Source: a virus
Taxonomy: Duplodnaviria > Heunggongvirae > Uroviricota > Caudoviricetes
IMG/VR virus record: IMGVR_UViG_3300021400_001778
Coordinates: 8,923 to 72,922 of that record
Length of the DNA: 64,000 bases
Strand: one strand, 5' to 3'
The notes beneath the pieces are model-generated. The model saw only the letters and a program-made list of their open reading frames with translations, had not been told where the DNA came from and ran no database searches. A program made the translations under genes and the position numbers. How positions within the stretch are numbered: the first letter of the stretch is position 1; the number at the start of each line of letters is the position of its first letter. Shown here piece by piece: positions 1-64,000 of this stretch.

Positions 1-1863
1 CAGGTAATGCGTAAAGCCTTATACCACAATAACTAAGAAATTAAGTTATGAAGGTGCGAAAGCAGAAACAACATAAGGATGGCATATGGCAAAACCTAAG
101 TGCTTTTACAATCGCTGTTCTGTAGCGAAGTACCCTAACGTAATCCTTTCATCAAAAGGTAGTTAAGCCGAGGGTAAACGTTCAACGACTATTCCCATGT
201 AGGGATTCAGACATAGAGAATAATGGTGGAAATCCAGAATATCTGAATCAATAGAAGTACGGCGCAATCGCAAATGGCGTGGGAGAAAACCCCTTAAACG
301 GAAAAGGTGTTACTGCTACTCTAACGAGTGTGGTTAAGAAATAGTCTAATCCCGCATGAAAGTGCGGGTTTTATATCACATTAATAATGTAAATATTGAA
401 AAAGTATAATTATATAGATGCATGTAATGAATTTAAAAAACGAGGATATAAATTACTATCAACGGAAGATGAATATAAAAATGTATCTTCTAAATTAAAA
501 TATATATGTCCAAAACATGAAGAAAAAGGAGTGCAACAAATTTCGTTTGGTCATTTAAAAAGCGGAAAAGGTTGCTATTATTGTGGTAGGGAAAGAACTA
601 TATTATCTAAAAAAATTAAAATTGACAAGAATTATGATTCGCAATTAGCAAAAGAAAAGGGATTCGAATATATAGATTCTATTGATGAGAATGGGATATA
701 TTATATATATTTCATATGCGAAAAACATAGGGAATATGGGATTCAGAAAATGCGTAAAAGTAACATGAAGCGTAAATCTTGTGGCGGTTGTAAATATTGC
801 AATCCCGCTTCTTCTGGAGATTTTAAAAAGAGATATGACATTCAACAATTAAAAATATTAAATCCAAATATTGAGATACTTGAAGACTATGTACATTCTA
901 CAGATAGAGTTCAATGTTTATGTAGAGTACATAATGTTATTCACACAAAAACCATTAACGACATAATATCTGGCAAAGGGTGCATAAAATGTGGTATCGA
1001 AAAGAATTTGGAAAAATTAACGTTGACTAATGAAGAGGTAGAAGCAAGAGTACATATATTAAATAGTCATGTTAGTCTCATAAAATATAAAGGATATTCG
1101 AATTCTGAAAGTGTATGGTATTGTAATAAACATGACGCGACATTTAATAAAACGTTTTCTACGTTATGTAATTGTAAAAGCGGTTGTGCTTTATGTTATT
1201 TCGAAAACGTCTCAAATAGATGTACAATAAATATAAATGAAGCGAATAGAATTATACAAAACAAATTTCCATCTTTGTCTATCATAAACGATGGAAGTTA
1301 TGTAAATTTTTCAACTCACGCTAATTTTTATTGTTCTTTGCATGATTATTATTTTACATTAGCACCAGTTAGCATTGTACATAATAGAGTTTCTTGTTGT
1401 AGAAAAAGCAATGTTACGCATAAATCTGAGTTAATGTGTACGTTTTTAGAATCATTGGGATTAATTATAGAACGTGAAAAAACATTTAAAGATTGCAAAG
1501 ATACTTATACCCTACCTTTTGATTGTTATATACCAGAATATAATATAATAATTGAATATGATGGAGAACAACATTTTAAACCAGTTAGATTTAGTAATAA
1601 AGAATCCTATCAAGAGTCTTTATTAAAATTAGAATATACAAAAAAGCATGATAAAATGAAAAATAATTATTGTAAAAGAAACCAAATAGATATTATAAGA
1701 GTTCCGTATTATGTAGATAATATGGAACTTTTTTTAATACAAAATTTAAAAAATTTAGGAGTTAAAGTGTGATATAAAATGCGGAATTTGCGACTCCGCA
1801 AAATAACAATGTGCTATTATAGAACAAGTCGCGGGCAAGCGTGGTGCTTCATTCTTCTCGTCA
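1..1863 (+). mobile_element. Group I intron, 5' end outside the window, carrying a homing-endonuclease ORF in a peripheral (P9-side) position; 3' splice site lies somewhere in 1807-1863
   Basis: ORF-free structured region 1-395 contains the group I R-like element gttcaacgactat (180-192) and the S-like element aagaaatagtc (337-347), giving P7 pairing gactat/atagtc; stable hairpin cccgcatgaaagtgcggg at 345-372; the downstream tail-gene reading frame is open from 1807, upstream of the first ATG at 1864. Confidence 0.6.
396..1772 (+). CDS. Intron-encoded homing endonuclease: five tandem ~45-aa Cys/His modules (CxxH...GxGCxxCG) plus a C-terminal Vsr/DUF559-like (EDxHD-type) PD-(D/E)xK nuclease domain
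   Basis: Repeats YICPKHEE...GKGCYYCG, FICEKHRE...CGGCKYCN, CLCRVHNV...GKGCIKCG, WYCNKHDA...CKSGCALCY and FYCSLHDY...; C-terminus ...PFDCYIPEYNIIIEYDGEQHF...KKHDK resembles the vvEvDGxxH core of Vsr-like nucleases. Confidence 0.55.
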   Translation: MKKYNYIDACNEFKKRGYKLLSTEDEYKNVSSKLKYICPKHEEKGVQQISFGHLKSGKGCYYCGRERTILSKKIKIDKNYDSQLAKEKGFEYIDSIDENGIYYIYFICEKHREYGIQKMRKSNMKRKSCGGCKYCNPASSGDFKKRYDIQQLKILNPNIEILEDYVHSTDRVQCLCRVHNVIHTKTINDIISGKGCIKCGIEKNLEKLTLTNEEVEARVHILNSHVSLIKYKGYSNSESVWYCNKHDATFNKTFSTLCNCKSGCALCYFENVSNRCTININEANRIIQNKFPSLSIINDGSYVNFSTHANFYCSLHDYYFTLAPVSIVHNRVSCCRKSNVTHKSELMCTFLESLGLIIEREKTFKDCKDTYTLPFDCYIPEYNIIIEYDGEQHFKPVRFSNKESYQESLLKLEYTKKHDKMKNNYCKRNQIDIIRVPYYVDNMELFLIQNLKNLGVKV

Positions 1864-4800
1864 ATGATGACAAACTGGAAGGATGCGGAAGATGCTTACG
1901 CGGCGGCTATGAATTCTGCGGGTTCAGCAGAAAAAGAAAATCAATCGTTCCTTAACTCTATCGCGGGTAAACAGGCACAGTTTAAATCAGCGTTCGAATC
2001 ATTGTCGAATGATGTAATCAATAGTGACCTTGTTAAGTTCGGCGTTGATATGGGAACTATGATGGTTAAAGGACTTGACGGTGTTATTAATGCGACTGGT
2101 GGCGGATTAGGCACTGTTATTCTCGGCGGATTAGGTACAACTGCCATTAAGGGCGCGGGCGTATTTACAAAGAAATTTACAGAAGGACTCGGCAAAGAGA
2201 AGTTCGGCGAAGTAGTTGCGGAATATGGTAAGATTGGAACAGCAAAAATGATGGGAGAATCTTTGCTGTCCGCAACAAAAGGATTGGGAATGTTGCTACC
2301 CGCGATGGGAATAACAGCGGGTGTTGCAACTGCCGCGGCTGTCGCATTTAAATTATGGGACGATAATACTGAGCAATTAACAGAAGCGCAACAAAAATTA
2401 TCTAATAGTTTAACAAATAGTAATGCCGCAAGAAAGCAAGTTGAGGATATCACTTCTCAAATTGCAAAAAATCAAGAAGAAATTAAATCAATCGAGCAAG
2501 GCGGAGTTTCTTCTGTTGGCGAGGCTTCAAGAGTTGAGCAATTAAAAAATGAAAACGCACAACTTGGAACAAAGTTAACTTATCAAAAAACAATAGCAGA
2601 TGTTGAAGCTAAGAGTGCCGCTGAATCAGCAAGACGCGCAATTAGTATGGATAATGCATATATGCGCAATGGTGTTTCAACAAGTACGTTAACTGGTAAA
2701 ATTGGTCTCGCAATAAATACATTAGCAGGTCAAGGACATAGTAAAGGTATTTATATGTCCGAGGCGGAACACTTAGACCAAGTTACTGATAATTATATAA
2801 AAACTCAGGATGAACTCAATGCCGCTATGGAAAGCGGTAATCAAGAAACAGTTTCGAAGCTACAAGATGAATTAGTAGACTTAAATAAGGAATATTCTGA
2901 AGGATTAAGCCAACAATACGAATATCTTGACGCTTTTACGGATAAATCTACAGGTAAAGCATTATCTGGTTTCGAGAAGGAATATCAAAGTGCAAGAAAT
3001 CAGATAAATAAAATGCTTAGACCAACGATGGGTGATGACCAATTCCTCAATACTATCCTCGGTTATGGTGAATACGAGGGTGTCGCAGAAGAACTCACAA
3101 ATATGGCTTTAAATGGTGGGTTCAGCAAAGGGTGGGAAAACTCAACACAAAGTATTAGAGATTTTGTGAATGAAGTCAATGCCTCTGGAATGGATAACGC
3201 CGCTAATAAAATTAAGAATCTTTTCACTGGAATTGCAAACGGTTCAACAGATGGGTCTGTTGCTCTTGCGCTTGTGGAAGATAATTTTGAAAGCGTAACC
3301 GAAAGTATAAATGATTTTGAAAATAGATTTTCTAATACTGCGGCGGCGGCAAAAGGCGGATTTTCTTCAAAGGGATTGTCGTTTGGCGAAAAGGGTATTT
3401 TAGGTAGTAGGTATGATTCTGCTATTCAAACAACCGCGAACGGATTTAGATTGAATTATTCAGAATTTGCTAAAAATAGGGCAAGTTCAATTTCTCGTCA
3501 AAGAGCCGATAATCAAGCTGATATAAAACAACTTCAATCATACGGAGATAGTTTAGCGAAATCATATCAAAACATTCAAGATAAAATTGCAAAAGCAAAT
3601 TCGCGTGATGCAAGGCAAGGCGGTTTAGGTGCTGAAAGTATTAGTGAATTAAAATCACAAGCGGCGCAATATGCGCAAGCTATAAAAACCGTTCAAGCAA
3701 GTATAGGAAACTTAAACGATGCGCAGATAGAATTATCTGGTTTAGGTTCTAAATTAAATACATATCTTGATACAGCAAGCGGTGATTATGAATCAACTAA
3801 GAATCTCGATGCAGTTGCCGCATCGTTCGCAAACTTAAAAGAAGAAGTCGATAGAGGTTGGACGAGCGGCGCTCAGGCAAGAGCGTTTACGGACGCTTGG
3901 ACTTACGCGGATATGACAAAAGCAAGTAATCAAGAGATTGCGGATTCTTATGCCGAAGCAGAAGCTAACTACAAAAAGTTCTATGATGTAACACAAAACG
4001 AACGCAGCGGAAAATGGGAATCTGAAATAAATGGCACTAAAATTCTTTCTGAACTTAACAGCGCGGGAGAATCTTTAGGAAAAACTTTTGTTGGTGCTAA
4101 TAAAGATATTAAAATGTCCTCGGAAGATATTGCTAATGTTGCTAAAGTTTGGGGTGTATCAGAATCAATGGCATCTGAACTTGTCGGAGCATTAGATGGA
4201 TTCGAAGGGCATTCTGTAGAAATATCGAGAGTTGGCAAATCCTATGACCAATTAATGCAGTCTATCGGCGGTGCAGATGAAGCGTTACAGAAATATGGTG
4301 ACGGCATCGAAACCGTTGATAAAATATCTAAATCCACAGAAAGTCTGGCGAACCATCTTAATGATGTGCAAGAAGCCCGACATGCGGCATCTCAATCAGA
4401 TGATATTGATAGTTTCAACGCTTTAAACGCCGAACTTGCAAAAACCGCGAAACTCGCGGCACGAGTTGAAGAGCGCAATGGGTTTGAGAATAATCTTATG
4501 AACTTCAATGCTTCTGATTCTTCTTCAATGGATTTTAAGAATAGAATTGAATTACTTAAAGATGCGCAAGAAGCTGTTGAGGACTTAAATTATACTAAAA
4601 CCGTAGATAAATATGCCCCCGGAATGCTTGGCGTAGATGCTGTTAGCACGGCAGAAGGAGCTGTTGATAGCGCAAATCATGCTATCGCGCAATATATTTC
4701 AGAAAATGGATTAGCTTCAGACCTCGAAGGGTTAAGCCCAGACGCCACGCAAGAGGAAATAGCTGATTATATATCTGGTATGGAAATCAGCGACTTAGCA

Positions 4801-7800
4801 CCGAAATTAGGTATAGATTTAAGTAATGCGGAAGTTTCTGGTACTGATAACATGGCGGCAACAATAGCCGAACAAGCTAACGCTTCTGTCGCGTCAATGA
4901 TAGAAAACGCTAATGCGGTTACCGAAGCATTACAAAGCAACGGTGGATTAGAAGGTCAAAACTATTCTCTTATGATGAATAGTGATGGTAGTTTTGGAAT
5001 TCAGATTACGCCGCATGTAGACGAAGCGGCACTTGCAGAAAGTACATCAAGAGGTATTTCGCAAGGCGCAAACAGTGAAGAAGTAACTGAATCTGTTGGC
5101 AAAGGTATTTCAAGTGGTGTCGATAAAGGAACGGAACAATACGGCAAGAAACTTGGAGAGATTCACGCTGACGAACAGTTCAGTATGGGCGGTAGACCAG
5201 AACTCGGAGAAGCCGTAACTGTCGAAGCCGATGTTAAAGCAAAGGGTGATATAGACACATCTGGCATAAATCCAGAAATTGAAGCTAATGTTACGGCAAA
5301 TGAAGTGGAAATGCCAGAGGATAGCGAAGCACAAGTAAATGTAAATGCCGTTGCCGATAACGTAGAAGTTCCGCAAGGTGACGCGGGTACAGTAAACGTG
5401 AATGCTGTAGCAGATAATGTTGAAGTTCCGCAAGGTGACGCGGGTACGGTTAATGTTGACGCTGTTGCGGATAACGTAGAAGTGCCAGACGAAGCGGGTT
5501 CTGTAAGTGTTTCTGTTGAAGCGGAAGAACCGCCAGAATATCCAGACCAAAATCCGAAAGTCACATACGGTATTAATGCACCGCCCGCACCAGTGTATCC
5601 AGACCAAAATCCATCTGTTAATTATCATATTAACGCTCCTTCTCCGCCCTCTTATCCCAATATTAGTAGGACGGTAACGTATCATATAAATACTGTTGGT
5701 TCAGCACCAAAGTATAATGGAACTGCTAATTATAACGGTACTGCACATTTTGGCGGCACAGCTTATGCAAGCGGAAATTGGGGGACAAAGAAAAAAGAAA
5801 CTGCTCTTGTTGGCGAGTTAGGAATGGAAACCGTTGTTTACGGCGGTAAGTTCTGGACTGTTGGCGATAAAGGCGCGGAATTTACGAGTATCCCTAAAGG
5901 TGCGATAGTATTCAACCATAAACAAACAGAAGAATTATTCAAGAACGGAAAAGTTCTTTCTGGTGGCGGAAGGGGTAATATAGCACATGCGAATGGCACA
6001 GCTTACGCTTCTGGTACTGCTCTCGCGTCTGGAAATACTGATTACGATTTTGCCGCAATAAAAATTGACCGTCTTAATGACGAAATTAGCTTACTCGCTG
6101 ATACTATGGAACTCTTTGAAAAGTATACGGAATCTAATGCATATGCTCAAAAAGAGTTGGCAAAAGTACATGAAGCAATTCTTGCGAATGAGCAAGCGTA
6201 TGCTTATTACCTTGATAAAGCTAATCAAGTTGGGCTTGACGAGGGGCATGTTGAAAAAGTCAAAAATGGCACAATAGAAATTGAATCTATTGGCGATGAA
6301 GATTTAAAAAAGAAAGTTGATGATTATAAGAAGTGGTATGAGGCGGCTCAAAATACTCAAAGTGCAATTGTAAAACTTAAAAAGGAATTGCAAGAAATAT
6401 CAAAAATAAAACTTGATAATATAGAGAAGCAATTCCAGTGGTGGGAAGATTGGCGCGAAGCAGTACAAGAAAGAAATCAAACAGCTAATGATTTATATAA
6501 AGAATTAAATAGCCGCGACAATTTAGATAGAGTAACTACCGATATAGACCATTATGTAAGTTTAATTGCTGAGAATGAACAAAGAATAAAAACAATAGGG
6601 AAAGAACGCGACGCGCAAGTTGCGAACGGTGAAATTTTAAAATATTCTCAAGCATGGTATGAAGCATCTCAACGTTGTGTTGAAGCGCAAATAGAAATTA
6701 ATGAAGCTAAATTAAAAATAGAAGAACTTAATAATACCATAAAGGAAACTAATTGGAAGAATTTTGATAATTTATTATCAAAGTATGATTCGCTCAGAAA
6801 CGAAATTGATACTACTTACGACTTGGTTAGTGATATGAATCCATTTAGGGATGATGCTACCATGAACACAAATGGTAAAGGACAACTTGCCATGTTGCAA
6901 AGTTCTATGCAAATAGCTAAACAAGAAGTTAAAAACTACGAAATAGCTTATTCCGCTTTAAATAAAGAATTGAAAAAAGGAATAATTTCGCAAGACGAAT
7001 ATAATGAACAATTATATGATTTGCGAAAAGACCAGTTAGATGCGGTGCAATCTGTAAAGAAATACCGCGATGCAATTCTTGATTTAGTTAAAGATGGTAT
7101 AGAAAAGGAAACTGAGGCTTTTGAAAAACTTGTTACTGCCCGTCAAGATAATCTCCAAAAGCAAAAGGAAGCTGACGATTACGCGCGGAATATTCGAGAT
7201 AAAACAAAGGATATTAACGCTATCGAGGCTCAAATTGCCGCTTTATCTGGCGATGAATCTCTTGCAACTCGCGCTCAAATTAGAGATTTAGAAGCAAAAC
7301 TTCAAGAGGCACAACAGGATTTAGACGATACGCGGCGAGACCACGAGTATGACACAATGTCTAAAGCGTATGATAAAGAACTTGAAGATTTTAAAAAGAT
7401 TCAAGACGAAAAGATAAATGATTTAGAAACATATCTTGCATCACAAAAGACAGCTATCAATGACGCATTAACATTCATACGTGACGATTATAAAAATACT
7501 TATGACAGAATGAGTAGTATCGCTAAATCGTATGGAATAACACTTAATAATAGCATCTTAAATCCGTGGACTTCTGCGGCTAAAGCGGTAAAGGCTTACA
7601 ATAATGCTATATCAAATATTAAATCTGCTAATGTAAAAATTAAAACAAATAATTTCAAAGGTCAAGCAAAGAGCAAAAAGGCTCGCGGTACTTTTAATGC
7701 TTCTCAAGGATTAACGCTTACAGACGAAGAAGGTTTAGAGGCAATTTTAACCAAGGACGGTGTGTTGAGACAGCTTGATTCTGGCGATACAGTATTTAAT

Positions 7801-8055
7801 GCGCAACAACGCGAAATGCTTTGGAAAATAAGTAAAATGTCGCCATCGACATTAATTAGAAAGCCTAATATCGCGGCAAATATTAATTCTGGTAAGGGAA
7901 TGAACGGAGATATTAATATTAATTACGATATCACTGTAGAAGGTAATGCGGATAATAACACGGTTGCTGATATTGAAGATATTTGTAAACGTGCGGCGGA
8001 ATACACAAAGAGCGATATGATTAAATCATTTAGAAAAATTGGTATTGCAATGTAA
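1864..8055 (+). CDS. Tail tape-measure protein, 2063 aa from the first ATG; the frame is open from 1807, so this may be exon 2 of an intron-split gene
   Basis: Very long coiled-coil and Gly/Ala-rich ORF located before the distal-tail and tail-fibre genes; internal tandem peptide repeats; in-frame open region 1807-1863. Confidence 0.7.
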   Translation: MMTNWKDAEDAYAAAMNSAGSAEKENQSFLNSIAGKQAQFKSAFESLSNDVINSDLVKFGVDMGTMMVKGLDGVINATGGGLGTVILGGLGTTAIKGAGVFTKKFTEGLGKEKFGEVVAEYGKIGTAKMMGESLLSATKGLGMLLPAMGITAGVATAAAVAFKLWDDNTEQLTEAQQKLSNSLTNSNAARKQVEDITSQIAKNQEEIKSIEQGGVSSVGEASRVEQLKNENAQLGTKLTYQKTIADVEAKSAAESARRAISMDNAYMRNGVSTSTLTGKIGLAINTLAGQGHSKGIYMSEAEHLDQVTDNYIKTQDELNAAMESGNQETVSKLQDELVDLNKEYSEGLSQQYEYLDAFTDKSTGKALSGFEKEYQSARNQINKMLRPTMGDDQFLNTILGYGEYEGVAEELTNMALNGGFSKGWENSTQSIRDFVNEVNASGMDNAANKIKNLFTGIANGSTDGSVALALVEDNFESVTESINDFENRFSNTAAAAKGGFSSKGLSFGEKGILGSRYDSAIQTTANGFRLNYSEFAKNRASSISRQRADNQADIKQLQSYGDSLAKSYQNIQDKIAKANSRDARQGGLGAESISELKSQAAQYAQAIKTVQASIGNLNDAQIELSGLGSKLNTYLDTASGDYESTKNLDAVAASFANLKEEVDRGWTSGAQARAFTDAWTYADMTKASNQEIADSYAEAEANYKKFYDVTQNERSGKWESEINGTKILSELNSAGESLGKTFVGANKDIKMSSEDIANVAKVWGVSESMASELVGALDGFEGHSVEISRVGKSYDQLMQSIGGADEALQKYGDGIETVDKISKSTESLANHLNDVQEARHAASQSDDIDSFNALNAELAKTAKLAARVEERNGFENNLMNFNASDSSSMDFKNRIELLKDAQEAVEDLNYTKTVDKYAPGMLGVDAVSTAEGAVDSANHAIAQYISENGLASDLEGLSPDATQEEIADYISGMEISDLAPKLGIDLSNAEVSGTDNMAATIAEQANASVASMIENANAVTEALQSNGGLEGQNYSLMMNSDGSFGIQITPHVDEAALAESTSRGISQGANSEEVTESVGKGISSGVDKGTEQYGKKLGEIHADEQFSMGGRPELGEAVTVEADVKAKGDIDTSGINPEIEANVTANEVEMPEDSEAQVNVNAVADNVEVPQGDAGTVNVNAVADNVEVPQGDAGTVNVDAVADNVEVPDEAGSVSVSVEAEEPPEYPDQNPKVTYGINAPPAPVYPDQNPSVNYHINAPSPPSYPNISRTVTYHINTVGSAPKYNGTANYNGTAHFGGTAYASGNWGTKKKETALVGELGMETVVYGGKFWTVGDKGAEFTSIPKGAIVFNHKQTEELFKNGKVLSGGGRGNIAHANGTAYASGTALASGNTDYDFAAIKIDRLNDEISLLADTMELFEKYTESNAYAQKELAKVHEAILANEQAYAYYLDKANQVGLDEGHVEKVKNGTIEIESIGDEDLKKKVDDYKKWYEAAQNTQSAIVKLKKELQEISKIKLDNIEKQFQWWEDWREAVQERNQTANDLYKELNSRDNLDRVTTDIDHYVSLIAENEQRIKTIGKERDAQVANGEILKYSQAWYEASQRCVEAQIEINEAKLKIEELNNTIKETNWKNFDNLLSKYDSLRNEIDTTYDLVSDMNPFRDDATMNTNGKGQLAMLQSSMQIAKQEVKNYEIAYSALNKELKKGIISQDEYNEQLYDLRKDQLDAVQSVKKYRDAILDLVKDGIEKETEAFEKLVTARQDNLQKQKEADDYARNIRDKTKDINAIEAQIAALSGDESLATRAQIRDLEAKLQEAQQDLDDTRRDHEYDTMSKAYDKELEDFKKIQDEKINDLETYLASQKTAINDALTFIRDDYKNTYDRMSSIAKSYGITLNNSILNPWTSAAKAVKAYNNAISNIKSANVKIKTNNFKGQAKSKKARGTFNASQGLTLTDEEGLEAILTKDGVLRQLDSGDTVFNAQQREMLWKISKMSPSTLIRKPNIAANINSGKGMNGDININYDITVEGNADNNTVADIEDICKRAAEYTKSDMIKSFRKIGIAM
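5330..5650 (+). repeat. In-frame tandem repeats inside the tape-measure gene: 3 x 57 nt (NVNAVADNVEVPQGDAGTV) followed by 2-3 x YPDQNPxVxYxINAP units
   Basis: Direct repetition visible in both DNA and the translated protein. Confidence 0.7.
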
Positions 8056-8062
8056 ATATATT

Positions 8063-8092
8063 TGGGGAGGGTTACTACTCTCCCCTTTTTAT
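8063..8092 (+). terminator. Hairpin followed by a T-run directly after the tape-measure stop (possible partial terminator or attenuator inside the tail operon)
   Basis: ggggagggttactactctcccc followed by ttttt. Confidence 0.4.
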
Positions 8093-8109
8093 TATGGAGG
8101 AAAATAATA

Positions 8110-8934
8110 ATGACGGTGCAAGCTAAAGATTTTATGTTTAACGGTGTATTGTTATCAAGTTTAAATAATGATTATGAACTTGTTTCATTCGATACTTCAC
8201 CGTCAGACACAAGTGTGGGCTTTATGGATAATAAAGTCGAAATGAGCGATATAAATTATAATTCACCAGTCGTTCATTTTTATCATTCAACTGCAAAAGA
8301 TACGTTGCAATTCGATATTATGATATCGAAAAGGAATGGTAAATATTTAACACAATCAGAAATCCGCGAATTATCTGGTTGGTTAACAAGTCCTATCTCT
8401 CCTAAAGTTTTATCGTTTGTTAAATATAAAAGAGATGATGGGACGGCGGTTTATGAAGATTTAGAATATATAGGCGTGTTTAATAAAGCAGAATATTCTG
8501 AAATGGGACAAGTACAAAAAATGGGTGTAGGTTTTAGCTTCACGAATATATCTGCATTTGCTTTTACGAAAGAAAGTGAAGTGAATGTAAATAATACGTT
8601 GGAAGATAAAACTATTATTATATCAAGCGATGGAACTGCAACTGGATTACCAATATATCCCGTTATAGAGATAATGCCGACAGAAGATGGTACAGTTTTT
8701 ATTACGAATCTTTCTAATAAAAATGATACTGGTTTTGGAGTAAACGTCAAAAATGGGGAAAAAATAGTAATTAAAGATTTTAATGTATTTTCTGATGATG
8801 GCAGTTTATACAGCTTTGACAATTTAACAAGTTTAATGTTCCCATACTTAATTGACGGAGATAATGAAATTAAAATACAAGGCAGATGTACTTGTAAATT
8901 TATTTATAGATTTTTAGAAAATATAGGTGTTTAA
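8110..8934 (+). CDS. Distal tail protein (Dit)-like structural protein; the ATG at 8110 is preferred over the longer ORF starting at 8062
   Basis: Position immediately after the tape-measure gene; ggagg ribosome-binding site at 8095-8099 precedes the ATG at 8110. Confidence 0.45.
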   Translation: MTVQAKDFMFNGVLLSSLNNDYELVSFDTSPSDTSVGFMDNKVEMSDINYNSPVVHFYHSTAKDTLQFDIMISKRNGKYLTQSEIRELSGWLTSPISPKVLSFVKYKRDDGTAVYEDLEYIGVFNKAEYSEMGQVQKMGVGFSFTNISAFAFTKESEVNVNNTLEDKTIIISSDGTATGLPIYPVIEIMPTEDGTVFITNLSNKNDTGFGVNVKNGEKIVIKDFNVFSDDGSLYSFDNLTSLMFPYLIDGDNEIKIQGRCTCKFIYRFLENIGV

Positions 8935-8949
8935 GGAGGTGTTTTATAA

Positions 8950-11900
8950 TTGGCAAATAATTTACTGTCGATTATAGATGGCAAGATACAAATCAAAAAT
9001 GATGCTTACGGCAAAGTAGATACTTTTACTCCATTTATATGCCGCGCTGATAAAAAAATTATATGCTCTCTTACGGGTGTTACAAAGTTTGATGTTGCAT
9101 TAAAACTTACCGACATCTCCGAGATAGATTTTACAGTATCGAAATATATAACAAATTCTTCTACTTTCGAGCAAGAATTAAACCCCGCTTACAAATATCT
9201 CAATTCGTTTTACGGAATTTTAATACCAGAATTAGGGCAATATGGGTATTTCCGAATCAATGAAGAGCCAACAATAAAGGCGGAAAATACGAGATATGAA
9301 ATGAAGTCGTTTACTGCTTATTCTGGCGAAAGTGTTATGCAATATGAACATATTACTGGTTTCTTTGTAAATCAAGGAACTACACAAAGTCTTGAAATGT
9401 TTACAGAAAATCTCACACCGACAGGATTACCAGAGAAAAAAATTCAGTTATATAATCCTGATGATTCAAAATTAAGTTTGCTTGATTTGGTTCTTTCGGA
9501 TGATTATTATGGTTGGACTATAGGACACGTTGATAGGTCTATTCAAACATTGATGCGGGCGTTTTCAATATCGAATAGCCAGAATGTATATTCATTTTTA
9601 ACAAAAGATGTCGCACAAGCATTTAGATGTATTTTTGATTTTGATACAATTCATAATGTAATTAATGTTTATTCTATAGATGATTACGGCAAGAATACAA
9701 ATATTTATCTTTCTTTCGAAAGATTTGTTCAAGAGATAAAAGTTAAGCAAAGTAATGACGAAATTTATACAGTATTTAATGTTCGCGGTGATAATGATTT
9801 AGATATATCTTATGTAAATTTTGGTAGCAATAAAATTACAAATGTTGATTATCCTCTTTATATGATGGATAAAGAAATTTATAATACATACAAATTATAT
9901 GAATCTTATCGCGATTCATTAAGACAAAGTTATAAAGATTTAATGATTGATTATAGTCATCAGCAACAGTTACTTTCGGCTTTAATGGATAGACAACCAC
10001 AAGATTCTATTAATAACAATTGGTCTTCTACTGTATATTATTCTCTTGATGATTTACAAACCGATTTAGCAATGTTTAAGGCGGCGGTGGAATTAATAGA
10101 GCAAATATATACAGATGAAAGCGGTGTTATTGATTATGAAGAGTTAAATAAATCGGCTGACGCGGCATTATATTACTCTTATAAATCTGTGAATATTCCA
10201 GATATAGAAAATGAAATTAAATATAGAAGTGGTGAAATCGGAAAACGTGAAGATAAAGTTAATAGTGATATAGTTTGGGAAATGTATGGTTTAAACGACC
10301 TTATACTAAAACGTGAAACGTATTTGGAACTTATTAATACTCTTGCTGAGTCTGGATATACAGAACCGTGGGATAACACTAAAACTATATCGCGAGAAAC
10401 GTGGAATGCACATTATCAAGAATGGCAAGATTATCAGGTATACGTAGAAGAACTTGACGAATTAATTGACAAGAAAACAGAACAAGTAAATGATATTAAA
10501 GAAAGAATTGATGATGATTTATCACAATTAAAGGATATAGCGGAAAAATCATCTCTTGAATATTATTATAATACATTTGGCGAAAACTTTTCTGAGGATG
10601 CAGTTAATTATCCACAAATTATAAAATCACTTTATAAAGAAAGTGATTATGTAGATTCTAATTATTTGATAACTTCTACAGATGATACGCTTGCTATTAT
10701 TGCGGAATCAGAAGAATTATATCAAGCGGCAAAGAAAAGACTTGATATCGAATCAAGACCGCAACTTGTATGGAGCGTAGATACTGATAATTTATACGCA
10801 ACAAAAGACTTTGAATCTCTCAGAAACCATTTACAGCTTGGAGATTTTATAAATCTCATTTTCGACACTGAACGATTCGCACATCAATATAATGACTCGA
10901 ACATCAATATGGAATTAGAAGATAGTTTTGATGTAGAGGATGATACTATTGGTAGAAATATTTTATTAAATACTAAAAATGCACGCACAAGTGCCGCCGC
11001 CGAAAATAATTCAGCGTATACAACTTATTATTACGCGACAGATTTCGGTGAAAATTATTTTGACGAGGAAGGTTGTGTTTTAACGATTACTGCGGATTAT
11101 GAAGTAATCGGAGAAGTTACGGACAACTCTCATTTATATGTCCAGTTAAACGGTACTGCGATTGTTCCGACAGAAGGTCAGCGTGTTCAACAGTATGTTG
11201 CGAACAATAAAATTGGTGTATATGAAAGAACATTTAAACTTACGGCAAATCAACTTAGTTCTGAATATACACGTTTAAGATTTAGATTATACGGAAATGG
11301 AACATTAGATGGCGCGAAAGTTAAAATTAGTAATGTTAAGTTAGAAATTGGAAATAAAGCTACTGCATATTCTCCCGCACCAGAAGACGGCGATTTAGTG
11401 GTAAATATAGCTGATAATATTAACATAGAAAATAACACTTTTATAGGAAAAAATTGCCGTTTTAGGGTATCTGAAATCAATTTTAATGCATTAGATTACT
11501 CCGATTTTTCAATAACATTTGCAGATATTATTAAAAGTAGGGCGGGCAGTTCTGATATAGAGTCAATTTTAGATTCATATATTTCATCACGCTCTAACCA
11601 AATTAGGATTGATGCGTCAAATAATGCTTCTGCTGTTGCTTCTGAGGTGGCGGCTTCGTTAATAAAGCCATATTTGCAAGTAACCAATACCGCAATAGAG
11701 AATGCACAGATTACAAATGCACAAATTGAAGATTTGGAAGCGGTCAACGCAACTATAAGAACTTTAATGACAAATTATCTCGAAGCGGACTCCGCTACAA
11801 TTTTCGATTTAGTTACTGAAAATATTACAGTAAACAAGTATCTTGAAATTGTTAGCGATATAAACGGTTCTGTCGCGTTTGATAATTCGCGCATGAAATT

Positions 11901-13620
11901 CTTTGACGCTAATAGCGACCTTCGTATGCTAATCGGCGCGGATACCAACAATGTTTATGACATTAAGATTTATAGCGCGGCTGACAGCAACGGAAACCAA
12001 AAGCTGTTATGGAATACTCAAAGCGGTATTCAGAGGGACGCTATAGCAGATAGCTTGATAAGTACAAATATGCTTGGCGATAACTCTGTTACAAAGAATA
12101 AGATTAATTGGACAGGAATCTCAGATAGCGTTGATGCAAGTGGAACGCCAATATTCAATTCAAATCAAATCACACTTAACGGCAGTAGCTTAACGACACA
12201 ATGGGGTGCGATGCAAACGACAACAAACGGAATTATTTCGGACGTTGCTGATGTATCTATGTCCGCCGATAAACTTTTAATGGTGGTTTCGCAGTCTGTT
12301 AATGATACACAAACTTCTGGCGCAGATGGTGTTTATGACAATACAAAGTCTTATAGCGCGGGTGATATAGTTGTATATAACGGCAAGTTCTACAAAGCGT
12401 TAGTTTCTACAACTGGTAATCTCCCAACGGACGCGAATTATTGGGATGATGTGTCGAGTGATTATTCTGATTCTATTGTTAAAACTGCGTTTAGTGAGAT
12501 TGCCGCTTTGCGCGATAGCATTACTCTCGCTGTTAGTGGCACTAACGGTTCTTCAACGCTGAATCTTAAAGACGGTACTTTGTCGCTAACGGTAACAGAT
12601 GTCGCCAACATTTTAGCTAATAAGCAACTAAACTTAACGTCACAGAACGGCGTAATTAATATTTACGGCGGCGGAGGCGTTAATATCGGAACTGACACTC
12701 TTGGTTCTTTAACGGTACATAGCCCAAATTTTAAACTAACCAATAGCGGATATATGGTTGCTTCACGCGGGACTATAGGTAATTGGGAAATTAAAGAAAA
12801 TGAATTAAGTAGTTTTAAAATATTTGACACCAATAATGATGAATATACATTTAATAATCCATGGATTTCTGGATATTATTACAGAGTTGGCGACCAAGTT
12901 AATTTATATGAATTGTCAAATAATTATTCATCATACACCCGTACACATATGACATGTGTCCAAGACCATATTTCATCAAGTAACAAATTAGGAAGAGATT
13001 ATTGGAGTAGCGGTACTATTGATGAAGTTACTATAGAAGGTGTTTTATACAATACTATTATAGATTCTTATAATTCTAAAATTGATTTAATTAGACGTAA
13101 TGTTACTGGTGATATAGACGGACAATCCTATGACGAAACAATTTTAAATGCTAACGGATTAGAAGTTGATTCTCTTACTGGCAAATCTATATTTCATAGT
13201 AATGGTATAAATCATACAAAACTTGATAATGACGATTTTTCAATTTCATCTACTGGTGACATTGTTTTAAATAATATCAGTTTGGGTAATACGTCTATAT
13301 CAAGCATAGGTGACGGAAGTATAACGGGAGCAATATCAAATCTAAATAGTAGTAAATCAAACTTGTTATCTAAAACGACATACACTACATCCGACGAATC
13401 AATAGCCGCGTCAGCAATAAATGAAATTTCTATTAATGTTGCGACGAATGATAAAACACCAATAGGAATAATTGAGTGCGCCGCTTTTGGTTCTGCGAGT
13501 GCATGTTTAACGGCTTTTTGGTTTGACAACAGTACAACAGTCAAAGTGCGCATAAAAAATTTATCAACAGGTAGTATACAGTGTCATGCAAGAGTAACTA
13601 TTTTATATGTTAATAATTGA
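8950..13620 (+). CDS. Tail-associated protein / tail fibre (Tal-like, 1556 aa) with a TTG start
   Basis: aaggaggtg ribosome-binding site at 8933-8941; follows the Dit-like gene; large multi-domain protein typical of a siphovirus-type Tal or receptor-binding protein. Confidence 0.55.
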   Translation: MANNLLSIIDGKIQIKNDAYGKVDTFTPFICRADKKIICSLTGVTKFDVALKLTDISEIDFTVSKYITNSSTFEQELNPAYKYLNSFYGILIPELGQYGYFRINEEPTIKAENTRYEMKSFTAYSGESVMQYEHITGFFVNQGTTQSLEMFTENLTPTGLPEKKIQLYNPDDSKLSLLDLVLSDDYYGWTIGHVDRSIQTLMRAFSISNSQNVYSFLTKDVAQAFRCIFDFDTIHNVINVYSIDDYGKNTNIYLSFERFVQEIKVKQSNDEIYTVFNVRGDNDLDISYVNFGSNKITNVDYPLYMMDKEIYNTYKLYESYRDSLRQSYKDLMIDYSHQQQLLSALMDRQPQDSINNNWSSTVYYSLDDLQTDLAMFKAAVELIEQIYTDESGVIDYEELNKSADAALYYSYKSVNIPDIENEIKYRSGEIGKREDKVNSDIVWEMYGLNDLILKRETYLELINTLAESGYTEPWDNTKTISRETWNAHYQEWQDYQVYVEELDELIDKKTEQVNDIKERIDDDLSQLKDIAEKSSLEYYYNTFGENFSEDAVNYPQIIKSLYKESDYVDSNYLITSTDDTLAIIAESEELYQAAKKRLDIESRPQLVWSVDTDNLYATKDFESLRNHLQLGDFINLIFDTERFAHQYNDSNINMELEDSFDVEDDTIGRNILLNTKNARTSAAAENNSAYTTYYYATDFGENYFDEEGCVLTITADYEVIGEVTDNSHLYVQLNGTAIVPTEGQRVQQYVANNKIGVYERTFKLTANQLSSEYTRLRFRLYGNGTLDGAKVKISNVKLEIGNKATAYSPAPEDGDLVVNIADNINIENNTFIGKNCRFRVSEINFNALDYSDFSITFADIIKSRAGSSDIESILDSYISSRSNQIRIDASNNASAVASEVAASLIKPYLQVTNTAIENAQITNAQIEDLEAVNATIRTLMTNYLEADSATIFDLVTENITVNKYLEIVSDINGSVAFDNSRMKFFDANSDLRMLIGADTNNVYDIKIYSAADSNGNQKLLWNTQSGIQRDAIADSLISTNMLGDNSVTKNKINWTGISDSVDASGTPIFNSNQITLNGSSLTTQWGAMQTTTNGIISDVADVSMSADKLLMVVSQSVNDTQTSGADGVYDNTKSYSAGDIVVYNGKFYKALVSTTGNLPTDANYWDDVSSDYSDSIVKTAFSEIAALRDSITLAVSGTNGSSTLNLKDGTLSLTVTDVANILANKQLNLTSQNGVINIYGGGGVNIGTDTLGSLTVHSPNFKLTNSGYMVASRGTIGNWEIKENELSSFKIFDTNNDEYTFNNPWISGYYYRVGDQVNLYELSNNYSSYTRTHMTCVQDHISSSNKLGRDYWSSGTIDEVTIEGVLYNTIIDSYNSKIDLIRRNVTGDIDGQSYDETILNANGLEVDSLTGKSIFHSNGINHTKLDNDDFSISSTGDIVLNNISLGNTSISSIGDGSITGAISNLNSSKSNLLSKTTYTTSDESIAASAINEISINVATNDKTPIGIIECAAFGSASACLTAFWFDNSTTVKVRIKNLSTGSIQCHARVTILYVNN

Positions 13621-13641
13621 TTGAATTAAAGGAGAAATACG

Positions 13642-13968
13642 ATGAAGTTATCTAACAAAGATATGCAATATTATATCAATGAGTATGTTAGGGCGGCACA
13701 AAGTAATTTGCCTGATATCAACATACTTATCTTATACAAAATTCGTAAAAACTTTTCGCGAATCGAAGATGCACTAAAACCTTACTGTAGTTTATTAAAA
13801 GAAATAGTTGCAAGAAATAAAAATGCTGAGGATATAAAACAAGATATCGCAGAATTAGGTGAGCAAGAAGTTGATGTTGATATAGAGAAAATATCAATTG
13901 CAGACTTCGGAGATATCAAAACGTCCTCGGCTTTCATTAACTCAATCTTCTTTATGTTGGAGGATTGA
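13642..13968 (+). CDS. Hypothetical protein (108 aa)
   Basis: ORF preceded by an aaggag ribosome-binding site. Confidence 0.4.
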   Translation: MKLSNKDMQYYINEYVRAAQSNLPDINILILYKIRKNFSRIEDALKPYCSLLKEIVARNKNAEDIKQDIAELGEQEVDVDIEKISIADFGDIKTSSAFINSIFFMLED

Positions 13969-13998
13969 GTCTTATTTTTTTATAAAGGAGGATTTTAT

Positions 13999-14505
13999 AT
14001 GAGTTCAGAAGCAGTAGAAATAATATCACAAACAAGTCCGTGGGTGATATTCCTTATAGTATTTGGATTGTTATCAATAATTCTTCAATGTATTAATGTA
14101 TTAAAGAATTTACGTGACGCTTTCGGTATAGAGTTAAAAGACGATGTTGAAAAACGGGAAATTAAGGAATCTATATCTGGACTATCATCGGAATTTAAAA
14201 CGTCTATAAATTCTTTAGAATCACAAATTAAAAATTTGAGAGAACAATATGATGGATTTAAGGTGGAAATAAACAATATCACCGTTGCTACTCGCGAAGA
14301 ACTTGGGGATAAAATCAATCTTAAATTTAAAAGGTACTTTGAGTTGGGTTATATACCATCAGATGAATTTGATGAATTTGTGAATTTACATAATGCTTAC
14401 AATCTTGTTGGCGGAAATCACAGCGGAGACGCTAAATATAACAAATGCATCACTTCGCTCAAGGTTATAGATGACTCAACACCAGAGTCCAAAATAAATA
14501 TTTAA
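13999..14505 (+). CDS. Membrane-anchored hypothetical protein (one N-terminal transmembrane helix) in the lysis region
   Basis: aaggagg ribosome-binding site; hydrophobic stretch WVIFLIVFGLLSIILQCI. Confidence 0.4.
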   Translation: MSSEAVEIISQTSPWVIFLIVFGLLSIILQCINVLKNLRDAFGIELKDDVEKREIKESISGLSSEFKTSINSLESQIKNLREQYDGFKVEINNITVATREELGDKINLKFKRYFELGYIPSDEFDEFVNLHNAYNLVGGNHSGDAKYNKCITSLKVIDDSTPESKINI

Positions 14506-14524
14506 AATTTAGGAGGTATACATT

Positions 14525-14788
14525 ATGGAAACTTTCGGAATTGCTACTGTCGCGGCTATCACTCTTATTTGTTATTGTATCGGTATGATTATTAAAACTA
14601 CTGAATTTATTGATAACAAATTTATTCCCGCAATTGTGCTTGTTGTTGGCGCAGTTCTTGGAGGAATCGGGATGTATGTTATTCCAGAATATCCCGCAAG
14701 CGACATTATTACGGCAATCGCTGTAGGTTTCGCATCTGGCGGAACTGCAACAGCAGTCAACGAAACAATTAAACAACTTGGACAGTAA
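14525..14788 (+). CDS. Putative holin (87 aa, two transmembrane segments)
   Basis: Small protein with two hydrophobic helices and a charged C-terminus, sited just before the cell-wall hydrolases; aggagg ribosome-binding site. Confidence 0.55.
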   Translation: METFGIATVAAITLICYCIGMIIKTTEFIDNKFIPAIVLVVGAVLGGIGMYVIPEYPASDIITAIAVGFASGGTATAVNETIKQLGQ

Positions 14789-14796
14789 TTAAATCA

Positions 14797-14826
14797 AGGG
14801 GAGTGCGGAAAGCACTCTCCTACTTT
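14797..14826 (+). terminator. Rho-independent terminator-like hairpin after the holin gene
   Basis: ggagtgcggaaagcactcc followed by tacttttt. Confidence 0.4.
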
Positions 14827-14843
14827 TTAATAAGGAGTTTTGA

Positions 14844-15761
14844 ATGAGAATAAGTGATTTTACAGAAATATTAAAAGCGGGCAAGGATTCTATTATACCT
14901 ATAGTCACGGGCAAAATTAATCGAAAAATAACGATTGATAACTTAAAGAAAAGTATGGAGTTATCAAGCGATGATATATCTTATAGCAACCAAAATAATT
15001 TAGACGGCGGTAATACAGTGCAAGATGCAATAGCGAGTATAGCAAACGCTGTAAATCAACTTGCGCGTGACGGTGTTGCTTTAGCCGATATTCAAGCAGA
15101 GATTACTAATTATTTCAATGAGCATCCTATAGCTTCTTATTCATATACATTAGTAAGAGATGGTAGCACTGGCGCATATAATCTTAATGATATAAATGGA
15201 AATTCTTGTGGAAATCTTTCGCCAGTACATACGATAAGTGATGATAGTGAATCAATCGAAATTCCTACTTCTGGCGCGGTTAAAACTCTTGTTGATAGCG
15301 CGACAACTTTAGGGAAAAAGAATAATGTCGTTGTTACTGACGCAAATTTCAAACCTGTTTCATCAGATATTTCTACAACAGTTTTAAATAAAATAGTTAC
15401 AGATACAGGTTGGAAAGCTGTAACAACATTAAGTAAGAAATTTGAATTGTATTATAACGGTAGCACCGTTCAATATAGAAAAGTTGGTCAAACAGTATTC
15501 ATTCGCGGCGTTGTAAGTCCTTTAAAAAATTTAACTGCGGCGGCTGTCAATGAAAATGCGGAAGTAATTTTTACACTCCCAAGCGGTTTTATGCCAACGA
15601 GAAATTGTCAATTTGTTTGTCAAGGTTCTGGCGCAAATCGTTGGCTATTAAGTGTTTATAATACTGGTGAAGTAACGTTGAGTAGATACGGCGCATCGTC
15701 TTTTATAGATTGTCCTATAGGGGCATATTTACCATTTAATGTTTCATTTTTAATTAATTAA
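14844..15761 (+). CDS. Hypothetical protein (305 aa), possibly virion- or cell-wall-associated
   Basis: ORF with an aaggag ribosome-binding site; no recognisable motif. Confidence 0.35.
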   Translation: MRISDFTEILKAGKDSIIPIVTGKINRKITIDNLKKSMELSSDDISYSNQNNLDGGNTVQDAIASIANAVNQLARDGVALADIQAEITNYFNEHPIASYSYTLVRDGSTGAYNLNDINGNSCGNLSPVHTISDDSESIEIPTSGAVKTLVDSATTLGKKNNVVVTDANFKPVSSDISTTVLNKIVTDTGWKAVTTLSKKFELYYNGSTVQYRKVGQTVFIRGVVSPLKNLTAAAVNENAEVIFTLPSGFMPTRNCQFVCQGSGANRWLLSVYNTGEVTLSRYGASSFIDCPIGAYLPFNVSFLIN

Positions 15762-15773
15762 TGGAGGAAATAT

Positions 15774-17564
15774 ATGAACGAACACAATAAGTTAGTTATG
15801 GCTAACATAATCTCAGGTGTAGAAACTGGCGGTCAAAGATACGGATATGGTCGTTGGGATGATTATACGAGACCATATAAAAATACAAGTGGAGAGCATA
15901 CTTGTACATTGGGCGCGTTTCAATTTTACGGCGGCGAGGCAAATGAATTATGCAATATGATTTTTAAAGCCGATAAAAATTTATTTCGCAGACTTGATAC
16001 TTGTTCGCCAAGTATAGAATCTATGTTAAATAAGGATTGGGTTGGTATGCGTTGGAATCCGTCTTCTTCACAGGCGGCTACTTTGTCTGCGCTTATCTCA
16101 ACCGAAACTGGTATTAAATGCCAGAAAGAACTTTTCGCGGTAAAACAGTTAAATGCTTACGAAAAACGCGCCACAGAATACGGCGTAAAGGATGTAAAAG
16201 CACGAATGATGTGGATAGAAATTCAACATTTAGGCGGCGGTAATGCCCCTAAGAGAATATTTGCGCGTTGTAATGGTAACTATTCTGTTGATAACATTCT
16301 CGATTGTTTAAATCCGAGATATGCGGATTATAATAAATACAATGAGCCAGTTGAAGCAAAAATATTTTGGACGCGCCATGTGTGCTGTGCAACTTGGATT
16401 AAACAATATGCAGAAGACGAGGGTGAAACACAAACTGCAACGAAAACATATCTTACAACAGGTTCTTCTGGCGAAAAGGTTAAAGAATTACAATCTAATT
16501 TGATGCTTGTCGGATTATGCGATTGTGGATATTACAGTAGTCCGCAACGCTTCATTGATGGCGACTTTGGAGATAATACAAGAAAATCTGTTGTCGCACT
16601 TCAAGAAATTAGCGGTATTGAAACAGACGGGATTTATGGCGAACAGTCAGAAAAAGCACTTACCGCATTAGTTAAATCAGCAAATGAATCTAAATTTAAT
16701 TTAACCGTTGGCGAATTTTTAAATAACGCAAAGAAAGTTGCTGATTTTGTACGCGAGAAAAACTTTAAGTATGGTAATGCCGCGTTCATTCCGTCTGTAT
16801 ATTATCCGCACGAGAAATATGTATCTTGCGATAGATTTGTTGATATGGTTCTTTTTGAATCTGGTTTAAAAAATGTCGGAAATAGAAATGTAGGTTCTTT
16901 AGAGTTATATCTTGCCGCAAATGGTTGCAAAAAGATAACTAATAAATCGGAAGTTAAGGCGGGCGATATTATCTACTTTAAAGGACATGTTTTTATTCTT
17001 GGTGAGAAAAGAAATAACGGGTTGTATGAAAGATATGATTGTGGCTCAAACGCGCGTATTCAAGGCATACAACCGTTCGTAGAAAACATCGACGGTTTTA
17101 TTTACGCTTATAGATTACCGTTTAAGGCGAATGTAAGTAATGATGATACTAAGACGCGACTCGTTAAAAGCGGTCAAGTTCATCTTAATAACTACGTAGG
17201 GGCTGGTTTAAGCGTTGATGGTGATTATGGCACAGATACTCGCCATGCGTTTATAAAGGCTCTGCAAAGGGCAGTAAATAGGGATTACGGGTATAGTATG
17301 CATACTGTCCTACTCGAAAATGGCGAGTGGAATAATTCCCTTGAAAAAGTTATAAAGGAACACCCTGTTACGATATACACGGAGCAACCCAACATAACAC
17401 TCGTATTAGCGATAGGACTTTATATAAATGGGATTGAGCCATACGGTTTAACGATGAGTGAAAAACTGATAAATGCGTTAAAGAAATATCAAAAGAAAAA
17501 CAGTCTTGAAGTAGACGGCGCGGCGGGCGTTAAAACATTCAAATCTTTGGCTACAATTAAATAA
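15774..17564 (+). CDS. Cell-wall hydrolase with PG_binding_1 repeats and an NlpC/P60- or CHAP-like C-terminal domain (endolysin candidate 1)
   Basis: PG_binding_1-like repeats (GSSGEKVKELQSNLMLVGL...DGDFGDNTRKSVVALQ...DGIYGEQSEKAL); C-terminal Cys/His region (...GDIIYFKGHVFIL...). Confidence 0.6.
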   Translation: MNEHNKLVMANIISGVETGGQRYGYGRWDDYTRPYKNTSGEHTCTLGAFQFYGGEANELCNMIFKADKNLFRRLDTCSPSIESMLNKDWVGMRWNPSSSQAATLSALISTETGIKCQKELFAVKQLNAYEKRATEYGVKDVKARMMWIEIQHLGGGNAPKRIFARCNGNYSVDNILDCLNPRYADYNKYNEPVEAKIFWTRHVCCATWIKQYAEDEGETQTATKTYLTTGSSGEKVKELQSNLMLVGLCDCGYYSSPQRFIDGDFGDNTRKSVVALQEISGIETDGIYGEQSEKALTALVKSANESKFNLTVGEFLNNAKKVADFVREKNFKYGNAAFIPSVYYPHEKYVSCDRFVDMVLFESGLKNVGNRNVGSLELYLAANGCKKITNKSEVKAGDIIYFKGHVFILGEKRNNGLYERYDCGSNARIQGIQPFVENIDGFIYAYRLPFKANVSNDDTKTRLVKSGQVHLNNYVGAGLSVDGDYGTDTRHAFIKALQRAVNRDYGYSMHTVLLENGEWNNSLEKVIKEHPVTIYTEQPNITLVLAIGLYINGIEPYGLTMSEKLINALKKYQKKNSLEVDGAAGVKTFKSLATIK

Positions 17565-17573
17565 GGAGGAATT

Positions 17574-18773
17574 ATGGGAAGTATTTTTAATATAATCGCG
17601 AAGGAAAGACACTACGCTTCTATTCCTTATACCGAAGTGGGAAGTTCTAATTATCAAAAATTTAGCACAATTGTCGATAATGCAGGACTTATGGGATGCC
17701 AAGGTCAGCCGTGGTGTGCAACATATCAATTCGCTTTAGAAATAGAAGAATTCGGCAAGTTACAAGCATTGAAGAACTGGAATATGACATCGAGTAATTA
17801 TTGCGGCTATAGCGTTTTCGAAACCCGTGATAAGTTTGAGGCGGCGGGCAAAACTGGAAAAGTACCGAAGATTGGTGCGCTTGTAATTTTTAGTCAGTCT
17901 CATATCGGGCGCGTTTTATCTATTAATGAAAGAAATAGAACCTTTGAATGTGGCGAGGGAAATACGTCAAATATTCAATATGATAGAAACGGTAACGCTT
18001 GTGCAGTAAAAACATATAGTTGGAATAATAGAAGAATTTTATGTTTCTGCTATATTGACTATGACGTTAATAAAGAATATCTCTCTATTGGCGATGTTGG
18101 CGATGATGTGAAGCGTATGCAAGAAAAACTTATTGCATGTGGATTCTCTTGCGGAAGTTATGGTGCAGATGGCGATTTTGGAAGTGGAACTGATAAAGCG
18201 GTTAAAGCGTTTCAAACGAGCGTTGGCATTAAAGTTGACGGTTGTTTTGGAAAGGAATCAAGTGCGAAACTCGAAGAACTTTACAAATCCGCTATCGGCA
18301 AAACAGACAATATCGACAATAAGTTTGTTAAGGTTGACGCGAAGGAAAATGTAAAAAAGGGACAGGAATATCTTAATAACACATATTCAACAACTATCAT
18401 TGCGGCGAATAGACGTAGGATTTCCGTTGATGGTATTTATGGCGGCGAATCAAGAAATGCCGCTGTTGCCGTATGGAAGCAAATTGCAAACAATAAGTTT
18501 GACGCTAATCTTACTATATCAAACATAAACTTTTTAGATACTTGTAAAATTTATGCGGCTAAGATGTTTATTAAGATTGGCGACACTAAAGACGAAGTAT
18601 ATCTTTTAAAATTTGTTTTGTCTGGATTTGGATATTTTAATGGCGCGATGAATCGCACATTTGATAAAGATTTAGAGAAAGCAGTTAAGGCATGGCAAAC
18701 CGCGCATAAACTTGAAGTAGATGGTATATGTGGCGCAGAAACATGGTATTCTATCTTTAATGACTTAGATTAA
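17574..18773 (+). CDS. Endolysin candidate 2: N-terminal CHAP-like amidase/peptidase plus PG_binding_1 repeats
   Basis: GCQGQPWCATY...SHIGRV (Cys...His pattern); repeats VKRMQEKLIACGF...DGDFGSGTDKAVKAFQ and LEKAVKAWQTAHKLEVDGICGAETW. Confidence 0.6.
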   Translation: MGSIFNIIAKERHYASIPYTEVGSSNYQKFSTIVDNAGLMGCQGQPWCATYQFALEIEEFGKLQALKNWNMTSSNYCGYSVFETRDKFEAAGKTGKVPKIGALVIFSQSHIGRVLSINERNRTFECGEGNTSNIQYDRNGNACAVKTYSWNNRRILCFCYIDYDVNKEYLSIGDVGDDVKRMQEKLIACGFSCGSYGADGDFGSGTDKAVKAFQTSVGIKVDGCFGKESSAKLEELYKSAIGKTDNIDNKFVKVDAKENVKKGQEYLNNTYSTTIIAANRRRISVDGIYGGESRNAAVAVWKQIANNKFDANLTISNINFLDTCKIYAAKMFIKIGDTKDEVYLLKFVLSGFGYFNGAMNRTFDKDLEKAVKAWQTAHKLEVDGICGAETWYSIFNDLD

Positions 18774-18782
18774 AAATAAAAA

Positions 18783-18812
18783 GGCTATGAGAAAATCTCG
18801 TAGCCTTACTTT
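18783..18812. terminator. Bidirectional rho-independent terminator at the switch between the plus-strand late block and the minus-strand block
   Basis: Hairpin aaaaaggctatgagaaaatctcgtagccttacttttt flanked by A and T runs, between convergent genes. Confidence 0.55.
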
Positions 18813-18820
18813 TTGCGCAT

Positions 18821-20143
18821 TCATTCTTCAAACTTATCTTTGAGTTTTAAATAAAGTTCGTATAATTCTTTTTCTCTGTCGCGCGACAAATTATTTTTAT
18901 AATCGTCAAGAACGGCTTTAGATGGTGTTGTAATAGCACTTAAACTTTCTTTTGTTGCATGGGTATATACATTTTCTGTATTAATCGCCCTGTGTCCTAC
19001 CATAAGTGCTGTACTAACTACATTCGCCCCTTTCGCATTATTAGCGATAGATATAGCTGTATGTCTTAAAGAGTTAATTGATAATCCTTTCATTCTCCCT
19101 GTTTTAGTTAAATGTACATCTCTATCAATCCCCATCTTATCGCAAACTAAATTAAAGCCAACGCGCATAGTTGCGTTACTTCTTCTTTTGCCGTTTCGGA
19201 ACGTGGGATAGAGTAAATCATCTGGATTATTCAGACAATGCAACTTAGTTTGTTCTTGCATATACTCAACACATTCTCGGCATAAATCGGACATAACAAC
19301 AAACCTACTTTCGCCGTTCTTCGGTACTTTCACATATTCTTCTATGCCGTTATTCTTCTCATTGTTTATGAATCTCGTTGAACGTGTTTCAACAATGTTA
19401 ATTATATTCTGTCTAAAGTCAATGTTACTATTTCGCAAAGATGCAAACTCGCTTTCTCGCATACCCGTTTCTAAAAGGAATAGTATTACAACTGGATACT
19501 CGCTAATATTTTTCTTATAAGCGTAATAGAATTTTTGTATGTCCTCGGCGGTAAATACTTCTTTGCGATTTTTTAATTCTTGTTCGCGTTTGTGGTCGTA
19601 TTCGTCTGCTACTTCTCGCGGTACTCTTGCAATTTTCGCGTAATTCTCATCTAACAAACTTCTGTTTACAAGGTATTCGCAACACCTTCTGCATAGTTGA
19701 ATAGGCAAAGAGCATGTTTTTCTTGATTTCTTTTCAAGGATTGAGTTGTAATAACTTTCAAATTCTGTCGATGTAAGCAAATGAAGCTGATAATTTGCAA
19801 TCGGGAATGGATAGAAATTAACCTTCATATTTGAGCAGTAAGTTTTATAACCACTTGCAGTTATATTCGGCTTAATCTCGTTATCTATAAACTCGCTCAT
19901 ATATTCGCCAAATGTTTTACCTTTTGGAATTTTCGCATCCTTTCCTTTCTCTATCTCTTTCTCCCAAGCACGTTTAGCCATTAGCGCGTTTTTCTGCGCT
20001 TCTTCCTTTGTGCTTCCCCTTCTTTTAATTCTTTTTGCATTACCTGTTTTGGGATTTGGATATTTCGCAACCATAACGCATTCATATTTACCGTCCGTTA
20101 ATTTTCTTACGCTACCCTCTCCGTTTTGTGCCTTATTTCTCAT
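18821..20143 (-). CDS. int: Tyrosine-type integrase (site-specific recombinase, 440 aa) with an N-terminal arm-binding domain
   Basis: C-terminal catalytic motifs ...LRHTAISIA...MVGHRAINTENVYTHAT (R...HxxR...Y); N-terminal AP2-like segment SVRKLTDGKYECVMV. Confidence 0.85.
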   Translation of the reverse strand: MRNKAQNGEGSVRKLTDGKYECVMVAKYPNPKTGNAKRIKRRGSTKEEAQKNALMAKRAWEKEIEKGKDAKIPKGKTFGEYMSEFIDNEIKPNITASGYKTYCSNMKVNFYPFPIANYQLHLLTSTEFESYYNSILEKKSRKTCSLPIQLCRRCCEYLVNRSLLDENYAKIARVPREVADEYDHKREQELKNRKEVFTAEDIQKFYYAYKKNISEYPVVILFLLETGMRESEFASLRNSNIDFRQNIINIVETRSTRFINNEKNNGIEEYVKVPKNGESRFVVMSDLCRECVEYMQEQTKLHCLNNPDDLLYPTFRNGKRRSNATMRVGFNLVCDKMGIDRDVHLTKTGRMKGLSINSLRHTAISIANNAKGANVVSTALMVGHRAINTENVYTHATKESLSAITTPSKAVLDDYKNNLSRDREKELYELYLKLKDKFEE

Positions 20144-20449
20144 TTTGCCTCCGTTATCACATTTTTAAAAATTGTATGCGAGAGTGATAATTTTTTGTGA
20201 TAATGGAAACATTATAAAACGCCCCGAAACATAATTCAATTAGTAATTTCTACCAATCCGAATCACGTTTTGAGGCGTTTCGTCATGTTTTATTTGGTTT
20301 AGATGAACAATTTTTAATTACTTAGCATAATGAATAACTATAACAAAGTTATTCACTATTTGTTGGATTTATGCGTCTTTTCATAATGATAGATTGTAAA
20401 TGTGATAATTATTTGTGATAATTAAAAAGCGGCGAAACATTACAAAACA
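20144..20449. promoter_or_regulatory. Intergenic region upstream of int with repeated TGTGATAAT motifs: candidate int promoter and arm-type or operator sites (possible attP vicinity)
   Basis: tttttgtgataatgg (~20190) and aatgtgataattatttgtgataatt (~20399-20425); no ORF. Confidence 0.3.
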
Positions 20450-20644
20450 TTATATTATTACGTTCTTACCTTTATACAATTCAAAAAATTTCGCGTTGTA
20501 CTCGGCGGTTGTGTAATACTGTTTGCCAACTTTGAATGCATATTTTATATTATACATTAATTTTAAAATCCGTAAAGCCTTATCACTTTCACAATCATAC
20601 ATATGCATAATATCCTTTTTGCTTATGTAATCTTGTTTGTCCAT
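20450..20644 (-). CDS. Small DNA-binding protein, excisionase (Xis)-like
   Basis: 64-aa basic protein immediately upstream of int. Confidence 0.4.
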   Translation of the reverse strand: MDKQDYISKKDIMHMYDCESDKALRILKLMYNIKYAFKVGKQYYTTAEYNAKFFELYKGKNVII

Positions 20645-20655
20645 CTATTCCGTTG

Positions 20656-21009
20656 TTATGCCTCCTTGCTCGGTATATCTACATAATCGCAAGGATTAGC
20701 GATAATATAATTGTCCAACACAGCGTCAATTAACATCTGGCTGAACAATGCTCTTATATCTTTTACATATCTCCTTGTGTATCCAATTCCTGTCTTACTT
20801 CGTTTATTTGGTGCTTCAAATAGTAAGTAATTATAAAAATCTTTGATATCTTCGCGAGTAACATCTTCTAAATTCTTACGCTTATCGCTAAAATAATTTC
20901 TGATTAATTTATATCTGTAATGGTATCCTTCTTGTGTTTTGCCGTTAATTATTTTATTTTTATTCTTAATCCAGTTATCACAGTATTTTGTAAATAAAAT
21001 ATTTTTCAA
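20656..21009 (-). CDS. Stand-alone integrase N-terminal SAM-like domain (truncated second integrase or remnant; no catalytic domain follows)
   Basis: ...REDIKDFYNYLLFEAPNKRSKTGIGYTRRYVKDIRALFSQMLIDAVLDNYIIANPCDYVDIP resembles the Phage_int_SAM N-terminal domain that normally ends in the ANP motif. Confidence 0.5.
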   Translation of the reverse strand: MKNILFTKYCDNWIKNKNKIINGKTQEGYHYRYKLIRNYFSDKRKNLEDVTREDIKDFYNYLLFEAPNKRSKTGIGYTRRYVKDIRALFSQMLIDAVLDNYIIANPCDYVDIPSKEA

Positions 21010-21026
21010 AATTTCACCCCGCTCTC

Positions 21027-21812
21027 TTAGAATAATTTTTCGATATATTCTCGCCCTTCTTTCTTAAATGCGGGAATTTCTAAGTCAATATACCACTTGT
21101 CTCTTGCGAAAACGCTCTGTTCTAATGTCGGCGCAGTTTTGATAAGGGGAACTTTTTTCTTTATACAGCAACTACCCAAAAGATGATGCGATTCGTAATT
21201 AGACAGATAGTCGTTCTTTTCGTGGAGCATACCAATAACTTCATCTCTTGATTTGTTTTTTAATTGCTTATCAGAATAATGCGTCCTTGCAATCATATTT
21301 ACTGCATTCCTAAAAGCATCAGATTGCCGCCAGTAAAAATAATTCGTAACTTCTTCTTTAGGAATATTAAACGTTCGGCAATCAAATGTGACATATTTAT
21401 GGTCATAATATCGTTCAAAAAGTTCATCGAATTCATTTTCGTAATCTTCTACATTTGCTTCGTATCTATTCAAGAAAGCCGCAGTTGCCATACTTGCGAT
21501 AACGGAGCAAAGTTTCTGAACTCTATACCCGAAAAACGGTTCTGCTCTTTCATTTAAATAGTTCGCAAGAAGCAGAGATATTTCGTCCGACTGTGTATAT
21601 CCTAATACGCAACCTTGCACATTTTCACAAAGATACTGCATAGTATCGCGCATTGTTCTTGAAAGAACATCATCAAATGGCTTTTGAAAATTCTTTGTGA
21701 ATGTATGAAAACATCTGCCATCGACCCTAACAATGACTGGCTCGTATGGGTCGAGAGCGACATTAAACTGCCGCTCATAACCCTTCATTCTCTTATCAAA
21801 TTCTGTATACAT
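21027..21812 (-). CDS. Thg1-like protein (tRNA-His guanylyltransferase family 3'-5' nucleotidyltransferase)
   Basis: PYEPVIVRVDGRCFHTFTKNFQKPFDDV and LGYTQSDEISLLL match the Thg1 motifs VVRxDGRxFHxF...KPxD and GYGQSDEYSF; size 261 aa. Confidence 0.7.
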   Translation of the reverse strand: MYTEFDKRMKGYERQFNVALDPYEPVIVRVDGRCFHTFTKNFQKPFDDVLSRTMRDTMQYLCENVQGCVLGYTQSDEISLLLANYLNERAEPFFGYRVQKLCSVIASMATAAFLNRYEANVEDYENEFDELFERYYDHKYVTFDCRTFNIPKEEVTNYFYWRQSDAFRNAVNMIARTHYSDKQLKNKSRDEVIGMLHEKNDYLSNYESHHLLGSCCIKKKVPLIKTAPTLEQSVFARDKWYIDLEIPAFKKEGREYIEKLF

Positions 21813-22027
21813 TAAAAACTTCTCGCTTTCATAGAATTAAAATACTCTTCAAGATATTCCATTGCTTTATCGTCTTCTATGTAGAAAATGTCTACAATAC
21901 CTTTTTCTGAAAACACCCATCTTTTGAAGTTTTCAATTAATTGGCAAAATCGCCAATCTGGAACAAAATCTTTGTGATATTCTGCTAATGTCATATAAAA
22001 CGGTTTAATTCTTTCTGGATTTCTCAT
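21812..22027 (-). CDS. Hypothetical protein (71 aa)
   Basis: ORF whose stop is coupled (ATGA overlap) to the Thg1-like gene start. Confidence 0.3.
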   Translation of the reverse strand: MRNPERIKPFYMTLAEYHKDFVPDWRFCQLIENFKRWVFSEKGIVDIFYIEDDKAMEYLEEYFNSMKARSF

Positions 22028-22043
22028 TTAAATTCTCCTTTAT

Positions 22044-22292
22044 TTATAATTCTTCAAATTCAAAACAATTCCAAAATACTCTGCTTACTGTTGTGCAAAA
22101 GAATTCGTGATATTCCTCTCTATTGTCATCCATTGAAACGTCAAGTGTTTCTGCATACCCCGCCAATTTTGTTTGGCGAATATTATATGTTATATAAATA
22201 ATATCTCCGACTTTCAAATCTTTAAAAAATTTCGCGTTTGTTTTCTTTAACACTTTTGTTACTTTGAAACGTCCTGATAATTTCGAATTCAC
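22044..22292 (-). CDS. Hypothetical protein (82 aa)
   Basis: ORF only. Confidence 0.3.
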   Translation of the reverse strand: MNSKLSGRFKVTKVLKKTNAKFFKDLKVGDIIYITYNIRQTKLAGYAETLDVSMDDNREEYHEFFCTTVSRVFWNCFEFEEL

Positions 22293-22313
22293 TACTTATA
22301 TACTCCTTTTTAT

Positions 22314-22904
22314 TTAAAATTCTCGCGCTATATAATGTTTAAACTCTGAATATGTATTAAATTTGCTCCTAAAACTCGATTGAATATCTTCGAGATGCAA
22401 TCCGAATTTTTCTGTTACAAAATTAATATACTCAAAATCATATACCTTTTTTCTACGTTTATTTTTCTTTTTGATAATATCGAAAACTTCACTTTTAGGA
22501 ACTTTATATTCTGCGAAAAGATAATTAGCCATATCCCGCGAAGAATATTCTTCAAATTGACAAATGGGACAAAATTCTTCTGGCATTTCATAGCACCATT
22601 CTGATAGAATGTTTTCAATAAGTTCACCGTCACTCATCTCGGTAATCTCATCTTCCGAAAGTCTATAAAATTCACTCATTCTATAAACTTTCCTCATACT
22701 ATTGTTGATTTGAGTTATAAATTCTAACAACTTATCTCTCGATGGAATTAACATATGTTCATCACAAATAACGTGTCCATTCATACATTCAAACATATCC
22801 CCATCTCGTACTGAACAATCCCATCCTGATACTTCGTTGCCGCATATATCACACACATATGATGACGAACTTGAATTTGTTACAAAATCTTTTCTGTATT
22901 TCAT
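22314..22904 (-). CDS. Paralog family member 1 (MKYRKDFVTNSSSSSYV N-terminus; Cys-rich, Zn-binding-like C-terminal part)
   Basis: Shares the N-terminal ~16 aa with four neighbouring ORFs; the remainder is unrelated. Confidence 0.6.
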   Translation of the reverse strand: MKYRKDFVTNSSSSSYVCDICGNEVSGWDCSVRDGDMFECMNGHVICDEHMLIPSRDKLLEFITQINNSMRKVYRMSEFYRLSEDEITEMSDGELIENILSEWCYEMPEEFCPICQFEEYSSRDMANYLFAEYKVPKSEVFDIIKKKNKRRKKVYDFEYINFVTEKFGLHLEDIQSSFRSKFNTYSEFKHYIAREF

Positions 22905-22916
22905 TTTTACCTCCGC

Positions 22917-23396
22917 TTAATGATGACTAAAACGCTTGATAGTACAATCGAGATATGGCATAATATCATGCTCAAGGTCTCCGTCAGTGTGGTCACAATA
23001 TTCGACTTCTGCCAAATATTCACAATCATCAATTTTTTCTTTGAAACGCTTATATAACTCATCTATCTTTGAATTTACAGCATCATCAAATTCTTTTTTA
23101 TTTTCTTCCTTCTCAATCCATTTTTCAAAATTTGTATAACCACCCAATTTATCCTCGTAACTATCTTCTAAATAAAATTTCACATTCCATCGAACTTCAT
23201 CTTTAAATATTTCAAGCGCATATTCTTTTGTTATTCTGTGTTTTTTTATATCACGCAAAACTTCATCATATTTATAAATACTGTCACATTTAACCATTGA
23301 TTCTTTTAATTGTGAATCTATATCATTTTCGCTTTTAAAACCAACTATAAAACTACTTGAACTACTATTTGTTACGTAATCGCATCTTATTTTCAT
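22917..23396 (-). CDS. Paralog family member 2 (MKIRCDYVTNSSSSSFIV...)
   Basis: Conserved N-terminal motif; acidic, divergent C-terminus. Confidence 0.6.
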   Translation of the reverse strand: MKIRCDYVTNSSSSSFIVGFKSENDIDSQLKESMVKCDSIYKYDEVLRDIKKHRITKEYALEIFKDEVRWNVKFYLEDSYEDKLGGYTNFEKWIEKEENKKEFDDAVNSKIDELYKRFKEKIDDCEYLAEVEYCDHTDGDLEHDIMPYLDCTIKRFSHH

Positions 23397-23408
23397 AATA
23401 AATTCTCC

Positions 23409-23909
23409 TTATCCTACATCGTGTTGTATTAATAAGTGTTTGCGGCATGTCTGTTTTAAAAACCCGTTTCTTATAGCCCATTCAAGTAATCCACCATTTG
23501 TATCCCAAATTGTAGAAAACACAATCTTTTCAGAATTATCTATTTTGTTTATAGATTCAATATAATTATTATCGTTTTTTATTTTATCATCTATTAAATC
23601 TTTACACTCTTTAGATTTTAGATACACGAATAATTTGATTAATGATAAATTTTCAGTTTCATTTTTTATGTTGTTTTTTACTTCTTTTTCATATTTTGCA
23701 TAATATACATTATATAAAAACTCTTTCGCCCGTTTTTTCAATTCTTCTTGTGATGCTCTGTGTAATTGCGACTTAATAAATGTCAGTAATTCGTTATAGT
23801 CATACCAATCCATTTCTTCTACAAATTCTGCATAATCATCATTTGTGCTAAATGTTAAAATAAAACTACTTGAACTACTGTTTGTAACATAATCGTTTCT
23901 AATTTTCAT
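23409..23909 (-). CDS. Paralog family member 3 (MKIRNDYVTNSSSSSFIL...)
   Basis: Conserved N-terminal motif; divergent C-terminus. Confidence 0.6.
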   Translation of the reverse strand: MKIRNDYVTNSSSSSFILTFSTNDDYAEFVEEMDWYDYNELLTFIKSQLHRASQEELKKRAKEFLYNVYYAKYEKEVKNNIKNETENLSLIKLFVYLKSKECKDLIDDKIKNDNNYIESINKIDNSEKIVFSTIWDTNGGLLEWAIRNGFLKQTCRKHLLIQHDVG

Positions 23910-23911
23910 AA

Positions 23912-24350
23912 TTATTCCTCTATTAAAACTATGAAATCTTCTGACTCCGCGGCGGCGATAACCTCTTTAAATTTATCCGATTCATCGTAATCAACATGTT
24001 TTTCAAATATAGAATACCCTTTACTTATATACTCTTTACCTTTTTCATAAAAAAATCTGGTGCAGTAATCATCTTCAAGAATTTCATCTAATGTGTTACA
24101 TTTCGACCAAGGGTAAGAGTACTGTTCTATAATATAGTTTTCAAGTTCTTTGACACTATTAATTATATAAGCGTCCTCCGTGTAATTATTATCATTACCG
24201 TATAATATAAAAATCATCAAACATTCTTTGTAAACAATCAATAAATGGGTATTTCTCTCGTGTCTCGCAATCAACTTCTGGGAATTTTTTATAAGCGACT
24301 ACAAAACTACTACTGCTTGAGTTAGTTACAAAATCTTTTCTAATTTTCAT
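23912..24350 (-). pseudogene. Paralog family member 4, frameshifted: MKIRKDFVTNSSSSSFVV... starts at 24350 and stops after 50 codons; the 120-aa ORF 23912-24274 continues in another frame
   Basis: Manual translation from the ATG at 24350 reaches a stop near 24198; overlapping ORF in a different frame. Confidence 0.45.
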
Positions 24351-24903
24351 TTTCGCCCTTTCTAATTTTATTATAAGTATATAAATAAAACATGTTATCT
24401 ATCGCGTTACCAATTGTCGCAACCCAAAGCATAAAAACAAAACCAGAGTTGGCAATCATAGAAATTAAAGAGCCAATTATAGTCGCGATGGCGTAACATG
24501 ATGATTCGTTATTATCATATTTCGCGCGTTCATCATCACTATATATCAGCGTTTTTAGTTTATTACTACCACAAATGATATTACGAGACACTATTGCGAA
24601 AATCAAAGTATCCGCTATATAGTAGGCGCGAATATCATTCGTAGTAATAACATAAATTGTTAAGCTAAAAGTTAATACTATTTCACAAAAACAAAAGACA
24701 GGAAAGTATCTAAAAAGTATTTTTTGTCTATTCCATATAAATCCAAAAAATACAATTGATAGGCAGTTCGTTATCTGGCTAAGAGCAATTAACTTATTAC
24801 TTACATTCTCCATGATTACTTTATGTATACATGGATATGACGCTGAATAAAATATAGTTGCAAATAACGCGCCAAGCAACATACTATCAAGTTTAATCTT
24901 CAT
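24340..24903 (-). CDS. Polytopic membrane protein (187 aa, about 5-6 transmembrane helices)
   Basis: Multiple hydrophobic segments; embedded within the paralog cluster. Confidence 0.45.
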   Translation of the reverse strand: MKIKLDSMLLGALFATIFYSASYPCIHKVIMENVSNKLIALSQITNCLSIVFFGFIWNRQKILFRYFPVFCFCEIVLTFSLTIYVITTNDIRAYYIADTLIFAIVSRNIICGSNKLKTLIYSDDERAKYDNNESSCYAIATIIGSLISMIANSGFVFMLWVATIGNAIDNMFYLYTYNKIRKGENEN

Positions 24904-25174
24904 TTGTCATATACTCGCGCTCCATGTCTTTACACTTATCGGCTCGTTTTTTATCTCCGTGTTTATAATTACCTTTACCGCACCAGTCGCTATTTGTTTT
25001 ATAACAATCTTCATGGTCGTGGATTTTACCGTCAATATACTTTCCTAAAATTCCGTCATTATAATCTTCCGCGTCGCCCCATATTTCATTGCAAAGTCTA
25101 TATTTCCTTATTGCTTTGCGATACTTGTCTTTTCTTCTTTTGCCGCGCTTTTCCTTTTCGTAATTTCTACTCAT
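24893..25174 (-). CDS. Small highly basic Lys/Arg-rich protein (93 aa)
   Basis: ORF; an overlapping plus-strand ORF 24904-25197 is judged spurious. Confidence 0.3.
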   Translation of the reverse strand: MSRNYEKEKRGKRRKDKYRKAIRKYRLCNEIWGDAEDYNDGILGKYIDGKIHDHEDCYKTNSDWCGKGNYKHGDKKRADKCKDMEREYMTNED

Positions 25175-25177
25175 ATA

Positions 25178-25528
25178 TTATTCAGAACCCTTCTTAAAAT
25201 ATTCGCTATCGTAGTCAAGAGAATTATAAAGAAATCTGTCAATATACCCGTCATCGCTATCAGCAGTACCGCTGAAAATCTTCCAATCTCCAAGCGTTAA
25301 TAAAGGCGTAGTGTGTAATTCGCATGAAATATATCTTTGTATATCTTTTTCTTTCTTTTCCTGTGTAACACCGCAACCCCACTTCTTTTCATAATCTGTA
25401 ACTTCGCTTGCCTCTTTATTTGCTAATACAAATTTCTTAACTTCATCTTCAATGTTAGCATCTTTATGAATGGCAATGACGTAAGAACTCGAACTGCTAT
25501 TTGTCACAAAGTCTTTTCTTATCTTCAT
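25178..25528 (-). CDS. Paralog family member 5 (MKIRKDFVTNSSSSSYVI...)
   Basis: Conserved N-terminal motif; divergent C-terminus. Confidence 0.6.
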   Translation of the reverse strand: MKIRKDFVTNSSSSSYVIAIHKDANIEDEVKKFVLANKEASEVTDYEKKWGCGVTQEKKEKDIQRYISCELHTTPLLTLGDWKIFSGTADSDDGYIDRFLYNSLDYDSEYFKKGSE

Positions 25529-25530
25529 TA

Positions 25531-25713
25531 TTATTCATCCTTCTTAATATATCCCGCTTTTTCAAGAACATTAAAAAAATCTTCTACCATATGTTTGCCC
25601 ATTGTTGGCGTAATATGCGAGAAATCAATATTGTAATCTAAAAGAATAGATGCTAAACATCCCCATTCTGTTAATACAAATTTTTTATCATCATTAATTT
25701 CATTATTTTTCAT
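25531..25713 (-). CDS. Hypothetical protein (60 aa)
   Basis: ORF only. Confidence 0.25.
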   Translation of the reverse strand: MKNNEINDDKKFVLTEWGCLASILLDYNIDFSHITPTMGKHMVEDFFNVLEKAGYIKKDE

Positions 25714-25730
25714 TATTTGTTATCCTCTAA

Positions 25731-26033
25731 TTAATCACCGTTTATATAAAAAGCATTATTGTCGCATTCAACGAAAATAACATCTTTACCTCTACCATAA
25801 TGATTTCCCGCATAACATTCACCCATTATTTGATTATGAATATTTTTAAAGTATTCAATATTTAACTTAATGTATTCAATCGCGCCCTCTTTTGTTTCAA
25901 AATCCTGTTCTGTTTCCCAAAAGAACGCCCGTTGATTTGTTACAAAAAACGTGTCTATATCAGGACAAAAGGCTATAACATAAGTATCATGTTCTCTCAT
26001 TGCGTCATCTGGTATTTCTTCATAAATTATCAT
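25731..26033 (-). CDS. Hypothetical protein (100 aa)
   Basis: ORF whose start is coupled to the stop of the upstream gene. Confidence 0.3.
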   Translation of the reverse strand: MIIYEEIPDDAMREHDTYVIAFCPDIDTFFVTNQRAFFWETEQDFETKEGAIEYIKLNIEYFKNIHNQIMGECYAGNHYGRGKDVIFVECDNNAFYINGD

Positions 26034-28390
26034 TTATTTCTCCATATCACTAAATGTCTATCTACATTATTGCACAAAGTAATTTCATTCCTAATGGGAC
26101 ACCCGCCCATGCATTCATTTCTTCTTTTACAGTTTGGACATGAGTTTCTAAAAATATTTCTAAAGTTTTCAAAAACATTACTATCCCATGCGTTTTGAAT
26201 CGTATCATTAGAAATGTCATAAGCCCACTTCATATCCTGATTATCAAAGCTACAAGGTAACGCTTTCATATCAGAAGTAATATACATACTCCATCTTCCG
26301 CCCTCGCAAGTATCAAAGCTATCTGGATTTACTTTTGTAGTGTAATTAATAAGCGCGGGAACTGTGCAACTATCAAATCCAATCTTAAAATTGTGGTCTA
26401 CATTTTCGATAGCTTCAAAAAATCTCTTTACTCGCGGGTCATCTGTGTGTAATACTTTTTCCTGTGTACCTAATCCAACTGGCTTATAAAGCAGAAAAAT
26501 TACAGCGTTGATACCTTTCGGAAAATCATTATTCTCAATTCTTGTAATAGCTTCATCAATGGAATTATTACTAAGAACGTAATGAATATTTGTTTTAACT
26601 CCCGCATTTAGTAGTAAATTTACCGCTCTCTTTGTGTATGGTGCATGATGCTCGGATACAGCCACCGCTCCACAATATTTTTTACATAATTCAGCCTTTT
26701 CTTTTGTCATCATTATTCCACTTGTAGTAAAATTTGGAACAATATTGTATTTTTTACAAATTTTAAGTAAATCTTCAAAATTTTCATGGGTATCAACGTC
26801 ACCCGCCCCACCCATTGCGCAATTATGAGAAACAATAAAATGTGTTGTCACAAACAAGTGTTCTTTTGAATTTATATTTATATCAATAACTCTTCTTTTA
26901 CCGACATTTTTTATTGAATTTACAATGTATCCTTTTCTATGTCTCAAATAATTCTCATTATGTTCTACATTTATAATTGTATTTAAAAAATTGTCGTAAT
27001 CTATGTGTTCAGAAATTACTTTATAAATTTTTCTAATCTCTAATAAATTTGATATTATAATTCTATAGCGTTTCTTTCTATTTATAATCCTTTTATCATT
27101 TTTTGAAAATTCGAATTGTCCGCCATTTTCTGTATTTACGGAATAATCAACATTTATTTTTGATAAAAGCATTGTTAAATCTTTGAACAATTTTTCGCTT
27201 GAAGTATTAAAAATAATTTCGCCATAATTACCATCATGTGTTTTAATATCTATATTGCCATCGCAAAAATAACCTTCAAGAAAATACAAAATCATTTCAT
27301 CGCTTACGCTATATATGAAAATCGGTAACTGTTTTTCTCGATTAGGAGTTCTACATCCAAAAATATTGTCAAATAATTCTTCATGGAGCATGTTACTACT
27401 TAATTCAATTATACAAGCACCTTGCGAATATCTTGTTGTATATGAGAAATCATCAAAACAATTCTGTAGACATTTTTTTATTGAATCAATCATTTTTGTT
27501 TGTTTTTCATTTACAACATATCTCCTTCGCGAACCATTACCAATATAATGACCAAGTAATATCATAAAATCTTTCGTTATTGGATATATCGTTTTAAGCC
27601 TATAGGGAGAACGAGCTTTTGATATTTTTGCGTCTCTATAATTTATTTCCTCTAAATGATTTTTAATTTTTGATATTAATACAGTTTTATTCCTATTCCT
27701 TTTAATGTTATATTTATTGCATACTTCCATTAAACCTTCACAGTCTGATAAGAAAAAATAATCGTCTAATCCGCGGGAAATAATTAATTTAACAACATCA
27801 ACTTCATTGATTGATTGTATATTCTTTTTGTTTTTAGCAGTTACGAATTCGTCCCCTACTTTTAATTCTTCAACAGTTTTTAGACCATCCACTGTAAGAA
27901 ATTTATGTTCTTTTGTTGCTTTAATTGTTTTGCCGTATCCGATATTTATTTCATATACATCGTCATATTTTTCGCGTTTTTCATATACATCGTGAAAACC
28001 GTCTCCGCAATAAATATTATCTCCGACTCTAATATTTTTAATGTATACACTACTTATATAGTTACCAGATTTGCGTAAAACAACTTCATCTTCGTGTAAA
28101 CATTGAAACATTTTACCAGACGATTCTTTCATTATTTTTTCGAAGTTTTCGACGCTCATATTTTTGCCTTTGCGCTCTATTGCTTTTTGATAACAATCAA
28201 CATTACAATATTTTGCACAAACACACGTTTCCATAACCCCAACGTCAATAAGTTCTGGAAATGAAGACATAAATGGGTCTACGCCAGTATCAACACCATT
28301 CTCAATAATCCCTGTTCTCGCGTAAAATCCAGTTTCCGTATTAAAGGTTGAAATATATTTATATTTAGCATCGTGTTTAGTGATAATCAT
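26030..28390 (-). CDS. Radical-SAM/SPASM-like Fe-S enzyme (exteins ~359 aa) interrupted by a LAGLIDADG intein
   Basis: N-extein Cys cluster TCVCAKYCNVDC; C-terminal SPASM-like CPNCKRRNECMGGCPIRNEITLC (Cx2Cx5Cx3C); inserted 427-aa element begins CLHEDEVVL and ends FIVSHN followed by C. Confidence 0.55.
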   Translation of the reverse strand: MIITKHDAKYKYISTFNTETGFYARTGIIENGVDTGVDPFMSSFPELIDVGVMETCVCAKYCNVDCYQKAIERKGKNMSVENFEKIMKESSGKMFQCLHEDEVVLRKSGNYISSVYIKNIRVGDNIYCGDGFHDVYEKREKYDDVYEINIGYGKTIKATKEHKFLTVDGLKTVEELKVGDEFVTAKNKKNIQSINEVDVVKLIISRGLDDYFFLSDCEGLMEVCNKYNIKRNRNKTVLISKIKNHLEEINYRDAKISKARSPYRLKTIYPITKDFMILLGHYIGNGSRRRYVVNEKQTKMIDSIKKCLQNCFDDFSYTTRYSQGACIIELSSNMLHEELFDNIFGCRTPNREKQLPIFIYSVSDEMILYFLEGYFCDGNIDIKTHDGNYGEIIFNTSSEKLFKDLTMLLSKINVDYSVNTENGGQFEFSKNDKRIINRKKRYRIIISNLLEIRKIYKVISEHIDYDNFLNTIINVEHNENYLRHRKGYIVNSIKNVGKRRVIDININSKEHLFVTTHFIVSHNCAMGGAGDVDTHENFEDLLKICKKYNIVPNFTTSGIMMTKEKAELCKKYCGAVAVSEHHAPYTKRAVNLLLNAGVKTNIHYVLSNNSIDEAITRIENNDFPKGINAVIFLLYKPVGLGTQEKVLHTDDPRVKRFFEAIENVDHNFKIGFDSCTVPALINYTTKVNPDSFDTCEGGRWSMYITSDMKALPCSFDNQDMKWAYDISNDTIQNAWDSNVFENFRNIFRNSCPNCKRRNECMGGCPIRNEITLCNNVDRHLVIWRNK
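26822..28102 (-). mobile_element. Intein (~427 aa) with a LAGLIDADG homing-endonuclease domain inside the radical-SAM-like gene
   Basis: Intein block A CLHEDEVVL; LAGLIDADG-like MILLGHYIGNGS and LYFLEGYFCDGNI; terminal blocks ...KRRVIDININSKEHLFVTTHFIVSHN with +1 Cys. Confidence 0.6.
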
Positions 28391-28392
28391 AT

Positions 28393-29550
28393 TTAATATT
28401 TATAACCTCCCGTTTCACTACAAGATAAATATAGATGCTTTGCTGCTCTCTGTAATTCTAATAATTCTCTATATGTTTTAATAGGAACTTCGTTTGTGTG
28501 CGTAACAAAAATTGAAAAATCCCTGTTTGCATCGTTCCTAATTCGTGTTATTAATTCATCAAAATCTAATGTGCCGTATCTCAAACTTCCTTGGTGCGGG
28601 TTAGGAATGTTCGTTCTATCAACTCTGATATTACCTATATTCTCTTTTGCGCATTCTGTTTTAAATTCACCCGCGCCGTGTCTTGTCATGTATGTGCGAG
28701 TGACATAAATTGGTTCAACATAAAAATCGCCAGAGAAAGAGTTTTCAATTTCTACGATATTTTTCATTCCAGTATTACTCGGAGTTGTATGCACATTATC
28801 TTTATCGCTATTTAACAATAAACCTTGTCCATTCTCGAAAATAATAGAATCATAATTTCGTATCACTTCCGCGTCAGATTCAATTGTATTATCAATCATA
28901 AACATTAAGTCATCAATAAAGTGGAATCGTATTTTATAATCCTCGATTAATGGCTTCCAATAATAATAAATTTCGTCTGTTATTGCTCCACTTGTACGGT
29001 ATTTACTAAGTGTATGTCTAAATAGATACGCGCGGATTTCAATTTCTTTCATTGTTTCATATAAGTCGGCTTTCTTAAAATCGCCATATCTCCAACAATA
29101 ATTATTATTATCGTATAATTTAACCGTTTCCCATATTCCTAACCCACAACTGCCATGTTTAGTTTTACGGCTTTGCTCCAACATCTGATTCAAAAAAGAT
29201 TCATAAAACGTAGATATTCTACAATTTTTGTCAATATAGACTTTTGGTTTATAACCTAATTTGACAAGTTCTTCAAATTCTTTTCTAAATACAATCGGAT
29301 TAAGTATAAAATATTCAGATAAATATGTATCTGCTCTTCTAAATGTTCCGCTACCGAAATGGCTAAAAGCGTGTCGCGTACCGTCTTCCAAAACAACAGT
29401 ATGGGAACGTTGCGCTCCTCCGTTGTTACAAATTACGAGACAATTACCGTATGTATTCATCGCTTCATCAGCAAGAGCATCTGTGGCAAGTCCCTTACCT
29501 TCGTCACCATAATTAGCACCAATAACAGATTTTGCGTCAATCGTTCCCAT
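28393..29550 (-). CDS. Adenylosuccinate synthetase (PurA) family protein; a PurZ-type 2-aminopurine pathway enzyme is possible
   Basis: GANYGDEGKGL (compare GTQWGDEGKGK), GGAQRSHT (compare GGHNAGHT), FENGQGLLL (compare FEGAQGTLLD), TRHGAGEF (compare TRVGAGPF). Confidence 0.75.
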   Translation of the reverse strand: MGTIDAKSVIGANYGDEGKGLATDALADEAMNTYGNCLVICNNGGAQRSHTVVLEDGTRHAFSHFGSGTFRRADTYLSEYFILNPIVFRKEFEELVKLGYKPKVYIDKNCRISTFYESFLNQMLEQSRKTKHGSCGLGIWETVKLYDNNNYCWRYGDFKKADLYETMKEIEIRAYLFRHTLSKYRTSGAITDEIYYYWKPLIEDYKIRFHFIDDLMFMIDNTIESDAEVIRNYDSIIFENGQGLLLNSDKDNVHTTPSNTGMKNIVEIENSFSGDFYVEPIYVTRTYMTRHGAGEFKTECAKENIGNIRVDRTNIPNPHQGSLRYGTLDFDELITRIRNDANRDFSIFVTHTNEVPIKTYRELLELQRAAKHLYLSCSETGGYKY

Positions 29551-29570
29551 TTAACAAACTCCTTTTATAT

Positions 29571-30455
29571 TTACCAAGAAATACCGTCTGTTGCTGTAGT
29601 ATTACCCGTTGCGATTACTATGCCGTCATTGTTATTATTATTTGTCGCGGAGATAATAATTTCTGTAATTATATCCGCCACATTGTTGAGATTTGCTTCA
29701 TAATAATTATTTTTACCGATAACATCTTTAAAGGACTTCGGAATATCATCGTATGAATAATAACTATGTGTCACATTAATGTGATAGATGTCAAATTTAT
29801 CAGACGCAAGTTTAAATAAATTCTTTGTATCAACATCGGACTGTAAATTATCGCCAACAAATTCTTTAATTTTATCTTTTTGCAAATAAGGATTAAGTGT
29901 TTCATCGCCAAGTGTAATAATAATTCCCTTCTTGCCGCGTTTCCAACAATCGAGTTTTGTATGGTATAATCCCATATACCAAGCGGCTGTATATGACTCG
30001 TAATTATTAGCACCGCCGCCGAACTCGAAATATACCTTGTCAAGATGTTCGGCAATTCTTACATCGGATTCAAACTGTGACATCTGAATTGGTGCGTGGT
30101 CGCAATACAAATCACCAATACCCATAATACAGAACTCAACATCGGTAATTTCATCATAGAGTTTTGTCATAATAACATTTAAACTCTTTGCGACTTCTAC
30201 TGCGGCACTTCCCATAGAACCAGTTACATCGAGCGCAAGAATCACTGGAATCGTATTCGGATGCTCTTCTGTGTCGCAACATTCGCGCATAATGTTTTTC
30301 GGGAACAAATCTGCGTGTATCTGTCGCTGTTTGTAAATAGCTTGATTCGATGATACGCCAGACCCAGTAAGTCTACCCAAACTATCAAGTGTTGCGCTTT
30401 TTGTCGCGGAACTATAACTTGCATAACTATCTCTACTCCAACTTCCAGAACCCAT
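29571..30455 (-). CDS. von Willebrand factor A (vWA) domain protein
   Basis: MIDAS-type motif VILALDVTGSMG. Confidence 0.6.
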   Translation of the reverse strand: MGSGSWSRDSYASYSSATKSATLDSLGRLTGSGVSSNQAIYKQRQIHADLFPKNIMRECCDTEEHPNTIPVILALDVTGSMGSAAVEVAKSLNVIMTKLYDEITDVEFCIMGIGDLYCDHAPIQMSQFESDVRIAEHLDKVYFEFGGGANNYESYTAAWYMGLYHTKLDCWKRGKKGIIITLGDETLNPYLQKDKIKEFVGDNLQSDVDTKNLFKLASDKFDIYHINVTHSYYSYDDIPKSFKDVIGKNNYYEANLNNVADIITEIIISATNNNNNDGIVIATGNTTATDGISW

Positions 30456-30474
30456 TACTCACAAACTCCTTTCT

Positions 30475-31113
30475 TTATTCGCCCAACAACGGCTCGGCTG
30501 TTTCAATATCTGCAAGACACAAATCAAAAGCATCATCTTCATCGGTGTCATCGTCAAAGTTAAACATATCACCAAAAGTTTTACCAAAGTCGCCGCCAAA
30601 CATCATCATTGGCATCATCATGGACATATTACCCATCATATTATTAGTGCCGTTATTATCGGTGTTCCCGCCGCTGAACATTTGCATCATAGCCATATAC
30701 TTAAAAATCTTGCCAACTTTACCTTTGACGTTATCGCCAAACATGGAAATGATTTTACCGTAGAAATATGTTTTACCCATGAATACATGGCGTTCTGGAA
30801 TGAGTGTCTTCACTTCTCCGCTCTCATAGTCGATAGCAGTAATCTGATTCTCGTCTGCTTTAATGACGCATTTAGGAGTACCACCGATAAGAACGATATC
30901 GCCCTTCTTTACTCTGTTTGTCGGGAAAACAAAGAAGAATTCCTCGCCAATGTTAAAAACGAAATTTGCCTGATTAACAAGTCTGCCAGTCTTGACATTA
31001 TATGTCTTATATCCGTTGCTTGTCTTTACGGCAATATCGCCGTTCATGGAAAGTCTGCACATTCCAGAGGCAAGTTTACCGTACATTTTGCCGAACATAT
31101 TATTAAAATCCAT
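30475..31113 (-). CDS. Hypothetical protein with a Met/Gly-rich low-complexity region and an acidic tail
   Basis: ORF only. Confidence 0.35.
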   Translation of the reverse strand: MDFNNMFGKMYGKLASGMCRLSMNGDIAVKTSNGYKTYNVKTGRLVNQANFVFNIGEEFFFVFPTNRVKKGDIVLIGGTPKCVIKADENQITAIDYESGEVKTLIPERHVFMGKTYFYGKIISMFGDNVKGKVGKIFKYMAMMQMFSGGNTDNNGTNNMMGNMSMMMPMMMFGGDFGKTFGDMFNFDDDTDEDDAFDLCLADIETAEPLLGE

Positions 31114-31218
31114 ACCTTATTACCTCCTTAAAAATAATATCCAATCGTGTATCCTACGACCAAAGCTATAAGCGAAATTAGCAACCACGCTACAGCAATT
31201 TCAGAATTGATGTATTTA

Positions 31219-31533
31219 TTAATTAAAGTATTCAATTTTACCACCCGTATTATGATTATTGATAATGTAATTCAAAGCATTTGAGTTTGTGTTGTCTATA
31301 CTTTGATTATCGAACAAACATGTATCCCATTTCTGACTAAGTTTAGCGCGGTACATGTAGGGCTTATAGCAAGCCCATACAGTACCATCATTAAACTCAA
31401 TAACACATTCATTAATAAGATTTTCGCGGCTAACAACAGTTATACCAGAGGAAGCCTTATCGTTTTCTACTGCGCGAATAATTGTTTCGCCAAGCGGAAA
31501 ATCAAATGTATAAATTAAGTTAAGACTCGCCAT
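31219..31533 (-). CDS. Hypothetical protein (104 aa)
   Basis: ORF only. Confidence 0.3.
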   Translation of the reverse strand: MASLNLIYTFDFPLGETIIRAVENDKASSGITVVSRENLINECVIEFNDGTVWACYKPYMYRAKLSQKWDTCLFDNQSIDNTNSNALNYIINNHNTGGKIEYFN

Positions 31534-32464
31534 TATCTTTATTCTGTGCCTCCGCTAATTCCTTAGCAACCTGTTCTGCAACCTTCTTTGCGTATTCTTC
31601 ATCGTTTCTTTCGTCCGCGATTACTGATTCAGCACCTTGAATAGTTACCCATCCATGTTGCAGTCTTGCCTCAGCCTCTTTCATACGAATAAGATTTTCG
31701 GTGATAGATTCTGAAATAACTCTATTTGCTTCCGCTTCCGCTTCTGCTTCGGTAACTTTAATTTCGGCTTCTTTCTTAGCTTGAATAAGTTCGGTTTCAG
31801 CCTTAACTTTAATTGCATCCTGTTCGGCTTTCGCTTGTGCCTTGGACTGCTGTGCCTGTACTCTTGCCTCAATAGTCTTTTTCAGATTTTCGTCTGGATG
31901 CGAGTTAATAATTGATGCATCAATAACTTCGATACCGTAAAAATCTCTCAATTCTTTATTAAGATAATCTGTAAGTTCATCATTAATCTGTTTACGATTA
32001 CCAGAATAAATGTCCATTAGCGAGTAATTAGTTGTAATCTCAGAAACTTTTGATTTCAAGACAGTACGGACGCGATTTTGCACAATATCGTTTCCATCCA
32101 TACCCTTAAACTTCTTATAAGTTTCAACAAGTTTCTCAGGAATAAATCTATAGGACATCTGAAAGTCGATGCTAATGCTTGCATCATCAGATGTGGCTAC
32201 CTTAAAAGATTCGTCCGTTTCTGAACCCTCGCGGCTGTCCTTTGTTAAGACAAGCTGTTCATTTGAAATTGTAAACTCCTTAACCCTAATGGTTGGAGAT
32301 ACGAGATGCCATCCCTGACCAAGTGTTTCATCCTTTACACCGCCAGAAACAGAATACTGAACACCTTCATATCCAACAGGAATCTTTTCGATACAACTAA
32401 TACCGCCAACAAGTAAAACAACAATCACTAATGCCGTAACAATACTACCAATAAATCCTTTCAT
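31520..32464 (-). CDS. SPFH/band-7 (prohibitin/HflC-like) membrane protein
   Basis: N-terminal transmembrane helix followed by an SPFH-like core and a long AEAEAE/KAQAKA coiled-coil tail. Confidence 0.6.
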   Translation of the reverse strand: MKGFIGSIVTALVIVVLLVGGISCIEKIPVGYEGVQYSVSGGVKDETLGQGWHLVSPTIRVKEFTISNEQLVLTKDSREGSETDESFKVATSDDASISIDFQMSYRFIPEKLVETYKKFKGMDGNDIVQNRVRTVLKSKVSEITTNYSLMDIYSGNRKQINDELTDYLNKELRDFYGIEVIDASIINSHPDENLKKTIEARVQAQQSKAQAKAEQDAIKVKAETELIQAKKEAEIKVTEAEAEAEANRVISESITENLIRMKEAEARLQHGWVTIQGAESVIADERNDEEYAKKVAEQVAKELAEAQNKDNGES

Positions 32465-32479
32465 TCTTACATTCTCCTT

Positions 32480-32710
32480 TTATTTTAAATATTTGTTCAT
32501 GTATATTTCAAACTGCTCTTTAGCAGATTCGAAATCAATATCGTCTTTAATAATTGGTTCTGGCTCTTTTTCATCTTCATCGTGCATAATTCTATTTAAT
32601 CCATTCGCTCTTTTTATTACAGAACCGCCGATGAATTGAAAAATTCTTCTTAGGATATACCAGACGAGCGCGGCAATTATAATTATTGCAAACCAAAATA
32701 CCCAATTCAT
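32480..32710 (-). CDS. Small membrane protein (76 aa)
   Basis: N-terminal hydrophobic helix; start coupled to the HD gene stop. Confidence 0.35.
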   Translation of the reverse strand: MNWVFWFAIIIIAALVWYILRRIFQFIGGSVIKRANGLNRIMHDEDEKEPEPIIKDDIDFESAKEQFEIYMNKYLK

Positions 32711-32711
32711 A

Positions 32712-33380
32712 TCATTTTACCTCTAATAAATGTGTAGCTTCCATATCAGCTTCATGTAAAGCTAACGCAAGCGGGAATTTCTCGAAAGCATTTCCTAACG
32801 AATTCCAGATATTTTGACTTTCATACGCGCCCATATGGAATCTGATTGCTACAGCTTCTTCGTCCGTAAGCGTGATATATTTATTTACAAGATATACGCT
32901 CTTATCGCCATGCCCGAACGGGAATTGTTCATCAGGTTTGTAATACGGTACTGTTTCCCATATAAAGTTACCGTTACTGTCTGACTTAATTTGCCAACGT
33001 GCGGCGGCGTTCACCTTATCTTCATCGTATGTTTTCTGGTTTCTATAATCCACTTTATAGAAATTTGCTTTACATACATCATGGAGTAAGGCGGCGAGAG
33101 CAAGTGATTCATCTGGCGTATCTCTCAAATATTTACTCCATAACTCATTCTTTTTCTTTTTCAAGATACAAGTGTAAACATTCAAGCTGTGAGCGACAAG
33201 TCCGCCCTCGTAATCACAGTGGAATCTTGATGACGCGGGTGCTGTGTAAAAATCAGTAGATTCAAGATACTTAATCAACTCTTCAATGCCATCGCGCTTA
33301 GTGTCTCGCAGAATCATATTAAATATTTCACTATTAGATAAATTTGATTCATTGAGAAGTGATTCATTGTTACCTTCCAT
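32712..33380 (-). CDS. HD-domain phosphohydrolase
   Basis: VAHSLNV...ALLHDVCK matches the H...HD metal-binding signature. Confidence 0.6.
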   Translation of the reverse strand: MEGNNESLLNESNLSNSEIFNMILRDTKRDGIEELIKYLESTDFYTAPASSRFHCDYEGGLVAHSLNVYTCILKKKKNELWSKYLRDTPDESLALAALLHDVCKANFYKVDYRNQKTYDEDKVNAAARWQIKSDSNGNFIWETVPYYKPDEQFPFGHGDKSVYLVNKYITLTDEEAVAIRFHMGAYESQNIWNSLGNAFEKFPLALALHEADMEATHLLEVK

Positions 33381-33525
33381 TAAATCCTCCTTTTAAAAAT
33401 AAATTCATAATCAAGCCAATAAATCAAATATACATCTGGACAAATGTATAATCGCGGCTTAATTCGCCATAGAAAGTTTTTGATTTGTTTCATCACTTTG
33501 TTGTATCACCTCCAATCTACGGTCA

Positions 33526-33554
33526 ATTATACTACTTACGTTCCCCTTTGTCAA
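33526..33554 (-). promoter_or_regulatory. Sigma-70-type promoter TTGACA-17-TATAAT on the minus strand driving the HD / SPFH / vWA / PurA-like operon; a 37-codon leader ORF with a GGAGGTG ribosome-binding site lies between the promoter and the HD gene
   Basis: Reverse complement reads TTGACAaaggggaacgtaagtagTATAAT, 29 of 30 positions identical to the promoter at 54484-54512. Confidence 0.5.
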
Positions 33555-33569
33555 GCGGAAATTTAACGA

Positions 33570-34181
33570 TTAATCCCAACCATATCTCTCTCCATCTGCT
33601 AAGAAACTTTTGTAGCCAGAAATATAACTATCATTATCTAAAGATTTCCACATATCCACAAATTGCGTAATGGTATCTTTATAATTGGAAAAATCATATT
33701 TAATAGTTATTTGTTCGCCAAAACAGTAACCCTTTATATCTTTATGGTGACCACGAATCTGTATGCCGCCCGCATGAACATCGCAAAAATCTATCCCTTT
33801 AAAATTAGGATACGATTTTAGATTTTTACCAATCTCCTTTTCTATATAGCGCAATTGTCCTTTATGCTTCTCTAATATTTCTATATTTACATATGGTTTC
33901 GCGAAAAACCCGCTGTATAATTTCTTTACATGTTTATCATATTTTGCCGCTTCTTGATAAGATTCAAATAATAATTCCCACGACACCATAGATGTCCACT
34001 CTGATAGAATCCATTCAATATTAAAAAATCGCACACCAACGAATATAGAATCACAATAACCATTACTTATGATACATGGTCGAATGCTATTATTATTAAT
34101 GCTGTAATGATAAAAAACTCGGTTCAAAAAATTCCGATTAAATTGCTCTTTTGTCGTACCTTTCTTCGGCGGATTAACCAA
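33570..34181 (-). CDS. Hypothetical protein (203 aa)
   Basis: ORF only. Confidence 0.35.
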   Translation of the reverse strand: MVNPPKKGTTKEQFNRNFLNRVFYHYSINNNSIRPCIISNGYCDSIFVGVRFFNIEWILSEWTSMVSWELLFESYQEAAKYDKHVKKLYSGFFAKPYVNIEILEKHKGQLRYIEKEIGKNLKSYPNFKGIDFCDVHAGGIQIRGHHKDIKGYCFGEQITIKYDFSNYKDTITQFVDMWKSLDNDSYISGYKSFLADGERYGWD

Positions 34182-34244
34182 TATTATACCTCGCTATTTA
34201 CTTTCTTTGTGCATATTGCATAAAATATTTATGGCTATTTTATT

Positions 34245-34811
34245 TTATTTTATTTCATTAATAAGTACATTATAATATTTTGATTTTTCGCCACTATTTA
34301 CATATATTTCGAAGAAGTTTTCGCGTGAAAGTTCTTCTACAGTATTATCATCATCACCAACGACAATCACGCTAATACTGTTCTCTTTTACTCCAACAAT
34401 GAGCGCCCTTACGCCAGTAATAGGCTTTTGCCAAATTTCGCCAACTTTCGGATTAGTATCAAATTCATTAATTAGTTTTATAATTTCTCTATATTTAAAA
34501 AAATTAACAACTTTATAAAGTGTATCTACACCGAATATGACATCTAACTGGCGGGTTGATAAAGACACGAGACGCTTCATAATGCTTTCGAAAGTTTCAA
34601 TTCGCGCAAGGCTTTCTGCAACTTCATAATCTTCTATTATGTCATCATTCGGAATACTTAAAATAACACCACCATCATCCCAAACAGGAATCACACTACT
34701 ATCATCCCATATTTCCACATCGTCTGATGCAATAGTTGTTCTCCCCGCTTTTGCTGACGGCATATTTTCGTCATTTTCGTACATGTACATTGGAATATAA
34801 ACTTTTTTCAT
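34245..34811 (-). CDS. Hypothetical protein with a PKVGEIW-motif domain (paralog of 42889-43266 and 44614-45123)
   Basis: Shared segment NPKVGEIWQKPITGVRALIVGVKEN. Confidence 0.4.
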   Translation of the reverse strand: MKKVYIPMYMYENDENMPSAKAGRTTIASDDVEIWDDSSVIPVWDDGGVILSIPNDDIIEDYEVAESLARIETFESIMKRLVSLSTRQLDVIFGVDTLYKVVNFFKYREIIKLINEFDTNPKVGEIWQKPITGVRALIVGVKENSISVIVVGDDDNTVEELSRENFFEIYVNSGEKSKYYNVLINEIK

Positions 34812-35253
34812 AACTCTCCTTTTTTCGATAACTAATATTATGTTATTGATTAAAAAATTATTGATTATTAATCATCAATTGTCATCGTCGCGAGTATAAA
34901 GCGAAACAGTAACTTCAACATCTTTTTCGAAATTTGAAAAAATTGTACTCAACAATGACGATAAATCTTCTTCTGCGGCGTAAGCCTTTAATTCATTATA
35001 ATTGTTCTTTTGCTTGATTTTTAAAACATATTTTGTGAGTTTGATATCATCAAATCCGCTCATTATTATTCTCCTTCTTCATTATAGTTATTATTATACG
35101 TTGACAAATATGTATATCCGCCACATCCCGCAGTATCCAACGCTCTCACCCACTTTTCGTGATAGTCGCAAAACCCATAACCATCATCATCGTACTGGTC
35201 GAAATATAAACAACCTTCACAACCTTTGCCTTCTCCCACGCTCTAATACCCCC

Positions 35254-35898
35254 TTAAATGAAATCGCAAACCTTGATTTTTGTAATAATTCTGTTGTGCT
35301 GTCTGTCATAAAGGTCTATTATTGGCTTACCGACCACACCCTCCATTTCGTGATTCGGGTTAATAAGTGAACGAGGTTGAGTCTTGATAAATTCAATAGC
35401 ATCATTAATCGTTCCAATCATAACTAATGGCACGGTTTTAATGCCGAATGCCTTTGCGATATCTTGAATATCCTGATATTTAAGCCAAGTATCTGAACCA
35501 ACCATATACACATCGAACAAGATAAAATCACAGCCATCTGGAATATAATTACCGCCGCCTTTCTGAATTTTCGCGCCGTAACCTTCGCCAAACAGAACAA
35601 CTTCTTTCTCGCCAAACAGTTGTTCAAACATCTCTTCGGCTTCATTCGTACCGAAAATCTCAATCAATCTATTCGTAAGATGTGCGGGAATCTGCGCTCT
35701 CTCCGTTCTTCCCTGATAGTTTACTTTGTGTCCGTTCCAGTATATGCCCGTATTTGTTCCGTCCACTTTTTCACTAAAGAACCAGAGATTATTAGATAAA
35801 AATTTGACTGCATCGTTTCTATATTCTCCCTCAATAAGTTTCTTAGTGCCTTCAATATCTCTAACAAATGGTGTTTCAATTTTTGTGTAAGTATACAT
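35254..35898 (-). CDS. ATP-dependent RNA ligase (Rnl2-like nucleotidyltransferase domain)
   Basis: Motif I EKVDGTN (KxDGxN), motif IV FGEGYGAKIQ, motif V ILFDVY, C-terminal ...KIKV lysine motif. Confidence 0.65.
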   Translation of the reverse strand: MYTYTKIETPFVRDIEGTKKLIEGEYRNDAVKFLSNNLWFFSEKVDGTNTGIYWNGHKVNYQGRTERAQIPAHLTNRLIEIFGTNEAEEMFEQLFGEKEVVLFGEGYGAKIQKGGGNYIPDGCDFILFDVYMVGSDTWLKYQDIQDIAKAFGIKTVPLVMIGTINDAIEFIKTQPRSLINPNHEMEGVVGKPIIDLYDRQHNRIITKIKVCDFI

Positions 35899-35911
35899 AT
35901 TTTCTCCTCAT

Positions 35912-36578
35912 TTATCCCCACTGTGAAGCCATAGCATTAGCAATTCCAATGAAAGTTTTGCTTCTCGTTCTACTATCTCGAAATGTCACACCGCCATTTT
36001 CTTTGCGTTGTCTGCAATTTACCCATGAAGCAATCGGCTCTATTATATTTGTCGGCTCTAATTTCGGTAATCCTTTTAACCACAAACAGGTTCTTTTTAA
36101 ATAAGGTTCGCCAAACTCATAAGGTTGTATAGCTTGTGTGTATTTCGGTAATCTATATATTCCAGAAGGTGTTGGATTCTCTATCGCTATCTTTTCACAG
36201 TCACAATTATAAAAGTTCATAAAAAATTCTTTCGCATCTAAACCGAGTTCAAATCTGCTCTTTTTTATATAGGACTCACCATCTATTCTCTTAAATAAGT
36301 GGTTTGCTCCCGCGTTCGACAGATAAGTGCAAGGTGGATGCGCGATAATCATATCCCACTTCTCAATAAAATGAGTAGTGCCATCCATTGTTACGAATTG
36401 CCCCCCGTAGTATCGGAAGAACATCACCTAAAATGTGCCATTCTGGATGACCGCCAGACGGCTCTTGAATATCGCAAGAGTAGGCTTCATGCCCTTTTGC
36501 GCGGAACGCTCCGCATACTCTCTGAGATTCTTCGCAAGCAATTAACACGTTCAACTTACATTCTCCTTTCTTCAACAA
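35912..36578 (-). pseudogene. C5-cytosine DNA methyltransferase-like gene lacking a canonical motif I and split by a frameshift (ORFs 36363-36578 and 35912-36427 overlap)
   Basis: Motif IV-like DMIIAHPPCTYLSNAG (compare ILCAGFPCQAFSISG) and ENP (compare ENV); IACEESQ sits where FxGxGG would be; frame change near the CCCCCC run at ~36403-36408. Confidence 0.45.
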
Positions 36579-36876
36579 CTTTATTTATTTTCTCCGCGCC
36601 TTTAATATTCCAATTTTTCATTTTTCTCCTGTGAATCTCGCAAACAATCTCGCTTACATCTATTGATGTTAAAAATACGTCAAGTTCTTTGCTATCTTCA
36701 TCCTTATAGAATCTTTTCTCAATCCAGTCGATTAATTCGTTTGCGTTAATATATTCCTTTAATACGTTGCGATAATATTTGCTATCGCTATCTATGGTTA
36801 AAACTATACCTATAATCCATCCAAATGGAATACCTATAAAGAATGCCACTACAAAAACAACTACTGATGTTGGCAA
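36556..36876 (-). CDS. Hypothetical membrane protein (106 aa)
   Basis: ORF with an N-terminal hydrophobic segment. Confidence 0.3.
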   Translation of the reverse strand: MPTSVVVFVVAFFIGIPFGWIIGIVLTIDSDSKYYRNVLKEYINANELIDWIEKRFYKDEDSKELDVFLTSIDVSEIVCEIHRRKMKNWNIKGAEKINKVVEERRM

Positions 36877-36879
36877 TTT

Positions 36880-37299
36880 TTATCCTCCTTTTAAATTTTT
36901 TAATACTGGATTTAAATTTACAGTTTCGCCGCTAAAACTAAAAAACTCTCTTAAAGTAGTTCTTGACCAACTGTGAACACCAGTATCATCTAATAGCCCA
37001 TATTTTGCGCCATCATAATAATATATAATATATCTTTTACCATCTGCTGTATGTATATATACATCGCCAATTTGAGGTTCATGTATACTATCGCACGATT
37101 TTATAATTTCGTCAGTTGTCAAATCATCAAACATATCTAAAAAAAATCCGCATTTTTTATTAAACAACTGGTTAAACAACTGGTATCGTTCATCAAATGA
37201 TAGTTCTTTTAATTTCTTTAATGCACCAAATAAATCATCTGCCGAAAATTCACTTAATGCATCTTTTTCTACCCAAAAAAAATAGCGTATTATTTTCAT
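36880..37299 (-). CDS. Hypothetical protein (139 aa)
   Basis: ORF only. Confidence 0.3.
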   Translation of the reverse strand: MKIIRYFFWVEKDALSEFSADDLFGALKKLKELSFDERYQLFNQLFNKKCGFFLDMFDDLTTDEIIKSCDSIHEPQIGDVYIHTADGKRYIIYYYDGAKYGLLDDTGVHSWSRTTLREFFSFSGETVNLNPVLKNLKGG

Positions 37300-37730
37300 A
37301 ATCTACATATTTAAGTCTTACATAATTGCCAGTAGTATCTTCATTTTCTTCTAAAAATTCTACTGGCAAATATACAATATCACCACTCTTCATTTAAACC
37401 AATACCTCCAAGCAAAATAAAGTACAACGATAATTAATATTATTGAAACGATAAGATAAATGCCATACACAATAGCACATTTAATACTAATATCTAAAAT
37501 CTTTTGTATAATTTCTTCTGTTATCATATTGCCCTCTTAAAATATACTTAAAACATCATTAAGTTTTTCTTCTACATCTGGCGAATCGAGATTCGGTACT
37601 TCGAACGTGTGTACTTCATTACCTTTCAACGCCATAATTCTACATGAATTTTCGCGGTAAAGCATATCGTATGATATATATACCGTTGGATTTATTCTCT
37701 TCGCCAATTCTCTGATATCGTGTATCGTTC

Positions 37731-38012
37731 TCATTCGAATGAATATTTATTAATCCTTTCTACTTTTTCGATATATCTTGTTTTTCTGCTTCCGCAAATT
37801 GGACAATAATAATATAGTTTATTAGCGTCTGGCTCTCTACAAATTGGACAATAATATAGTCCATTAGCGTCTGGATCTCTGCCAATTGGCGAGCCGTTAA
37901 TGCCCTTATCACATCTATATCTAAAACCGCAACTACATTTAGCATATATAGCCGCATCGCCTAAATACTTAACAAATCTCCATATATGGTCTTTTCTTCT
38001 ACCCTTTTTCAT
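37731..38012 (-). CDS. Small Zn-finger protein (93 aa) with repeated CPIC motifs
   Basis: CSCG...YYCPICRE...YYYCPICGS. Confidence 0.35.
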   Translation of the reverse strand: MKKGRRKDHIWRFVKYLGDAAIYAKCSCGFRYRCDKGINGSPIGRDPDANGLYYCPICREPDANKLYYYCPICGSRKTRYIEKVERINKYSFE

Positions 38013-38016
38013 AAAA

Positions 38017-39297
38017 TTATGCTGTTTGGATACTCGCGACTTTAGCCGTGAGAGGAAAACAACTTCTCCTTTCTATAAGATATCCATTAACATGTTCTAA
38101 TAATTTTAACTTCTTATAACTAATATTTCCTTTATTCACTTTATCTCCACTTAAATTTCTTATATCAAAATACCCAGTTTTTCTTCTTGCGAAGATAAAA
38201 TACTGTTTCCCTTGATACATTACTCTATCGTATAAATGAAACCCATGTATATCATAATCTGTCTGATTTCTTTTCTTTACGCCACCTTTGCAGATATTGA
38301 ATTTATGAATTTGGCGATTATGTCTTCTAACTTTCCTATAATAGTAAATACAATCATCGTCTTTTGCTAATGTATTTCCGCTAATACATCGCGCGTCTAT
38401 ATAATGTTCTTTCGGCAAACCATGAAGAATCCTACTGTTCTTTGTAATATATCCGAATGTCATAGATACATCTTTATATCTACTTTTTAATTCGTTGTAG
38501 AACGCCCATCGCATAATCCCCATAAACGTTGCGTCTCTAAAAGACATGCCACGTTTGATTGTATTAGGAAGTTTTACCGTCCCATTGTGATATCCTTTGT
38601 GGCAAGTTTCGCAAAGTGTAATTAAATTGTTTGGCGCATCACCACCCGTCTTTCTACTTTCGATATGATGAACATTTAAAATCTTATCTTTTGACTTACC
38701 TTTACAGCATTGGCAAGTGTGACCATCTCTGAACAATACATATTCACGCACGTTCCAAAATCCAAGCTGTTCACCCTCTTGATACATTTCGTTATGTATA
38801 TCAGGGTTTTTAATCTTCTGTATATCAAAAGACGCTGTTTCAACCACAATCTTTGATATAGGAAGAATATTATAAATCTTATCAACCACAGATAAATGCG
38901 TTTCAATTTTGTGTCTGATGCTTGGCGATAACCATTTCTCGCATCGCTTTCGGTTGTTGAAACGTGCTTTGCGATATCTTGTTTTGCGATTTCTTCGTTC
39001 TTTTCTTGCTCCGCGCCTTGTAGATAACTTCTCTACAATATCGTTTCGGAGTTCTACTTCCGATTCAAATAAAACTTGATTACTTGTAGTTGCTGATAAT
39101 CCTATAGTTTTACTTCCACTATCAACTCCAAGAGAGATATCTTGAATAACATTTCCAGTTTCGTATAATAATTGAATCGTGAACGGATTTTTATTAATTA
39201 CCTTTGCTTTATTGTCTCGCAAAAGTCTTCTTACTTTCCCAAAACGCTTCGTTGGCATTAAAGGTTTTCCGTCTCGATTTATCACATAAACAAACAT
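38017..39297 (-). CDS. iscB: IscB (OMEGA-system RNA-guided nuclease, IS200/IS605-associated ancestor of Cas9)
   Basis: N-terminal PLMP domain (INRDGKPLMPTKRFGKVRRLL), RuvC-I (ISLGVDSGSKTIG), Arg-rich bridge helix, HNH (CQCCKG...NVHHIESRKTGGDAPNNLITLCETCHKGYHN), RuvC-III (KEHYIDARC); 426 aa. Confidence 0.85.
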   Translation of the reverse strand: MFVYVINRDGKPLMPTKRFGKVRRLLRDNKAKVINKNPFTIQLLYETGNVIQDISLGVDSGSKTIGLSATTSNQVLFESEVELRNDIVEKLSTRRGARKERRNRKTRYRKARFNNRKRCEKWLSPSIRHKIETHLSVVDKIYNILPISKIVVETASFDIQKIKNPDIHNEMYQEGEQLGFWNVREYVLFRDGHTCQCCKGKSKDKILNVHHIESRKTGGDAPNNLITLCETCHKGYHNGTVKLPNTIKRGMSFRDATFMGIMRWAFYNELKSRYKDVSMTFGYITKNSRILHGLPKEHYIDARCISGNTLAKDDDCIYYYRKVRRHNRQIHKFNICKGGVKKRNQTDYDIHGFHLYDRVMYQGKQYFIFARRKTGYFDIRNLSGDKVNKGNISYKKLKLLEHVNGYLIERRSCFPLTAKVASIQTA

Positions 39298-39620
39298 AAT
39301 ACTCCTATGATATGTTTTGTTGTTGTAAACCAGTACATATCAACTGTAAGATAACCATCGTCAATGTTATGGAAAGGTTTACATATGCACAACACTGTTC
39401 CTACCCATTAGAACTGTTTAATCATGCGTCGTAGAGTTACAGACTTGGTTATACATCCGTAAGTACCTATACATTCTTTCCTAACGTAGTGTCCGAAACA
39501 CTTAGACTAATCAATAACGAACTTTCGCAAGTCCGTGACTTTAGTCATGGGTTATTGACGCTCTTTCCACTATTTCAAGAGCATCACTTAATATTGAATT
39601 TACCATAAATATGCCTCCTA
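39298..39620 (-). ncRNA. Candidate omega-RNA (HEARO-type) for IscB: ORF-free, higher-GC region immediately 5' of iscB
   Basis: About 320 nt with no ORF and many inverted repeats, in the position expected for an IscB omega-RNA; a promoter lies just upstream at 39627-39655. Confidence 0.5.
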
Positions 39621-39626
39621 CTTTTC

Positions 39627-39655
39627 AGTATACTACTTATATTCTCCTATGTCAA
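39627..39655 (-). promoter_or_regulatory. Minus-strand promoter TTGACA-17-TATACT positioned to transcribe the omega-RNA and iscB; followed by AGGAGG plus a 21-codon mini-ORF
   Basis: Reverse complement of 39627-39655 reads TTGACAtaggagaatataagtagTATACT; the taagtagTATA part is shared with the two other promoters. Confidence 0.45.
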
Positions 39656-39658
39656 TAG

Positions 39659-39937
39659 TTATTTCTCAACCATTTTTGCCCCGCAATAAGGACAGAAATT
39701 ACTTTCGAAAGCTACATGTATAAAATTTCCGTCTACTTCGTCAAGAGCATATCTGCCACATTCAGAACAGCAATAACCGCCACCTTTCTGACTCACCCAA
39801 CGTCCTGTCTTGCGCTCTGGCTGTGCAGTTGGAATTTTTCTAAAAATATCTTTTGCATATTCCAAATCTGCGTAAGTATCAACGCTCCCAATGCGTTCAA
39901 CCGCGTCTATCGCCGCTTCCCTTTCAATTAAACTCAA
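39659..39937 (-). CDS. AQPE / C-terminal CPxCGAKM zinc-ribbon family member 1
   Basis: ...IPTAQPERKTGRW...CSECG...NFCPYCGAKMVEK. Confidence 0.5.
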   Translation of the reverse strand: MSLIEREAAIDAVERIGSVDTYADLEYAKDIFRKIPTAQPERKTGRWVSQKGGGYCCSECGRYALDEVDGNFIHVAFESNFCPYCGAKMVEK

Positions 39938-39940
39938 TTT

Positions 39941-40306
39941 TTACCACCCCTTATCTTCCATTTTCGCGCCACAGTTCGGACAGTAGTTATATGTCGGTTC
40001 ATCATCTTCAAAAACACATCCACACTCCGAACATTTCCACTCGTAGTAAACAGGACTTCCGTCTGCGTACCCATCAAATTCAGTTCCAATGAAATACCCC
40101 GTCCTCTGCTCTGGCTGTGCGGGTGGTAAACCTTCAAGTAATTGTTTAACTGTGCCAATAAACCCCTCTGCCGTACCTTCCTCAACATACCAATCACCAT
40201 ACGCATCAATCGCCGTTTGTCTGCTTATCAGGTCATCATTCTGGCTCATACAAATCCCTCTCCCTTCTAAGACAGTTGCGGCATCCCGCATATTCGTAAT
40301 AATCAT
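39941..40306 (-). CDS. AQPE / CPNCGAKM zinc-ribbon family member 2
   Basis: ...LPPAQPEQRTGYF...CSECG...YCPNCGAKMEDKGW. Confidence 0.5.
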   Translation of the reverse strand: MIITNMRDAATVLEGRGICMSQNDDLISRQTAIDAYGDWYVEEGTAEGFIGTVKQLLEGLPPAQPEQRTGYFIGTEFDGYADGSPVYYEWKCSECGCVFEDDEPTYNYCPNCGAKMEDKGW

Positions 40307-40487
40307 ATTTGCACCCTTTGCAAGTCAATACTGGCTGTGCGGATTCAAGCATGTCCTTTATTTCGGTTAATGCTTGCGCGTAGTGCCACAAATCACTGTG
40401 TTCTGCCTTGCCAATATCTGCTAAAATATTGATTAACCAATTAACGGCTTCTCTGTTATCCATCAGTTCTCCTTTCATGACTTTCAA
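40236..40487 (-). CDS. Hypothetical protein (83 aa)
   Basis: ORF only. Confidence 0.3.
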   Translation of the reverse strand: MKVMKGELMDNREAVNWLINILADIGKAEHSDLWHYAQALTEIKDMLESAQPVLTCKGCKYDYYEYAGCRNCLRRERDLYEPE

Positions 40488-40694
40488 TACTTGTAGAAAA
40501 CCATCTGACCTGTCTCAGCGGTATATGCCGATTTGAACCATTTGAAAGCCTCAACCAAAGCAAGTCACATCCAAAGCGCACCTCTGTGCATTCAAACTCT
40601 TCCAGATATCCGTCCCACCATCTTACAGTTACTATGTTATTCATCAGTTCTCCTTTCCGTTAAAACCAGTTGCTTTATAATTTCCTTTTACACC

Positions 40695-41000
40695 TCATTT
40701 CACAAGCAAATCTCTTCCACACATCGGGCAGTATCTAATTTTTGCGCTTCCATGCCATCCATTTGCTTTTAAACTCAGTTCCCACCCGTTTATGCCAAAT
40801 CGTATAAATGCGTGTCCGTTCTTCTCAATTGGCTTTACATAACCATCAGAATCTTTATTACAGTATTCGCAAACTCCCAAACGTGCGCGAAGTTTGTTTT
40901 CATCCCTTCCATGTCTGCACAATGCATAATATTCACACGGTTCTGGCTGTGCAGGCGATAACTTTTTTTCAAGTTGCTCAATGTCGATTAAATCACTCAT
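40695..41000 (-). CDS. AQPE / zinc-ribbon family member 3
   Basis: ...LSPAQPEPCEYY...RYCPMCGRDLLVK. Confidence 0.45.
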   Translation of the reverse strand: MSDLIDIEQLEKKLSPAQPEPCEYYALCRHGRDENKLRARLGVCEYCNKDSDGYVKPIEKNGHAFIRFGINGWELSLKANGWHGSAKIRYCPMCGRDLLVK

Positions 41001-41181
41001 TTCTTCCCCTCATCTTCGCGCCGCAATTCGGGCAAAAATTAAATATTACATTATCTCCTACATATGGAACAAGTATATCCGCCCCACATTCAGAGCATTT
41101 GCATATCATATATCGTGGAATACTTGTGTATGTTAACCATACACCAGTTTCGCATTCTGTTTTTGTCTTATATTTATTCAT
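40993..41181 (-). CDS. Zinc-ribbon family member 4 (short form)
   Basis: ...CKCSECGADI...NFCPNCGAKMRGRNE. Confidence 0.45.
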   Translation of the reverse strand: MNKYKTKTECETGVWLTYTSIPRYMICKCSECGADILVPYVGDNVIFNFCPNCGAKMRGRNE

Positions 41182-41374
41182 TATTCTCCCGTTTTAAAAG
41201 TTCCTCATAATATTTCCGTATGTGTTCGGCGCAATATCTCTCTGTACAGTCGCCAAAACAACACCAACTTTTTATACATAATACACACATCTCTTTTGAG
41301 ATAAGTTGCGCGAGTTCGTCAATTGTGAACAATGATTTTATATTTTTTATAAATTCACTATTTAAACTTTTCAT
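41174..41374 (-). CDS. Hypothetical protein (66 aa)
   Basis: ORF only. Confidence 0.3.
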   Translation of the reverse strand: MKSLNSEFIKNIKSLFTIDELAQLISKEMCVLCIKSWCCFGDCTERYCAEHIRKYYEELLKRENNE

Positions 41375-41406
41375 TTTTTTATGTATATATTAATTACATT
41401 CCCCTT

Positions 41407-41979
41407 TTATTTTTTCATTTTAGCCCCGCAATTCGGACAATAATCTGCCATTTCGCCATTTTGCGGTTCTGTCATGCAAGCGGAACAATATGGATAATAA
41501 CCATCCGAATTAATAATCCACCGAGCCTCGCGCGTTTTATTTTTTTTATTATCAACCACATCATCATCACTTCTATAATTCCATGATTTTATAACATGTT
41601 CTTTGTTATCACGCCATCCGAATTGTGCATCACACTCCGCAGTACCGCCCCCTCCGTATTCATCGAAATAGTTTTCAATATCTTCTTTGAGACAGCTTCC
41701 GTCACAATCCACTTCATCGTAATGTACGGCAATACTCAAGGCATTAAGCACATATGGACTCTTCCATGCAGTTTCAAGCAATTCATGTGTTGATTTCAAG
41801 AGCGTCCTTGCTCTCGACAGTTCCTTTAGCCATTCCGCTTGTTGATGATAATTTGTGGCTATTTGCAAACATACCTTTTTCGCTTCTTCACTCGTCAAAC
41901 GGTGCAACCTATCTCTATAACTTAGTTCTAAATATTCATTCGACTTGATAGCCTCTTCGATTGTCATTCCATTAATCAC
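41407..41979 (-). CDS. Zinc-ribbon family member 5 (long N-terminal extension)
   Basis: ...YCSACMTE...DYCPNCGAKMKK. Confidence 0.45.
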   Translation of the reverse strand: MINGMTIEEAIKSNEYLELSYRDRLHRLTSEEAKKVCLQIATNYHQQAEWLKELSRARTLLKSTHELLETAWKSPYVLNALSIAVHYDEVDCDGSCLKEDIENYFDEYGGGGTAECDAQFGWRDNKEHVIKSWNYRSDDDVVDNKKNKTREARWIINSDGYYPYCSACMTEPQNGEMADYCPNCGAKMKK

Positions 41980-42114
41980 CTCCTGCTAACGCTCCTGCGA
42001 CCACAATAGCTATGCTTATCAGTGAAGCATCATCAGATATAACCACTCCGCTTATTCTCATGCATGTGATTACTGCTGATGTAATAGTTAGAGCGGCAAA
42101 TGCATATACAAATC

Positions 42115-42396
42115 TCATTCCTCATCACCGTCCTCTGCTTCGATTACTGTCGGTTGCATATTAACCGCATCAATATTTAACGGTATCCACCGTTCTGCAC
42201 AAAATTCTATTAGTGCATTTCTGTCAATCAAATCGCCGTGTGGAACAGAAACTTCGAAAATCGGACACGGTTTTTCGCAATCCCAAAAATCTCTATCAAT
42301 CGCTCCGTGGGTAATTTTACAATAACAATCATACATGTTAAAATCACAACCAAAGCAATTCTTTGGTTTATCCATACCTTTTATAACAACGCTCAT
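42115..42396 (-). CDS. MSVxIKxM...PHGDLID paralog A (Cys-rich)
   Basis: Pairwise similarity to the adjacent ORF: MSVVIKGMDKPKNCFGCDF...CPIFEVSVPHGDLID. Confidence 0.45.
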   Translation of the reverse strand: MSVVIKGMDKPKNCFGCDFNMYDCYCKITHGAIDRDFWDCEKPCPIFEVSVPHGDLIDRNALIEFCAERWIPLNIDAVNMQPTVIEAEDGDEE

Positions 42397-42728
42397 TTTG
42401 TCTCCTCCGCTTCAATTACTATCTTTGGAAGTCTCACCGCCTTATCGTTCAGCAAATCCTTTACCGTTGTTACCTTCAATCCGTCTTTGATTCCAATGGT
42501 TATTTTACTGTCAATGTCAATCAAATCACCGTGCGGAGCGGAAACTTCCACAAGAGGACAGAAGTCTGCTCGTTTCTCATAAAATTCTCTACTATTGTCT
42601 TCAAAACATGGTTTAAAATAGTAATTTCCGCAATTGCAAGCCTTTGTCTGATGGAGATTCGACCATTCGCTAAACTCGCATCCGTAACAGCGGCTCGGCA
42701 TCTCCATATCTTTTATAAATACGCTCAT
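42393..42728 (-). CDS. MSVxIKxM...PHGDLID paralog B
   Basis: MSVFIKDMEMPSRCYGCEF...CPLVEVSAPHGDLID. Confidence 0.45.
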   Translation of the reverse strand: MSVFIKDMEMPSRCYGCEFSEWSNLHQTKACNCGNYYFKPCFEDNSREFYEKRADFCPLVEVSAPHGDLIDIDSKITIGIKDGLKVTTVKDLLNDKAVRLPKIVIEAEETK

Positions 42729-42888
42729 TCCGTATCACCGTCCTTCTTTTCCGTTATGAAGTCTGCTATCACCGCAAGACTGCCCGCAATCTCCGCAAGA
42801 AAAATAACTATTGCATCATCATTGCTTAAATGAGAATTATCATTAAGCGTGTCTACTGCGTCAGTGTATGACTTTGTTCTTGTTTCGG

Positions 42889-43266
42889 TCATCCAGACAC
42901 CTCTTCCATTTCGCTAAGAAAATCATCAAGATACTTCGACCTATACTCAGTTTTCGTGAATCTGTTCACAAAATATTTAATTGAATAAACGTCATAACCA
43001 TCACGGTAGCAAATCCATATCGTATCTCCTTCAACGTCAACACACCAAACAACCGCAACTTCACCATTTCTTTTCCAATACTCGCCAACCTTCGGCAAAT
43101 CATTGTATGCACGGTACTTCTCGATTAAATCTGATGCTGAAAAATCCTTTACATAACTACCAACAATCGTACTTACACCAAAAGCGTTTTTTCGCTCGTC
43201 TCCGTCCATATTAGGAATCGCTCTTAGCACTTCACGATATTCCTCTGCTGTATAATTTTCACACAT
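42889..43266 (-). CDS. PKVGEYW-motif protein (paralog trio member)
   Basis: NDLPKVGEYWKRNGEVAVVWCVDVEG. Confidence 0.4.
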   Translation of the reverse strand: MCENYTAEEYREVLRAIPNMDGDERKNAFGVSTIVGSYVKDFSASDLIEKYRAYNDLPKVGEYWKRNGEVAVVWCVDVEGDTIWICYRDGYDVYSIKYFVNRFTKTEYRSKYLDDFLSEMEEVSG

Positions 43267-43448
43267 AATTAAATTCCCCTTTCTTCTTTATCATTCGCCC
43301 AATGTCTGCACCAATGCACCATCACGGTTATATGCGGTAAATATTTTCCGTCCACTTCGCAATGACAACGTGTGTAAATATCTTCTTCGTCTCTTTCCCG
43401 TATACAGTGACGGCAGTTGCAACAGATTTTTCCGTTTTCAACACTCAT

Positions 43449-43694
43449 TCAACATCCCCCTTTATTTTCATCGCGCCCAATAATAATATTTATATTAATA
43501 TTATGATTAGGATATGACCGACCCAACCCTAAATATGTGTTTATGACCTCAGTCAGACCAATCCTACAATTATCGCAAAGGTCGAGTGGCGTGTGAATTG
43601 TATTGTAATTATTCAGCGTTATTTCAGTTTCAGTGTTTTTTAAAGATATTTCAGCACCGCATTTATCGCAGTAATATTTCAAAGTGTATGCCAT
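43449..43694 (-). CDS. Small zinc-ribbon protein (81 aa)
   Basis: CDKCGAEI...CDNC. Confidence 0.35.
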   Translation of the reverse strand: MAYTLKYYCDKCGAEISLKNTETEITLNNYNTIHTPLDLCDNCRIGLTEVINTYLGLGRSYPNHNININIIIGRDENKGGC

Positions 43695-43755
43695 CTATTT
43701 CACCATAATCTATTTTGTATTTAAAAATATTTACGAATTACCATTTTTATTATAA

Positions 43756-44046
43756 TTATCCTATTAATTTATATTTAACAATTTTATAACCATCGCCAAG
43801 TTTACGTAATTTTATTTTCGCTTCATCAATGTGTCTGTAGCAACCGCCGCGAGCATTAAAGATTATTTCGCCAGTTGTGATGTCTTCTATAGCATACAAT
43901 TCTGTTGGTCGCTTTACCTGTAAAGCCTTGAGTTGTCTATACTCTTCAAGCCATTTGATAAGCTGTGCATTTTTATATTCCGATTCTAAATCACATAAAT
44001 TCCCGTTTAATGATTTAAGTTCGTTTATTCTTTCATCAAGAGTCAT
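43756..44046 (-). CDS. Hypothetical protein (96 aa)
   Basis: ORF only. Confidence 0.3.
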   Translation of the reverse strand: MTLDERINELKSLNGNLCDLESEYKNAQLIKWLEEYRQLKALQVKRPTELYAIEDITTGEIIFNARGGCYRHIDEAKIKLRKLGDGYKIVKYKLIG

Positions 44047-44096
44047 TTTATGTTCTCCACTTTATTTCTCGAAAAGTTTAAGTTGTTAAAACTCAA

Positions 44097-44588
44097 TTAT
44101 TCATTTGACTGCTCGATAATTTCTACATTGTTTGCAAGCATTATAGCTGTATTATTAACGGCTTTTTGAAGTATATCTGTACTTATTTCTATTTGTCTTA
44201 TTTCGCCAGTTCGCGCCATTCCCGCGCAGACACAATCACAAATCATCTCAATAATGTCGATTAGATTTACATCATCTGGACAATATTTATTCAAATGATG
44301 TCGTTCAGTTTCACAATGCATCTTATACCATTCGCCGTCTTCGAAATTTATTTTGCCACTGATGGCATCGCATAAATCTCTGTAAAAAATGCTTTTATAA
44401 GGCTCTATTACCTTAGTATCATCATGTTTCGTTCTTCGCTCTCTAATTCTCTCGTTAATAAAATGCATTGCGTCACTTACTTCTTCCCTATGACTTCTAT
44501 TGGCTATTCCAAATTCATTGATTGTCGGAATGTGTTTCGCGGTTCGCGAATCTCCGTTTGTGTTTCTCATTATTTTAATAACTTCCAT
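44097..44588 (-). CDS. Hypothetical protein (163 aa)
   Basis: ORF only. Confidence 0.35.
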   Translation of the reverse strand: MEVIKIMRNTNGDSRTAKHIPTINEFGIANRSHREEVSDAMHFINERIRERRTKHDDTKVIEPYKSIFYRDLCDAISGKINFEDGEWYKMHCETERHHLNKYCPDDVNLIDIIEMICDCVCAGMARTGEIRQIEISTDILQKAVNNTAIMLANNVEIIEQSNE

Positions 44589-44613
44589 TTATTAACCTAC
44601 TCTCTTTCAAGTT

Positions 44614-45123
44614 TTAAAATTTATCTAACCCAGACTTATCTTTAAATTCCTTTATAAATGTACTTAAACTTCCACATAATACATCAGTGTTTTTATATAG
44701 ATGTACAAATTTATCAATATGTTCCTCGCCTTTCCAAAATCCATTACAAGTCCAATATTCAACAATTTTATCACCGCCGAATTCTTCAATACCGATAATA
44801 ATAACTTTGTAACCATCCTCATTCATCCAAATTTCGCCAACTTTAGGAGCGTTTTTATATTCCTTATATTTATTTACCAACTCTTCTGGCGACATATTTA
44901 AAACTTCTCTTAGAGAATAAGTTCCCCAAATGTTCTTACTTTCCTGATACAGAAGGTCACTGTATACATGCAAAGTATCAACATAATCTTGTACTTCTTT
45001 TATTTCAAATGGCGATTTGAGCAATTCATTTGCACAATTAAACTCACTACCTACTGCGGAAACCAATGATGAACTTGTACCCTCTTTGATAACATTCACT
45101 GGTAAATATTTAATTTCGTTCAT
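44614..45123 (-). CDS. PKVGEIW-motif protein (paralog trio member)
   Basis: KNAPKVGEIWMNEDGYKVIIIGIEEFGG. Confidence 0.4.
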   Translation of the reverse strand: MNEIKYLPVNVIKEGTSSSLVSAVGSEFNCANELLKSPFEIKEVQDYVDTLHVYSDLLYQESKNIWGTYSLREVLNMSPEELVNKYKEYKNAPKVGEIWMNEDGYKVIIIGIEEFGGDKIVEYWTCNGFWKGEEHIDKFVHLYKNTDVLCGSLSTFIKEFKDKSGLDKF

Positions 45124-45139
45124 TTGATAATCTCCTTAT

Positions 45140-45667
45140 TTAGTAATAATAATTTGTTTGTTCAAATGTAAAATAACCCCAACCGCCAATCGTCATACAA
45201 ATATTATTTTTACAAGGTAAACGCCATACATTTTTAAAAGTTTTACCGCCGCAAGTACCAGACGCTTTCCACGTAAATTTGAATAATTGCGTATCTTTTA
45301 TAACTTCCATTCCGTATTTATCTGTTTTTGGTTCGGCAAGTTTGAAACAGCTTTTTGTATATGTAATGTAACGCTGAGTATAACTACCGTTATTAAATTC
45401 GCGAAAACCATAATATCCCGCATGACCAGTAGGGATAATTGTGAATATCTGGCTACTTTTATTAGCAACTGGTTTAGCCCACGATAATGTCCCATTTGAT
45501 TTTGCTTCGAGTACCCAATTATATACTGGATGATGTATAATTATTGTCGGGGAATAACCTTCGTATTCGAATTTCTTTTCAATATATTTGCTTTCCGCGT
45601 TAACTGGAATTGCTGATAATGCCAAAATTGAAATAAAAATAATTACTGTTTTAATAAAATTTTTCAT
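45140..45667 (-). CDS. Secreted protein (signal peptide), 175 aa
   Basis: N-terminus MKNFIKTVIIFISILALSAIPVNAES. Confidence 0.4.
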   Translation of the reverse strand: MKNFIKTVIIFISILALSAIPVNAESKYIEKKFEYEGYSPTIIIHHPVYNWVLEAKSNGTLSWAKPVANKSSQIFTIIPTGHAGYYGFREFNNGSYTQRYITYTKSCFKLAEPKTDKYGMEVIKDTQLFKFTWKASGTCGGKTFKNVWRLPCKNNICMTIGGWGYFTFEQTNYYY

Positions 45668-45679
45668 CTACTTTTCTCC

Positions 45680-46189
45680 TTAATTTTTTGTTATATTTAC
45701 AAGTTCTGAAATATTTATATTTTTGCCAAGGAACTGAAATTTGTCGTAAAAATCGTTTTCCTCGATGTTTGATATATAACCCTTACCAATGAAACGAACA
45801 GTGTGTTCTCCTAAATTTTCATCGTAACAATAATCAATAACAACGACATTTGCACCAGAAAGTCTTGATACATATACATCGCCCTGTTTCGGAATACGAC
45901 TATTCATTTTTTCTACGCGGTAAATAATATCTTTCGATGTAAAATAATTAAGTATATCAATAATTAAAAAGTATCCGTTGAAATGTCTTCTTATAATATC
46001 TATCCAATCTTTATTTGTTTCTTTAATATGTACAATACAGTCAAGAGCCTGATGTAACTTTATCGCGCCCGCCATTTCAGCACCTTCTAATGATATTAAA
46101 TCATCAATATCGTATGATTTTGGAACAATAATTTCGCGGACATCGCCTTCTTTCTTTACAATAACTTTAAGGTACATTTCCTTTTCCAT
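45680..46189 (-). CDS. Hypothetical protein (169 aa)
   Basis: ORF only. Confidence 0.3.
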   Translation of the reverse strand: MEKEMYLKVIVKKEGDVREIIVPKSYDIDDLISLEGAEMAGAIKLHQALDCIVHIKETNKDWIDIIRRHFNGYFLIIDILNYFTSKDIIYRVEKMNSRIPKQGDVYVSRLSGANVVVIDYCYDENLGEHTVRFIGKGYISNIEENDFYDKFQFLGKNINISELVNITKN

Positions 46190-46551
46190 TACTTATTTTC
46201 TCCTTGCTCAATAATTTCGTACACTCTTCCGCGATACCAGAACGGCATTGTTTTTGGTTCGCCGTTCTTATCTAATGGAATAAGCATTTTCTTTTTGCCT
46301 AAATCTGCACTCCTATATTTAACATTCGATAGTTCGAACATTTCGATTAATGACAAGAATAATTCCGCATCATTAAAGTCATGCGCGTAAACCACATAAG
46401 TTTTATTGTTTTCAAGTTTTACTCCATACGGCTGAACTGTTAGCGCACCTTCCAGAATCCATTTATATTCTAAATCTTTTCGCCGCTTATACTTATTTTC
46501 CATTCGTACCTTCCTTTTCTTTGATTGTAAATTGCAAATCATATTTTTCAT
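46189..46551 (-). CDS. Hypothetical protein (120 aa)
   Basis: ORF whose stop is coupled to the downstream gene start. Confidence 0.3.
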   Translation of the reverse strand: MKNMICNLQSKKRKVRMENKYKRRKDLEYKWILEGALTVQPYGVKLENNKTYVVYAHDFNDAELFLSLIEMFELSNVKYRSADLGKKKMLIPLDKNGEPKTMPFWYRGRVYEIIEQGENK

Positions 46552-46771
46552 AATCTGAAACGCCTAAAACGCGAAGTAATTTAACACCGTTAATTTCATG
46601 TATATAGTGTTCGACCCCGCGCCACACATCAAACTTATAGCGTTCATCTTTTTGCATTGCCTCCTCTTTCGAAGAAGCAATAACAAAAATTTCTCTCAAA
46701 CCGAGCAAATCATCATATGTTCTCAAGCAATATAATTTCATTTTTATCCTTTCTATCGCCAGAAGAAACAT
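46493..46771 (-). CDS. Hypothetical protein (92 aa)
   Basis: ORF only. Confidence 0.3.
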   Translation of the reverse strand: MFLLAIERIKMKLYCLRTYDDLLGLREIFVIASSKEEAMQKDERYKFDVWRGVEHYIHEINGVKLLRVLGVSDYEKYDLQFTIKEKEGTNGK

Positions 46772-46813
46772 TCAATAACTACTCTATCATTTTACACTAC
46801 TTACATTCTCCTG

Positions 46814-47617
46814 TCAAGGATTATATTTCAACATATTTGACTCCATAACCTTATTATATTGTGCTTTGCCAACTTCAAAACCATAGCTGTGACGACCTAA
46901 TTCAAGCGCGGCGCGAAGTGTAGACCCGCTACCCGCAACTGGGTCAATAACAACATCACCTTCATCAGTAAAAGTTTTAATCAGCGTTTTAAGCAAACTC
47001 ACTGGCTTTTGCGTTGGGTGTAGTTTCGGGATACTCTTATCGTCCTTTGTATATTCAAACCAGTTAAACACCATTCTGCCATGTTCTACACCATTCTTGT
47101 CAATCCATTTTTCGTTGCGGAACTTCGGCAGATATCCGCGATAAAGTAACATGCCGTACTCTGTCGCGCCAACAACTCTCATGTTCGCTTTGAGTGCTTG
47201 CGGAGAATAATTCTTAATAAATACAAGTGGAATACAATTCACGAAACCATGCTTCTGCGCGTATTTCAGAACTGTAAACTGCTGAGTCCATGAGCAAAAT
47301 ACAAGCATACACGGAGCATCCGAACTTCTTCCTCTCTCGCCGCCCTTGTTTGGCTCTTTCTTCAACAGTCTATTGCAGAAATGAAAGTATTCCGCAATAT
47401 TAAAATTAAAGTCCGTGTTAAAAGCCGCCTTACCCGCGAGTTTACTTTCACCATTCTTGTTATCGCCTCCGATGTACCAGTTCGGATTACTACCATAGAA
47501 ATTTGTGCCAATATTAAAAGGGATGTCCGCAATCACCATCTGTGCTTTTGGAATCCCATATCTCTTGTAGTTCTGAAAATTGTCGTTATATAATTCACAT
47601 TTAATTTCTTTCGCCAT
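46814..47617 (-). CDS. DNA methyltransferase (N6-adenine / N4-cytosine, beta-class) 1
   Basis: C-terminal SAM motif VVIDPVAGSGSTLRAALELGR; N-terminal ADIPFN in the position of the DPPY motif. Confidence 0.6.
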   Translation of the reverse strand: MAKEIKCELYNDNFQNYKRYGIPKAQMVIADIPFNIGTNFYGSNPNWYIGGDNKNGESKLAGKAAFNTDFNFNIAEYFHFCNRLLKKEPNKGGERGRSSDAPCMLVFCSWTQQFTVLKYAQKHGFVNCIPLVFIKNYSPQALKANMRVVGATEYGMLLYRGYLPKFRNEKWIDKNGVEHGRMVFNWFEYTKDDKSIPKLHPTQKPVSLLKTLIKTFTDEGDVVIDPVAGSGSTLRAALELGRHSYGFEVGKAQYNKVMESNMLKYNP

Positions 47618-48279
47618 TATACCACCTGTTTATTAAAATCGTTAAGTCGTTTTGTTGCTATGTCGTAATACTTTTTTTGGATTTCTACGCCAATATATTT
47701 TCTGTTTTCTTCCGCCGCAACGAGACAATGTGTACCACTACCACAACAAGGGTCAAAAACAATATCGCCAACATTACTATTATCAAGAATTAACTCGCGT
47801 ATTAAGTCGTGATTCTTTTCTGTCGGATGTAGTTTACTTCTGCCGTTCGGGAATTTGAAAACTGTATTTTTACATCTTGCGTTAAAGACTCCGCCGCGCT
47901 TCTTGTACCATACGGCATTTTCGATACCAGAAAGATACACATACTCGCCGTTCATTGGCGAAGGATTAGATTTTTGCCATATCAACTGTCTGGTAGTTCC
48001 TTGCTTTGCCGCGAAAAATTTATATATTTGTGATAGCTGTTCTTTTGCGCAAAAAATAATTACAGTGCCAGTAGTAATTTCATACACAAGATTAAGAAAT
48101 TCATCTAATTCGAAATTAATATTATCGGCATCGCCTTTATCAATCACGCGCAATCCATTACTTTTCTTGTTTACTACCCCGAAGGGGATATCTGTAAGCG
48201 TAATGTTTACAGTACCCCCCCCGTTCTTATACTGCTTCATAAAATTAATACAGTCGGCATTAATAATTTTGTTAATCAA
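47617..48279 (-). CDS. DNA methyltransferase (N6/N4, beta-class) 2, in tandem with the previous gene
   Basis: IVFDPCCGSGTHCLVAAEENRKYIGVEI and N-terminal TLTDIPFGV. Confidence 0.6.
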   Translation of the reverse strand: MINKIINADCINFMKQYKNGGGTVNITLTDIPFGVVNKKSNGLRVIDKGDADNINFELDEFLNLVYEITTGTVIIFCAKEQLSQIYKFFAAKQGTTRQLIWQKSNPSPMNGEYVYLSGIENAVWYKKRGGVFNARCKNTVFKFPNGRSKLHPTEKNHDLIRELILDNSNVGDIVFDPCCGSGTHCLVAAEENRKYIGVEIQKKYYDIATKRLNDFNKQVV

Positions 48280-48664
48280 CTTCGCCTAACTCCTGCAATT
48301 TCTTCAAAAGTTCCTCTTCGGAAAGATTCTCAAGTGCTTCCTCTCTCTTCTTTGCGAGAACATCAAGCAACTTCTGTCTATCACGACTTCTTTCAGCCGC
48401 CGCCTTGCGACTCTTGATAATAGAGTCTTTATAGTTGTAAATACTCGACACAATATCAATCTTCTCGTCAAGTTCTACATCGCCAACTTCTCGCGGTGAA
48501 AGCAAACTCTTCTTAGGTTTAGCGTCTTTCTGCTCGCAAAGCGTTCCGTAAATCTTATCGAGAGTTTTTAAATCAACATCGAAAAGCTGTTCAACTGTAA
48601 GAAAGCCGCGCTCTGACGGGAATCTGTATTTGTTTTTTACTGCATTAAAGAATAAATCTGCCAT
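48272..48664 (-). CDS. Hypothetical protein (130 aa, charged or coiled-coil)
   Basis: ORF only. Confidence 0.3.
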   Translation of the reverse strand: MADLFFNAVKNKYRFPSERGFLTVEQLFDVDLKTLDKIYGTLCEQKDAKPKKSLLSPREVGDVELDEKIDIVSSIYNYKDSIIKSRKAAAERSRDRQKLLDVLAKKREEALENLSEEELLKKLQELGEVD

Positions 48665-48683
48665 TACTTATAATCTCCTTTCG

Positions 48684-50732
48684 TCAAAACTTCACATTAT
48701 ATACTCTATATCCGTTGTTATTTTTAACTCTAATAACAACATTATTTCTTTGCGTTTCTGAGAAACCTACACCAGAAAGCTGATTGTCGCTTTCGGCAAC
48801 TTTCGCTCTATTGCCGAGTGCTTCAAAAACTCTCTTATGATTAGTTACTAAATCCGCGCTAAGATACTCGTTATACCAACCGTTAGGAGTATCAGGATTT
48901 TTGCAACCATCAAGCATAAAGAAATAATGTTTATTACCTATTGCGTTATCATCCCAATAATTAGGACTTAACATGACGGTAGTAACTGGAATGAATGTAT
49001 TGGTTTTAATTCCCCAAATATCGCCAGAAGAAAAATGTGTGTCAACTGGTTCAATGAAATGTTTGATATTTGTAATATTCCCTTTACCATCGCATGTGAC
49101 TTCTGCGACATTAATATGTCTTTCTCCGCGAACAGACCCGTAGTTGTAGTTGTACACCTCGCCATTTATTTCAATTTCTGCTTTAAATCCGCCGATGCCA
49201 CCTCTATAAGAATATACATCTACAAAGAATGAGTATGTACCCTTTTTCATAGTCTTCGCGTCTTTGTACACAATGTTTTCAACTGCGGGAATTCCATTGT
49301 CGGGAGTAATAATATCGACATCGAGTTTGCCGCCGTTCGGTGACTTTCTCTCTCTGTTGCCGAAATATATTTCATAATTTGGTTCTTTGCAATGCGCATC
49401 AAGGTCATTCCCGTCATATCTCTCGCCGTCATTCCACTGGATACTAAAACGCACATCGCCTTCCGTATCGCCGCCCGCTTTCTTTACATTCTGCTTAATA
49501 TCGGAATCGGCTATATTCCCGTTGTACGCCCATGAAAATGCGTTACCCCATTTAAACATTGTCGGCGCGTCACCATTAATCGGCGCGATAAGTGACATAA
49601 GGTTTTTGCCGTGTCTTCCTTCCATCAATACTTCGACAGAACTTGAATTTGGCAATATATTGTCAACAAATTCCTTAATTGAAATATCAGTTGCTCTAAT
49701 TTTTTTAGGATTAACAACCGCTTCCTTTTCCAGTTCCCCAAATAAGTCAACTGTGCAAGTGTTTGTAGAGGCATCCATGTTTGTAAATAAAACATTATTA
49801 ACATTGATATCGTCAAGAGTTGCGAAACGGCGACCGAGTGATTCAGTATAGCCGAGTTTTTCTACAGTCTTTTTGGCATCTTCTAACATTTTCTTTGTGA
49901 AAATTGCTTTCGGACGCTTATAATTATACGGAGCAACAATTTCTTCATACTTTCTAACCGCCGTTTCAATGTCTACTCCGTTATTAATATCTTTAAGAAG
50001 TGTTCCAATAGAACTATTTCTTAAATGGCGCAGAATTGAAATATCAAAATTTTCCCATGCGAAAAGCATCTTGTCATATTCAATCTTATCGAACTTAACC
50101 TTTGTTTTTCTAAGCGTTTCAAGCGCAAGTTTATGTTCATTGCCACGATAAAGCGAATCATCTGAAATAAGTTCAAGTATTACATCAATAGATTCTAAAG
50201 AGAATTCGGTTAATGTTTTATACATGTTATCTGCGGCATCTCTGCAATTTGCGCGTTTTGTTTCAAGTAAATCCTTCTGATAGATATAAGCGGCGGGAAT
50301 ATCTGCATAAAAATGCTTCCATACAAATACTTTGCCACTCTCGTCAAGTTCTTTATTAGATTCTACGCCTACTCTACTCTGGCGATACATATAAACATTA
50401 TTGATTACAGCGTGGCTATATACATATTCAGCAAGTTTATCAGCAACAACTTGATACACATCATTATCGCCAACTTTGAAATCCCAAATTGACTTAAATT
50501 TGCCGTCTTTAAGGGCAACAACAAGACCAATGTCTTTTATAAATCTGCGGCATTCTGAACAATCATGTTCCGTTCTCGTTCTGAAAATCTCGTTACTGCC
50601 TGACGGATAACTGTCAAGATAATACTGATAAAACTCGTCTTTATCAGCGTCAATTTCATAAAGATGCGGATAATCCTTGAACATTTTATCAATATTGTTT
50701 TTTAATTTTTCTCTAAACTCCAAAAAATTCAT
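48684..50732 (-). CDS. Large hypothetical protein (682 aa)
   Basis: Long ORF with no recognisable motif. Confidence 0.4.
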   Translation of the reverse strand: MNFLEFREKLKNNIDKMFKDYPHLYEIDADKDEFYQYYLDSYPSGSNEIFRTRTEHDCSECRRFIKDIGLVVALKDGKFKSIWDFKVGDNDVYQVVADKLAEYVYSHAVINNVYMYRQSRVGVESNKELDESGKVFVWKHFYADIPAAYIYQKDLLETKRANCRDAADNMYKTLTEFSLESIDVILELISDDSLYRGNEHKLALETLRKTKVKFDKIEYDKMLFAWENFDISILRHLRNSSIGTLLKDINNGVDIETAVRKYEEIVAPYNYKRPKAIFTKKMLEDAKKTVEKLGYTESLGRRFATLDDINVNNVLFTNMDASTNTCTVDLFGELEKEAVVNPKKIRATDISIKEFVDNILPNSSSVEVLMEGRHGKNLMSLIAPINGDAPTMFKWGNAFSWAYNGNIADSDIKQNVKKAGGDTEGDVRFSIQWNDGERYDGNDLDAHCKEPNYEIYFGNRERKSPNGGKLDVDIITPDNGIPAVENIVYKDAKTMKKGTYSFFVDVYSYRGGIGGFKAEIEINGEVYNYNYGSVRGERHINVAEVTCDGKGNITNIKHFIEPVDTHFSSGDIWGIKTNTFIPVTTVMLSPNYWDDNAIGNKHYFFMLDGCKNPDTPNGWYNEYLSADLVTNHKRVFEALGNRAKVAESDNQLSGVGFSETQRNNVVIRVKNNNGYRVYNVKF

Positions 50733-50756
50733 ATTTTAACTCCTTTGTAGTGCCAC

Positions 50757-51002
50757 TTAGTTTCTCTTTACTTCATACTTTTCGCGCATTTCATCAATGA
50801 ATCTATTAAGTTCATTGGGATTATGACTTGTCATTTCTACTTCAAGAGTATGACCCGCCGCGTAAGCATATACCCCCATCGCGCTTTTTGCGTCAACAAT
50901 ATAATGATTATCAACAATCAGGTCAATTGGCGAATCATAACCGTTGCATGTTTTTACAAATTCCTCTGCCCTTGTGATACTGTCGTTAAATGTAATTTTC
51001 AT
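50757..51002 (-). CDS. HPr-like (phosphocarrier-fold) small protein; start taken at MKITFND (AGGAGG ribosome-binding site at 51012-51017)
   Basis: ...DLIVDNHYIVDAKSAMGVYAYAAGHTLEVEM resembles the HPr core VNLKSIMGVMSLGVAKGAEITI. Confidence 0.4.
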   Translation of the reverse strand: MKITFNDSITRAEEFVKTCNGYDSPIDLIVDNHYIVDAKSAMGVYAYAAGHTLEVEMTSHNPNELNRFIDEMREKYEVKRN

Positions 51003-51104
51003 TTTAAATATTCCTCCTTTTAATTTTATATAAATTAAGCCACTACTCAATAAAGGATTATGCATAACCAATTCTTATATAAGATTATTATGAATAAATT
51101 ATTA

Positions 51105-51165
51105 CGTTGCCGCCAAGCTAATTGCTACTAAGCTAATTGCTATTAAGCTAATTGCCACCAAGCTA
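51105..51165. repeat. Tandem array of about four 15-bp repeats (consensus AAGCTAATTGCYAYY) in a 440-bp AT-rich intergenic region
   Basis: ccaagctaattgctactaagctaattgctattaagctaattgccaccaagctaacaat. Confidence 0.6.
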
Positions 51166-51513
51166 ACAATAATATTTATTCTAATCTTTTATAAATTAAA
51201 AGAATAATGTCGTTTATTGTATTTATGTTTTTAATGTTAATCGTATTATCGTAATATAGACTTTGCCGTTTACGGATTGAAGAATCTGCATACTGGATAA
51301 CGGTTATCAATTCTTGTGCAATATATTCTCTTGTTATATAAGCCTATGTAAAATAAATTAAAGTATGATTTTATCACTTATTTCTACAGCTTTTGAAATA
51401 GGTTTTCATACTGCCATTTTAGAGTATGGCTACTCCGCAATATCATATTTCATTTGCGATGAAACGGTTAAAACATAATCCTTAATTGAATAGTGGCTTT
51501 AAACACCACTTAA

Positions 51514-52176
51514 TTATTCATTATTTTCTTCGATGGAATTAACGTATCTCTCATATGCCTCTTCGAAACTCTCGCCAATCTCAAATATCGTTTCGAAATC
51601 AACAGTGTTTGGCATAACGGCAATTTCATCAATCTTTTCAGATACGGCGTTGCATTTTGCGCGAATTGATGCGGCTAAAGATTTTGTATAATTTCTATTA
51701 AAGTCAATAGTTGAAACTTCTTTAGTATCATATACATATTCTACCTGTTCGCCATCATTATTAAATTTTCTTCCGTATGCTGATGACTGCTTTTCCTTAC
51801 TCTTAAAAGTATTTACATAGCAGAGAACCGAAAGAAGTTCTCTATTAATGATATTTTGCGAAGTTAAAGCATCATAATCTTTTATATAAGTTTTGGTTTT
51901 TGCGTTTACGATTGCGTCGTCCAAACGTGTTATTGTATCTCTAATAAAAACTGTAAACGAAATTAAACCGTTCGGACTAATATAGCTATACGAACTTCTA
52001 ATTATGCTATCGTTTTCTTCCACTTTATCTTCTTCTTCTTTGTTTACTCGATTAATATAGTGGTAAACTTTCGTTTTTGTCATAAACGACTCGTTTCGTA
52101 ATAAACTAACAGCATTGTTAAAAAGCTCTTTGAGATAATTTTTATACTCAAAACTTTTCTTTAAAGAGCATCCCAT
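51514..52176 (-). CDS. Hypothetical protein (220 aa)
   Basis: ORF only. Confidence 0.35.
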   Translation of the reverse strand: MGCSLKKSFEYKNYLKELFNNAVSLLRNESFMTKTKVYHYINRVNKEEEDKVEENDSIIRSSYSYISPNGLISFTVFIRDTITRLDDAIVNAKTKTYIKDYDALTSQNIINRELLSVLCYVNTFKSKEKQSSAYGRKFNNDGEQVEYVYDTKEVSTIDFNRNYTKSLAASIRAKCNAVSEKIDEIAVMPNTVDFETIFEIGESFEEAYERYVNSIEENNE

Positions 52177-52326
52177 TTCTTATAATCTCCTTTCATTTTT
52201 ACTATTCGCGCAGTCAAACAATCCCTAAAATCCTATCATTCAACTGCGCTTTGCATTTACAGATTGGTTATTTTGCCTACTTAGACCTTTCACGGATTCG
52301 CACCGCACCTCTTCTCACCAGACCTC

Positions 52327-52354
52327 AACCACCGAGCGGGAATCGAACCCGCCT
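52327..52354 (-). other. Orphan tRNA 3'-half-like fragment (T-arm plus acceptor 3' strand) without a matching 5' half
   Basis: Reverse complement reads GCGGGTTCGATTCCCGCTCGGTGG; no complementary acceptor strand can be found within tRNA distance. Confidence 0.3.
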
Positions 52355-52358
52355 TAAT

Positions 52359-52430
52359 TGTGAGTTCGGGACTCGAACCCGAAACCTACCGCTTATAAGG
52401 CGGGTGCGCTCACCAGTTGCGCTAACTCAC
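52359..52430 (-). tRNA. tRNA, anticodon read as UAU (Ile); possibly a different identity if the anticodon stem is mis-drawn
   Basis: Reverse complement GTGAGTTAGCGCAACTGGTGAGCGCACCCGCCTTATAAGCGGTAGGTTTCGGGTTCGAGTCCCGAACTCACA; 7-bp acceptor, TCGGG/CCCGA T-stem, GTTCGAG T-loop; anticodon loop CTTATAA. Confidence 0.45.
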
Positions 52431-52439
52431 ATTATTTAA

Positions 52440-52512
52440 CAGGGGTAGTTGGATTCGAACCAACGAAATGCAGCAGTCAAAGTGCTGTGCCTTACCTCTT
52501 GGCGATACCCCT
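52440..52512 (-). tRNA. tRNA-Gln (anticodon UUG)
   Basis: Reverse complement AGGGGTATCGCCAAGAGGTAAGGCACAGCACTTTGACTGCTGCATTTCGTTGGTTCGAATCCAACTACCCCTG closely resembles E. coli tRNA-Gln (3-bp D-stem; anticodon loop CTTTGAC). Confidence 0.7.
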
Positions 52513-52627
52513 ATTTTTATTATACTGTGCCTTTCGCAATAAAGGATTTCGCGACGCGTCACTACTTTCCACACTTCCGTAAAAGCTGTCTTTCACCGTC
52601 AATCCGCAAATTTCGGAGGGCATTTAT

Positions 52628-53446
52628 TTATTCTTCTACCAATTTAATAAATTTTGCTGTACCTCTATTTAAATCTTCGAGAGAATTAAATTTACTTACG
52701 CCACCCGTCGGTCGTACATCTCCATCATCATCTATAAGTTTACCATCGGAAATTTCATAAACCTTTCCAAGTGTGTATCCTTCGTACTCTTTTGTACAAA
52801 CAACTTTCATATTAAACTTTTTATTGTAAATTTCATCCTTTGATTCAGTGTATAAATCGAAGCAACTACAATCTACCCACCAGTAGTCGCTATTATTACC
52901 TTCTTTATGCACCTTCATTCGGAATTTAAGTTCTGGTGTCATTCTAATATTTATTTCTGAAACAACACCAATCCAACCTTTATTTGTCAAAGCGTAATGG
53001 TTCTTGTCATTACCTATAACTTTATCACCAACAGTAAATCCTAAAATAAGGCGACTGAAAGCGAGAATTGCACCAGTTTTAAAATCATACTTATCCTTCG
53101 GATTGCACTTTGCTGTACACTTTTCTTTGGTGTTTTTGTTAAGAGCGGTGACAACGCTCCCATTATTGTAAATCACAATAGATTCCTTAGATGGCAATTC
53201 TTTTTCAACCTTCTCTAAGCCGCGTTCATCCCAAATATACGGTGGGATATCAGATAATATATAATAAATCATACCATCTTTATTTGATGATACTGATTCA
53301 ATAGTATGTTCTTCGCCAATATACTCATTCATTCCCTCTTCACCAACCGACCAATTACCAGTGTAATTTTCGATTTTTGAGCCATCCATGATTCTTACTT
53401 TATCGCCAACTTTGAACTTACCAGTAATTTTTTCTTCTTTCATTTC
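52628..53446 (-). CDS. Hypothetical protein (start taken at MKEEKITGKF; the longer ORF would overlap a tRNA-like gene)
   Basis: ORF lying between tRNA genes. Confidence 0.4.
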   Translation of the reverse strand, partial: EMKEEKITGKFKVGDKVRIMDGSKIENYTGNWSVGEEGMNEYIGEEHTIESVSSNKDGMIYYILSDIPPYIWDERGLEKVEKELPSKESIVIYNNGSVVTALNKNTKEKCTAKCNPKDKYDFKTGAILAFSRLILGFTVGDKVIGNDKNHYALTNKGWIGVVSEINIRMTPELKFRMKVHKEGNNSDYWWVDCSCFDLYTESKDEIYNKKFNMKVVCTKEYEGYTLGKVYEISDGKLIDDDGDVRPTGGVSKFNSLEDLNRGTAKFIKLVEE

Positions 53447-53474
53447 AAAAACCCTTTCTTTTTTATTTTTAATA

Positions 53475-53543
53475 TTGGAGTGGCGGGATTCGAACCCGCA
53501 CTCCGTTGTACAAACGTACTCTTCCACTAAGCTACACTCCGAA
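53475..53543 (-). tRNA. tRNA-like gene of atypical length (~68 nt) with canonical D- and T-arms and a C1:A72 mismatch; anticodon uncertain (GUA, Tyr-like, if a 3-bp anticodon stem is assumed)
   Basis: Reverse complement CGGAGTGTAGCTTAGTGGAAGAGTACGTTTGTACAACGGAGTGCGGGTTCGAATCCCGCCACTCCAA; T-arm GCGGG-TTCGAAT-CCCGC. Confidence 0.35.
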
Positions 53544-53544
53544 C

Positions 53545-54230
53545 TGGCGACCCCTTGTACTTCGGTGGTACTTTAATGCTCATTAACACACCAGTTTTAT
53601 GTACGTTCGATTTGGTTACGGCTACTCTCGACAAAGTAACTATTGCGCACTGGTCACTTCCGTACAAAATACACTTACAAGCTACCGAAAGCCCGCCCCT
53701 TTGCCTTTACTCTTATTACGCTACGTGAGGGTTTTAAGTGCCACTTGTCGCCAAGCACAACCTGTCGTTTTACGCGCATATGCGGTATATTTCACTTGTA
53801 AGATGGCAGAAAAGAGATATTTATCAGCTAATATCACTTTATACGCTACCTATTTTCTCCTTATAACCACCCCCAACACACCATTCGCTGATAAATACGT
53901 GATTATAAGGTAAAAAATTCTTACGCATCTGCCTATTGTTCTGATAAGGATTTGCACCTTACATGCAAGAGTTTTTAAACCACGCGTGCTAACTATTGTA
54001 TGCATCCAATCCCTTGCACAGCACGCTTTACGTCTACCTATTCCGCCACAGAACATGTTATTTTGTCTCCACAAAGGTTACAAACCTAAGAATCGAAATC
54101 ACGCTTTCGCTTCTCATTTTGAACGGGTTCGCGCGACCCGCCCGCGCCGATTTTAAGTTATATTATATCGGGAACTTAGGCAGTCTAAAGGAAACTTACC
54201 ATCCCTCTGCTGTTTGAGTATACAGCATAA
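53545..54230 (-). ncRNA. About 690-nt ORF-free, GC-enriched region flanked by tRNAs and downstream of a strong promoter: candidate large structured ncRNA (ROOL/GOLLD-like); strand assumed from co-orientation with the tRNAs
   Basis: No ORF of 60 aa or more apart from two short overlapping ones on both strands; GC-rich helices such as cgggttcgcgcgacccgcccgcgccg; ROOL and GOLLD RNAs are typically found next to tRNAs in phages. Confidence 0.45.
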
Positions 54231-54314
54231 TGCGGATAATGGGATTCGAACCCACATGGTTAAATAACCGAGGGATTTTAAGTCCCTTGCGTCTGCCAAT
54301 TTCGCCATATCCGC
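54231..54314 (-). tRNA. tRNA-Leu (anticodon UAA), long variable arm
   Basis: Reverse complement GCGGATATGGCGAAATTGGCAGACGCAAGGGACTTAAAATCCCTCGGTTATTTAACCATGTGGGTTCGAATCCCATTATCCGCA resembles bacterial tRNA-Leu(UAA). Confidence 0.7.
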
Positions 54315-54483
54315 TTATTTGGCGGCGGTTACAGTGTGAAAACCGTACATTGAAAAAGAAAGGAAGGATAATAGCCAAAGAACTAACTATAACCACCGCC
54401 ATTAAAGGAAGAAAAAATATGAAAAACTGTGCCGAATGCACATGTATTTGTTTTTTTCGTGTTATCTCCTAACCACTGTAGCC

Positions 54484-54512
54484 ATTATACTACTTATGTT
54501 CCCCTTTGTCAA
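54484..54512 (-). promoter_or_regulatory. Sigma-70-type promoter TTGACA-17-TATAAT on the minus strand driving tRNA-Leu, the large RNA and the tRNA cluster
   Basis: Reverse complement TTGACAaaggggaacataagtagTATAAT, near-identical to the promoter at 33526-33554. Confidence 0.5.
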
Positions 54513-54534
54513 CAACAATTTTCAATAATTTTCA

Positions 54535-55050
54535 TTAATTCTCGTCTGTTGAACCGATTCCGCCTTTTCTTTCACCGGACGCCGAATCATCGCTTGTTAT
54601 AAGATACTTCATAAAAATACCTTGAGCATATCCTTTACCACGTTGAAGTGTTAAATCTTTATTTCCATTATTAACTATCTTAATAAAGATATGACCTTCA
54701 TTTAATTCATTATTATAATAATCTTCATCAATAATACCAACAGTATTATATAATCCAAGTTTATATTTAAAACCAAGTCCACTTCGCGGCAAAATAGATA
54801 AAAACACATCGTCACTCATTTGCGCTTTAATGCCAGTAGGAACAACTATACTATCTCCGCTCTTTAATACTGTATCTTTAAACTGCCAAAAGAAATCATA
54901 ACCCGCAGAATGCGCAGTTCCACGCCTCGGAATGATTATATTTTCGTAACTTTTCTCTGCTTCAAATCTTTTAAAAGAACTATTTAATCCGAATAAATTA
55001 TCGCAAGATTCTATATAATTATCATAAGATACCTTTTCAAACTTAATCAA
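54535..55050 (-). CDS. dut: dUTPase (trimeric dUTP pyrophosphatase)
   Basis: Motifs ...PRSGLG..., GIIDEDYYN, ...RKGGIGSTD. Confidence 0.7.
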   Translation of the reverse strand: MIKFEKVSYDNYIESCDNLFGLNSSFKRFEAEKSYENIIIPRRGTAHSAGYDFFWQFKDTVLKSGDSIVVPTGIKAQMSDDVFLSILPRSGLGFKYKLGLYNTVGIIDEDYYNNELNEGHIFIKIVNNGNKDLTLQRGKGYAQGIFMKYLITSDDSASGERKGGIGSTDEN

Positions 55051-55064
55051 AATTCTTTTACTCC

Positions 55065-55877
55065 TTAATCTGTTTGTATTTTCATAACCAATTCTCTGTT
55101 AAACCACGGCATCATATCTTCTAATTGGCTCTGTATTTCTTCTACGCATTCTTTAAGTTCTGGATGTGCCGTTCCGTTCATATTTCGCTCTCTATAAACG
55201 TGTGCCCATTCTGTAAGGTTGATTTTAAAAATAAACGCACTCGGTATGCTTTCCATATACAATCCGCGCTTTACATCGCGCTTGTCTTTTAAATCTTCTC
55301 TGATGTAGCCATTAACCGCTTTGAGAAATGTTTCGCTATCAACTGTAATCATTTCTGGAAGTTCTATGTTAAGTTGTTCACATGCAACATCTGTCGGAAT
55401 AATTTTATCTTTGTAATAATCTGACATTTCGCCAGACGAAAAATCTCCTAATCTTGTACTCGCGCGAATGATTCTGTTATCCATTCTTTTTGCATGACTG
55501 TCTAAGTCATCCTGACCGCCGCGATGTAACCCATCAACTGTAACAGATAAATCAATAAAGCGTAGCATTGTTGCATGTCTTGTGCCCCACTTGCATAACT
55601 TATTCATATAGTCTACGAATTTATCATTATTATTACCGTACATATCATAACTACCATCTAAATGTGTAGAATCAAAAACGACATTTCTTATCGTCTCTTC
55701 CTTTTCTCTTGTCCATGAACGCTTGGAAAAATACATCGTGGTTATAGCATCGTCAATACCTGTAATTTTATTTAAATATACCTTCACTCTTTCAACCCAC
55801 TTTCTATAATATTTATCTGACAATTTCTCATTGTTGTAATCGCCGCATCGTGATTCTCTTTGGTAGTACCCGCGCAT
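55065..55877 (-). CDS. thyX: Flavin-dependent thymidylate synthase (ThyX)-like
   Basis: C-terminal EWAHVYRERNMNGTAHPELKECVEEIQ resembles the ThyX signature W.HF..LR...HAQ.EIR; 270 aa. Confidence 0.5.
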   Translation of the reverse strand: MRGYYQRESRCGDYNNEKLSDKYYRKWVERVKVYLNKITGIDDAITTMYFSKRSWTREKEETIRNVVFDSTHLDGSYDMYGNNNDKFVDYMNKLCKWGTRHATMLRFIDLSVTVDGLHRGGQDDLDSHAKRMDNRIIRASTRLGDFSSGEMSDYYKDKIIPTDVACEQLNIELPEMITVDSETFLKAVNGYIREDLKDKRDVKRGLYMESIPSAFIFKINLTEWAHVYRERNMNGTAHPELKECVEEIQSQLEDMMPWFNRELVMKIQTD

Positions 55878-56314
55878 AAATCTTCTACTACGTAAATCTC
55901 ATTTTCTGGATAATGTGCTTTGAGTAGTAACGCATTTGAAACAACACAAATATCCGTACATACTCCGCAAAAATACACATCATTTTTCTCGTATCTAAGA
56001 TATGAAATCAGCGACAGACAAGCAAACTGATTCTTTAAGAATCGAATACCTTTTGATTCTAATATACCTTTCACTTCTCCCGTTAATTCGCTACCTACTG
56101 TGCCAACAATACAATGCTTGACTGGTAGTTTACGCCCTTCCTGCGTATTTAAATATTCATTGTCTAAATGGATATCGCATGTATAGAATATATCGCCGTT
56201 AAAATTTTTAATATATTCCGCAACCTTCGGCGCGATTCTTTTTGCTTCTGGTGTACCCAAAACGCCGCCAACAAAATCATTTTGCATATCAACAACAACT
56301 AATACTTTTTTCAT
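55784..56314 (-). CDS. Isochorismatase-family cysteine hydrolase (nicotinamidase/PncA-like); start taken at MKKVLVVVDMQNDF
   Basis: VLVVVDMQNDF; Cys in CGVCTDICV; ctcct ribosome-binding site upstream of 56314. Confidence 0.55.
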   Translation of the reverse strand: MKKVLVVVDMQNDFVGGVLGTPEAKRIAPKVAEYIKNFNGDIFYTCDIHLDNEYLNTQEGRKLPVKHCIVGTVGSELTGEVKGILESKGIRFLKNQFACLSLISYLRYEKNDVYFCGVCTDICVVSNALLLKAHYPENEIYVVEDLCAGTTKENHDAAITTMRNCQINIIESGLKE

Positions 56315-56894
56315 AGAACTCCTTATTAATACTCTCGATATTTTTATGTGGCAAACTTGCCATTTCTTCAACAATTCTATCTATTTCGTAATCGTGCATA
56401 AAGAATCTATACGTTATATCTGCCAAAAATAACTTTGTGTTATTATCATCGTATATAACTTCATACATTCTTTGATTTGTATTACGACTATTAAGCCCGC
56501 CGCAAGATTCTATATAATTCCCAATCTTAATATAGTCGAGGCAAGCCGTGTCGTAAAATACACTAAACACTTTTGTGCTTCTACTACCGCTATATATACA
56601 AACTTTGTAGCCGCGCTTCTTAACTCTTTTGCATAAATCATATAATTCGTTTAAATTTTGGTCGCCACCCATAAAACATACACAAGTTATGAGCGAATTA
56701 TATTTATCTATAAGTTTGTCTAAGTCGTCGGAAATATAATTACCAGTGTACTCCCAAAGATATTGGGAGTGGCAACCCTTACATCTGTAAGGGCAACCAC
56801 TAATATTAATAGCAAGCGATATCTCGTCAGGGACTTCTTCGCAAACTACAGCATAACTAACATATTTAAGTTTCTGTCGTTTCTGCATCACCAC
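56289..56894 (-). CDS. nrdG: Anaerobic ribonucleotide reductase activating protein (radical SAM)
   Basis: CPYRCKGC (Cx3Cx2C) near the N-terminus; adjacent to nrdD. Confidence 0.7.
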   Translation of the reverse strand: MVMQKRQKLKYVSYAVVCEEVPDEISLAINISGCPYRCKGCHSQYLWEYTGNYISDDLDKLIDKYNSLITCVCFMGGDQNLNELYDLCKRVKKRGYKVCIYSGSRSTKVFSVFYDTACLDYIKIGNYIESCGGLNSRNTNQRMYEVIYDDNNTKLFLADITYRFFMHDYEIDRIVEEMASLPHKNIESINKEFYEKSISCC

Positions 56895-57342
56895 TCCAAT
56901 AATAACGCTTATGTTCTTCTTCCTGTCTCTTTTCGGAGAACTTCGATACGCGCTTTAAATAACCGATAACTCTTGTTGCATAATCAATATTCTCAGAGCC
57001 GCAAACAGGACACTCAGAGTATCTATGCTTGCTAATATTACCGCAATCATTACAGATTGTATTCGGTACATTAAACGTAAAATATGAACAGCCAGTCTTA
57101 ATAGCTACGTTCATTAAATGACGATACTGCTCTTTGCTCAAGTGTTCTTGCAGATTCGCATGAAGCGCAGAACCGCCATCAAGCCACTTAGTTGTCTTAT
57201 CGCCATGAAGAATAAACTTATCCAATAGTGAACAGGTTTCATCTTCTGGTTTATAAAAATACGAATTATAGCAATCGCGAGGTGAGAAGTATCCGTCTTC
57301 CTTGTCCCACTTTGCATTTTTTACGCCGAGATTTTCAGCCAA
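56866..57342 (-). CDS. nrdD: Anaerobic ribonucleoside-triphosphate reductase NrdD, C-terminal exon (Zn ribbon plus glycyl-radical motif)
   Basis: CNDCG...CPVCGS...ATRVIGYL (RVxGY glycyl radical site); separated from the N-terminal ORF by a 218-nt ORF-free gap. Confidence 0.65.
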   Translation of the reverse strand: MAENLGVKNAKWDKEDGYFSPRDCYNSYFYKPEDETCSLLDKFILHGDKTTKWLDGGSALHANLQEHLSKEQYRHLMNVAIKTGCSYFTFNVPNTICNDCGNISKHRYSECPVCGSENIDYATRVIGYLKRVSKFSEKRQEEEHKRYYWSGDAETTET

Positions 57343-57560
57343 TCTGTTACTTTTATGACCAGTTATAACTGGCGGTCAAGGTTCTTCGACCTCAACTCAT
57401 GCATTTTATTTAAGGTTATCGTGCATGTTCAGACTATCACATCCCCATCATAAATGGAGTCCTCTTATTTAGTCGTTCACGGTGTATTTAAACTTCCGCC
57501 CTGTTGTCCACCTCTGGATTTCCAAGTCAATTAAAGAGGATTGCTATAGCGGATTATGTA
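57343..57560 (-). mobile_element. ORF-less group I intron splitting nrdD (exact boundaries uncertain)
   Basis: On the minus strand an R-like gtgaacgactaaa (reverse complement of ~57470-57482) and an S-like gatagtctgaac (reverse complement of 57427-57438) give P7 gacta/tagtc; nrdD introns are known in T4-like and Bacillus phages. Confidence 0.55.
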
Positions 57561-59738
57561 TTATGCCGCTAAATGCCCACGTAGTTTAGGCACGTACTCA
57601 GTATTAAACATATAATGCTCAGTTTTTGCCGCTTTATTCTCTTCGTAAATTGGTTTTAAGCAACGTGTACAGTATTCGAAATACTCTTCGTTTGGCGAGA
57701 TATCAATACCTAAGAATTCCGCGCCCTCGACAAGTCCGTTAATACCAACTGTCAAGAATTGCTTATCCATATTGATGAATCCCGCGTCATAAATCGGAAG
57801 CATCTTTGCTTTCAAGAAATCACGCAGATTATCATCATAAGCGATTTGATACTTGTGTACTAATCTCACCTGTTCTCTGATTTTGCTGTCTAAATAGTTA
57901 TAAAACTCTTCTTTATCTCTCCACTCCTTATACTTATATGCGTCTTGCACAAGTCGATTGAAGTTAATTGTGATAACACTCTTGCTACCTGTTGATACGC
58001 CGCCCGCTCCGAGAGTATACGAGAATGTATTGTCTTGTAGTTCGTTGCGCAAACGACAGTTGTAATTATGGATACCATTCGCGAGAGTAAACATATCATC
58101 AGTCTTATCATCCATTTCAAAACAGTACACTTCATCATCGTAATCATATTTTTCTATGGATTTGATTCTGAAATAATATTTACCATTATCACAGATATTA
58201 TCTTCTGATTCTTCTAATTCGTTCGAGTTATATCTACTCAAGCAGTAGAATTTTAAACCATCTTTTTCAAAAGTATATCTGCGCGTTATACACCCATCAA
58301 TAGTACATATAGCATCTAAACTATCCGTAAATCTTTCGCATAAGCTACTATACACATTCGTATCTGAGAATACACCGTCTAATAATCCTCGTCTGAATTC
58401 GTTATCTATAAACGCCCACCTTAAATTAACTTCTAATAAACGATGATTCCGTATTAACGCTCCGTAATTATGACCCATTCTGTATAAATCCAAATCATTA
58501 TCATCGAGGAATGTGTCATAAGGTGTCGAATTAACCATTAAATAATCATTGGTTGTAAGGTCTTTTGTTAATTTCATACCACCGAAAACATTATTTCTAT
58601 GGTTGTCGGTTGCTATCATCTCCTTGTTATTTGTTAAAGTAACCTTATACATCTGTCTATTCGGTAATTTAACAAGTTTACCTTTACACCAACGTCCATT
58701 ATTGAATATCTCGTATCCATTATCATCAAATTTCATTGACTCAATATCTTCAAATTTTACTCTATAAACACTTTTTGAGTCTTTAATTAAAACATAGGTA
58801 TCTTTTGAGTAACAACATGAAGCTAACGAATCAACTGAATTACTGCGGTACATAAAGAACGAATGTCCTTTAGCCCACATTTCAGCAACAAAATCGGCAA
58901 ATTCTTTATCTACATAATCAACTCCATCATCTAAAAGATTTACTGTTTCAACAGGGAAAGTGAGAATTGTTCTCAGACGTTCTCTATTGAACCAATTCAT
59001 AAACTTTTTCTGTAACCACAGCACTGATTCATACTGTGGTTCTGTGCCATCGGGGAATACAAAATCCTCGAAGATACTTTCAAAGTACGGTCTGTCAAAA
59101 TAAGCGATATTCCAAAATACGCTCTGGTAGTTTCTCGCCGCCGCAGGTTGATTTAAACTGTAAACAACTTCTTGAAAGCACTGACTAATTACACTGTCAA
59201 TATCTCTGCGTCTTTTTGACAAATCAACAACTTCATTGCTTCTTAAATAATAGTCATCTCCGTATTCTTTGCGGATAAAGTAATCCATATAAGTTAAAAA
59301 CTCAGGTGTACTTACCGCGCCCGCAAACTGCGATGCAACAGCAAAAACAAGATTCACAAATGACCCGCAAAATGACTGTAAATTCTTCGGCGGTTCTGAA
59401 ATACCGCCAATATTTTTCATCCCTTTAAATAAATACGGATACATTGTAATGCTAACGCAGTACGGATAAATACTTGTTTCATCATGTTTATAGATTTGAT
59501 GTTTATCTAACTGCTCAATGTATTTTTCTGCTACTGCTTCGCCAAATAATTCTTTCTGTTTGTCGTACATCATTGTACGGTTAATTCCAATCATTAATTT
59601 TTTTGGAATCTCACCAGTTAAGGTTGTAATATTTTTGTTTTCTACATTAGCGTTCGAATCTACCGCACTACCAGTTGCGGCGTTCGATGCTCTCGTATAC
59701 TTCTTAATGAATTTTATTTCGCTATCATATCTCTTCAA
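57561..59738 (-). CDS. nrdD: NrdD N-terminal exon (725-aa ORF) containing an approximately 250-aa intein
   Basis: ...RLRNELQDNTFSYTLGAGGVSTGSKSVITINFNRL... is typical of class III RNR; the segment between SLASC and CRLRNEL is an insertion. Confidence 0.7.
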   Translation of the reverse strand: MKRYDSEIKFIKKYTRASNAATGSAVDSNANVENKNITTLTGEIPKKLMIGINRTMMYDKQKELFGEAVAEKYIEQLDKHQIYKHDETSIYPYCVSITMYPYLFKGMKNIGGISEPPKNLQSFCGSFVNLVFAVASQFAGAVSTPEFLTYMDYFIRKEYGDDYYLRSNEVVDLSKRRRDIDSVISQCFQEVVYSLNQPAAARNYQSVFWNIAYFDRPYFESIFEDFVFPDGTEPQYESVLWLQKKFMNWFNRERLRTILTFPVETVNLLDDGVDYVDKEFADFVAEMWAKGHSFFMYRSNSVDSLASCCYSKDTYVLIKDSKSVYRVKFEDIESMKFDDNGYEIFNNGRWCKGKLVKLPNRQMYKVTLTNNKEMIATDNHRNNVFGGMKLTKDLTTNDYLMVNSTPYDTFLDDNDLDLYRMGHNYGALIRNHRLLEVNLRWAFIDNEFRRGLLDGVFSDTNVYSSLCERFTDSLDAICTIDGCITRRYTFEKDGLKFYCLSRYNSNELEESEDNICDNGKYYFRIKSIEKYDYDDEVYCFEMDDKTDDMFTLANGIHNYNCRLRNELQDNTFSYTLGAGGVSTGSKSVITINFNRLVQDAYKYKEWRDKEEFYNYLDSKIREQVRLVHKYQIAYDDNLRDFLKAKMLPIYDAGFINMDKQFLTVGINGLVEGAEFLGIDISPNEEYFEYCTRCLKPIYEENKAAKTEHYMFNTEYVPKLRGHLAA
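58059..58814 (-). mobile_element. Intein in NrdD (about residues 309-560), with a degenerate LAGLIDADG-like region
   Basis: Begins CYSKDTYVLIKD (block A-like), has TDNH (block B-like TxxH), ends ...VYCFEMDDKTDDMFTLANGIHNYN followed by Cys; RRGLLDGVFSD is LAGLIDADG-like. Confidence 0.5.
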
Positions 59739-59739
59739 A

Positions 59740-59952
59740 TCAATTTTTTACCCCCACATTATTCAGCCATTTAACCGCTTCGGGAAATGTCATTACTTTG
59801 TCGTCTACTTCTAACAACGGTACTGTTTGGAATCCAAGTTTCCGCGCTTCTTCAACATCAATAGTTGACTCGTAATCAAGTCCGAGACTATCCATTTTAC
59901 TTTTTAAAAACTCACATTTGGGACAGCCAACATTAGAATAAAGTTTAATCAA
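59740..59952 (-). CDS. nrdH: Glutaredoxin-like protein (NrdH-like)
   Basis: CPKC redox motif near the N-terminus; 70 aa; adjacent to nrdD. Confidence 0.55.
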   Translation of the reverse strand: MIKLYSNVGCPKCEFLKSKMDSLGLDYESTIDVEEARKLGFQTVPLLEVDDKVMTFPEAVKWLNNVGVKN

Positions 59953-60028
59953 TCAATTCACATCCTCTCCTTAAATTTTATTAAACAACTATTTGAAATT
60001 CGGCAATTAATATAACTGCCGAAAATCG

Positions 60029-60424
60029 TCAAAACTCAACTGTGTACTGCGCTAATCCGTACTTTTCAGCGTTTTCAATCATATTCTTAGTGCCGCGAGA
60101 CTTACCATCCCAAAATGCTACAAGAATACCCTCGTCATCTTCATCTTCATATTCTGCGGCGTATTTAGCCATCTCTTCATTTCTGATAACACCCGCCGCC
60201 TTGCCATACTTATCCCAATCTGCGGGAAAATACTTTATCGCATAATTATTTTCCTTTGCGAAACGTTCGCCAAGCATATCAGCACCACGGCACATTCCGC
60301 ATATAATTTCAATTTGCTCCTTCTCTTTATCAATCCCGAACAAATTAAATAATACATCCATGTTTGACTTCAAAAAATCATAATTGTCAAATTCTCTACT
60401 GCCCGCGATAATAATTTTTACCAT
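60029..60424 (-). CDS. SLOG-superfamily (YspA/DprA-LOG-like) protein
   Basis: KIIIAGSREF...ICGMCRGADMLGERFA pattern. Confidence 0.45.
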   Translation of the reverse strand: MVKIIIAGSREFDNYDFLKSNMDVLFNLFGIDKEKEQIEIICGMCRGADMLGERFAKENNYAIKYFPADWDKYGKAAGVIRNEEMAKYAAEYEDEDDEGILVAFWDGKSRGTKNMIENAEKYGLAQYTVEF

Positions 60425-60433
60425 AAATCACCT

Positions 60434-61192
60434 TTACACTATTCTTACTATTTTTTCATATAAAATATTAAATTTGCCAAATATTTGTTTCTCGCAATGA
60501 TAATGACCGCAATACCATTTGTTAAATTTTAAACCGTTGATTAGTAGTAAATCATTGAAATATTGTGTTAAGTAATCTCCGTCCATACATCCTATGCAAA
60601 CAGAAACGTCTTGTGGAAGACAATGTGTTATAACATAATCCACTTCGTAATTAACGTCTTCAAGCGATTGTATACCGCGCTTCATTTCTTCCTCTGATGG
60701 AAGTTCTTCTTCCCACCACGAAACGCCTTTAACACGGAACATTTTATTATGTTTTCGCCACGAATTATAAACTCTTTTAAATTCTTCTTTGGTTTCAAAT
60801 TCATTTGGGTCTAAAATTCCATCTTGAATATCATGCGAACTTGCGCCACCGAACGCGAAAAACTTTTTACCGACAAGATTGAAAACATATCCGCGCATCA
60901 GGTGATAAATATTATCAGCTATCTTGTGCGCTTTCCCGCCGCAAAAATCTACAACAGGGAATGTATATAACATGTTGAAACATTCGTGATTACCATCGAC
61001 AAATAATGTCGTAAACGGCTTATCATTTAGCCAATCAAGCCAGTATTTTTCTTCTTTTGAGTTAGACCAAATTCCACTAAAATCGCCTAATATAATAACA
61101 AAATCATTTCTTGTCATTTCTTTTTGCTCTGGAAATTTTGAAGTAGAAAATCTCCTAAAATCCCCGTGGCAATCTCCTGTAATGTATACCAT
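60434..61192 (-). CDS. Calcineurin-like metallophosphoesterase
   Basis: YITGDCHGDF, VIILGDFSG and VDGNHE motifs. Confidence 0.65.
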   Translation of the reverse strand: MVYITGDCHGDFRRFSTSKFPEQKEMTRNDFVIILGDFSGIWSNSKEEKYWLDWLNDKPFTTLFVDGNHECFNMLYTFPVVDFCGGKAHKIADNIYHLMRGYVFNLVGKKFFAFGGASSHDIQDGILDPNEFETKEEFKRVYNSWRKHNKMFRVKGVSWWEEELPSEEEMKRGIQSLEDVNYEVDYVITHCLPQDVSVCIGCMDGDYLTQYFNDLLLINGLKFNKWYCGHYHCEKQIFGKFNILYEKIVRIV

Positions 61193-61204
61193 ATAAAACC
61201 CTCG

Positions 61205-61801
61205 CTATATATATCGAAACCTATATCCGCCATGAGATTTCTTTTTCCCATTCAAAACAGCCCATATATTTTTGTAATTCAATGACATTTTTCTTGCACA
61301 TTCATGTATATTATTCCAAATCACTTCAGTTTCTACACAAATAAACTCTTTATTTCTTGTCGTGTTGAGCATCTGTTCTGCTATAGAAACAAACCTACAA
61401 TTTGATGGTTCATAATTCCCATTAACATCTATCCTGTCTAATGTACATTCTCCGTATTTTGCGCCATCGTCATATCCGTTTTTGTAAGCCCAATTTCTAA
61501 AAGACTCATAACTATTTTTCCAATCATCACAGACTTTAATGTTGCGTTCACCGTAATTTTTATATTTATTATTGTTTTTGTTATAACACCTTTCTTTCAT
61601 GCCTGCCCAAACAGAATATAGCCTTTCACCATAATGCCCATGATAGCTATAAACATCCCGATGACCCAAACATCCACAACTCTTTTTATGTCCACTTAAT
61701 AATGCCGATGTCGATACATCGCACTCGTTTCCGCATTCGCAAATACAATGCCACTGTACTGCTCCCCAACTATTTCTTCCGTTTTCATATAATACTTTCA
61801 A
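61205..61801 (-). CDS. Free-standing HNH homing endonuclease (HNH_3 type)
   Basis: ...LDRIDVNGNYEPSNCRFVSIAEQ... plus a Cys-rich N-terminal region. Confidence 0.6.
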   Translation of the reverse strand: MKVLYENGRNSWGAVQWHCICECGNECDVSTSALLSGHKKSCGCLGHRDVYSYHGHYGERLYSVWAGMKERCYNKNNNKYKNYGERNIKVCDDWKNSYESFRNWAYKNGYDDGAKYGECTLDRIDVNGNYEPSNCRFVSIAEQMLNTTRNKEFICVETEVIWNNIHECARKMSLNYKNIWAVLNGKKKSHGGYRFRYI

Positions 61802-61848
61802 CTTATTAAAAGTTTTACCTGTTAAATCTGCTTTTATTCTATTACTCG

Positions 61849-62469
61849 TTATTCATACCTCTTTAGTTTCTGTCCTTTAGTTCTTAAAATAAACTCACGA
61901 TATTCTTCATAGTCTTTAAACTTGATATACTTTCCATTAATTACATCGAAACATTTTTCGTTTCTGGCAAATTCATATGCATTTGCACTGATAACAAAAT
62001 AAATATCTTTGTTTTTCTCAGTTTCTATAACCAATGGAATTAGACTTTCTTTTATATCAATTACATTATCAATACTTAATCCACTATCAACACCGTCAAA
62101 CAAGAACCATAATTCTTTAGCATTTGGATTATCTTGCGACATGCGCCCCATTTTTCTGACTATATCTTCAAGGACATTTATAATATTTTCTCCTTCACTG
62201 TTTATGACTGTTCTTGATAGCGTGGAAAAGTCGCCAGTCCAAAGTGATTTCTCTCTTAATGCTCTCACACCGTTTGTTAAGTTGTTATGATACAGCACAG
62301 GTATATTATTCTTGTTTAAATTATTTTCTATTTGTTTTAACAATGTTGTTTTTCCTGCACCATTACACCCGACCAATACCGTTAGACCTTCTTCTAATAC
62401 GATATTTTTCTTTTTAAACATTTCAAAATTACCACCATACCAAGTATTTGATAATGTAAATTTTCTCAT
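61849..62469 (-). CDS. P-loop ATPase (small AAA/ABC-like)
   Basis: Walker A VLVGCNGAGKTTLLK; Walker B-like LWFLFDGVDSGL. Confidence 0.55.
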   Translation of the reverse strand: MRKFTLSNTWYGGNFEMFKKKNIVLEEGLTVLVGCNGAGKTTLLKQIENNLNKNNIPVLYHNNLTNGVRALREKSLWTGDFSTLSRTVINSEGENIINVLEDIVRKMGRMSQDNPNAKELWFLFDGVDSGLSIDNVIDIKESLIPLVIETEKNKDIYFVISANAYEFARNEKCFDVINGKYIKFKDYEEYREFILRTKGQKLKRYE

Positions 62470-62490
62470 TACTTATATTCCCTTTCGAAA

Positions 62491-62949
62491 TCAAAACAAA
62501 AATATGTACTTTTTAAGATATTTAATCAAATCTTTCTTTTCATCTGCACAAAATATCTTATCGGACATATGCAATACAAACGGATGAATATCGAAAAAAT
62601 CCACATCATTACTGTTGGTATCGTAAAGATAGAGAATTATCGGTACATTATTAGCATAGGCATATGTTATTTCCGCCATAGTGCCAAGAGAATCTTGTTC
62701 TTTATTCCATCCAACAACAATTACCTTGCAATTTTTCGCTTGTCTTAATTCCCATCTCACATATTCTTTATCCGTATCATATGTATGAGAATCTATTGTA
62801 TTATAATAATCAACGGGATTTACTATTCTTGCATACCTATATAGTTCTCTTTCAATCTTGTCAGACAAGTCAGACCGCCAAGAATCCATATCATGTTTTG
62901 TAAGTCCAGTCATTTTACCAGAGATATAAATTGTGTCTATCATTCCCAT
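62491..62949 (-). CDS. Nucleoside 2-deoxyribosyltransferase-like Rossmann protein
   Basis: IYISGKMTG N-terminus and overall size. Confidence 0.3.
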   Translation of the reverse strand: MGMIDTIYISGKMTGLTKHDMDSWRSDLSDKIERELYRYARIVNPVDYYNTIDSHTYDTDKEYVRWELRQAKNCKVIVVGWNKEQDSLGTMAEITYAYANNVPIILYLYDTNSNDVDFFDIHPFVLHMSDKIFCADEKKDLIKYLKKYIFLF

Positions 62950-63236
62950 ATATCATACACTCTTTCAAAATAGTAAATTGAATTTTCTGTGTAAATTCTA
63001 ATATAACCCAAATCTTTACCAATGCAATAACTTATAACCTTAGATGTAATTACCGACTTTAAATAGCTTGGCTTTACGCATTCAAGAAAAATGGAATATC
63101 CTACGCTTCTTTTAATATAATCCATGTGAATATCAAAAACTCTTCCCACTCTATCTCTTGCGTAAGTATCTTTCTTTTCTCTGTATCTTTTATCTTCTAT
63201 TTTATACAATTTAAAGTATGTAATATAATTATTCAT
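62940..63236 (-). CDS. Hypothetical protein (98 aa)
   Basis: ORF only. Confidence 0.3.
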   Translation of the reverse strand: MNNYITYFKLYKIEDKRYREKKDTYARDRVGRVFDIHMDYIKRSVGYSIFLECVKPSYLKSVITSKVISYCIGKDLGYIRIYTENSIYYFERVYDIWE

Positions 63237-63455
63237 TTATGTCAAAGCCTCATTTAAAATATCAATAAACTCATAATTTATCGCTTCTTTTGTTTCTTTA
63301 CAATGCTCAAGGTATAAATTTATAATTAATAAAACATTATCAGCGCGTATTAAACTGTCATATGTTGATTGATTTATTTCAATTGTATTATTCGTAATAT
63401 CCATCACACTCCCCCTTTTTATCTGGCGACCAATTATATGTATTAATAGGGACAT
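63237..63455 (-). CDS. Hypothetical protein (72 aa)
   Basis: ORF only. Confidence 0.3.
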   Translation of the reverse strand: MSLLIHIIGRQIKRGSVMDITNNTIEINQSTYDSLIRADNVLLIINLYLEHCKETKEAINYEFIDILNEALT

Positions 63456-63579
63456 TCCAAGGTTGTTTTAAATGGTGTCTCCCACATTCATATTTTGTGC
63501 ATTTCCAATTTCCACAATATACATAATTTTCGCAATTAATTTTATCGCATTTAAAATTGCAACATGTAACTTTTATCAT
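63388..63579 (-). CDS. Cys-rich small protein (63 aa)
   Basis: CCNFKCDKINCENYVYCGNWKCTKYECGRHH. Confidence 0.3.
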   Translation of the reverse strand: MIKVTCCNFKCDKINCENYVYCGNWKCTKYECGRHHLKQPWNVPINTYNWSPDKKGECDGYYE

Positions 63580-63590
63580 TATTTTATCCC

Positions 63591-63866
63591 TTATTCATTA
63601 ATAAGCATCACATCGCGCATATTTTGCGGTAAATCATCCAGAATATCATCTGCGTTTTCATTTAACAACCTTTTAAATTCCGCAATATACCATTTAGCTT
63701 TATCAATATCTTCGTCCCCATTTTTATCTTCAAATCTCCAAAGATACTTGAAAGCATTACAGACACAAAAATCAGCTACAGGAATATCTCCGAAAATATA
63801 ACGCATAGCATCAATACATTGTATTTTTTCTTGTCGATAATGCGCGGGATTTATAGCATCACTCAT
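63591..63866 (-). CDS. DUF3310-family phage protein
   Basis: MSDAINPAHYRQEKIQCIDAM...FCVCNAFKYLWRFEDKNGDEDIDKAKWYI matches the PxHY...ECID...GNxxKYLxR...KxGxEDLxKAxxY pattern. Confidence 0.5.
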   Translation of the reverse strand: MSDAINPAHYRQEKIQCIDAMRYIFGDIPVADFCVCNAFKYLWRFEDKNGDEDIDKAKWYIAEFKRLLNENADDILDDLPQNMRDVMLINE

Positions 63867-64000
63867 ATAATAAAACCTCCATATATGTCACTAAAATTTA
63901 AATTATGATTATGGCATAATTTTATAAACTCATTTTTAAAATCAACGCATTCTGTAGCGTCATATAAATCGAACAGAATATTCGCCAATTCCACTAATTC

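Follow-up and report, generated by a model that had tools for sequence, protein, structure and literature searches.

A phage nrdD gene interrupted by an ORF-less group I intron as well as an intein

How can a phage make the anaerobic (class III) ribonucleotide reductase NrdD from a gene that is broken into two open reading frames, the longer of which carries a further insertion inside an essential motif? We addressed this question for an nrdD gene on the minus strand of a 64,000-nucleotide stretch of phage DNA, which as a whole is referred to as the window. The gene very probably carries two independent selfish insertions, a group I intron plus an intein, both of which would have to be removed to produce an active enzyme.

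Layout of the nrdD locus

The ORF list, Pfam matches and alignments place two separate interruptions in the gene, one by a group I intron and one by an intein (Table 1). The two minus-strand ORFs encode 725 residues (57561..59738) and 158 residues (56866..57342) and lie 218 nt apart. The Pfam NRDD profile matches the 725-aa ORF from profile position 13 to 264, restarts past an insertion, and is continued by the 158-aa ORF from 415 to 561 of 562 positions; the Pfam Intein_splicing match falls within the 725-aa ORF. Removing the intron and the intein in silico resulted in a 622-aa NrdD, which aligns end-to-end with the NrdD from T. maritima (4COI, E 1e-78) and is gap-free at both junctions, SCCRL and VPAE. 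TIGR02827, the model for T. maritima-type class III NrdD, scores 606 bits against a cutoff of 568 even with exon 1 unspliced. The hallmarks of NrdD are present, namely the SCCR motif, the glycyl-radical RxxGY motif (RVIGYL in exon 2), the C-terminal Zn ribbon (CNDC...CPVC, also in exon 2) and an adjacent nrdG gene, and the N-extein part (aa 1-308) contains no ATP-cone. The start of exon 1 was assumed to be a TTG codon. A megablast comparison of 24 kb from the window with GenBank phages gave no match, which places this phage outside that collection. The double interruption proposed in the initial annotation, by an ORF-less group I intron and also by an intein, is borne out by a family covariance model, Pfam, the intein-less allele L096 and the gap-free alignment of the spliced protein.

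Table 1. Features of the nrdD locus, in window coordinates.
Feature	Position	Strand	Details and evidence
Glutaredoxin/NrdH-like gene	59740..59952	-	Pfam Glutaredoxin; directly upstream of nrdD
nrdD exon 1, N-extein part	58815..59738	-	aa 1-308, end ...SNSVDSLASC; ORF list, Pfam NRDD 13-264/562, 4COI alignment
Intein, 252 aa	58059..58814	-	Pfam PF14890, 756-bp gap in L096, AF2, Foldseek, 78 same-site relatives
Degenerate LAGLIDADG homing-endonuclease remnant	58179..58529 (intein aa ~96-212)	-	Alignment with full-length P0007/P0011/P0016
nrdD exon 1, C-extein part	57588..58058	-	CRLRNEL ... FNTEYVP; 4COI alignment
ORF-less group I intron, 248 nt	57340..57587	-	In-frame VP|AE, intron-less L003, identical-site introns
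Internal guide sequence GGGCAU	57573..57578	-	6-bp P1 with exon-1 end GUGCCU (57588-57593), read from sequence
Catalytic core P3-P4-P5-P6-P7-P3'-P8-P7'	57427..57540	-	RNAalifold, covariance model, pair counts
Core helix P3	57534-40/57460-66	-	
Core helices P4 CUUG/CAGG; P5 UCCA/UGGA; P6 GCGG/CCGU; P8 CUCCAU/AUGGGG		-	
Core helix P7	GACUA 57470-74 / UAGUC 57432-36	-	
Peripheral 3' helices P9, P9.1, P9.2	57357..57427	-	MFE fold; compensatory changes versus L105 intron by eye, one comparison
nrdD exon 2	56866..57339, stop codon included	-	AENLGVK...; Pfam NRDD 415-561/562, 4COI alignment
nrdG activase, radical SAM, CPYRCKGC	56289..56894	-	Pfam Fer4_12 / Radical_SAM; overlaps nrdD end

The group I intron and its family

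The intron is inserted between the codons of ...EYVP and AENLG... (Pro465/Ala466 in mature numbering). The frame of exon 1 runs nine codons into the intron (KLRGHLAA and the stop), and the apparent TTG start of the 158-aa ORF lies within the last bases of the intron. The 218 nt noted in the initial annotation do separate the two ORFs but are not the length of the intron, which is 248 nt. Directly ahead of the 5' splice site stands GUGCCU, whose U at position -1 makes a U•G pair in P1, and the P1 guide covaries with the exon in five nrdD lineages (L068, L093 and L105 among them), e.g., AUCCCU/GGGGAU, GUCCCU/GGGGAC and GUGCCU/GGGCAC. At the 3' end, the intron closes with ...GUAACAGAUUG (omega-G), reading ...CAGAUUG|GCUGAA, and the tail GUAACAGRNUG is kept in L096, L105, L001 and L014. 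Introns occupy the same site in L096, L105, L014, L068 and L093, over a range of 28-99% NrdD identity, and the copy in L014 harbors an HNH ORF. The relative L003 lacks the intron and is continuous through the splice point. The identity, boundaries and insertion polymorphism of the intron are thereby established. No convincing P10 pairing could be drawn in the intron. A long-range CCGCC/GGCGG pairing was also considered and rejected as unsupported, its partner being changed in L001 and L105.

The R- and S-like group I motifs announced for the minus strand were found as GUGAACGACUAAAU (~57479-57466) and GAUAGUCU (~57438-57431). The core to which they belong is homologous across at least 120 IMG/VR contigs. 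RNAalifold applied to 104 cores identified compensatory changes in 17 of the 23 nested core pairs. With the P7 pseudoknot added, both partners vary in 26 of 28 core pairs across a 135-sequence alignment, as against 13-20 pairs in controls with slid partners; the alignment used to count the nested helices had been fitted to the model, and P7, which lies outside the model, is little variable. In the same 135 sequences, 97.2% of the core cells are paired, compared with 35-50% when the partners are slid. The family covariance model scores the window intron at 115.6 bits (E 1.5e-26; family maximum ~120), the sole copy in the 64 kb, which confirms its family membership. The MFE fold adds peripheral pairs in P9 (CAUGCA/UGCAUG), P9.1 (UUGAGGU/ACCUUGA) and P9.2 (CCAGUU/AACUGG).

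The Rfam model RF00028 (Intron_gpI), suggested initially as a check, did not match the window at its gathering score nor positions 57100-57800 at E<=10, where only a chance snoRNA was reported. We regard this as a false negative, because RF00028 is blind to members of the family on 18 other loci yet recovers further group I introns from these contigs, including three unrelated ones in L029. The family, whose members are also inserted in a P22-like coat gene and in a tRNA, may represent a highly abundant clade of phage group I introns, invisible to the standard Rfam model and hence systematically unannotated. In practice, gene callers will give this nrdD as fragments of 725 and 158 aa, and the intron will go unflagged in Rfam-based pipelines. 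On many viral contigs, capsid and tRNA genes are split by the same family, resulting in GenBank mis-annotations, e.g., MW202674.1.

Could nrdD instead be a genuine split gene or a pseudogene, in which the 248-nt element is a dead intron relic or a spacer and the two parts are made separately or not at all? Split ribonucleotide reductase (RNR) genes whose products function as separate chains do exist, such as Aeh1 nrdA (PMC3653736), and the negative Rfam scan would also fit. We consider such a split exceedingly unlikely, since the intron has an intact core scoring among the highest of a covarying family, both the U•G at the splice site and the omega-G are kept, and the arrangement is held in all five same-site relatives at 28-99% NrdD identity. 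Moreover, the supposed start of exon 2 is a TTG inside the intron, promoter and terminator signals are no stronger than chance, and the nrdG and glutaredoxin genes are both intact.

A spliced intron therefore remains our preferred reading, and we infer the following course. The 248-nt intron would fold as a compact P1-P9.2 ribozyme, in which GUGCCU of exon 1 pairs with the guide GGGCAU and the U•G presents the cleavage site. An exogenous G would attack the 5' splice site, and the free 3'-OH of exon 1 would then attack past the terminal G, so that ...GUGCCU and GCUGAA... become joined. The predicted spliced RNA would thus read ...GAGTACGTGCCT|GCTGAAAATCTC across 57588/57339 (GUGCCU|GCUGAA).

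The intein within the SCCR motif

The second insertion, running from CYSKDT to ANGIHNYN between SLASC and CRLRNEL, separates the two Cys residues of SCCR, an essential motif. Its 252 residues agree with the ~250-aa intein followed by a +1 Cys that had been annotated with these termini. In the alignment of the spliced NrdD, which had been suggested for defining the extein junctions, the +1 Cys of CRLRNEL falls on the radical Cys290 of T4 NrdD and on C330 of T. maritima NrdD. PF14890 matches the intein with 39.5 bits (cutoff 35.8), and TIGR01445 stays narrowly below its cutoff (22.9 vs 24.5). The intein motifs comprise Cys1, T69-D-N-H72 in block B, VYCFEM in block F, and the terminal N252 followed by the +1 Cys; none of C1, H72, N252 and C+1 varies among 25 family members. 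In block F, a Cys replaces the usual Asp, and this Cys at position 4 is likewise invariant. Class 3 inteins are defined by the WCT triplet. An assignment to class 3 from the block F:4 Cys was ruled out, as Cys1 is present and both Trp (B:12) and Thr (G:5) are absent.

The penultimate residue is Tyr251, not His. The HNYN ending is indeed non-canonical, as the initial annotation stated, but it is not a two-residue extension past HN: in the family alignment, ANGIHNYN is in register with PNGIITHN, so that Tyr substitutes the penultimate His. Of 78 family representatives, 67 end in HN, nine in YN, one in FN and one in SN. On the aligned sequences, the YN C-terminus is a conserved trait of one intein sub-clade.

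The allele in L096, whose NrdD is 98.9% identical and which contains the same intron, lacks exactly the 756 bp of the intein. Its junction reads SLASCCRLRNEL, and synonymous differences cluster within ~25 nt on each side. SCCRL is also uninterrupted in L003, L014 and T. maritima. An exhaustive HMMER search found 160 intein matches, and the boundaries could be defined in 78 of them, all at SC|CR. As for the intron, the identity, boundaries, family membership and insertion polymorphism of the intein are established. Rarity of the intein, suggested by five homologues in a word-indexed protein search, was dropped upon the exhaustive search.

A phmmer search with the intein against PDB sequences found nothing; the family profile matches the gp41-1, TFIIB and DnaB inteins in the PDB. 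The AF2 model was poor with a 5-sequence alignment (pLDDT 43) and reached a pLDDT of 94.9 and a pTM of 0.91 with 25 family inteins. In a Foldseek comparison of this model with the PDB, inteins made up all of the top 50, led by homing-endonuclease-associated VMA inteins with the TliVMA intein as the best match (TMq 0.71, E 8e-8). As modeled, the intein has the HINT fold. The relatives P0007, P0011 and P0016 are full-length inteins with Pfam LAGLIDADG_3, and compared with them, the window intein has lost the GDGS and TDG segments and ~100 aa of the core between the two motifs, with the acidic residues gone from both. Its endonuclease insert has no Pfam (including LAGLIDADG) or PHROG match. Judging from this alignment, the endonuclease survives as a deletion-bearing LAGLIDADG remnant that is catalytically dead. 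With a dead intein endonuclease and an intron without an endonuclease gene, both elements would now be passengers that persist because they splice.

Penultimate His is not universal among active inteins; the Npu and Ssp DnaE inteins are active without it. This bears on the reading of the insertion as a relic that no longer splices for lack of this His and leaves NrdD non-functional, or as a lineage-specific NrdD domain, as the initial annotation had also envisaged. The penultimate Tyr, the degenerate endonuclease and the TIGR01445 score under the cutoff would suit a relic. However, the GIHN[YF]N end is strictly conserved among relatives whose inteins share only 40-66% identity and vary in length between 145 and 358 aa, a pattern that points to selection on the splicing termini, and the C1, N252 and C+1 nucleophiles and the block B His do not vary. 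The HINT fold speaks against both a relic and a domain. The intein blocks are present, and an allele without the insertion at 98.9% identity indicates that it is not a NrdD domain. Altogether, we find a relic or an ordinary domain very unlikely.

A splicing intein would act as follows. The precursor protein would hold a 252-aa class-1-type intein within SCCR; Cys1 would perform the N-S acyl shift, the N-extein would be transferred to the +1 Cys, and cyclisation of Asn252 would free the intein and restore SCCR. As both C329A and C330A kill T. maritima NrdD (PMC4493059), the unspliced phage precursor should be inactive.

The intein is wedged between adjacent essential cysteines (Cys(-1)-Cys1 ... 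Asn-Cys(+1)), and the invariant extra Cys in block F accompanies the C-terminal Tyr-for-His swap. Conditional protein splicing has been proposed for other Cys-rich inteins. On this basis, the intein might serve as a redox (oxygen) gate for an enzyme that is sensitive to oxygen, a disulfide among these cysteines stopping splicing in an oxidising environment and thereby restricting NrdD maturation to anaerobic conditions, an idea that we hold to be unlikely.

Comparison with known systems

The homing-element life cycle is cleanly illustrated by this natural locus, which combines an intein whose endonuclease has decayed with an ORF-less intron. Other stages are seen in the intein-minus/intron-plus sister allele and in endonuclease-bearing relatives. 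It leaves the knowledge of either element class unchanged, both elements belonging to widespread known families whose pairing has already been described in phage reductase genes. The presence of both in one gene, highlighted initially, is real but less notable than first suggested, because the pairing is documented and is found again in at least 10 further NrdD clusters.

Single RNR genes with both an intron and an intein have been reported, namely SPbeta nrdE, Lactococcus phage 949 nrdD, Brochothrix phage A9 nrdE and Jug phage nrdD (PMC3653736, PMC12880540). For B. subtilis SPbeta nrdE, PMC3653736 cites Lazarevic 1998 and Derbyshire & Belfort 1998 for the coincidence. As in the window, the insertions in these genes lie in highly conserved catalytic regions. 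SPbeta and A9 concern another RNR class, whereas 949 and Jug are set apart, by description, in insertion sites and element lineages. Unlike in these cases, neither window element appears to retain a working endonuclease.

The putative intein in NrdD of Clostridium botulinum phage c-st / D-1873 (PMC3653736) represents the same allele at the exact same site (ASC|CR.), with a splicing domain 31-32% identical and the same Cys1, terminal Asn and +1 Cys. It is ~345 aa long, retains complete LAGLIDADG motifs and has the canonical THN at its end, whereas the 252-aa window intein has its endonuclease deleted and ends in YN; the c-st nrdD also has no intron at VPAE.

The group IA2 intron of T4 nrdD (sunY) with I-TevII is a further case of a phage nrdD interrupted by a group I intron, and the family covariance model matches its core weakly (16.3 bits). 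An identical insertion site was ruled out, the T4 intron residing at ~aa 180 (AFQAYE|VNTL) and the window intron at the TPAE/VPAE site. The T4 intron is 1033 nt long with a GIY-YIG ORF, in contrast to the ORF-less 248-nt window intron, in which one nucleotide between P3' and P8 leaves no room for P7.1/P7.2. By description, the window family resembles the ORF-less, compact group I introns known from gut crAss-like and Jug phages (~206 nt on average; PMC12880540) in size, phage setting, occurrence in nrdD and structural genes, and frequent HNH co-occurrence. For comparable nrdD introns in gut jumbo phages, splicing is backed by metatranscriptome reads (PMC12880540).

The nrdD locus and its splice boundaries

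The initial annotation had described an nrdD gene interrupted twice, by an intron and by an intein, and all of the nrdD features it described were recovered, at the positions it gave, by the ORF listing and Pfam. The Pfam NRDD profile occupies ORF 1 with positions 13-264, followed by a gap containing Intein_splicing and then remaining NRDD, with positions 415-561 placed in ORF 2. NCBIfam TIGR02827 (anaerobic RNR, Bdellovibrio/Thermotoga type) scores above its cutoff even with the ORF interrupted. By Pfam, nrdG lies downstream of nrdD and a glutaredoxin gene upstream. The conserved exteins and the intact nrdG speak for a gene in use.

Features of the nrdD region (window coordinates)
Feature	Coordinates	Strand	Remarks
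nrdD ORF 1	57561..59738	minus	725 aa, ORF listing
nrdD ORF 2	56866..57342	minus	158 aa, ORF listing
Predicted group I intron in nrdD	57587..57340	minus	248 nt; preceded by U, last base G
Predicted intein	58814..58059	minus	252 aa, CYSKDT to GIHNYN
I-HmuI/NUMOD-like homing-endonuclease ORF	61205-61801	minus	free-standing, ~1.5 kb upstream of nrdD

Exon 1 ends with ...GAG TAC GTG CCT at 57588, and exon 2 starts with GCT GAA AAT at 57339. The 218 nt reported initially are indeed the gap between the two ORFs in the ORF listing, but not the intron length, which is 248 nt by the exon boundaries. The smaller figure arises because the exon 1 reading frame continues through 9 intron codons (peptide KLRGHLAA) and the apparent TTG start of ORF 2 lies within the last bases of the intron. 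Removing both elements in silico resulted in a 622-residue NrdD. The alignment suggested earlier for defining the extein junctions, made here with Thermotoga maritima NrdD (4COI/4U3E), covers residues 8 to 611 with an E-value of 1e-78 and is gapless at ...SVDSLASCCRL... and at ...FNTEYVPAENLGV... An uninterrupted relative (MT835470.1) reads SLSSCCRLRNE and FNTEFVPAENLGVK at the two sites; its NrdD has an N-terminal ATP-cone, which is absent from the window NrdD.

A nucleotide-metabolism block surrounds nrdD at 55065-61192 (minus strand), comprising ThyX-like, isochorismatase-like, nrdG, nrdD, glutaredoxin, YspA/SLOG and metallophosphatase genes. A four-tRNA cluster is located at 52358-54314 (minus), with a comparable one in the colinear region of the related contig L096. 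A HEARO/omega RNA (RF02033, 131.7 bits) was found at 39346-39559 (minus), with a 426-residue RRXRR + HNH (IscB-like) ORF directly downstream (38017-39297, minus); the stretch 38017-39559 resembles an RNA-guided nuclease element of the IscB type within the phage genome.

A group I intron family and its recurrent site

The R- and S-like motifs noticed on the minus strand (GUGAACGACUAAAU and GAUAGUCU) pair as P7 (GACUA/UAGUC). The element further contains P1 (GUGCCU↓/GGGCAU, with a U•G splice-site pair), P3 (UCCUCUU/AAGAGGA), P4, P5 as a simple hairpin, P6 and P8, followed by three 3' hairpins; only one nucleotide separates P3' from P8, leaving no P7.1/P7.2. With every hallmark present in its sequence, the element reads as a group I intron despite the Rfam result: the group I model scan proposed as a check found no Rfam 15 Intron_gpI (RF00028) match at the gathering score in the whole window, nor at E<=10 in 57100-57800. 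Since RF00028 matched three unrelated group I introns on one viral contig (L029) but not a single member of the window-intron family on 18 loci, we read the negative as a sensitivity gap of the model and not as evidence against the intron. Promoter-like or terminator-like signals in or near the intron did not exceed chance, so there is no sign of separate exon 2 expression.

BLASTN detected homologous cores in two further phage records. One is MW202674.1, where the element splits a P22-like coat gene (2191-3706); the annotation lists this gene as two CDS with a spurious "hypothetical protein" (2513-2632), and the ~217 nt between the CDS halves are an intron of the family. In MT835539.1, a record without annotation, the intron (~1500-2640) apparently splits a tRNA-like gene within its anticodon loop and contains an ORF for a 272-residue HNH endonuclease (1611-2429). 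Scanning IMG/VR with the exact R...S core, CGTGAACGACTAA-N15-45-GATAGTCT, identified at least 120 viral contigs (L004-L123), some with 2-5 copies each (L016, L029, L037, L051, L062).

RNAalifold recovered P3, P4, P5, P6 and P8 from 104 distinct cores, with compensatory changes in 17 of 23 pairs. A covariance model built from these cores detects a single copy in the window (115.6 bits, E 1.5e-26), 135 copies on the fetched loci, and the T4 nrdD intron core as a weak match (16.3 bits). When P7 is included as a pseudoknot, 97.2% of the cells in the 135-copy alignment are paired, compared with 35-50% after the partners are shifted by 1-3 columns. Both-sided changes occur in 26 of the 28 core pairs, where the nested-helix counts come from an alignment fitted to the model itself and P7, outside the model, varies in just a few sequences (CG>GC, UA>CG, AU>GC/UA). 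The covariation score of 0.526 compares with a maximum of 0.115 among the shifted controls, and none of 500 shuffles reached any observed value. RF00028 matched no tested member, so annotation of the family is probably incomplete; that this model fails to see an abundant group I clade of phages is a mildly new point.

The VP↓AE codon boundary of nrdD is a recurrent home of this family. Introns occupy the identical boundary in L096 (98.9% NrdD amino acid identity), L105 (63%), L014 (50%), and L068 and L093 (28%); the window intron has no ORF, and the L014 copy harbors an HNH gene. The guide follows the exon across lineages (GUGCCU with GGGCAU or GGGCAC, AUCCCU/GGGGAU, GUCCCU/GGGGAC). By contrast, the T4 nrdD intron lies at about residue 180, and T4 NrdD is uninterrupted at the window site (STPAENL). 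Upstream of nrdD, L105 has a RAGATH-18 RNA match (268-340, 75.9 bits).

The intein at the catalytic cysteines

The intein-like insertion of ~250 residues noted initially measures 252 residues, and several lines of evidence identify it as an intein. Pfam Intein_splicing matches the insertion alone (39.5 bits, cutoff 35.8), with TIGR01445 narrowly below its cutoff (22.9 vs 24.5). The colinear IMG/VR contig UViG_3300001487_000009 (L096) has the same 248-nt intron and is missing exactly 756 bp; its junction AKGHSFFMYRSNSVDSLASCCRLRNELQDN is identical to the window exteins. Searched exhaustively with HMMER, 1.84 billion representatives yielded 160 relatives; both boundaries are readable for 78, all inserted at [S/A]C↓CR of NrdD. 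C1, H72 (block B), C231 (block F), N252 and C+1 are invariant. C231 (window ~58122-58124) is block F position 4 (VYCFEM), an Asp in many inteins. The family profile matches the solved gp41-1, TFIIB, DnaB and RadA inteins. An AlphaFold2 model from a 25-sequence alignment (pLDDT 94.9, pTM 0.91) retrieved inteins as all 50 top Foldseek matches in the PDB, led by endonuclease-associated VMA inteins and PI-SceI (TM 0.63-0.71).

Family members fall into mini (~142-170 residues), intermediate (205-290) and full (~340-358, with Pfam LAGLIDADG_3) classes, the window intein being intermediate. Its insert aligns with both LAGLIDADG motifs of the relatives P0007, P0011 and P0016, but the acidic segments GDGS and TDG and ~100 residues between them are missing, and the insert alone has no Pfam or PHROG match. 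We infer that the endonuclease is dead. At the DNA level the window and L096 are 96-100% identical more than 50 nt away from the junction and 82-86% identical in the adjacent 50 nt, where every difference is synonymous. The synonymous differences concentrate within ~25 nt on either side (L096 13897-14016 vs window 57999-58874). The site reads TGTTGCAGACTT in both L096 and MT835470.1, which are intein-less, and TGT↓TGTCGTTTG in the window. This pattern would fit homing with co-conversion, or selection acting on the target of the endonuclease.

The C-terminus, initially called non-canonical, does lack the penultimate His, replaced by Tyr with a His two positions earlier. In the family alignment, ANGIHNYN is in residue-for-residue register with PNGIITHN, and thus the inner HN is no displaced terminus. 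Of the 78 representatives, 67 have HN as their last two residues, nine have YN, and one each has FN and SN. The YN/FN inteins range from 145 to 358 residues and are only 40-66% identical to the window intein; conservation over this range argues that a YN-type terminus works. The Npu and Ssp DnaE inteins are highly active without a penultimate His. The Tyr-penultimate sub-clade, together with the invariant block-F Cys, is a mildly new point about the NrdD intein family.

T. maritima 328-SCCR-331 aligns opposite T4 288-MGCR-291, placing the +1 Cys at T4 Cys290 and T. maritima C330. C329A and C330A each abolish T. maritima NrdD activity (PMC4493059). Because the intein parts the equivalents of these two residues, the unspliced precursor would be inactive. 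Cysteines cluster near the splice junctions; that they make splicing redox-conditional in the oxygen-sensitive NrdD seems improbable.

Comparison with known interrupted RNR genes

The double interruption of nrdD was correctly read and is real, yet both elements are of known kinds. The pairing, considered notable at first, has precedents. nrdD is the most often split RNR gene in sequenced phages (PMC3653736). Of the 78 NrdD representatives that carry the intein, ten also stop just past VP with read-through peptides resembling KLRGHLAA, and hence likewise carry the window's intron. In 95 of 104 Jug jumbo phage genomes, nrdD is broken up by group I introns, endonuclease genes and Intein_splicing proteins, with RNA-seq support for intron splicing (PMC12880540). 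A homologous intein occupies the same point in Clostridium phage c-st NrdD (ALASC↓CFDG...ITHN↓CRLT), already mentioned as putative (PMC3653736). As in the window, intron and intein share one phage RNR gene in SPbeta nrdE, the subject of the commentary "Lightning strikes twice", in Lactococcus phage 949 nrdD (an intein and a non-coding intron), and in Brochothrix phage A9 nrdE (one intein, three introns) (PMC3653736).
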